In this document: positions 1 to 41,428 of the stretch, in pieces
Position numbering within the stretch: the stretch's first letter is position 1
Layout: the number at the start of each line of letters is the position of its first letter
Assembly: GCA_050258155.1 (NCBI GenBank)
Contig: JBLMYG010000151.1
Span: 1 to 41,428 of the forward strand
Origin: Acidithiobacillales bacterium
GTDB taxonomy: Bacteria > Acidobacteriota > Thermoanaerobaculia > UBA5066
Direction of reading: 5' to 3'
DNA: 41,428 bases
Made by a program: the position numbers and the translations under genes
The notes under the pieces: generated by a model
Told to the model about the DNA's origin: nothing
Databases searched by the model: none
Seen by the model: only the letters and a program-made list of their open reading frames with translations

Positions 1-652
1 GGCTGAAGATGAGGCACGAGACTGCGGCCAGGACGCCCTCACGGCGCCGCCCCGCGAGGATGAGTCCTGTCACGAAGAGCGCTGCAGCGATCGTCCCTTC
101 CTGCTTCGTCCAGCAGGCCAGAACGAGGAAGAGGGCCAGGCGCACCGGTGCCGCCCGGGACCTTGTGAGCCGTGACGACTCGCCGATCGCCCCGACGAGG
201 AAGACGGCGAGAAGCCCTTCGGCATAGCCGGGCCAGGCGCGCCAGTAAGGGAGAAGCGCGACCGCCGCCGCGGCGCCCGCCTTGGTCCATGGGGGCCCCT
301 CCGTCGCCCGCGCGGCAAGGAGCGCCGCTGCGAGCGCGAGGAGAGGCCAGAGAAGGCCGGCGGCCAGATCGTCGTACCGCCCCGCCACCATCCGCGATTC
401 CAGCGCGAGGAGCGCCGGCCAGAGCGGCGGGTACTCGGGATGGGAGAAGGCTCCCGCCGGATCGACGCGGAAGAGCGCCGCCAGATCTGCGGTGCGCGAC
501 AGCGCCCGGGCCTTCAGCCCCCAGATGGCCACGTAATCTCCCGGGCCGAGCGGCTGCCGCACGCCGACGACGCCGGCCAGGAAGACGCCCCACGCGGCCG
601 CGAGGGCGAGTAGCGTCGTCACCGCGGCCTTTGCCTTCGCGGTCCGGGTCAC
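1..652 (-). CDS. Polytopic membrane protein, GT-C (ArnT/PMT-like) glycosyltransferase candidate; C-terminal part lies outside the window
   Basis: Absent from the ORF track because it runs off the window edge. Hand translation of the minus strand from GTG 652-650 gives VTRTAKAKAAVTTLLALAAAWGVFLAGVVGVRQPLGPGDYVAIWGLKARAL...HPEYPPLWPALLALE...LALFLVLACWTKQEGTIAAALFVTGLILAG with no stop down to position 1. It has several hydrophobic helices and G/C-rich third positions. Its GTG overlaps the TGA of the upstream ORF (GTGA). Confidence 0.6.
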   Translation of the reverse strand, partial: MTRTAKAKAAVTTLLALAAAWGVFLAGVVGVRQPLGPGDYVAIWGLKARALSRTADLAALFRVDPAGAFSHPEYPPLWPALLALESRMVAGRYDDLAAGLLWPLLALAAALLAARATEGPPWTKAGAAAAVALLPYWRAWPGYAEGLLAVFLVGAIGESSRLTRSRAAPVRLALFLVLACWTKQEGTIAAALFVTGLILAGRRREGVLAAVSCLIFS

Positions 653-1044
653 GGCGCCTCTGGCGGCCGCGCGCGGAGCCGGAACCGAGCGCCGGGAAGC
701 TCGGCTCTCTCGAGAAGGACGCGCCGCGGCGCCAGAACGAGCCCGGCCGCTCGGCGGCGTTTCTCCGCTTCCTCCGCCGGTACTCCGGGCGGAAGGGTCA
801 GGACGACATCGACGTCGAGAGGCCACCGTGCGTCGCCCGCAACGACCGCCGCCGCGAACTCCACGTCGCCTCGGAAGAAGGGCGCGTTGACGAGCCGGCT
901 CCGGTAGCCCGCGCGCCAGAACTTCTCAGCGACGGAGAAGGACAGCGCGAGCGGCACGTCGGGCTGCGCGCGGGCGAGGAGTGCGAAGAGGCCGCAAACC
1001 CCGAGCCCTGCGGCAAGGAGGCGCCGGGCTCTCCCCGGAAGCAG
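649..1044 (-). CDS. Hypothetical protein with N-terminal hydrophobic signal/anchor segment
   Basis: C-terminal part of track ORF 649..1377; the upstream part of that ORF overlaps tyrA in another frame and is discounted. GTG at 1044-1042 gives [32 protein letters not shown]..., followed by SFSVAEKFWRAGYRSRLVNAPFFRGDVEF. Third positions are G/C rich. No family recognised. Confidence 0.4.
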   Translation of the reverse strand: MLPGRARRLLAAGLGVCGLFALLARAQPDVPLALSFSVAEKFWRAGYRSRLVNAPFFRGDVEFAAAVVAGDARWPLDVDVVLTLPPGVPAEEAEKRRRAAGLVLAPRRVLLERAELPGARFRLRARPPEAP

Positions 1045-1052
1045 CGCCGGGC

Positions 1053-1871
1053 TCACGGGCGGCGGCCGAAGGCCTTCCGGAGCTCGCGGATCGTGGCATC
1101 GAGCCGGGAAGGGGGCTCGTGGAAGAGGAGCTTGCGGACCGAGGCCATCTCGCGCTCGAACTGGATGAGCGCTTCCTCCCCCTCGGGGTTCCCCGCCTGG
1201 ATCATCCGCGTCAGCTCGGCTTCCTGGTCGAGGATCGGGCCGATCAGCTCGACGAGCCGCCGGAACGACGTCGAGGCCCGGCCGTCGAGGGCGTCGGGCC
1301 CGACGTCGAGGGCCGCCAGCGCCGCGGCCGCACCGAGGGCGAGGGCGTGCGTCAGCCCCATCGTCCGGGCGATCCACGGATCGTGCTCCGCCACCGGCAT
1401 CGTCGCGATCCGGAGCCCCGCTCCCTCGAAGAGGGCGCGGGCGCGGCGGGCGGCCCGGGCATCCCCGCAGTCGCAGACGATCAGGTCGTGCCCGCGGAAG
1501 GTGCGGACGGTCGGCCCGAACATCGGGTGAACCGACGCGATCGAGAGCCCGCCGAGGCGCGCGGCCTCGAGGACGGGGAGAAGAGGTGCCTTGACCGAGG
1601 CGATGTCGAAGACGAGCCCCTTCGGCCTCTCCGCCGCCACCGCGGACAGCACCGCGGCCGACCGGGAGAGCGAGGCCGCCACGACGACGACGTCGGCGGA
1701 CGCAGCCCGCGCGAGCGGCGCCGACCGAAAGCCGGGGAGCGGGCCCGCGGGATCGCAGATCTCAACGTCGAAGCCGCCGCGGCGGAAGAAGCGGGCGAAG
1801 AGGCGCCCCATCCGCCCCGCCCCGCCGACGACGAGGACTCTCCGGCGGCGCGAGCGGCGCGGCGTCCTCAC
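1053..1871 (-). CDS. tyrA: Prephenate dehydrogenase
   Basis: 272 aa ORF with an N-terminal Rossmann motif [18 protein letters not shown], and [10 protein letters not shown] and [16 protein letters not shown] typical of prephenate/arogenate dehydrogenases. The GTG start overlaps the tyrS stop by 4 nt. Confidence 0.85.
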
Positions 1872-3196
1872 GATCGGCTCTCAGTTGGAGACTTCGAAGG
1901 ATTCTCTGAGAAAGAAAGATCCAGCTCCACCCGCCGGAAGCTTCTGCCCATTCGGAGATGCCGTGGCACGCCCGTTTGCAGGTCGAGTTTCTCGGACACG
2001 CTCTCCACCTTGCGCCACGTCACGCCGTCATCCGAGGTCGCCACCGCACCCTCGCGGATCTTCTGACGGGCGATGTTCTTGCTCGCGGCGAGCCCGACCT
2101 CGACGAGAACGTCGGCGATGGCCCGTTCTTCGAAGAAGATTGAATTCGTCGTGGGTACGGCCGCTCTCGGCTTGAGCATGAAGAGGTCGCCCTCTATTGT
2201 CCCCGCCGCCCCCGCGAAGCGCGTCTCGAACTGCGCTTCCGCCCTGGCCGCCGCCGCCGCGCCGTGGAAGTCCGTGACGAGCCGCCGGGCAAGGTCCATC
2301 TTCACCTTCTTGGGATGCGCTTTTCCTTCGGCCACCTCGGCCTTGAGCGCAGCGATCTCGGCGGGACGGAGGTCGGTCAGGAGCGTCCAGTAGCTCCACA
2401 TCGTCTCGTCGGAGATCGACATCACCTTTCCGTAGATCTCGTCGGGCGGCTCGGTGATGCCGATCTGGTTGCCGAGCGACTTCGACATCTTCTCGAGGCC
2501 GTCGGTCCCGACGAGAAGCGGGAGCGTCATCACGACCTGCGGCTCCTGCCCCCACTCGCGCATCAGGTCGCGCCCGACGAGGAGGTTGAAGAGCTGGTCC
2601 GTGCCGCCGAGCTCCACGTCGGTTTCCAGGGCCACCGAGTCGTAGGCCTGGCAGAGGGGGTATAGGAGCTCGTGGACGGCGATCGGCTTCTGTGCGGCGA
2701 ATCGGGTCGCGAAGTCGTCGCGTTCGAGGAGGCGGGCCACCGTGTACTTGGCCGCCAGCCGGATCATCCCCTCGGCGCCGAGGGCCGAGAGCCAGCGGGA
2801 GTTGAAGTCGACGATGGTCGTCTTCGGGTCGAGGATCCTGAAGACCTGCGCCTTGTACGTCTCGGCGTTCCTCAGGATCTCATCCCGCGAAAGCTGCGGG
2901 CGCGTGGCTTTCTTCCCGGTCGGGTCGCCGATCATCCCCGTGAAGTCGCCGATCAGGAAGACGACCTCGTGCCCCAGCTCCTGGAAATGGCGCATCTTCC
3001 GAAAGACGACCGTGTGACCGAGGTGGAGGTCCGGAGCGGAGGGGTCGAAGCCGACCTTGACCTTGAGGGGTTTCCCCGTTGTTCGGGAGCGGGCGAGCTT
3101 CTTCTCGAGCTCCTCTCGCTGGACGCACGCCTCGGTCCCCTTCAGCAGGAGATCGAGCTGCTCCGGGACGGGCGGAAAGGAAGGCACTCCGGGCAT
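1868..3196 (-). CDS. tyrS: Tyrosine--tRNA ligase
   Basis: Inside track ORF 1868..4771. The homologous part starts at ATG 3196-3194 ([20 protein letters not shown]). It has the HIGH-type motif DLHLGH, the KMSKS motif, and a C-terminal S4-like domain. 1329 nt, 442 aa. Confidence 0.95.
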
Positions 3197-3247
3197 TGTA
3201 TTGGACGCGCACCGACGCGCGGGCCGCCGTGTCCGTAGACTCTCCCC

Positions 3248-4441
3248 ATGGACACCGACGAGCTGAACCGGCTCATTCGCTCCCTCAACGCCGGCGGCGA
3301 GGAGGCCGGCGCGAGCCGTCTCGAGCTCGTCCGGGGGGACGAGGCCGGCACGGAAGCCGGCGGGGAGAGCGCGGCGCCTGAAGCGGCCCCTCTCCCGGCG
3401 GGCCTCCTCGCGCTTCTCACCGAGACGGTCCGGCGCGGTGGGACCGATCTTCTGCTCGTGCCGGGGACGCCTCCCGCGGTCCGCCTCCACGGCCGCATCG
3501 AGCCGCTCCCCGGCGAGCCTCTCGGTCCGCAGGCGATCCGCGGTCTCGTCCGCCCGGTCCTCTCGGCGGAGCGGCGGCGCCGTCTCGCGGAGTCGGGCTC
3601 CGTCGATCTCTCCCTCCGCGTGCCCGCCGTCGGCCGATTTCGAGTCAACGTCCACCGGACGCAGGGGGGCGAGGCGGCCGCGCTTCGCCCCCTGCCGGGG
3701 CGGATCCCGACCCTCTCCGAGCTGGGACTCCCCGTCTCGCTCCACGACCTGACCCGCGCCGCGCGCGGTCTCGTCCTCGTCACGGGGGCGGCCGGCTCCG
3801 GGAAGACGACGACCCTCGCGGCCCTTCTCGACCGGGTGGTGGGCGAGGAGAAGAAGCACGTCATCACGATCGAGGACCCCGTCGAGTACGAGCACCGGAC
3901 CAGGAAGTCGATCGTGGAGCAGATCGAGATCGGCGCAGACGCTCCCGATTTCGCCACGGCGCTCGTCTCCGCTCTCCGCCAGAACCCCGACGTCCTCCTG
4001 GTCGGCGAGATGCGCGACGAGGCGACGGCGCGCGCCGTCCTGACGGCCTCGGAGACGGGCCATCTCGTGCTGACGACCGCCCATACGAACGACGCGCCCC
4101 AGACCGTCCACCGGATCCTCGACCTCTTCCCCCCGGCCCAGCAGACTCAGGTCCGGCAGCAGCTGTCCCTCTGCCTGTCGGCCATCGTCTGCCAGCAGCT
4201 CGTCCCCAGAAGGGACGGCTCGGGACGCGCGGTGGCGGTGGAGATCCTCCTCGCGACCGACGCGGTCCGCGCCCACATCCGGCGCGGCCAGCTCCACCAT
4301 CTCCACAACGAGATCACCCTCGGGCGCCGACTCGGGATGGTGACGATGGACGACTCGCTCGCCGCGCTCGTCCGGGACGGCGCCGTCAGCCCGGAGGAGG
4401 CCCGCCTCCGCGCCTCGCATCCCGACGACCTCCGGGCCTGA
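3248..4441 (+). CDS. pilT: PilT-family type IV pilus retraction (twitching motility) ATPase
   Basis: Walker [11 protein letters not shown], Asp box [11 protein letters not shown], Walker [11 protein letters not shown], His box [11 protein letters not shown]. It carries a roughly 50 aa acidic/Ala-rich N-terminal extension. No other pil genes are nearby. Confidence 0.85.
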
Positions 4442-4488
4442 GGTGCCCGTCCCGGCGTCGGGCGCCGGTTCGACAAGCAGAGTCACCG

Positions 4489-5847
4489 TCAGCCGGGCGC
4501 GACGTACCGGCCCCAGAGAGCCCACGCGGCTCCGGCGAGCCCGAGGATCGCGGCGAGGACGGCGACGCGTGCCGCAGCCTGCTCGGAGAGGGCAATTCGG
4601 GGATGCCGCGACACGATGAGAAAGAGGGCAGGGGGCGAAAGCGGAATGAAGTAGCGCCCCTGCATCCCTTCGATAGCCGCGGCGCCAGCGGGGGTGTAAA
4701 TAACGAACATCACGGTGTAGACGGAAAAGACACTCGCCGCGAGAACGAGAAGAATTCCCGCCCGCCACCACCGGGCGAGTCGCAGCCTGCCGTTCCCGTC
4801 CGCGAGGGCCAGGACGAGGATCGCCGCCGCAACTGCGGAGAGGAGCGTCGCCGGAAGGCGGACGTCGAGCCAGCCGAGCTGGCCGAGGAGCTCGCGAAAG
4901 TGCCGGAGCGGATGCGTGGCCAGCGCCGAGCCGAGCGTGCCGAAGAAGCGCCGCGGCCTGAAGAGGAGGGAGCGAAGATTCTCCGCCGCGTCGACGGCGA
5001 CGTCAAAACGCGGCGCAGCGGGAAGCCCCCGCGAGACGAACCACCAGCCCCCGAAGGCTGCCACGCCGAGAAGGAGGGCGCTCCATGCCAGCCTTCGCCG
5101 CGGCACCGAGCGGGCTGGCACGAGAAGGACGAGCGGCAAGAGGAGAACGGACCCCTTGCAGAGGCCGAGGGCGGCGGAGGTCGTGAGGACGAGCGCCTTC
5201 TCGCCGGCCGAGGGCACGTCTCCCTCCCGGGTCGAGAGCCGGAGGACGAGGGCGAAGAAGAGGAAGGCCAGTGCGTTCGTCATTCCGTCGGCAGAAAGGC
5301 CCGACCTGAGGAAGGCCGCCATCGGCGTCAGGGCCAGCAGCGCGAGCGGCCATCGAAAGGCCGGGGCGACCCGGAGCGCGAGCGCCGTCAGGAGCGACGC
5401 CGCGAGGAGCGTCGCGACCCGGCCGGCGTAAAGGAGAGCGAGGGGGGACCAGGACGCTGTCACCCCCGCCGCGATCACCGCCGAGGCGGGGAGGTAGGGG
5501 ACGGGACTGTAAGCGGCCGAGGCGAACGGGACGAACCGGCGCGCTTCCGGCGCCAGCGGCGTCGCAAGGCCGTGCCGTGCTCGCCGAAAAAGCTCCCCCC
5601 GAGAGAGGGGGCGCATCCGGAGCGGGAAGGCCAGCTCCTGATCGGCAAGCGACTCAGGGAGCGTTCCTCCCGGGAGGCCCTCCCGCGACTCCGCGACCAG
5701 GCGCCCCTCCGCGATCTGGTACGCGCGGAGGAAGTGGCCCAGCTCGTCGGGTACCTGGAGGGGAGGTGTCAGGACGAGAAGGACGAGCCCGGCCGGAAGC
5801 GCGACGAGGAGGAACGTCGCCACGGCCGAGGGCGGCTTACCGGCCAT
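4489..5847 (-). CDS. Polytopic membrane protein, DUF2142-like (possible GT-C glycosyltransferase)
   Basis: 452 aa with about 10 or more hydrophobic segments. The N-terminal motif [20 protein letters not shown] resembles the PDE..H signature I associate with DUF2142. The family assignment is from memory only. Confidence 0.7.
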
Positions 5848-5873
5848 AAACGGGAATCTCGCTCCCCGTCCGT

Positions 5874-6497
5874 TCAGGGCGAGAGGAGCCGCTCCAGCCG
5901 CGCGAAGAGGAACTCCATCGCCGCGGCGTTTTCGCCCCCCTCGGGGATGATGAGGTCCGCCCAGCGCTTCGACGGCTCGACGAACTCAAGGTGCATGGGG
6001 CGGACGGTGGCCTGGTACTGCGCGAAGACGCTCTCGAGCGTCCGCCCCCGCTCGGCGATGTCGCGCCGGGCCCGGCGGATGAGACGGATGTCGGCGTCCG
6101 TGTCGACGAAGATCTTCACGTCGAACAGCTTCCTGAGGTCGGGCTCGGCGAAGAGGAGGATTCCCTCGACGAGGAGGATCGGCTTCGGCGTCACGTGCCG
6201 CGTCTGGGACGTCCTGCGGTGCGTCCGGAAGTCGTAGATCGGCGCCTCCACGGCCTTTCCCTCGCGGAGCGCCCGGACGTGCCGGACGAGAAGCCCGGTC
6301 TCGAGCGAGTCGGGGTGGTCGAAGTTCTTCCCGTCGAGGACGTCCTTCGGCAGGTCGGCCCAGTCCCTGTAATAGGCGTCGTGGAAGAGGACGGAGATCC
6401 GGTCCCCGCCGACCCTTCGGAGGATAGCGCTCGCGACGGTCGTCTTGCCGGAGCCGGTCCCGCCGGCCACGCCGATGACGAAGGGGGTTGCGGTCAC
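5874..6497 (-). CDS. udk: Uridine kinase
   Basis: P-loop VIGVAGGTGSGKTTVA, plus FDHPDSLE and YDFRTHRR motifs. Track ORF extends to 6530, but GTG 6497-6495 (VTATPFVIGVAGG) avoids overlap with the upstream gene stop at 6499. The start is uncertain by 33 nt. Confidence 0.85.
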   Translation of the reverse strand: MTATPFVIGVAGGTGSGKTTVASAILRRVGGDRISVLFHDAYYRDWADLPKDVLDGKNFDHPDSLETGLLVRHVRALREGKAVEAPIYDFRTHRRTSQTRHVTPKPILLVEGILLFAEPDLRKLFDVKIFVDTDADIRLIRRARRDIAERGRTLESVFAQYQATVRPMHLEFVEPSKRWADLIIPEGGENAAAMEFLFARLERLLSP

Positions 6498-6498
6498 C

Positions 6499-7452
6499 TC
6501 ACTTGAATGCGTCGAGCATCTCCTTCGCAACGGCGGCGTCGGACCCCTTCGGTTCGAGCTTCAGGTATTCCGTGAGGTGCACCTTCATCTCGGGAATCTG
6601 GTTCAGGTTTACGCAGGTCATCCCGAGGAGGAAGTGCGCTCTGGCGAAGTCGGGCCGGATTTCGAGGACCTTTACGAGCATCGGCTCGGCCCCCTTGAAG
6701 TCCCCCTTGTTATAGAGGTCCACCGCCTGGTTGTAGAGGATGTCGGGATTGTCCGGATTGGCCGCAGCGAACTTCTTCGCGTACTCCGCGGCCTTCGCCT
6801 TGTCCCCTGTCTCCCGGTAGCCTTGCGCGAGGAGGCCGTAGAGGTCGGTGGCCTCGGGGTCGAGCGCGAGGGCCTTCTCGGCGTCGGCCACAGCCACCTT
6901 CCACTCCTTCGCCGCTGCCGCCATCTTCGCCGCCAGCGCCCAGGCGTTCGCCTTGTCCGGTCCGAGCTTCGTCGCCTCCTCCGCCTTGGCAAGGGCCGCC
7001 GGGTAGTCCTTCGCCTCGAATTTTTCGACGGCCTCGTTGTAGGCCTCGACGAAGGGGTCTTTCCGGACCTCGACCCTCCTCGACACGACCGCCTGCTCCT
7101 CCGTGTAGAGAACCGTCGAGAAGTTCTCGACGGCGCCGACCCCGACCTTCTTCGTCTCCTGCACGGTGACGTATCCCGCCTTCTCGAAGCAGTACGTGTA
7201 GGGCGGCACCGCCGTGCTCAGGATCTCTCCCCACTTCCCGTCCTTGTTGGTCGACACCTCGAGCTTGAGGCGGGCGTTCGAGGGCGTCGTGATGGTGACC
7301 TTGACGCCCTCGAGCGGCGCTCCGCCGGCGTCCTTGACGACGCCCTGCACGCGGGCCTGCTGGGCAGCGGCCGGGGCGGCGACGGCGAGACAGACGGCGA
7401 GAAAGACCGCGAGGAGCCCCGCCGGAGCGGCGCGACGGAACGGGGGCCGCAT
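6499..7452 (-). CDS. Secreted protein: carboxypeptidase-regulatory-like domain plus TPR repeats
   Basis: Start taken at ATG 7452-7450, giving signal peptide MRPPFRRAAPAGLLAVFLAVCLAVAAPAAAQQ. This is followed by VQGVVKDAGGAPLEGVKVTITT (CarboxypepD_reg-like) and several TPR-like A/Y/L repeats, e.g. LYNKGDFKGAEPMLVKVLEIRPDFARAHFLLG. Confidence 0.8.
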   Translation of the reverse strand: MRPPFRRAAPAGLLAVFLAVCLAVAAPAAAQQARVQGVVKDAGGAPLEGVKVTITTPSNARLKLEVSTNKDGKWGEILSTAVPPYTYCFEKAGYVTVQETKKVGVGAVENFSTVLYTEEQAVVSRRVEVRKDPFVEAYNEAVEKFEAKDYPAALAKAEEATKLGPDKANAWALAAKMAAAAKEWKVAVADAEKALALDPEATDLYGLLAQGYRETGDKAKAAEYAKKFAAANPDNPDILYNQAVDLYNKGDFKGAEPMLVKVLEIRPDFARAHFLLGMTCVNLNQIPEMKVHLTEYLKLEPKGSDAAVAKEMLDAFK

Positions 7453-7472
7453 CGTCCTCTCCGGCCGACCGG

Positions 7473-7961
7473 TCAGACGCTCTTGACGAGAGGGCGCCCC
7501 TGGGCGTCCTTCATGGAGCCGGTCGCGATCAGAATGACGTCGACCAGCCACCAGATGCCGCAGCCGCCGAGGGTGATGAGCTTCAGGATGCCGAGGCCGA
7601 CGTACCCCATGTAGAAGCGGTCGACGCCGAACGTGCCGAGGAAGATCGACAGGAGGAGCGTGACCAGCCAGTCCTTCGGCTGGTTCGGCCCGACGGCGGC
7701 GGCGACCGGTGCAACGGCCGGAGCAGCCGGAACCGCCGCGGCCGGCGCGCCCGCTGCGCCGGCTGCTGCAGCCGGAGCGGGAGCGGGCTGGGCGAAGAGC
7801 TCCTTAAAGTCGGCCCGTTCCCCGAGGGGCATCCAGCTCGCCTCGCCGGACCGGAAGGAGAGGCTCTGGGCGCCGACGCGCCCCTCGCCGATCCATTGCT
7901 TGAGGACGGCTTCGTCCACGGGACCGTATTGCTGGCCGTTGACGCCGATGACGTAGTACAT
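7473..7961 (-). CDS. GYF_2 (DUF4339)-like domain fused through an Ala/Pro linker to a TM2 membrane domain
   Basis: N-terminus [29 protein letters not shown]...SWMPLGE (GYF_2-like). Low-complexity linker [28 protein letters not shown]-terminus [42 protein letters not shown] (TM2 signature). Confidence 0.8.
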
Positions 7962-8075
7962 CTCTCTGCCTCTTCCCCCTCCCCCCGATACGGAAAACAG
8001 GGGAGACGGGTTCGTGCCGGGATTTCATGAATCGTACCCGAGGGAGCCCTCCGCTGGTATCTTGACCCCGGGGGA

Positions 8076-9704
8076 ATGGCCGGTCACACCGTCTCCGGGG
8101 AGCGCCGCAGAAAGCTCCTGGCCGCCGAGCGGGCCACCGAGGGGCTGACGCTCCACGGCCGGCAGCGGATCGCCCTCGGCTTTCCGAACAGCTACGAGAT
8201 CGGAATGTCGAACCTCGGGTTCCAGTGGGTTTACCGCCTTTTCAACCGCCAGGAAGACGTCGCCTGCGAGCGCTTTTTCGCGGAGGAGGACGCCGACCGC
8301 CGGGGGCCCCGGACGCTGGAGGGCGACGTTCCCCTCGGCGAGTTCCCGCTGGTGGCCTTCTCCGTCTCGTGGGAGATGGACTACGTGAACCTTCTGAAGC
8401 TCCTCACGGCCGCCGGCATCCCCCTCGACCGGACGGAGCGCGGCGAGGGGGATCCGATCGTCCTCCTGGGAGGCGACGCCGCACGGATCAACCCGGCGCC
8501 GTTGACGCCGTGGGCCGACGTCTTCGCGATGGGCGACGGCGAGAAGCTCGTCCCGCTCGTCGCGGACGTGCTCCGGCGCGACCTCTCCCGTCAGGCGACC
8601 CTCGCGGCCCTCGCGGAGCAGCCGGGCCTCTTCGCTCCCGCCATCCACGGACTCAGGGCCGAGGCGGCCGGAGGGGGGAAGATCGTCGTTCAGCAGCTCC
8701 GGCCGGCCGAAGGAGCCACGCGCGAGCCGCCCCACTCGACGATCCTGACGCCGTACACGGAGCTCTCGGACAAGCTCCTGATCGAGGTGGCGCGCGGCTG
8801 CTCGGAAATGTGCCGCTTCTGCTGGGCGGCCTACGCGATGGCCCCGCAGGTCCGGATCCCCGCCGGAAGCGTCCTGGAGGTGGCCCGGAGGTGGAGATCG
8901 CTCACGTCGCGGGTCGGCCTGATCGCCACGGCGGTGGCGGACCACCCGGAGATCCTCCCGATCCTTCGCGGCCTCGAGGAGCTCGGCTACCACATCGCCC
9001 TCTCCTCGGTGAAGATCGACGCGATCTCCGCGGAGATCCTCTCGATCCTGACGCGGCAGGGGGAGCGGGCGCTCGCCATCGCGCCCGAGGCCGGGAACGA
9101 GCGGCTCCGCCGGGCCGTTGGCAAGAAAGTCTCCGACGAGCTGCTCCGCGAGAAGGTCCGGCTCATCGCCGCCTCGGGCATCACGCAGCTGAAGCTGTAC
9201 CTCCAGATCGGCCTCCCGGGCGAGACCGACGAGGACGTCCACGACCTGGTCCGGCTCGTGAGCGACCTGAGAGAGATCGTCGTCGCCGAGGGGCGGACGC
9301 GGGGCCGCGTCGGGACGCTCGTCCCGAACGTGAACTGCTTCATCCCGAAGCCGCACACACCCTTCGAGAACGAGGTCCTCGACGACCCGGAGAACCTGGC
9401 GCGGAAGATGAAGCTCCTCTCCGAAGCGTTCGGGAAGATGCCGAACGTTCTCTTCCGCGGAATGCCGGTCGTCGAGGCGGTCTGGGAGGCCTATCTCGCG
9501 AAGATGGGGCCGGAGGCGGCCCCGATCCTGACCGAGGCCGCCCGCGGCGTCCCGGTCCGGCGGCTCGTGAGGGAGCACCGCGAGACGATTCTCTCCGTCG
9601 TCCGGCCGGCGTGCCCGGTCGCGGCGGAAGCGGCACTTCCCCGCGGCGCCTTCGACCCCCACGCCCGGCAGTCGGCGCCGTGGGGTTTCATCTCGAAGAG
9701 CTGA
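8076..9704 (+). CDS. Radical SAM protein (TIGR03960-like large family)
   Basis: CxxxCxxC cluster motif GCSEMCRFCWAAY. The N-terminal FPNSYEIGMSNLGFQWVYRLFN...CERFF resembles the B12-binding-like N-domain of the widespread TIGR03960 radical SAM family (from memory). Confidence 0.8.
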   Translation: MAGHTVSGERRRKLLAAERATEGLTLHGRQRIALGFPNSYEIGMSNLGFQWVYRLFNRQEDVACERFFAEEDADRRGPRTLEGDVPLGEFPLVAFSVSWEMDYVNLLKLLTAAGIPLDRTERGEGDPIVLLGGDAARINPAPLTPWADVFAMGDGEKLVPLVADVLRRDLSRQATLAALAEQPGLFAPAIHGLRAEAAGGGKIVVQQLRPAEGATREPPHSTILTPYTELSDKLLIEVARGCSEMCRFCWAAYAMAPQVRIPAGSVLEVARRWRSLTSRVGLIATAVADHPEILPILRGLEELGYHIALSSVKIDAISAEILSILTRQGERALAIAPEAGNERLRRAVGKKVSDELLREKVRLIAASGITQLKLYLQIGLPGETDEDVHDLVRLVSDLREIVVAEGRTRGRVGTLVPNVNCFIPKPHTPFENEVLDDPENLARKMKLLSEAFGKMPNVLFRGMPVVEAVWEAYLAKMGPEAAPILTEAARGVPVRRLVREHRETILSVVRPACPVAAEAALPRGAFDPHARQSAPWGFISKS

Positions 9705-9714
9705 GCGGCCGCCC

Positions 9715-10491
9715 TCACTCCCGCGCGGCGCGGAAGAAGACCTCGGCGCCCGTCCTCAGAAGGGCGCCGACCGAGTGGAGGATGAGCCGGTGCCCCTTCG
9801 CCACGAGGGCCTTCGCGCGCTCGCCGGTCGAGGCGACCGTCCCGACGAGGAGCCCCGCCTCGAGGACGGTCCTGGTGATCCGGTCGATCGCCTCCTCCAC
9901 TTCGGCACGGTCCGGCCCCTCCGGGAAGCCCATCGCCATCGAGAGGTCGCGGGGACCGATGATGACTCCGTCGAGCCCCGGCACCTTCAGAATTTCCGGC
10001 AGCGACACCGCCGCCTCGACGGTCTCGATCTGGGGGAGGACGAGCGTCTCCCTGTTGGCCCGGAGCACCCACGCCGCCTGAGTCTCCCCCGCGAGAAGCC
10101 AGCGGTTCGCCCGGACGGGCGCGATGCCGCGCTGGCCGAGGGGCGGGTACTTCACTGCGGCCACGAGCCTGCGGACATCCTCGGCCGTACGGACACCCGG
10201 CAGCATCACCCCCTGCATCCCGGCGTCGAGGAACTGGAGGATCAGCTTCGGGTCGGGGCCGCGCGGACGGACGAGCGGCGCCATCCCGGCGATCTCGCAG
10301 GCGCGAACGAAGCCGTCCGCCTCCCGCGGGCCGGCGGCTCCATGCTCCGTGTCGAGAATGAAGAAGGCGAAGCCGAGGAGGCCGACGGTCTCGACGAGGC
10401 CGCCGTCCGTGTCGGGCGAGAGAAGCCCGTAAACGGGGCCGGCGGCCTCGAGGCGGGCACGAAGGGTGGGGCGCGTCACCGGAGCGGTCAC
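9715..10491 (-). CDS. HpcH/HpaI family aldolase
   Basis: 258 aa with FFILDTEHGAAG, VRPRGPD, MLPGVRTAEDV, LPQIETVEA and DGVIIGPRDLSMAMG, typical of the TIM-barrel HpcH/HpaI aldolase family. The GTG start overlaps the upstream gene stop by 4 nt. Confidence 0.8.
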   Translation of the reverse strand: MTAPVTRPTLRARLEAAGPVYGLLSPDTDGGLVETVGLLGFAFFILDTEHGAAGPREADGFVRACEIAGMAPLVRPRGPDPKLILQFLDAGMQGVMLPGVRTAEDVRRLVAAVKYPPLGQRGIAPVRANRWLLAGETQAAWVLRANRETLVLPQIETVEAAVSLPEILKVPGLDGVIIGPRDLSMAMGFPEGPDRAEVEEAIDRITRTVLEAGLLVGTVASTGERAKALVAKGHRLILHSVGALLRTGAEVFFRAARE

Positions 10492-11672
10492 GCGCGCCGT
10501 GCCTCCGGGGCTGCCCCGCCAGCCCGCCGGCGACGGACGGCCCGGGAAACGCGCTCGGCGGCGGCATCGACCTCCTCCTCCGTCGTGAAGCGGCCGAGGC
10601 CGAACCGGATCGACACCTCCGCTTCTCCGGGCGAAAGCCCGATGCCGCGAAGGACGTGGCTCGGTTCCGGCGTCGCCGAGGTGCAGGCGGACCCGGCCGA
10701 GACGGCGATCTCTCTGACGTCCATCATCAGGCCGTCGGCCCGGACGCCCGGAAAGCCGATGTTCAGGTTGCCCGCGAGCCGCTCCTCCGGGTGGCCGTTC
10801 ACGAAAGCATCCGGGATCTCCGAGAGGAGCCGTGTTTCCAGCCGGTCCCTGAGGGCGCGGACACGCGAGGTCTCCTCGGCCATCTCCGCCACGGCGATCC
10901 GCGCGGCCGTGCCGAGTCCGACGATGGCCGGGACGTTCAGCGTGCCCGAGCGGAGCCCTCTTTCGTGTCCACCGCCAAAGAGGATCGGCTCGAGCCGCGC
11001 CCGCGGGTTAAGAGCCCGGACGTAAAGGACGCCGATGCCCTTCGGCCCGCAGATCTTGTGTCCGGAGACCGAGACGAGGTCGACGCCGATGGAGTGAACG
11101 GCCATCGGCACCTTTCCGAACGCCTGCGCCGCGTCGGTGTGGAAGAGGATGCCGCGCTCCTTGCAGAGGCGCCCGATCGCCGCGATCGGGTTCAGCGTCC
11201 CGATCTCGTTGTTCGCGGCCATGACCGACACGAGGATCGTCCGCTGGGTCAGCGCGGCCTCCACGGCCGCGGCGCTCGTCATCCCCTGCCGATCCGGCGG
11301 CAGGACCGTCACCCGGTAGCCTTCCGTCTCGAGCCGTCGGCACGGGTCGAGGACGGCGCGGTGCTCGATGGCCGAGGTGACGACGTGGTCTCCCTTCGCC
11401 CGGTTCGCCCGCGCCGCCCCGAGGATCGCGAGGTTGTCCGACTCCGTCGCCCCGGAGGTGAAGACGATCTCCCGCGGCTCGGCGCCGAGGGCCTCGGCGA
11501 CCTCCTCCCGCGCGACCGTCACCGCCGCCTCGGCGCGGAGGCCGAACGCGTGCGTCCGGGAGGCCGCGTTGCCGAAGTGCTCTGTCAGGTACGGGACCAT
11601 CGCCTCGAGGACGCGCGGGTCGAGCGGCGTCGTCGCGTGGTAGTCGAGGTAGATCGGGACCTTCAGGGCCAT
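10488..11672 (-). CDS. Cysteine desulfurase (NifS/IscS class, PLP-dependent)
   Basis: IYLDYHATTPLDPRV, GATESDNLAI, PLP-lysine motif SVSGHKICGPKGIGVLYV, and active-site Cys loop SAGSACTSA. Start chosen at ATG 11672 (MALKVPIYLDY). The track ORF allows 11696 or 11723. Confidence 0.9.
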   Translation of the reverse strand: MALKVPIYLDYHATTPLDPRVLEAMVPYLTEHFGNAASRTHAFGLRAEAAVTVAREEVAEALGAEPREIVFTSGATESDNLAILGAARANRAKGDHVVTSAIEHRAVLDPCRRLETEGYRVTVLPPDRQGMTSAAAVEAALTQRTILVSVMAANNEIGTLNPIAAIGRLCKERGILFHTDAAQAFGKVPMAVHSIGVDLVSVSGHKICGPKGIGVLYVRALNPRARLEPILFGGGHERGLRSGTLNVPAIVGLGTAARIAVAEMAEETSRVRALRDRLETRLLSEIPDAFVNGHPEERLAGNLNIGFPGVRADGLMMDVREIAVSAGSACTSATPEPSHVLRGIGLSPGEAEVSIRFGLGRFTTEEEVDAAAERVSRAVRRRRAGGAAPEARRA

Positions 11673-11731
11673 CCGGCGCCGCCCCCCGGGTTCCATCGTG
11701 GCGGGAGACGGGTCAGAATTCAAGCGACGTT

Positions 11732-12013
11732 ATGCGACACGTCCTCGTCTCCACGACCCGCCGGCACCAGCTCGCGGAGGAGCTGCGCGACGCCTCCGAC
11801 GGCCGGACGACGTTCCTCTCCGTCCGCGGCCTCGAAGAGACGCTCGAGCGGATCGGCCGCTCGGCGCGCCTCGACGCCATCGTCACGGACGATCCCGGCA
11901 TCGTGGCCGCCATCCGGAGCGAGATCCCGGGCGACATCCCCGTCATCCTCGCCGCGGACGACGAGGGGCCTCACGCCCTCCTCGACACCCTCGACGGAAA
12001 CGTGACGGCCTGA
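11732..12013 (+). CDS. Small hypothetical protein, truncated receiver(REC)-like pattern
   Basis: 93 aa with G/C-rich third positions throughout. The alternating beta/alpha-like pattern HVLVST...LDAIVTDDPGIVAAIRSEIPGDIPVILAADD resembles a CheY-like fold, but it lacks the N-terminal acidic pair and is short. Confidence 0.5.
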   Translation: MRHVLVSTTRRHQLAEELRDASDGRTTFLSVRGLEETLERIGRSARLDAIVTDDPGIVAAIRSEIPGDIPVILAADDEGPHALLDTLDGNVTA

Positions 12014-12023
12014 GGGGGAACCG

Positions 12024-13709
12024 CTACGTCCGCGCCCCTTCCATCTGGGCCCGCTTGTACTCGCTCCGCAACTCGGACTGGAGGCGGCCAAGGCGGTAGG
12101 CGTCCCGGTTGACGAAGCGACCCCAGCAGGCGAGCGCCGGGTGGGCTGCCTCGATCTGCCGCCACATCTCCTGCACGAGGAGACGATAGTCGGGATGCCC
12201 CTGCGGCATCGTCCGGAGCTCGCAGAAGTGGACGGCCTCCCGGAGGTTCATCCGGACGGTCCACCGGACGCGGAAGGCGAAGGGGACGACGTATTGCGCC
12301 TCGTACGGGAGGTCGTGGCGGAGCCTCTCGTGGAGCGAAGCAGCCTCCTCCATCCGCTCGCACCAGAGGGCCCTCCCGCCGATCTCGTCCAGCTCGGGCG
12401 GGACGTCGTAGCCGTGCGCCGTCGTGAAGAGCTGGCGCTGCTGCGACAGGATCCTGTGCCGGTGGAGGTCGCGGTAGATGCCGAAGTTGCCGAGAAGATC
12501 GAAGGTGTAGTCGACCGCCTCGAGGGCCCGCGGCGGCTTGTCGCGCCGGTGACGCCGGAGAGCGGCCAGCTCTGCCATCCGTGCGGCACGCTCCGCGGGC
12601 GGCATCGCGGCGACGCGCGCCCGGAGCGCCGGGAGCGGCTCGCCCGCCTGCGGATAGAGAAGCGCCGCGAGCACCTTCACGTCGGCGTCGGCGTCGACGT
12701 CGACCAGCCGGACCGGCCCGCGCGCGGTCGGCACCGACGGCAGGGTCCCGGAAAGCGACGGCCCCAGGGCGTGCGTCCCCTTCTGGAGCGCCGCAAGGTA
12801 CTCGCTCCTCTCCGCGCGCTTCACGAAGGCGGGAATCAGCTCGTCGAGCTCCAGCTTCAGCGCACTCCCGAGGCTGTTCAGCTCCGCGAGCGGGTGCGAC
12901 AGAAGCCGGACGAGAAGGTGCTCGTACGCCTGTCCCGAGGCGAAGACGCCGACGTTCGTCCGCGTGGCGCCCGGGAGGTACCCGCGCATGACGTCGCAAG
13001 CATGGGCGCGGACCGTCGCTCCGTAGGCCCGTCTCGCCATCTTCAGGAGCGCCTCGTCGCGGGCGACCTCGGCCCACGGAATGATCTCCCCCGTCTTCGG
13101 GTGCCGCACCTCGACCTGCTCGATCGGGAGGAGCCGCCGGATCCCTTCGATCATCGGCTCGATCTGCGACGCGTAGGCCGAGAAGAGGCGGTCCATCAGA
13201 CCGAAAAACTCCTCCCGGTCCCGGGACGCACAGAGACGCTCCTCGGGGTAGAAGAGCCAGCGCCCCTCGGCGTCCTTCTGGTCGAAGCGGACGTAGCGCG
13301 TCGACTTCTCGAGGAAGGCGGCGCCGACACGGCTGTCCTCGACCGCCTTGGCCGCGACGTTGGAGATCCCCTCGAGGGCCATGTGAGCGCCGCCGAGCTG
13401 CGCGACGGAGTCGTCGCCATAGCCGACGAGGACCCGCTCGTAGAACTCCCGCGCTCTCCGGAGCGCCGGTCGGCTCTCCGGCGTTCCCGCCTCCCCGGAC
13501 AGGACCTCCGCCGCCAGCCCCTCGCCTCCATGGAACTCCTCGAGGAAGACGCGGCGGAGGCTCTTCGACGACCGGCTGTACCGCGAAAAGAGCGCGCCGG
13601 CGACCTCCTGGGGGAGCTTCAGGCCGAAGACGTTCCGGTCGGTGTTCGTGAAGTAGGGAGAGAGGACTCGCCGCTCGTCCTCGAAGAAGACCTCGGCCAT
13701 TCGGGCCAT
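12024..13709 (-). CDS. thyX: FAD-dependent thymidylate synthase, long double-domain form
   Basis: Inside track ORF 12024..14357. The real start is ATG 13709 (MARMAEVFFEDERRVLSPYFTNTDRNVFGL). The ThyX signature HRHRILSQQRQ lies in the C-terminal half, and FSRYSRSSKS in the N-terminal half. About 561 aa, roughly twice a canonical ThyX. Confidence 0.8.
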   Translation of the reverse strand: MARMAEVFFEDERRVLSPYFTNTDRNVFGLKLPQEVAGALFSRYSRSSKSLRRVFLEEFHGGEGLAAEVLSGEAGTPESRPALRRAREFYERVLVGYGDDSVAQLGGAHMALEGISNVAAKAVEDSRVGAAFLEKSTRYVRFDQKDAEGRWLFYPEERLCASRDREEFFGLMDRLFSAYASQIEPMIEGIRRLLPIEQVEVRHPKTGEIIPWAEVARDEALLKMARRAYGATVRAHACDVMRGYLPGATRTNVGVFASGQAYEHLLVRLLSHPLAELNSLGSALKLELDELIPAFVKRAERSEYLAALQKGTHALGPSLSGTLPSVPTARGPVRLVDVDADADVKVLAALLYPQAGEPLPALRARVAAMPPAERAARMAELAALRRHRRDKPPRALEAVDYTFDLLGNFGIYRDLHRHRILSQQRQLFTTAHGYDVPPELDEIGGRALWCERMEEAASLHERLRHDLPYEAQYVVPFAFRVRWTVRMNLREAVHFCELRTMPQGHPDYRLLVQEMWRQIEAAHPALACWGRFVNRDAYRLGRLQSELRSEYKRAQMEGART

Positions 13710-13717
13710 CTTAGCCG

Positions 13718-14680
13718 CTACCGCGCCTCGAATCGCGCCACGACGAGCGGCCAGAGGGTCCGGCCCGGTGCGACGGGGCCCTTCGCGCCGTAAAGGACGG
13801 CATAGTACGACCCGATACCCTTCGAGAGCGGGATCTTCCCCTCGATCCGTCCGTCCCTCACCGAGAGGTCGCCCGTGCCGCCGTCCGCATACCTGAGCGG
13901 CGGCCTCAGGGCCGGATAGAGGACCACGAAGGCCTTCGGGAGCTCGTACGCCGACCGGCGCGCGATCTGCCGCCGTGTCAGGGGCGAGGGGAGGGGCTCG
14001 AAGGAGACCTCGAGGGCCCCCGCCGTCCAGCCGTCCGGGAGCTTCGCCCGGAACACCGCTGCGCTCCCGCGGGGGAGGGGGCCGGCCGGCATTTCGACCC
14101 ACTCGGCCACGCGCCGGACGAACTCTTCCGTCATCCGGAGCTCGCCACCTACCCAGGCCACACCGATGCCGACGTGCGTCCACTTCGGATCGAGGATGGC
14201 GCGGCGGTGGCCGTCGGCGGGGGGTCTTTCGGCCATCATCTCCCGGTGGACGTCGAGGAGGAGGTCCGCGATCTCGCCCTCGGTGATCCCCCGCCCCGCC
14301 CGCGACAAAGAGCCGACGTTCTCGGCCTCGAAGTCGACCCCTCCGGCCAGGGCCCATCGGAGGTAGGGGGAGCGCCCCGCGAGATCCCAGTGGCCCGTGA
14401 AGTTCTCGCCGGCCGATTCGGCGCAGAATTCGTCCCCGACCTTGGCCGCGAGGAGATCGTATTCCACGGGAGGTGCGCCATGCGCCTCGCGGTCAGCGTT
14501 GATCTGCCGGAGGAGCGCCCTCTTAGCAGCCGGCGCGCGCTCCGAATACTTGAGGTCGTCCCGCTTCGGGCCCCACCGGACGAACGATTCAGGCACCGTC
14601 GCCGACGGCCCGGGCGGTGCCCCGCACGAGGCGGCGAGGGCCAGCGCCGCCGCGGCCGCTCCTCGAAGCGCCCTTTTCAT
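13718..14680 (-). CDS. Lipoprotein with CAP/SCP (YkwD-like) domain
   Basis: Start at ATG 14680 gives [20 protein letters not shown] (lipobox LAASC). CAP-like motifs are [23 protein letters not shown], and [19 protein letters not shown]. Confidence 0.75.
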
Positions 14681-14769
14681 CGCGCCCCTCACGTCTCCCG
14701 CCTTTAGAATCAGGCCGCCCGTCCGTTCGCCGCAAGCTCGGAAAGTGCAGGCAGCCAGGAGGAGACGCC

Positions 14770-16041
14770 ATGTACGCAATAGAGTCGTTGCACGCCAGGG
14801 AGATACTTGATTCGCGCGGGAATCCGACGATCGAGGTCGAGTGTGTTCTGGAGGGGGGCGCCTCGGCCCGCGCGGCCGTGCCGTCGGGCGCCTCGACCGG
14901 GAGCCGCGAGGCGCTCGAGCTGCGCGACGGCGACAAGGCGCGCTTCGGCGGCAAAGGGACGCTGACCGCCGTCCGGAACGTGAACCATACGATCGCCCCC
15001 GAGCTGGAAGGCATGGACGGGAGGCAGCAGGCGGAGATCGACCGGACGATGCTCGACCTCGACGGTACCGAGTCGAAGTCGAAGCTCGGCGCCAATGCGA
15101 TCCTCGGAGTCTCGATGGCCGTCTGCCGCGCAGCGGCCGAGGCGTGCGCCCTCCCCCTCTTCCGGTATCTCGGCGGGCCGGGGGCCGTGACGCTCCCCGT
15201 CCCGATGATGAACGTCGTGAACGGCGGCGCGCACGCCGACAACCCGCTCGAGCCGCAGGAGTTCATGCTCTTCCCCGCGGGCGCCCCGTCCTTCCGCGAG
15301 GCGCTCCGCGCCGGGGCCGAGGTCTTTCACACGCTGAAGGGGCTCCTGAAGGCGAAAGGCCTCGCGACGGGCGTCGGCGACGAGGGAGGCTTCGCTCCCG
15401 CCGTCGCGACGGCACGCCAGGCCCTCGACCTGATCGCGGAGGCGATCGGGAAGGCGGGCTACGGGCCCGGCAAGGACGTCTTCATCACCCTCGACCCGGC
15501 AGCGTCGGAGTTCTTCGAGGACGGGACGTACCGGATCGAGGGGAAGAAGCTCTCCCCGGCCGAGATGGTCGCCTTCTGGGAAGGGCTCGTCGGGAGCTAC
15601 CCGATCGCCTCCATCGAGGACGGCTGCGCCGAGCAGGACCGCGAGGGGTGGAAGCTGATCACGCAGAGGCTCGGCGCGAAGATCCACCTCGTCGGAGACG
15701 ACAACTTCGTCACGAACCCGAAGATCCTTGCCGAGGGGATCAGGGACGGCATCGCCAACGGCCTCCTCGTGAAGATGAACCAGATCGGGACGATCACGGA
15801 GACCCTCGGGGCCGTCCGGATGGCGCAGCGAGCGGGCTACATCACCGTGATCTCTCACCGCTCGGGCGAGACCGAGGACACGACGCTCGCCGACCTCGCC
15901 GTGGCGACGAACGCCGGCTTCATCAAGACCGGCTCCCTCTGCCGGAGCGAGCGGATCGCGAAGTACAACCGCCTCCTCAGGATCGAGGAGGACCTCGGAA
16001 CGGACGCCGTCTGGCCGGGCCTCGCCGCACTCAAGTCGTAG
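14770..16041 (+). CDS. eno: Enolase
   Basis: [24 protein letters not shown]..., [17 protein letters not shown], and [25 protein letters not shown] lies just upstream of ATG 14770. The upstream part of track ORF 14617..16041 is discounted. Confidence 0.97.
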
Positions 16042-16092
16042 CGGCCTCCATCGCCGCCTTCCCGGCCCCGCCGCGCTGCGAGACAATGGGGC

Positions 16093-16596
16093 GTGCGCTT
16101 CACGAAAGTCGTCGGGCCGCCGGGAGGGCGCCCGCGCATCGTCGGCATCCGCCGCCTGCCGGGGCGCTACGCCGACCGGCAGAACGTCCGCCGGAGCGAG
16201 GAGCCGCCCGAGGAGCCCGAGCGGGCTCCCGCCGCGCGCCCCGAGCCCTCCGCTGTGAAGCCCGCGTCGTACTTCCTTCTCTCCCTCGTCTTCTCGGCTC
16301 TCCTCCTCGCCCTCTTCTTCGTCGGCGACCGGGGATTTCTCCAGATTCGCCGGCAGCGGACCCAGCTCCGCTCTGCGCAGGACGAAGTCGCGAAGCTCGA
16401 CGCCGAGAACCGGAAGCTGGAGGCCGAGGTCGCCGCGCTGAAAAACGACCCGCACGCCCTGGAGAAGATCGCCCGGGAGAAGCTGGGGCTGGTCCGGCCG
16501 GGCGAGGTCGTCGTCGTCCTCCCGGAGGGATGGGAACAGCGCGTGAAACCCCGGACAGCCAATCCTGGATTGGAGGGCGGCCCCTCGAAGCCCTGA
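16093..16596 (+). CDS. ftsB: Septum formation initiator FtsB/DivIC family
   Basis: Single TM SYFLLSLVFSALLLALFF, followed by coiled coil LRSAQDEVAKLDAENRKLEAEVAALKNDPHALEKIAREKLGLVRPGE. It sits immediately downstream of eno, as in E. coli. An in-frame GTG at 16255 would give a more typical 113 aa protein, so the start is uncertain. Confidence 0.7.
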   Translation: MRFTKVVGPPGGRPRIVGIRRLPGRYADRQNVRRSEEPPEEPERAPAARPEPSAVKPASYFLLSLVFSALLLALFFVGDRGFLQIRRQRTQLRSAQDEVAKLDAENRKLEAEVAALKNDPHALEKIAREKLGLVRPGEVVVVLPEGWEQRVKPRTANPGLEGGPSKP

Positions 16597-16640
16597 GGAT
16601 CCCCGGGGTCGCTGCCCTGCCTTCCTCCGCCCGCCGCCGG

Positions 16641-17102
16641 CTACGTGACGCGCGAGAGGTCCGAGAGCACCTCCGCCGCGTGCGTCGCCGGAGACACGTC
16701 CTCATAGACCTTCGCGACCTTCCCCTTCGAGTCGATCAGAAAGCTCTTCCGCCGGGCGATCCCGAAGGCCAGGTCCACGCCGTACCGGCGGATCACCTCT
16801 CCCTCCGCGTCGGCCAGAAGCGGAAAGGTCAGGCCGTTCTTCTTCGCAAATTTCGCCTGCGACCGGACGGTGTCCTTCGAGACTCCGATGACCGCCACGT
16901 CCGCCGGGAATTTCGGGCCTTCGTCACGGAAGGCGCGCGCCTCGATCGTTCACCCCGGGGTGTCGGCTTTCGGATAGAAAAAAAGGACGACCCGCTTCCC
17001 TCTGAGCCCCGAGAGCTTCAGCTTCTTTCCAGACTGGTCCTCGAGCGTGAAATCGGGAGCGTCATCGCCCGGCTTCAGGGTCGTACCCGAGAAGAAGCCC
17101 AT
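16641..17102 (-). CDS. bcp: Peroxiredoxin, Bcp/PrxQ family, with in-frame TGA (16952-16950) at the peroxidatic Cys position; candidate selenoprotein, otherwise a pseudogene
   Basis: Hand translation from ATG 17102 gives [105 protein letters not shown]...FLIDSKGKV. The frame is 462 nt (154 codons) and stays open apart from the single TGA. The track shows only the C-terminal 85 aa. Confidence 0.75.
16917..16934 (-). promoter_or_regulatory. Candidate SECIS-like hairpin downstream of the in-frame UGA
   Basis: On the mRNA: GCCUUC-CGUGAC-GAAGGC, a 6 bp stem and 6 nt loop with G and U. The stem starts 15 nt and the loop about 21 nt after the UGA. Only a short stem, and not validated by folding software. 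Confidence 0.35.
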
Positions 17103-17149
17103 TCCCGGACTCTACTCCCGCCACGGGAGAACGATCGGACCACCTTTCC

Positions 17150-17201
17150 TGTCGTTAGCACGTCAAGATGACCGGTCGGAATAGCAAGTGATCTGTCCGG
17201 T
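17150..17201. repeat. IS terminal inverted repeat (window-left end)
   Basis: TGTCGTTAGCACGTCAAGATGACCGGTCGGAATAGCAAGTGATCTGTCCGGT aligns with the reverse complement of 18562-18612 at about 40 of 52 positions with one gap (hand alignment). It contains two G(A/T)CCGGT motifs about 25 nt apart. Confidence 0.6.
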
Positions 17202-17303
17202 GGGTTAAAGAAAGGGTGTCTCGTCGTCGCGCGGTGGAAAAGTCGCATCCGCCGGCAAGCCGGGGGGCCTCAAGGACTTGCTCGGTGGATTTGGTGTGAG
17301 TCA

Positions 17304-18518
17304 TCAGGCGGCTCGAGGTGACGCGGGCCTGGGGGCTCGGACGCGCTGGTTAGGAGCCTCGAACAGCTTTCCGTCGGCGGCGTAGCGCCCCAGCAGGTGA
17401 GGCCCGTAGAAGGCGCTGAGGGTCTGATCGAGGTGGCGGCAGACCAGGACGCGGCAGCGGGCCAGCGAGAAGCGGAAGGCTTGAGGCGGAATCTGCAGGG
17501 CCAGAGAGCCCAGCGTGACGACGTTGTCGTTGGCGACGACCCGCTCGTACTGCAGGGAGAAGATCTTCTCCAGCTGCCCGCCGCGGTAGGGGACGAAGGC
17601 CGTCCCTTTCTGGGCCGGCTCGACAGAGAAGCGGCGGTTGTGCTCGGGCAGGAAGACCTCGCGCAGGAAACGATTGGCGTCCTGGATCGTCGTGATGCCC
17701 CGGAGACGAAGCTCCTGGGGAAGCCGCCCCTGCAGCGTGCCGTAAGAGCGCTCGCAGCGCCCCCGGGCCTGAGGCGAGTTGGCCGGGATCAGCTCGATGG
17801 AAAGCTGCGAGAGCGCCCGGCCCACTTGCGTCAGGTGGCCTTTCTGGGGCCGGCCCCCCGCCTTGGGGGTAAAGACGAAGTGGCTGGCCCGGTCCGAGTA
17901 GAGCGAGCAGAAGAGACCCTTCGTCTCGACCGTCTCCTTCAGGGCCGCCATGACGGTGGCCGTGCTCTCCTGCTCGGCCAGCTGGGCGTAGTAGAGCTCG
18001 CTGGTGGCGTCGTCCATCACCGACACCAGGTCCTGCTGTCCACCGTTGGGTCCCAGCCAGGCATGGGTGCTACCGTCGATGTGGATCAGCATCCCGGGCA
18101 GCGGCCGCCTCGGGCGCCTCCGGCGGTGGGCGCCTCGCCTGCGATGGCGCGCCACCAGCCCCGCCCCCTGAAGCGCGTTCTTCACCCACGTGTAGCTCAG
18201 GGGGATTCCGTGCTCCTCGTGCAGCTTCTCCACGAAGTGCCTGACATTGAAGTCGGCATACCGCTGCTGGTAGAGCCCCAGGACCTGCCGCACCGTCTCC
18301 ATCGGTACCCGCTTCGAGCTCGGCCTCCTCTGCCGCCGGTCGATCAGCCCGTCATAACCGTGCTGCTCGTAGCGCCATTTCCAGCGGCTCATCGACCGCG
18401 GCGAGATCCCCAGAATCTCCGCCGCCTGCATCCAAAGAATCTTTCCGCTGATGGCCCGCAAGATCACGTCCTGCATCTTCATGGCCCGCTCCAGAGCCGG
18501 GCTCGGGTAAAGCTCCAT
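17304..18518 (-). CDS. DDE (rve/integrase-core) transposase with N-terminal HTH, ISNCY-like
   Basis: HTH region [41 protein letters not shown]. Candidate catalytic residues lie in [18 protein letters not shown] and [11 protein letters not shown]. The real start may be ATG 18482 (MKMQDVIL). Confidence 0.9.
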
Positions 18519-18561
18519 CCCCCCACCCCCAGATCCGGAGCTTCCCCCGCCCAGCCGTCAG

Positions 18562-18612
18562 ACCGGACACTTCACTTGCTCCTACCACCGGACATTCCAC
18601 GTGCTTACCACA
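18562..18612. repeat. IS terminal inverted repeat (window-right end)
   Basis: The reverse complement reads TGTGGTAAGCACGTGGAATGTCCGGTGGTAGGAGCAAGTGAAGTGTCCGGT. It has the same TGT terminus, AGCACGT block, AGCAAGTGA block and duplicated GTCCGGT motif as the left end. Confidence 0.6.
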
Positions 18613-18629
18613 GACGCCGAAGCGGTTCC

Positions 18630-18659
18630 TTGACACGTGCCCGAGGCGTGACGTATCTT
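18630..18659 (+). promoter_or_regulatory. Candidate sigma70-type promoter for the rplM operon
   Basis: TTGACA (18630-18635), 18 nt spacer, TATCTT (18654-18659). It lies about 170 nt upstream of rplM and 18 nt outside the IS end. Confidence 0.4.
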
Positions 18660-18740
18660 CTTTCGCCTTTACGGGAGAAGGTTCGCCCGATCCCGTGGTC
18701 GTACGCTGTCGGGGCGCTGGTCTTTTCGATGCATCCGCGC

Positions 18741-18767
18741 GGGCCGCATCGGAGAGACCTGCGGCCC
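18741..18767 (+). promoter_or_regulatory. Hairpin in the long rplM 5-prime leader (possible r-protein autoregulatory structure)
   Basis: GGGCCGCA-(11 nt loop)-TGCGGCCC, an 8 bp stem with no T-tract. Function is inferred only from its position in the leader. Confidence 0.25.
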
Positions 18768-18826
18768 CGGATCATCAAGCCCGGGGGCCTCCCCCACTGA
18801 CCGCCGACCGGAGACGTCTGAATCCC

Positions 18827-19261
18827 GTGAGCCTACGCACGCCGCTCCCCAGAATCTCGGAAATCTCCCGCCGCTGGATCGTCCTCGACGCCGACGGGAA
18901 GGTCCTCGGGCGGCTCGCGACGCAGGTGGCCCGCCACCTCACCGGGAAGACGAAGCCGCATTACACGCCGTTCCTCGATACCGGAGACTTCGTCGTCGTC
19001 GTCAACGCCGAGAAGGTGGTTCTGACCGGCCGGAAGGAATCGGAGAAGATCTACCGCCGTCACACCGGATATCCGGGCGGCCTGAAGGAGATCGCCGCCG
19101 AGAAGCGCCGCGCCGAGGACCCCGAGAGCCTCATCGAAGCGGCCGTTCAGGGGATGCTCCCCAAGACGAAGCTGGGCCGGAAGATGCTGAAGAAGCTGAA
19201 GGTCTACGCCGGGCCCCACCATCCGCACGCGGCGCAGGTACCGGCGGCGGCCACGGCCTGA
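18827..19261 (+). CDS. rplM: 50S ribosomal protein L13
   Basis: [50 protein letters not shown] and [18 protein letters not shown] 18827 gives 144 aa, matching normal L13 length. The track ORF begins earlier, at 18695. Confidence 0.9.
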
Positions 19262-19293
19262 TGGCCTGAGTAGCGCGAAGGAGAAAGGAAGAC

Positions 19294-19686
19294 TTGTCGA
19301 GCACGCAATACCACGCTCTGGGCCGTCGGAAGGAGTCGGTGGCCCGCGTCTACCTCAGGCCCGGCACGGGGATCGTGTCGGTCAACGGCCGGAAGTTCGA
19401 GGACTACTTCCCGAACGACGTCCTGAAGATGGTCATCCGGCAGCCGCTGGCGCTGACCGAGACGACCGAGAAGTTCGACGTCGTGGCCCGCGTGGACGGG
19501 GGAGGCGTCGCGGGCCAGGCGGGGGCGATCCGCCACGGCATCGCGCGGGCCCTCTGCCTCTTCAACGTCGAGCTCCGTCCGGCGCTCAAGAAGGCGGGAC
19601 TCCTGAAGCGGGACTCCCGGATGAAGGAGCGGAAGAAATACGGTCAGCGCGGGGCCCGCGCCCGCTTCCAGTTCTCCAAGCGGTAA
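19294..19686 (+). CDS. rpsI: 30S ribosomal protein S9
   Basis: [36 protein letters not shown], and C-terminal [13 protein letters not shown] start preceded by AAGGAGAAAGGAAG. Confidence 0.95.
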
Positions 19687-19697
19687 CGAGGGACAGC

Positions 19698-20495
19698 ATG
19701 AGCCAGATCACGATGAAGGAACTCCTCGAAGCGGGCGTCCACTTCGGCCACCAGACGAAGCGGTGGAACCCGAAGATGAAGAAATACATCTTCGGAAAAC
19801 GGAACGGCATCTACATCATCGACCTTCAGAAGACGCTGAAGTGCTTCCGCGAGGCGGCCGCCTTCATCACGGACGTGGCGTCACAGGGGAAGAACATCCT
19901 GTTCGTCGGCACGAAGAGGCAGGCTCAGGACGCGATCTACGAGGAGGCCAACCGCTGCGGAATGTTCTACGTGAACAATCGCTGGCTGGGCGGCACCCTG
20001 ACGAACTTCGTGACGATCCGGAAGTCGGTGTCGCGTCTCAGGGAGATCGAGACGATGCTGGCCGACGGCTCCGACGCCATCCTGACCAAGAAGGAGCGCA
20101 TCAAGCTCGATCGGGAGAAGGCGAAGCTGGCCAAGAACCTGGTCGGCATCAAGGAGATGGAGGAGCTCCCCGACATCCTCTTCGTGATCGACCCGAAGAA
20201 CGAGGCGATCGCGGTCCAGGAGGCCCGGAAGCTCCGCATCCCCGTCGTCGCCATCGTGGACACCAACTGCGACCCGGACGACATCGACCACGTCATCCCC
20301 GGCAACGACGACGCCATCCGGGCCATCAAGCTCTTCACGGCGAAGATCGCCGATGCCGTCCTCGAGGGGCTCCACGCCCAGGAGGAGCGGTTCGTCGGGA
20401 AGCTGGAGCATGGTGACGACGAGCCGATGCCGACGAACTTCCAGGTGGGCGACACGCCGAAGACGCCCGAGGACGCCCCGGTCGTGCCGGCGTAG
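19698..20495 (+). CDS. rpsB: 30S ribosomal protein S2
   Basis: [41 protein letters not shown], and [28 protein letters not shown]. Confidence 0.97.
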
Positions 20496-20515
20496 GCACC
20501 GACCCGAACGACCAC

Positions 20516-20552
20516 GGGCCGCGCGGGGACCGCTCCCGGCGCGGCCCTTTTT
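20516..20552 (+). terminator. Intrinsic terminator/attenuator between rpsB and tsf
   Basis: GGGCCGCGCGGGGA-CCGC-TCCCGGCGCGGCCC, 13 pairs with one G-G mismatch, followed directly by TTTTT (20548-20552). Confidence 0.6.
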
Positions 20553-20571
20553 CACGCGAGGACGAGACGAC

Positions 20572-21489
20572 ATGGCAATCACGGCGGCCCTGGTCAAGGA
20601 GCTTCGGGACAAGACGGGCGCGGGAGTTCTCGACTGCCAGAACGCCCTCAAGGAGACCGACGGCCACCTCGCCGAGGCCGAAAAGCTCCTCCGGAAGAAG
20701 GGCCTCGCCGATGCCGCGAAGAAGGCGGGCCGTGTGGCCGCCGACGGCCTCATCGGCTACCGGGTCGAGGGGGGGGTTGCGGCCCTCGTCGAGCTGAACT
20801 GCGAGACCGACTTCGTCGCGAAGACGGACGACTTCAAAGCGGCCCGGCAGGTGCTTGCCGACGCCGTCTTCGCCCATGCCGCCTTCGGCGACGCTCCGAC
20901 CCTCGACCCCGAGGCCGTTCTCTCCCTTCCTGCTCCTCCGGGACTCCCCTCGGCGTCCGGAACGGTCGCCGACTGGGTGAAGGCCTTCACGGCCAGGACG
21001 GGCGAGAAGACGCAACTCCGCCGTGCCGCCCGTCTCGAGGCGTCGGCCGGTGCCGCCCTGACCCTCTACGCGCACACGGGCGACCGGAACGTGGTCGTCC
21101 TCGAGACGATCGGCTGCGACCCGTCGCTCGCGAAGGACCTGGCCATGCAGGTGGCCGCCCTTGCGCCTCTCTGGGCGACCCGCGACGCCGTCCCGGCGAA
21201 GACGCTGGAGGACGAGCGGGAGATCGCGCGGGCCAAGGCGGCGGCGGCTGGCAAGCCCGCGAACGTCGTCGAGAAGATGGTCGAGGGGATGGTGGCCAAG
21301 TGGTTCGGCGAGGTCGTTCTCGTCGACCAGCCGTTCGTCAAGGACGACAAGAAGAAGGTCTCGCAGGTCGTCGCGGAGCGGGGCGAAAAGGGCTCCCGCG
21401 TCGTCCGATTCGTCCGGCTGCGGGTGGGGGAGGGGGTCGAGAAGAAAGCCTCCGACCTCGCCGCCGACGTCGCCGCGCTGACGAAGTAG
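20572..21489 (+). CDS. tsf: Elongation factor Ts
   Basis: [44 protein letters not shown] (UBA-like N-domain). ATG 20572 lies within track ORF 20353..21489. 305 aa. Confidence 0.95.
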
Positions 21490-21491
21490 CC

Positions 21492-22226
21492 ATGGGGGAA
21501 GCGCCCCGTTACCGCCGGATACTCCTGAAGCTGTCCGGGGAGGCGCTTCTCGGGAGTCAGCCCTTCGGAATCGAGCCGGCGATGGTGGCGCGCATCGCGG
21601 ACGAGATCGTGGACGTCTGCGCTCTCGGCGTCGAGGTCGCCATCGTCATCGGGGGCGGGAACATCATCCGCGGCGTCTCGGCCGCGGACCAGGGAATCGA
21701 CCGGATCACGGGCGACTCGATGGGGATGCTCGCGACCGTCATCAACGCCCTCGCCCTCCAGGACGCGATGGAGAAGAGAAAAGTCTATACGCGCGTCATG
21801 ACGGCCTTCGAGGTCCGTGCCGTGGCCGAACCGTTCATCCGGCGGCGTGCGATCCGGCACCTCGAGAAGAAACGTGCGGTCATCTTCGCGGGAGGCACGG
21901 GGAACCCGTTCTTCACGACCGACTCGGCCGCGGCCCTTCGCGCGAACGAGATCAGGGCCGACGCCATCCTGAAGGCGACGCGGGTCGACGGCATCTACAC
22001 GGCCGACCCGAGGAAATGCTCCTCGGCGAGGCTTCTCCCGCGTGTCACGTACCAGGAGGTCCTGGAGAGGCAGCTCGACGTCATGGACGCCGCGTCCGTG
22101 GCCCTCTGCCGCGACAACCGGATGCCGATCCGCGTCTTCAATCTCCTCGTGCCCGGCAACATCCGCCGCGTCGTCCTCGGCGAGTCCGTCGGAAGCGTGG
22201 TGGAGGCCGGCTCGCCCTCTGCCTGA
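21492..22226 (+). CDS. pyrH: UMP kinase
   Basis: [28 protein letters not shown], and [23 protein letters not shown] 21492 is 2 nt after the tsf stop. Confidence 0.95.
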
Positions 22227-22260
22227 AGCGGATCCAGCGGGAAAAGGAGGCCGCCGCTCC

Positions 22261-22821
22261 ATGCCCCTGACGGAGACCAAGAGAGAAGCCGAACGCCGGA
22301 TGAACACATCCCTTGAGGCGTTCCGGACGGAGCTGAAACACCTCCGCACGGGACGGGCGTCCGTGGCCCTGCTCGACGCGATCCACGTCGAGTATTACGG
22401 CACCCCGACGCCTCTGAACCAGGTCGCGACGCTGACGGCGCCGGATGCCACGCTGCTCGTCGCGCAGCCGTACGAGCCGAGTCTTTGCCCGCTCATCGAG
22501 AAGGCGATCCGGAAAAGCGACCTCGGCCTGAACCCCGCTTCGGACGGGAGAGTGGTCCGGATCCCGGTCCCCCCGCCGACAGAGGAGCGCCGGAAGGAGA
22601 TCGCCCGGAAGGCCCACGCGTTCGCCGAGCAGGCCCGGATCGAGATCCGCCACCACCGGCACGACGCGAACGAGAAGGTCCGGAAGGAAGCGAAGGCCCT
22701 GGGCGTCTCGTCCGACGACGAGAAGCGTGCTTTGGACGAGGTCCAGAAGATGACCGACAGGGCCATCTCCGAAGTGGACACAGTTCTCAAGGCGAAGGAA
22801 ACCGAGATCCTGGCGCGATGA
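22261..22821 (+). CDS. frr: Ribosome recycling factor
   Basis: LEAFRTELKHLRTGRASVALLD, LGLNPASDGRVVRIPVPPPTEERRKE, and IEIRHHRHDANEKVRK. 186 aa from ATG 22261. Confidence 0.95.
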   Translation: MPLTETKREAERRMNTSLEAFRTELKHLRTGRASVALLDAIHVEYYGTPTPLNQVATLTAPDATLLVAQPYEPSLCPLIEKAIRKSDLGLNPASDGRVVRIPVPPPTEERRKEIARKAHAFAEQARIEIRHHRHDANEKVRKEAKALGVSSDDEKRALDEVQKMTDRAISEVDTVLKAKETEILAR

Positions 22822-22828
22822 GACTCCG

Positions 22829-23533
22829 ATGAAGGCCACGTCTGGCGCGGCCCGGGAGGTGGCGATCGCCCTCGTTCCGGCCGCGGGACTCGGAACCCGA
22901 TTTCACGATGCCGGGACGAAGGCCCTCGTTCTTCTCGCGGGCAAGCCGCTCCTCGTCCGCGTCCTCGAGCGGCTTCAGGCCTCGGGCAGGGTGTCTGAGG
23001 CGGTCGTCGCCGTCCCTTCGGGCTCCGAAGGCTCCTTTCACGCGGCGCTGGCGTCCGCGCCCCTCCCGTACAGGCTCACCTCCGGCGGCGTCGAGCGCCG
23101 GGATTCGGTCGCCGCCGCGCTCGAAGCATCGGGTGCCGCGGACGACGCCCTCGTCCTCGTCCACGACGCGGCTCGGCCTCTGGTCGATCCGGTCGAGGTG
23201 GCCGCCGTGGTCGACGCCGCGGCCGCCCACGGGGCGGCCATCGCGGGTCACGCGATGGTGGACACGGTCAAGAGGATCAAGGGGGGGAAGGTGCTGGAGA
23301 CGGTTCCCCGCCTCGACCTCGTCTCCGTGACGACGCCACAGGTCTTCCGCGCCGGGCTTCTCCGGAAGGCACACGCGAAGTCGGCAGGAGTGGTCGTCAC
23401 CGACGACGCGGAGCTGGTCGAGCGCGCCGGCGGGAGCGTTGCCGTCGTCCTGACGTCCCGCTGGAACCTGAAGATCACGTACCCGGAGGACCTGACGTGG
23501 GCCGAGGCCTGGCTGGCCCGCTGCGGCGGCTGA
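22829..23533 (+). CDS. ispD: 2-C-methyl-D-erythritol 4-phosphate cytidylyltransferase
   Basis: ALVPAAGLGTRF near the N-terminus, VLVHDAARPLV, DTVKRI, and TPQVFR. Confidence 0.9.
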   Translation: MKATSGAAREVAIALVPAAGLGTRFHDAGTKALVLLAGKPLLVRVLERLQASGRVSEAVVAVPSGSEGSFHAALASAPLPYRLTSGGVERRDSVAAALEASGAADDALVLVHDAARPLVDPVEVAAVVDAAAAHGAAIAGHAMVDTVKRIKGGKVLETVPRLDLVSVTTPQVFRAGLLRKAHAKSAGVVVTDDAELVERAGGSVAVVLTSRWNLKITYPEDLTWAEAWLARCGG

Positions 23534-23534
23534 C

Positions 23535-24020
23535 GTGAGCCTCCGGATCGGCCACGGCTTCGACGCGCATCCGCTCGTGCCGGGGCGCCGCTGCGTCCTG
23601 GGGGGGGTCGAGGTGGCGTCCGAGGTCGGTCCGGACGGGCACTCCGACGGAGACGTCGTCCTTCACGCGCTCGCCGATGCCCTGCTCGGCGCGGCCGCCG
23701 CCGGAGATCTGGGGAGCGTCTTCGGGACGAGCCGTCCGGAGTGGAGGAACGCGCCGTCCTCGCGGCTCGTTGCGCAGGTCCGCGAGCTGACGGACCACCC
23801 TCCGGTCGTCAATGTCGACGTGACCGTCCTGGGGGCCCGTCCGAAGTTGGGGCCCTTCATCGAGGCGATGCGGGAGAGCATCGCGGCTCTGCTCGGAGCG
23901 GAGGTCTCGCGCGTCTCGGTGAAGGCCTCGTCAGTGAACGGCCTGACGGCCTTCGGCCGGGGCGAGGGGATTGCCGCCGAGGTCGTGGTCCTCGTCGAGC
24001 GGCCAGAGCGGCCAGAGTGA
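23535..24020 (+). CDS. ispF: 2-C-methyl-D-erythritol 2,4-cyclodiphosphate synthase
   Basis: RIGHGFDAHPL and GHSDGDVVLHALADALLGA. 161 aa, with a GTG start 1 nt after the ispD stop. Confidence 0.93.
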   Translation: MSLRIGHGFDAHPLVPGRRCVLGGVEVASEVGPDGHSDGDVVLHALADALLGAAAAGDLGSVFGTSRPEWRNAPSSRLVAQVRELTDHPPVVNVDVTVLGARPKLGPFIEAMRESIAALLGAEVSRVSVKASSVNGLTAFGRGEGIAAEVVVLVERPERPE

Positions 24021-24751
24021 TCGTCGCCGGCTTTCACCCGGTGCGCCAGGCGCTCGCGCTGAGGCCCCGCTCGATCGAGACCCTCTGGGTCCTCCGGGGC
24101 CGGCGGGACGCCCGCGCGAGCGAGATCGAGGAACTCGCCCGGGCCGCGGGGGTGGCTGTGAGGCCGGTCGGCCGGGAGGAGCTCGACCGTCTTGCCGGGA
24201 GAGGACACAACGGGGTGGCGGCGCGCGTCGCCGAGCGCGACTATGACGACGTCGAGGAGTGCCTCGCGGGGAGAAACGGCACCCGGACGGTTCTTTTCCT
24301 CGACCAGGTGACGGATCCGGGGAACCTCGGGGCGATTCTCCGGACGGCGGCTGCGGCCGGGGTTTCCGTCGTCCTGACGGAGCGACACTCGGCGCCGCTC
24401 GGCGAGTCGGCCTCGAAGTCCGCCGCGGGCGCCCTCGAGCGGGTGAGGATTTCCCGCGTAGGAAACGCCAGCCGGTTCCTGAGGCGAGCGAAGGATGCGG
24501 GTTTCTGGGTCTTCGGGGCCGACCCTTCCGGCCGAAGTCTCTGGGAATCAGACCTTTCCGGGGACGTGCTCCTCTGCGTCGGCTCGGAGGGAGAAGGGCT
24601 TCGCCGCCTCACACGGGAAGCGTGCGACCACCTCGTGGCCATACCGATGGCCGCCGGATCCGGGTCGCTCAATGTGTCGGTCGCGGCGGGGATCCTTCTC
24701 TATGAAGTAGCCCGGCGCCGATGGGAAGCGGAAGTTACGGCACGAAAATAG
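24017..24751 (+). CDS. rlmB: SpoU/TrmH-family RNA 2-prime-O-methyltransferase (RlmB-like)
   Basis: LDQVTDPGNLGAILRTAAAAG, VGSEGEGLRRLT, and IPMAAGSGSLNVSVAAGILLYE. GTG 24017 overlaps the ispF stop (GTGA). The upstream part of track ORF 23741..24751 overlaps ispF and is discounted. Confidence 0.85.
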   Translation: MIVAGFHPVRQALALRPRSIETLWVLRGRRDARASEIEELARAAGVAVRPVGREELDRLAGRGHNGVAARVAERDYDDVEECLAGRNGTRTVLFLDQVTDPGNLGAILRTAAAAGVSVVLTERHSAPLGESASKSAAGALERVRISRVGNASRFLRRAKDAGFWVFGADPSGRSLWESDLSGDVLLCVGSEGEGLRRLTREACDHLVAIPMAAGSGSLNVSVAAGILLYEVARRRWEAEVTARK

Positions 24752-24752
24752 C

Positions 24753-24782
24753 TTGACCGGGCGGCCCGGAGGGTGGTAAAAG
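24753..24782 (+). promoter_or_regulatory. Possible promoter of the tRNA/rpmG/secE cluster
   Basis: TTGACC (24753-24758), 18 nt spacer, TAAAAG (24777-24782), about 100 nt upstream of the first tRNA. The -10 match is weak. Confidence 0.3.
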
Positions 24783-24881
24783 GTTGAGTTCGCGCCTCGT
24801 CGGGCGTGCGATGCCGGACCGGTTCCCCTCCGCTCCACCGTTTTGGCGAAGCTCTTCCCGCCGAGGCATGGGAAAGGAAAC

Positions 24882-24957
24882 GCTGGCGTAGCTCAATTGG
24901 CAGAGCAGCCGATTTGTAATCGGCAGGTTGCGGGTTCAAGTCCCATCGCCAGCTCCA
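24882..24957 (+). tRNA. tRNA-Thr (anticodon TGT)
   Basis: Hand-folded cloverleaf. Acceptor GCTGGCG/CGCCAGC, D arm GCTC..GAGC, anticodon stem GCCGA/TCGGC with loop TTTGTAA, T loop TTCAAGT, encoded CCA. One C-A mismatch in the T stem. Confidence 0.85.
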
Positions 24958-25020
24958 GAGCGGCTCCGGGACGGGTCGCCCGGGACCTCCGCGGGGACGG
25001 TGGATTCGGAAACGAGGGAC

Positions 25021-25108
25021 GGGCAGATGGCCGAGTGGTTAATGGCAGCAGACTGTAAATCTGCCGCACTGACGTGCTACGGGGGTTCGAATCCCTCTCT
25101 GCCCACCA
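25021..25108 (+). tRNA. tRNA-Tyr (anticodon GTA), long variable arm
   Basis: Acceptor GGGCAGA/TCTGCCC, anticodon stem GCAGA/TCTGC with loop CTGTAAA, variable arm GCAC-TGAC-GTGC, T loop TTCGAAT, encoded CCA. Confidence 0.9.
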
Positions 25109-25127
25109 TTGCCTTCGGCAATGGTGG
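25103..25127 (+). other. Strong hairpin overlapping the 3-prime end of tRNA-Tyr
   Basis: CCACCATTGCC-TTC-GGCAATGGTGG, 11 complementary positions (or 10 bp with a 5 nt loop). The 5-prime arm includes the last acceptor-stem bases, the discriminator and the CCA of tRNA-Tyr. Confidence 0.5.
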
Positions 25128-25212
25128 TCAGGTTCTGCCGGCTGATATGTTCTCGGGGAACCCGACGCCGGTTTCCCCGAACCCCTCCGCGCCGAACAGC
25201 ACGATCACCGGC

Positions 25213-25288
25213 GCCCACGTAGCTCAGCCGGTAGAGCACGTCCTTGGTAAGGACGGGGTCAGCAGTTCAAGTCTGCTCGTGGGCTCCA
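25213..25288 (+). tRNA. tRNA-Thr (anticodon GGT)
   Basis: Acceptor GCCCACG/CGTGGGC, anticodon stem CGTCC/GGACG with loop TTGGTAA, T arm AGCAG-TTCAAGT-CTGCT, encoded CCA. Confidence 0.92.
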
Positions 25289-25296
25289 TCAGAAAG

Positions 25297-25371
25297 GCGG
25301 GAGTAACTCAGGGGTAGAGTCACAGCCTTCCAAGCTGTTGGTCGCGGGTTCGAATCCCGTCTCCCGCTCCA
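25297..25371 (+). tRNA. tRNA-Gly (anticodon TCC)
   Basis: Acceptor GCGGGAG/CTCCCGC, anticodon stem ACAGC/GCTGT with loop CTTCCAA, T arm GCGGG-TTCGAAT-CCCGT, encoded CCA. Confidence 0.92.
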
Positions 25372-25407
25372 GGCTTCCGAAGGTCGGGGAAGAAGAGGGA
25401 AAGCGGC

Positions 25408-25563
25408 ATGCCGAGAGAACTCATCAGCCTCGTCTGCAGCGCGTGCAAGAGGCGGAACTACACGACGACGAAGAACAGGAAGACCCATCAGGAAAAGCTC
25501 GAGATCTCGAAGTTCTGCGCGGCCTGCCGCAAGCACACGCCGCACAAGGAAGGGAAGGTCTGA
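25408..25563 (+). CDS. rpmG: 50S ribosomal protein L33 (zinc-ribbon, four-Cys form)
   Basis: Not in the ORF track because it is only 51 aa. Hand translation gives [51 protein letters not shown], stop TGA 25561-25563. GGGAAAG lies upstream. Its position before tRNA-Trp/secE is typical. Confidence 0.9.
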
Positions 25564-25576
25564 CGTCGCCCGTCAC

Positions 25577-25653
<77 letters not shown>

Positions 25654-25689
25654 GATCGGGCGTGGACGGCGACTCGGAGGAAACACGAC

Positions 25690-25902
25690 ATGAACCTGAG
25701 CGAGAAGTGGACCGGCTTCCGCGAGTTCCTGACCGACGTGAAGAAGGAGTCGGGCAAAGTGACGTGGCCCGGCCGCGACGAGGTCGTCGGGACGACCGCC
25801 GTGGTCCTGGTCTACACGGCGATCATCGGAATCTTCCTGTTTCTCGTGGATGCGGCCGTGACGCCGCTCCTCAACAAGCTCTTTGCGGCCTTCGGGAGCT
25901 GA
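25690..25902 (+). CDS. secE: Preprotein translocase subunit SecE
   Basis: 70 aa. [42 protein letters not shown], with a single C-terminal TM helix. Conserved position before nusG. Confidence 0.9.
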
Positions 25903-25907
25903 ACGTC

Positions 25908-26525
25908 GTGACGGACCCCGTGGAGAACACGACCGTGAACGAGACCCCGGCGCAGGAGACGCCGATCGCGGGCGCGCCGGAGGCGGCCACGGCGGAGATG
26001 GACTGGTTCATCGTCCATACCTACTCGGGCTTCGAGGACCGGGTGGTCCAGGAGCTGACGAACCGGATCAAGGCCCTCGGCATGGAGCGTCACTTCGGCG
26101 AGATCCGCGTCCCGAAAGAGACGGTCGTCGAGATGCGCGGCGGCAAGCGGAAGAACATCGAGCGGAAGTTCTTCCCGGGCTACGTCCTCGTGCAGATGGA
26201 GATGTCCGACGAGACGTGGCATCTCGTCCGCAACACGCCGAAGGTCACGGGCTTCGTCGGCGGCTCGTCCAAGTCGCCGGTGCCCCTGACGCAGGACGAG
26301 GTGAACGCCATCCTCCACCACTCGGCCGAGTCGCGAGAGAAGCCGAAGCCGAAGTACGTCTACGAGCGGGGCGAGCAGGTCAAGATCATCGACGGCCCGT
26401 TCAAGGAGTTCACCGGAAGCGTGGAGGACATCAACCTCGAGCGCTCCACCCTCCGCGTCCTGGTCACCATCTTCGGCCGGCCCACGCCGGTCGAGCTCGA
26501 GTTCGTGCAGGTCCAGAAACTCTAG
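25908..26525 (+). CDS. nusG: Transcription termination/antitermination factor NusG
   Basis: [14 protein letters not shown] (NGN domain), [10 protein letters not shown], and KOW motif [22 protein letters not shown]. Start taken as GTG 25908, 5 nt after the secE stop, giving a roughly 30 aa N-terminal extension. ATG 26001 (MDWFIV) is the alternative. Confidence 0.9.
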
Positions 26526-26702
26526 GAGGTCGTTTTCGTTTTGTCTTTCGGATTTCTTCTGAGAAAGAGAATGGGGGGGAACGCGGTGGCGGCGGCGGCG
26601 GCGAGGGCCCTGCCGTGCGCGGAGCCCCTCTTCACCTTCTAGGAAGATATCGAAGGGTACTTACGCGAGAAGGCTGCAGGAGAAAGCAAGAGCGAGTTTC
26701 AA

Positions 26703-27125
26703 ATGGCAAAGAAAGTCACCGCGTACGTCAAATTGCAGATCCCCGCCGGGCAGGCGACGCCGGCGCCGCCCGTCGGCACCGCCCTCGGCCCGCAGGGGGT
26801 CAACATCATGGACTTCTGCAAGGCCTTCAACGCCAGGACGGCGAAAGACCAGGGGCTGATCATTCCGGTGATCGTCACCGTCTACTCGGACCGCTCCTAC
26901 TCCTTCATCACGAAGACCCCTCCCGCGTCCGTCCTCCTCCAGAAGGCCGCGAAGGTGGAGAAGGGCTCCGGCGTTCCGAACAAGAACAAGGTCGGGAAGG
27001 TCACGAGGAAGCAGGTCGAGGAGATCGCGAAGCTGAAGATGGTCGATCTCAACACGCCGGACCTCGCCGCCGCCATCAGGACGGTGGAAGGGACGGCCCG
27101 CTCCATGGGAATCGAAGTCATATGA
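26703..27125 (+). CDS. rplK: 50S ribosomal protein L11
   Basis: [34 protein letters not shown]. 140 aa. Confidence 0.97.
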
Positions 27126-27832
27126 GTGAGGGGAAGAAGTTCACCGCAGCGGCCGCCCGGGTCGATCGGACGAAGCTTTACGGCGTGCCCGAAGCCGTCG
27201 CGCTCGTCAAGTCGGGGGCGTTCGCCAAGTTCAACGAGACCGTCGAGGTGGCGATGCGGCTCGGCGTCGACCCGAAGCACGCCGACCAGATGGTCCGCGG
27301 CACGGTCGTCCTTCCGCACGGCCTCGGCAAGACGACACGCGTGGCCGTCGTGGCCTCCGGCGAAAAGGTCCGCGAGGCCGAGCAGGCGGGCGCCGACGTC
27401 GTCGGCGGCGACGACCTCGTACAGAAGATCTCCGGCGGGTTCCTCGATTTCGAGGCGCTCGTCGCCACGCCCGACATGATGAAGTCGCTCGGACGGCTCG
27501 GGAAGATCCTGGGTCCCAGGGGCCTGATGCCGAACCCGAAGGCCGGCACGGTCACCTTCGACGTCGGGAAGGCCGTCCGGGAGCTGAAGGCGGGGAAGAT
27601 CGAGTTCCGTGTCGACAAGACGGCGATCATCCACGCACCGGTCGGCAAGGTCTCCTTCCCCGAGGCGCAGCTCGTCGAGAACACCGAGGCGCTGCTCGCG
27701 GCCGTGCAACGTGCCCGCCCCTCGACGGCGAAGGGGAAGTACGTCAAGTCGGTGACGCTGTCGTCGACGATGGGCCCCGGCGTTCCGGTGGACCCCTCCG
27801 CCGCCGAGAAGAGCGTCGGGAGGGGCGCATGA
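27122..27832 (+). CDS. rplA: 50S ribosomal protein L1
   Basis: Last 236 aa of track ORF 25883..27832. ATG 27122 overlaps the rplK stop (ATGA). [32 protein letters not shown], and [16 protein letters not shown]. Confidence 0.95.
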
Positions 27833-28365
27833 ACCGCGCCGAGAAGGCCGCCGCCGTCGAAGATCTGGCCGAGACGATGGCCGGGGCGCCTCACGCCTTC
27901 CTCATCGACTACACCGGCATCACGGTTCCGGCCGTCACCGACCTTCGCCGCCAGATCCGGGGCGCCAGGTCGGAGTACCTCGTCGTGAAGAACACCCTCG
28001 CGCTCCGCGCCGTCAAGGGGCGGCCTCTCGAGGCCTTGTCGTCGCACTTCTCGGGGATGACGGCCGTGGCTTACAGCCGGTCCGACGTCGTCGCCCTCGC
28101 CAAGGTGCTCCACACCTTCGGAAAGACGAACCCCCACGTCAGAGTGAAGGCGGCCCTGCTCGATGGCAAGGTGGTGCCCGCGTCGTCGCTCGAGGCGCTC
28201 GCTACGCTGCCGACGCGGCCCGAGCTGATCGCGAGGCTCCTCGGCTTGATGCAGTCGCCGGTCCGCCGGCTCGTCACCGTCCTCTCCGCCCCCCACCGCA
28301 ACCTCGCCGCGACCGTCGCGGCGATCGCGAAGACAAAGTCGCAGCCGAACGAACAGACGGCCTGA
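27829..28365 (+). CDS. rplJ: 50S ribosomal protein L10
   Basis: [44 protein letters not shown]...[11 protein letters not shown]. The ATG overlaps the rplA stop (ATGA). Confidence 0.93.
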
Positions 28366-28392
28366 CGGCCGAAGATTGAGGAGTAACGAACC

Positions 28393-28731
28393 ATGGCTCT
28401 CACCGTCGAAACCTTCGTCAAGGAAATCGAATCGATGTCCGTCCTCGAGCTGAACAACCTCGTCAAGGCGCTCGAGGAGAAGTTCGGCGTCTCGGCCGCC
28501 ATGATGGCCGCCGAGGAGCAGACCGAGTTCACGGTCGTGCTCAAGGAGACCGGACCGAACAAGATCAACGTCATCAAGCTCGTCCGCGAGGTGAACTCCT
28601 CCCTCGGCCTCAAGGAGGCCAAGGACCTCGTGGAGAGCCTCGGCACGATCAAGGAGGGGGTCTCCAAGGACGAGGCCGCCACGATCAGGAAGAAGTTCGA
28701 GGACGCCGGGGCCAAAGTCGAGGTCAAGTAG
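28393..28731 (+). CDS. rplL: 50S ribosomal protein L7/L12
   Basis: [45 protein letters not shown], and [11 protein letters not shown]. 112 aa, with an unusually short hinge. Confidence 0.95.
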
Positions 28732-28829
28732 CTCGTTGGGATCGCCCAGATTCGATTTCGTTCCTTTTCAGTCATTTCTCGTGAGAGAGGGCTAGGGGGG
28801 AGCGGGAGGTGCGAACCCGGCCCAACCCG

Positions 28830-28889
28830 GTGATCGGAGGAGCCACGCACCCCCCGATCACTGACAGCCACGCGACAGCTCACGTGAGC
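28830..28889 (+). other. Structured elements in the 209 nt rplL-rpoB spacer (hairpin plus 12 bp palindrome)
   Basis: GTGATCGG (28830-28837) pairs with CCGATCAC (28854-28861) around a 16 nt loop. GCTCACGTGAGC at 28878-28889 is a perfect palindrome. No T-tract, and function unknown. Confidence 0.3.
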
Positions 28890-28940
28890 CTCCAGCCGTC
28901 CTCGAAGGCGAGACGCCTTGAAAGGCAGTAAGGAACCTCA

Positions 28941-33215
<4,275 letters not shown>

Positions 33216-33230
33216 GGAGAGACCCACCCG

Positions 33231-37454
<4,224 letters not shown>

Positions 37455-37461
37455 CCGCTCC

Positions 37462-37881
37462 TCACATCGGCGTCATCGAGCCGCTGACCATCCAGGGCGT
37501 GCCGAACCGGTCGACGAGCATGCCGAACGCCTCGGCCCAGAACGTCTTCTGCAGGGGCATCGTCACTTTGCCGCCGTCTGCCAGAGCTTCGAAGAGCCGC
37601 TTCGCCTCGGCGGCGGTGGGGCAGATCAAGGAGAGTGAGAACCCCTTCATTCCTCCGGCGGGCTGGCCGAGCGGGGCGTCCGAGCCCATCAGGATCCTGT
37701 CGCCGAGGGCGAGACGCGCGTGCATGATCCGGTCGGCACTTTCGGGCGGCATCTGCGCGGCGAGGGGGGACTGGGCGTGCGTCATAAGCATCTCGAGCTT
37801 CCCTCCCAGTGTTCGCTCGTAGAAGCGCATCGCGTCCGCGCAGTTCCCGTCGAAGACCAGATACGCGTCGAGCTGAGGCAT
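37462..37881 (-). CDS. VOC-family (glyoxalase/PhnB-like) protein
   Basis: 139 aa. YLVFDGNCADAMRFYERTLGGKL, and TMPLQKTFWAEAFGMLVDRFGTPWMV, typical of PhnB/YjdN-like VOC proteins (from memory). Confidence 0.75.
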   Translation of the reverse strand: MPQLDAYLVFDGNCADAMRFYERTLGGKLEMLMTHAQSPLAAQMPPESADRIMHARLALGDRILMGSDAPLGQPAGGMKGFSLSLICPTAAEAKRLFEALADGGKVTMPLQKTFWAEAFGMLVDRFGTPWMVSGSMTPM

Positions 37882-38015
37882 GGTCCCTCCTCCTGTGTCT
37901 TCAGTGAAGTCTTCGGATCAGAACGTCATCGTGGCGGGAAATGTCAAATGTTCCATCGGGCAGTTCACCGCGACGACGCGTGCAAGATACGCGCCGAATC
38001 GGTTTTTCGTAGCAT

Positions 38016-41000
38016 GTGACCGTGGTTCGCTGGCCCGCGACACCGCCGGCAGTGATTCTCCTCGGCCTCGTTCTCGCCTTGCCGGCGAGGGCCGAGCGGC
38101 TCCCGGTGGAGCGGCATGGCGTGGCGGAGGGGCTGGCCGAGGAGACGGTCACGGCCCTTCTTCGCGACGCGCGGGGCTATCTCTGGGTCGGCTCGCTCAA
38201 CGGCCTCTCGCGCTTCGACGGAGAGCGCTTCAAGGTCTACGGCCTCGCGGACGGCCTTCCGAAGCTGCGGGTCTTCGCCCTTGCCGAAGGGCGCGACGGG
38301 ACCCTCTGGGTTGCCACGGGGGGCGGCCTCGTCCGTCTCGATCCCGCGCAGTCCGCGTCGCGCCCGGTTTTCCGTCCGGCGGGCGTCCCGGCGGCGGCCG
38401 GCCGGGCGGTGGAGCAGGTCTTCGTCGATCGTGCCGGGGAGGTCTGGTTCGGCAGCGGAGGGGAGCTTTTCCGGATTGATCGAGGCGTGGCGCTCCCGGC
38501 AGGCCTCGCAAGTGCCGAGCCCAAAGGCGCCGTCGTCCGGTCGATGCGGGAAGAGGCGGACGGCACGATCTGGATCGCCACCTCGCGCGGGCTCTTTCGG
38601 CGGGCCCGCGGCGGTCCGGTGGTGCGCTTCCCCCTGGGCGGCACGGCCGGAGGGGCGGACGTTCGCGGCCTCCTCGTCGATCGTGCGGGCCGGCTCTGGG
38701 TGACGACGCCGGAGACGGTCTTCGTCCTCCCGCCAGGCGCGAAGGATGCCCCGGGAGCTCAAGAGCGGGCGCTGGTCGACGCCGCGGGCCACGTCCATCT
38801 CCCCCTGGCCGGTGGCGGGACCGCCGTTCTCAGGGAGGTGCCGGGTGCACGCCGCGGCCTCTGGCAGAAGCCGCTCGAGACGGCGGACGGCCGGATCGTT
38901 CTCTCTTCGACGTCGGGTCTCGTCGTTCTCGACGGCGGGCGAGCCACCGCGTACGGCAGGCGCCAGGGCCTCGGGGGCGGCCTCCTCGGCGAGCTCCTGG
39001 AGGACACGGACGGAAACCTCTGGATCGGCACGCAGAGCACGGGTCTTCTCCGGCTCTCGCCGGCGGGATTCACCAGCTTCAGCGAGGAGGACGGCCTCTC
39101 GGACCCCCGGATCGCCTCGCTCTTTTCCGACGAAGAAGGACACGTCTGTGCAGCCTCGGCGGGGAACGCGAGCCTGTACCTTTTCGACGGCCAGAGGTTT
39201 CGGGACGTCCGTTTCCGGGCCGGGGCGCCCGCGCCGAGCCGTCTTCTCTGGGGCCGGTCGGTCCTTCGAGACCGGTCGGGGGAGTGGTGGGTCGCCACGC
39301 CTCACGGCCTCGCGCGCTACGGGACGATCCCCTTCACCGCACTCGCGCGAGCTGCGCCGAGAGCGGTCTATACGGCGCGGGACGGGCTGGGAGGAAGCGA
39401 GGTCTCCGCCCTCTATCAGGACTCTGAAGGCACTCTCTGGGCCGGTGTCTACGCCCCGGAATCTCCGCTCGCGCGGTTCGACCGGGCGTCCGGGCGCTTC
39501 GAATCGTTCGGCGCGAGGGACGGCCTCCCGACCACGGCGCCTCTCGCGTTCCTCGAAAACGGGAGAGACCTCTGGATCGCCTGTGGCGCCGGCGGAATCG
39601 TCCGGCGGCGCAGCGGCCGTTTCACGCACCTCGGCCCGGCGGAGGGGGTTCCGGACGGCTTTGCCCACGACCTGCTCCTCGATCGCTCGGGGCGCCTCTG
39701 GATCGCCAACGGAGGGGGCGGAGCGCTCCGGCTCGACACGCCGGCCGGAGATCGCGTCTCGGCGGCGAGCTTCACGACGTCGGAGGGACCGGCGACGGGG
39801 AGCGTTTACGCGCTTGCGGAGGATCGTGAGGGCTTCGTCTACTTCGGCACGGCGCGGGGCGTGGATCGCCTCGACCCGAAGAGCGGCCGGTTTCGCCACT
39901 TCACGACCGCCGACGGCCTCGCGAACAACGTCGTCACGTCGGCCTTGCGCGACGGGTCCGGCGCTCTCTGGTTCGGGACGCCCGAGGGGATCTCCCGCCT
40001 CGTCCCGGCGCCGGCGGCACCCGTGCCGGCGCCCCGCGTGGTCATCACGTCCGTCGGCGTGAACGGGAACCCCCGGCCGGTGCCCGAGCTCGGCGCGGCC
40101 TCGCTCCCCGAGATCGTCCTCGCCCCCGGAGAGACCCGCCTCCGGATCGACTTCGCGGCGCCCTCCTTCACGCCGGGCCAGCGGGTCCGCTTCCAGACGC
40201 AGCTCGAAGGGGTCGACAGCGGCTGGAGCTCGCCGACCGCCGAGCCGACCGTCCGTTTCGTCGGGCTCGCCCCGGGAAGCTACAGGTTCGTGGTCCGCAC
40301 GGCGGGAGGCGAAGCGGAGCCCGGCGACGCGGCAGCCGTTCGCATCCTCGTTCAGCCTCCGCTCTGGCGTCGTGCAGGGTTCCTTCTCGGTGCCGGCGCC
40401 GCCGTGGGGCTCGCAGCGCTCCTCGTCCACCGGCAGGGCGTCCGGCGCGCCGTGGCCGTCGAGCGGGTCCGGACCCGCCTCGCCACCGACCTTCACGACG
40501 ACGTCGGCTCGAGCCTCGCGCGGATCTCGATCCTCTCGGAAGTGGGGCACCGCGCCGTGCCGGAGGGGAGCGAGGCGGCCCGCCTCTTCGAGGAGGTCGG
40601 GGAGACGTCGCGGGGCGTCATCGACGCTCTGGGCGACGCCATCTGGTCGATCGATCCGCGGCGGGACGATCTCCAGAGCCTGGGGGACCGCCTCCGCCTC
40701 TTCGCCGTCGACCTCCTCGAAGGGCGGGGCATCGCCTTCCGTCTGACCCTTCCGGAGAATTCCTCGACGATCGAGCTCGCCTCCGAGACGAGGCGGCATC
40801 TCTTCCTTCTCCTGAAGGAGGCCGTCACGAACGCCGCCCGCCATTCGCGCGCCACGACCGTGGAGATCGCGATCCGGACGACGGGCCGGGCTCTGGACGT
40901 CGAGGTGCGGGACGACGGGGCCGGCTTCCGGCCCTCGGGAGACGGGGGCACCTCGGAGGGTCGGGGGCTGTCCAACATGGCCGAGCGGGCGGCGGCGCTC

Positions 41001-41099
41001 GGCGGGAAGATCGATGTCCGATCGGATGCCGGCCGCGGAACGCGGATCGCTGTTGCCGGGGTGGCGCTCCCCCGGCGGGCGCGCCGTTCCCCGGCATGA
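38016..41099 (+). CDS. Sensor histidine kinase with periplasmic two-component-regulator propeller repeats and Y_Y_Y domain (HisKA_3/NarX-type core)
   Basis: Signal peptide ILLGLVLALPARA. Many repeats of the type G.LWVGT..GLSRFD. An Ig-like Y_Y_Y region (SYRFVVRTAG). TM AGFLLGAGAAVGLAALLV. H-box RTRLATDLHDDVGSSL. ATPase motifs EVRDDGAGF and GRGLSNMAERAAALGG. Confidence 0.9.
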   Translation: MTVVRWPATPPAVILLGLVLALPARAERLPVERHGVAEGLAEETVTALLRDARGYLWVGSLNGLSRFDGERFKVYGLADGLPKLRVFALAEGRDGTLWVATGGGLVRLDPAQSASRPVFRPAGVPAAAGRAVEQVFVDRAGEVWFGSGGELFRIDRGVALPAGLASAEPKGAVVRSMREEADGTIWIATSRGLFRRARGGPVVRFPLGGTAGGADVRGLLVDRAGRLWVTTPETVFVLPPGAKDAPGAQERALVDAAGHVHLPLAGGGTAVLREVPGARRGLWQKPLETADGRIVLSSTSGLVVLDGGRATAYGRRQGLGGGLLGELLEDTDGNLWIGTQSTGLLRLSPAGFTSFSEEDGLSDPRIASLFSDEEGHVCAASAGNASLYLFDGQRFRDVRFRAGAPAPSRLLWGRSVLRDRSGEWWVATPHGLARYGTIPFTALARAAPRAVYTARDGLGGSEVSALYQDSEGTLWAGVYAPESPLARFDRASGRFESFGARDGLPTTAPLAFLENGRDLWIACGAGGIVRRRSGRFTHLGPAEGVPDGFAHDLLLDRSGRLWIANGGGGALRLDTPAGDRVSAASFTTSEGPATGSVYALAEDREGFVYFGTARGVDRLDPKSGRFRHFTTADGLANNVVTSALRDGSGALWFGTPEGISRLVPAPAAPVPAPRVVITSVGVNGNPRPVPELGAASLPEIVLAPGETRLRIDFAAPSFTPGQRVRFQTQLEGVDSGWSSPTAEPTVRFVGLAPGSYRFVVRTAGGEAEPGDAAAVRILVQPPLWRRAGFLLGAGAAVGLAALLVHRQGVRRAVAVERVRTRLATDLHDDVGSSLARISILSEVGHRAVPEGSEAARLFEEVGETSRGVIDALGDAIWSIDPRRDDLQSLGDRLRLFAVDLLEGRGIAFRLTLPENSSTIELASETRRHLFLLLKEAVTNAARHSRATTVEIAIRTTGRALDVEVRDDGAGFRPSGDGGTSEGRGLSNMAERAAALGGKIDVRSDAGRGTRIAVAGVALPRRARRSPA

Positions 41100-41145
41100 T
41101 CATGCTCTGCCGTGACAGGTCGCCCGGCCCCAAACTTGCGTGGGC

Positions 41146-41428
41146 ATGAGCATGGGGCCGATCCGGGTGGGTGTCGTTGAGGACGATCCGGGCCTCAGGG
41201 AGAGCCTCCGTCTCCTGATCGGCGGGACGCGCGGCTTTTCGTGTGCCGACACGTGGGGCTCGGCCGAGGAGGCGCTCTCGCGCCTGCGGGCCGAGCCGGC
41301 TGCGATACCGGAGGTCATCCTGATGGACATTCATCTCCCGGGTCTCCCGGGTTCGGAGGCCGTCCGGATCGTCCGCGACGAGTTCCCGGGCGTCGCGGTC
41401 CTCATGCTGAGCGTCTACGAAGGGGAGG
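41146..41428 (+). CDS. Response regulator receiver domain (probably NarL/LuxR family), 3-prime end outside the window
   Basis: Hand translation from ATG 41146: MSMGPIRVGVVEDDPGLRESLRLLIGGTRGFSCADTWGSAEEALSRL...EVILMDIHLPGLPGSEAVRIVRDEFPGVAVLMLSVYEGE. The acidic pair and phospho-acceptor D (LMDIHLPG) are present. It follows a HisKA_3 kinase. Confidence 0.85.
   Translation, partial: MSMGPIRVGVVEDDPGLRESLRLLIGGTRGFSCADTWGSAEEALSRLRAEPAAIPEVILMDIHLPGLPGSEAVRIVRDEFPGVAVLMLSVYEGE

Follow-up and report, generated by a model that had tools for sequence, protein, structure and literature searches.

Selenocysteine-containing peroxiredoxins (Prx; PF00578, TxxU motif) are an established and abundant selenoprotein family, and the literature places them among the commonest selenoproteins of bacteria. 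Successive surveys counted 12 such genes (2006), 253 (GOS) and 91 in 78 genomes (2016), and their authors infer that cysteine (Cys) was converted to selenocysteine (Sec) several times independently within Prx. Their active-site motif, PxxxTxxU, is defined in PMC13188914, where PrxU of Eubacterium acidaminophilum is cited as an experimental Sec-containing peroxiredoxin (reference 83 in PMC13188914). A search of the literature returned nothing specific to a Bcp-type selenoprotein. The work of Sohling et al. 2001 is said to have placed Sec at the peroxidatic position of PrxU of Eubacterium acidaminophilum.

Here, we describe a gene that very probably encodes a PrxQ/Bcp-type selenol peroxidase, with Sec at the UGA of codon 51 (17102-16641, minus strand). 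The gene, prx, lies in a 41,428-nucleotide stretch of DNA, the whole of which was analysed and is referred to below as the window. An initial annotation, made from the sequence alone, had proposed that Sec replaces Cys at the peroxidatic site of a Bcp/PrxQ enzyme, and this reading is now supported from several directions: Sec/Cys pairs among relatives, selection on the reading frame, a conserved hairpin, agreement between four assemblies, and the use of TGA as an ordinary stop elsewhere in the window.

The gene and its active site

The features that define the gene are as follows:

16641 to 17102, minus strand: full prx coding sequence, 153 residues and a TAG stop, a PrxQ/Bcp-type peroxiredoxin with the proposed Sec as residue 51.
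16950 to 16952, minus strand: proposed Sec codon, the in-frame TGA of codon 51, at the peroxidatic position and aligned with the Cys of TPGC in Bcp structures of the PDB.
16950 to 16973, minus strand: active-site motif P44-K-A-D-T48-P-G-U51 (PxxxTxxU), located by codon coordinates.
16749 to 16751, minus strand: codon of Arg118, the conserved catalytic Arg of peroxiredoxins (RKSFLID motif), located by structure alignment.

The frame runs over 154 codons, from ATG (17102-17100) to TAG (16643-16641), and its one interruption is the TGA at codon 51; frame, length, lone TGA and translation all agreed with the initial annotation on recheck. Membership of the Bcp/PrxQ family, with the TGA falling on the catalytic Cys, was likewise borne out by Pfam, NCBIfam and PDB alignments. 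Residues 11-131 match profile positions 1-123 of 124 in Pfam AhpC-TSA (PF00578; E=2.7e-38), and residues 9-150 align with the Bcp/PrxQ structures 5epf and 3drn (E ~1e-24), full-length matches to solved structures that settle the fold of the window protein. The TGA column reads TPGC in 5epf and TPGS in 3drn, and Arg118 stands opposite the Arg of VKRTTFVID (5epf) and of PARITFVID (3drn), so that the peroxiredoxin active-site set of P44, T48, U51 and R118 is complete. The best PDB matches are Bcp/PrxQ without exception, the best NCBIfam matches are Bcp (117.6 bits) and PrxQ (108.9 bits), with ResA, Tpx, PrxU and AhpC at or below 56 bits, and JGI labels the relatives 'peroxiredoxin Q/BCP'. With C substituted for U in scoring, the 117.6 bits fall short of the Bcp equivalog cut-off (140 bits), and the window protein is accordingly a member of the PrxQ/Bcp subfamily, not a certified Bcp equivalog. 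Five residues beyond the proposed Sec, where a Cys had been noted as lacking, there is Arg56 (CGC); moreover, the whole protein holds no Cys, and it would be a 1-Cys-type, or '1-Sec', member of the family.

Sec/Cys pairs and selection among relatives

Alignment of orthologues had been advised as a check, and Sec/Cys pairs were found at exactly the codon 51 column in many relatives. TGA occupies that column in 14 of 80 relatives from reference genomes (15/81 with the window gene), and the remaining 66 of the 81 genes have TGC or TGT. The Sec-type genes belong to Acidobacteriota, Marinimicrobia, Latescibacteria, Gemmatimonadaceae and Dormiibacterota, and are scattered over at least seven separate clades of a neighbour-joining tree. 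TGA is also present in L086-L093, and every further fetched member of the window's own clade carries it. Seven distinct genes of that clade (the window gene, L001, L002, L086, L087, L088 and L092) have 154 codons and the TGA, and are otherwise undisrupted; the start codon and 154-codon length are kept in L001, L002, L003 and L086-L092. The seven distinct genes have diverged at roughly half of their synonymous sites, and none has acquired a second lesion. At dS of 0.6-1.8, codons 1-50 show dN/dS of 0.10-0.38 and codons 52-153 show 0.19-0.27, ratios that place the parts before and after the TGA both under purifying selection.

These data bear most directly on the scenario that the initial annotation had named as the refuting case: that a change of TGC or TGT to TGA killed a Cys-type PrxQ, leaving a pseudogene whose frame merely looks intact. 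One base change is enough to produce such a gene, gene finders call only fragments of it, and in this genome the region upstream of it is interrupted by an insertion sequence (IS). Yet seven distinct members of the window's clade retain the TGA, none of them has a further lesion, and dN/dS stays at 0.1-0.4 before and after it. TGA at this codon also turns up in no fewer than seven clades, and with it goes a conserved, covarying hairpin that is absent from Cys-type genes. Selection, recurrence and hairpin conservation thus contradict a nonsense-mutated pseudogene, which we consider highly improbable.

A candidate SECIS element

Two features follow the proposed Sec codon:

16917 to 16934, minus strand: proposed SECIS core hairpin GCCUUC-CGUGAC-GAAGGC, codons 57-62 (A-F-R-D-E-G), from folding and comparison.
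16914 to 16937, minus strand: possible extended lower SECIS stem (CG...CG around a C/C mismatch), containing the +5 codon, Arg56; a folding prediction only.

The core hairpin is present where it had first been described, with 15 nt between UGA and stem and 21 nt between UGA and loop; it comprises a 6-bp stem and a 6-nt loop whose second and third positions are GU. Published bSECIS criteria call for a loop of 3-9 nt, a stem of 4-16 bp, a loop 16-37 nt from the UGA, a minimum free energy of -7.5 kcal/mol or lower, and a G followed by G or U among the first loop positions, and the window hairpin satisfies all of them. Its 18 nt have a folding energy of -7.8 kcal/mol (z=-3.4 relative to dinucleotide shuffles), and the extended 28-nt fold has one of -11.0 kcal/mol (z=-2.0). 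Folding past the UGA, another check proposed at the outset, therefore gave a divided answer: the local hairpin stands out, but longer segments do not, with z=+1.18 over 66 nt and 45 nt also no better than shuffles. Rfam returned no match in 16850-17000 (E<=10), and no SECIS or related family at gathering threshold across the whole window.

It should be stressed that, with the peptide and GC-rich codon usage kept constant, the window hairpin does not reach significance on its own: among synonymous recodings at this genome's codon usage, 31% are SECIS-compliant and 22% are as stable. Because this recoding null gives p ~0.22-0.31, support for the hairpin is drawn from comparative tests. Firstly, the stem of six genes, drawn from four clades, is paired in 100% of cells, four of its six pairs show compensatory changes, and the covariation score was matched by none of 500 shuffles. 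Secondly, nine other Sec genes share a different hairpin design at that position, with 94.6% of cells paired. Thirdly, local folding is stronger in Sec-type genes (mean z -1.02) than in Cys-type genes (-0.03; Mann-Whitney p=6e-5), and strict SECIS compliance is found in 6/15 Sec-type against 1/66 Cys-type genes (p=1e-4), the former count being a lower bound since the strict scorer is ungapped and misses bulged type-2 and AT-rich hairpins. Finally, codons 57-62 have the least synonymous diversity of all six-codon windows in the gene (0.05, where the whole gene averages 0.33); the sole change among them, CGU<->CGG, lies in the loop, and CGU and GAA, rare at 5% and 10% usage, are kept. Conservation, compensatory change and suppressed synonymous variation across relatives all favour the proposal that the hairpin is a SECIS element.

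Decoding of the UGA

Genes for Sec decoding were sought near prx. No selA, selB or selD turned up when 20 ORFs of the 41-kb window were scanned against Pfam, and ARAGORN and Rfam detected no tRNA-Sec in it, only tRNAs for Thr, Tyr, Thr, Gly and Trp. In relatives, the +-10 kb around the gene likewise contained no selA, selB, selD or tRNA-Sec, the only tRNA near their genes being tRNA-Met. A class-V aminotransferase in the window (10488-11723) was considered as a selenocysteine lyase and rejected: it is IscS-like and scores 112 bits against an SclA cut-off of 525.

The lack of Sec-machinery genes in the 41-kb window would suit readthrough of the UGA without selenium, by a near-cognate Cys or Trp tRNA or other recoding, in a genome without the Sec machinery or one that has lost it, and one public annotation (P0007) does place Trp at the site. 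However, a Trp in place of the peroxidatic residue would abolish catalysis, and the 'W' of P0007 is a plain TGA in the DNA (L087). Furthermore, the hairpin fits a SelB-type bSECIS model, synonymous sites within it are constrained, and Sec users are known within Acidobacteriota. Readthrough of this kind is, in our judgement, quite improbable.

A further explanation would be an error of sequencing or assembly, or a genome in which TGA has been reassigned throughout (genetic code 4 or 25), for which nothing speaks beyond the in-frame TGA itself. The identical TGA is found in four independent assemblies, from four sequencing runs. TGA ends 21 of 31 confident window genes, rpoB, rplM, pyrH and ribosomal protein genes among these, and as it is an ordinary stop for so many genes the code is not reassigned. 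A scan of the window for coding frames interrupted by TGA left prx as the sole credible case, the other being an antisense artefact at 8025-8027. The chance that either error or reassignment accounts for the TGA is negligible.

Proposed catalytic cycle and the resolving cysteine

With Sec insertion as the preferred reading, a mechanism may be outlined from sequence and homology. The hairpin at 16934-16917, 15 nt past the UGA, would serve as a bacterial SECIS and recruit SelB-GTP-Sec-tRNA(Sec), such that the UGA is decoded as Sec and not as stop. By homology, Sec51, alongside Thr48 and Arg118 in the PxxxTxxU pocket, would attack H2O2 or an organic hydroperoxide, yielding a selenenic acid. Because the protein is without any Cys, no intramolecular selenenylsulfide is possible and an external reductant would be required: the Se-OH would presumably be reduced directly by an external thiol, be it thioredoxin, glutaredoxin or a low-molecular-weight thiol, in a '1-Sec' cycle analogous to that of 1-Cys peroxiredoxins.

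Loss of the +5 Cys is associated with Sec more generally. It is missing from 7/15 Sec-type against 3/66 Cys-type genes (Fisher p=1.6e-4), the losses among Sec-type genes fall in at least four clades, and within the window's own clade the +5 residue may be R, K, Q, S or C. This pattern allows the tentative suggestion, which we hold to be somewhat less probable than its negation, that acquisition of Sec frees PrxQ from the need of a resolving Cys, and that the window enzyme is a Cys-free single-selenol peroxidase with direct external recycling. Alternatively, the +5 codon lies inside the predicted lower SECIS stem, so that RNA constraint, not chemistry, may shape the residue at this position. 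If release from the resolving Cys proved general, it would provide a rule tying the chemistry of Sec (over-oxidation resistance and fast Se-OH reduction) to a simpler peroxiredoxin cycle.

The upstream insertion sequence

One further feature provides context, outside the selenoprotein gene:

17151 to 18612, minus strand: ISNCY-family insertion sequence, its outer boundary at 18612 being approximate.

The element encodes an ISNCY transposase (17304-18518), has imperfect inverted repeats (17168-17201 and 18562-18595), and lies as an insertion 48 nt upstream of the start codon of prx, the order in the assembled contig being prx, IS, rplM. Its junction (17150|17151) was defined from an IS-free allele, L084, and from relatives. 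A scan of 16500-17400 for sigma-70-like promoters found none and, given the IS 48 nt upstream of the ATG, expression of this copy of prx is uncertain.

This raises a scenario in which the selenoprotein family is genuine, but the present copy is silent or decaying, cut from its promoter by the ISNCY insertion. The IS junction, the empty promoter scan, and a different upstream region in relatives and in the IS-free allele, with a divergent tRNA-Met there, are all in keeping with it. Nevertheless, the coding sequence is identical in IS-bearing and IS-free alleles, so any silencing would be recent; the transposase lies on the same strand, making read-through transcription possible; and the promoter scan covered one promoter type only. 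A silent copy is unlikely on balance, though it is the least improbable of the rivals to an active selenoprotein gene considered here.

Annotation and wider significance

Gene callers report a fragment in place of the full gene:

16641 to 16898, minus strand: C-terminal 85-aa fragment, from the ORF list.

The initial annotation had rightly remarked that the ORF list shows just these C-terminal 85 aa, and the window is no isolated case. An identical 85-aa product (P0040) is found in public assemblies beside a separate 50-aa N-terminal ORF; the gene calls retrieved from JGI, ENA and Logan split the PrxQ clade into ORFs of 50 aa and of 85 or 101 aa; and NCBI records contain 85-aa fragments too, whilst one JGI record gives Trp for the TGA. 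The main value of the finding is one of annotation, gene-finding software routinely cutting such genes in two. Such systematic splitting leads to undercounts of both antioxidant capacity and dependence on selenium in Acidobacteriota-like bacteria of soil and sediment. Beyond this, the prx gene may act as a marker, its host very probably possessing the Sec-decoding trait, and the family offers a comparative set for SECIS constraint on coding sequence, with two hairpin designs at one site and constraint on synonymous sites. It would add a Cys-free '1-Sec' example to a known selenoprotein family, and no new mechanism.

Comparison with known systems

The more distant comparisons are with other selenoproteins. 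Prx-SUH (NF045827) and the Prx-like UxxC oxidoreductases are thioredoxin-fold selenoproteins of the wider Prx superfamily, as the window protein very probably is, but their motifs are CxxU or UxxC where that of the window protein is TxxU, and the latter scores 34 bits against a Prx-SUH cut-off of 298. PrxU (NF040737; a 233-position profile) represents a different Prx subfamily and, at 49.7 bits against a cut-off of 270, prx is not a PrxU ortholog. At the RNA level, the SECIS of E. coli fdhF and the bSECIS model likewise comprise a stem-loop within the ORF, 3' of the UGA, with a small apical loop bearing a G then U or G. The window hairpin has no sequence similarity to the fdhF-type element, and this one protein family shows two hairpin designs at one position.

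The closest matches in family and structure are the Cys-type Bcp/PrxQ proteins (E. coli Bcp, NF006960; Deinococcus PrxQ, NF053650; PDB 5epf, 3drn and 5iiz), with which the window protein shares a full-length alignment, the P/T/R catalytic residues and a size of ~155 aa. They have Cys where the window protein has the proposed Sec, and a +5 Cys is present in 63/66 Cys-type relatives where the window protein has Arg. The closest described selenoproteins are the Prx of the Zhang & Gladyshev surveys (PF00578, TxxU/PxxxTxxU), which have the same domain, with Sec at the peroxidatic position of PxxxTxxU, and whose SECIS likewise follows directly within the ORF; there too, the Sec-type is far less numerous than its Cys-type homologs. 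Those surveys give no breakdown by Prx subfamily, whereas the present member is a Cys-free protein of PrxQ/Bcp subtype encoded in an Acidobacteriota-like genome. The repeated Cys-to-Sec conversion that they describe agrees with the at least seven clades found here.

Gene, frame and protein family

Translation of 17102-16641, within minus-strand sequence read from 17300 to 16500, yields a peroxiredoxin gene (prx) of 154 codons ending ...SRVT*, whose sole internal stop is the TGA at 16952-16950 (codon 51). This is the one-TGA open frame described in the initial annotation and, as also stated there, the mechanical ORF list shows for it solely a C-terminal 85-aa piece (16641-16898). With C in place of the stop, the protein matches Pfam AhpC-TSA (E=2.7e-38) over nearly the entire profile. 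Of the NCBIfam models, E. coli-type Bcp scores highest (117.6 bits, under its equivalog threshold of 140), followed by Deinococcus PrxQ (108.9 bits); the Tpx, AhpC and Prx-SUH models score much lower. Solved Bcp/PrxQ structures (5epf, 3drn, 5enu, 2ywn, 5iiz and others) match residues 9-150 with E down to 1e-24, and the alignments set the stop opposite the peroxidatic Cys in TPGC and pair Arg118 with the catalytic Arg; the active-site set is therefore P44, T48, U51 (U being selenocysteine, Sec) and R118. Judged by its sequence, prx is a PrxQ/Bcp-subtype peroxiredoxin with TGA at the peroxidatic Cys, in keeping with the earlier family assignment. The reported lack of Cys at +5, the fifth residue after the peroxidatic position and usual site of the resolving Cys, extends to the whole protein, which has zero Cys. 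All factual points of the initial annotation were borne out.

Distribution of the TGA codon

Scanning a single genome of each species gave 80 relatives, in which the codon aligned to codon 51 is TGA in 14 (Sec-type) and TGC or TGT in 66 (Cys-type), so that the proposed search for Sec/Cys pairs among orthologs found both at this column. The closest relative in the reference-genome scan, L001 (Acidobacteriota, 75% identity), and the second-closest, L002 (Thermoanaerobaculia, 74%), carry TGA; the third, L003 (Holophagales, 72%), has TGT. Further carriers are six Acidobacteriaceae loci (L031, L034, L040, L058, L068, L079), L072 (Acidobacteria bacterium), L056 (uncultured bacterium) and one MAG each of Gemmatimonadaceae, Latescibacteria, Dormiibacterota and Marinimicrobia. 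Sec-type genes are spread over a neighbour-joining tree in seven or more groups set apart by Cys-type genes, in agreement with published work, which infers that Cys-to-Sec conversion has happened repeatedly in Prx.

Among database proteins are many fragments of 85 and 101 aa (P0037-P0048 and P0056-P0120; loci L081-L093), 72-99% identical and starting just past the TGA position, and one full-length entry that has W there (P0007, a JGI record of locus L087 in which the TGA is translated as Trp). DNA fetched for several entries (L086-L093) has in each case the TGA, a 50-aa ORF call upstream and 102 codons past the TGA, in the same synteny as the window (prx-ftsB-eno-thyX-iscS-HpcH-rSAM). The splitting by gene callers that had been anticipated is seen in JGI, ENA and Logan calls of the fetched loci, where the selenoprotein of the window's clade is cut into 50-aa and 85- or 101-aa ORFs; NCBI records are likewise a source of 85-aa fragments.

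Selection analysis of the window gene and L001-L003 gave dN/dS of 0.10-0.38 for codons 1-50 and 0.19-0.27 for codons 52-153, at a dS among these genes of 0.6-1.8. With the TGA present, each half has thus been maintained as coding sequence through long divergence. A pseudogene is contradicted by the TGA distribution, the DNA of the fragments and the dN/dS on both sides. Sequencing or assembly error is ruled out, as the gene recurs in four additional assemblies, which stem from four sequencing runs, its CDS identical or one base different and the TGA unchanged in all. Reassignment of TGA is ruled out by its use as the stop of 21/31 confident window genes, including rpoB, rplM, pyrH and frr, and the prx site is the sole credible TGA-interrupted coding frame in the window. 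Taken together, TGA distribution, selection, assemblies and stop usage exclude all three explanations.

A candidate SECIS element

Coordinates and spacing of the hairpin proposed in the initial annotation to direct Sec insertion (SECIS) were confirmed:

16934-16917, minus strand: candidate SECIS hairpin GCCUUC-CGUGAC-GAAGGC, 15 nt past the UGA, loop beginning 21 nt past the UGA
16935-16937, minus strand: prx codon 56 (+5), in or next to the SECIS stem

In the bacterial SECIS (bSECIS) model (PMC13188914) the apical loop measures 3-9 nt and the upper stem 4-16 bp; the first two loop positions include a G, usually followed by G or U, the UGA-to-loop distance is 16-37 nt and the MFE is -7.5 kcal/mol or lower. 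With a 6-nt loop (CGUGAC), a 6-bp stem, 21-nt spacing and -7.8 kcal/mol (-11.0 with a short lower stem), the window hairpin agrees with the model on every point. The bare 18-mer gave z=-3.4 against dinucleotide shuffles; folding of its 45-nt and 66-nt contexts was not unusual against shuffles. When the same 15 residues were recoded with the window's codon usage, a hairpin conforming to the model arose in 31% of recodings, and one equally or more stable in 22%, and given this and the ordinary folding of the longer contexts, the window hairpin alone proves nothing. No Rfam model matched the hairpin region, as expected of elements so short and diverse.

It is the comparison of sequences across relatives, not the window hairpin alone, that bears the argument for a SECIS. 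A stem lies at the same columns in six Sec genes of four clades (the window's, L001, L002, L020, L022 and L056), with 100% of cells paired and compensatory changes in 4/6 pairs (GCCUUC/GAAGGC, GAAGCUC/GAGUUUC, GCGACUUC/GAAGUCGC, GAAUUC/GAAUUC); none of 500 shuffles scored as high, and slid registers were all far lower. Nine other Sec genes, of Acidobacteriaceae type (L029, L031, L034, L040, L052, L058, L068, L072, L079), have at the same place, ~12-32 nt past their TGA, a second SECIS-like design, whose 3' arm is bulged and whose GUU triloop lies ~18 nt past the UGA, GCGU-GCGG-GUU-CCGC-(G)-ACGC (GCGUGCGG-GUU-CCGC-G-ACGC). Here 94.6% of cells are paired, with G-C<->A-U switches, and with Ser (UCC) in place of Cys (UGC) at the +5 codon the bulge is displaced by one base, the stem being retained.

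Local folding over +6..+45 averages -11.1 kcal/mol in Sec-type against -8.0 in Cys-type genes (mean z -1.02 vs -0.03; Mann-Whitney p=6e-5, the genes not being phylogenetically independent), and a strict ungapped SECIS test was passed by 6/15 Sec-type vs 1/66 Cys-type genes (p=1e-4). When seven distinct Sec genes from the window's clade are compared, codons 57-62 (A-F-R-D-E-G), which coincide exactly with the hairpin, show less synonymous diversity than any other of the 148 six-codon windows (0.05 vs a gene mean of 0.33). Their sole variation is CGU<->CGG in the loop, keeping G[G/U]; CGU and GAA, both rare in the genome (5% of codons for Arg and 10% for Glu, respectively), are kept. Hairpin conservation in relatives, a check proposed earlier, is thus visible as a paired, covarying stem and suppressed synonymous change. 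As Cys-type sister genes have SFRDRGPK or SFRDAPK in place of the Sec-type AFRDEGPK, the peptide itself appears, from these alignments, to have been moulded by the RNA element.

The +5 resolving Cys is missing in 7/15 Sec-type vs 3/66 Cys-type genes (Fisher p=1.6e-4, uncorrected for phylogeny), and the residue in the window's clade is R, K, Q, S or C. An alternative cause of this loss in Sec-type genes is RNA constraint, in favour of which the +5 codon lies in or beside the SECIS stem.

Genomic context

An insertion sequence (IS) adjoins prx:

17151-18612, minus strand: ISNCY-family insertion sequence, directly upstream of prx (outer end approximate)
17304-18518, minus strand: ISNCY transposase, 357 bits vs a cut-off of 250
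17168-17201 and 18562-18595: imperfect 34-nt IS inverted repeats
L001 2831-2907, L002 2844-2920, L003 175-251: tRNA-Met in relatives, compared with window 18613-18860

Comparison with relatives and with L084, a contig of another sequencing run bearing the same gene in an IS-free allele, shows the IS to join at 17150|17151, which leaves 48 nt to the ATG. IS-bearing short-read contigs end 27-29 nt inside the IS, as expected of a multi-copy repeat, and L083 stops about at the junction. In L001-L003 a divergent tRNA-Met(CAT) lies ~90-170 nt upstream of prx (ARAGORN), and its reverse complement is also visible upstream in L086, L088 and L092. The window, compared at 18613-18860, has no such tRNA-Met, and past the IS runs the rplM operon (rplM-rpsI-rpsB-tsf-pyrH-frr) in its place. 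This order suggests either IS-mediated rearrangement or a chimeric assembly join of two loci at the repeat. A scan of 16500-17400 detected no sigma-70-type promoter upstream of prx.

A tRNA cluster (Thr-Tyr-Thr-Gly-Trp) occupies 24882-25653, with rpoB-rpoC further downstream (28941-37454); together with the rplM/rpsI/rpsB/tsf/pyrH/frr block these mark the window as part of the core chromosome in an Acidobacteriota-like genome of 69% GC.

Selenium machinery and proposed mechanism

Neither the 41,428-nt window nor the 10 kb to either side of prx in relatives contains tRNA-Sec, selA, selB or selD. Acidobacteriota include Sec users in the literature, and a Sec-decoding trait is therefore plausible for the window's organism. 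The gene at 10488-11723 (minus strand) encodes an IscS/NifS-like cysteine desulfurase (524 bits vs the IscS cut-off of 548; 112 bits vs a cut-off of 525 for the selenocysteine lyase SclA model) within a synteny block common to relatives (thyX-orf93-iscS-HpcH-rSAM-TM2); these scores and the synteny gave it no specific tie to selenium metabolism.

The product of prx is a PrxQ-fold enzyme whose P/T/R catalytic set is intact; a UGA occupies its peroxidatic position, and Cys is absent throughout. The SECIS evidence points to Sec insertion at codon 51 that would be SelB-dependent. By family chemistry, the Sec51 selenolate would reduce peroxide, passing to Se-OH, and since a resolving Cys is missing, the selenol may be regenerated directly by an external thiol reductant (Trx, Grx/GSH or similar), as in 1-Cys peroxiredoxins.

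Relation to known Sec-containing peroxiredoxins

Sec-containing 'Prx' (PF00578, TxxU / PxxxTxxU) has long been recognised as a family of bacterial selenoproteins, the experimental example cited for it being PrxU of E. acidaminophilum (2001). It comprised 12 genes and five Cys-to-Sec events in 2006, 253 genes in GOS, as one of the most abundant families, and 91 genes in 78 genomes in 2016, and it is listed in a 2026 review (PMC13188914). No paper in the searched literature dealt specifically with a PrxQ/Bcp-subtype selenoprotein or with the window's Acidobacteriota-like clade. The window gene is not an ortholog of PrxU, whose model it matches at 49.7 bits vs a cut-off of 270, being instead of the PrxQ/Bcp subtype. 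The family definitions of published surveys would nonetheless take it in, and prx therefore adds a member to a long-known family, without being a new kind.
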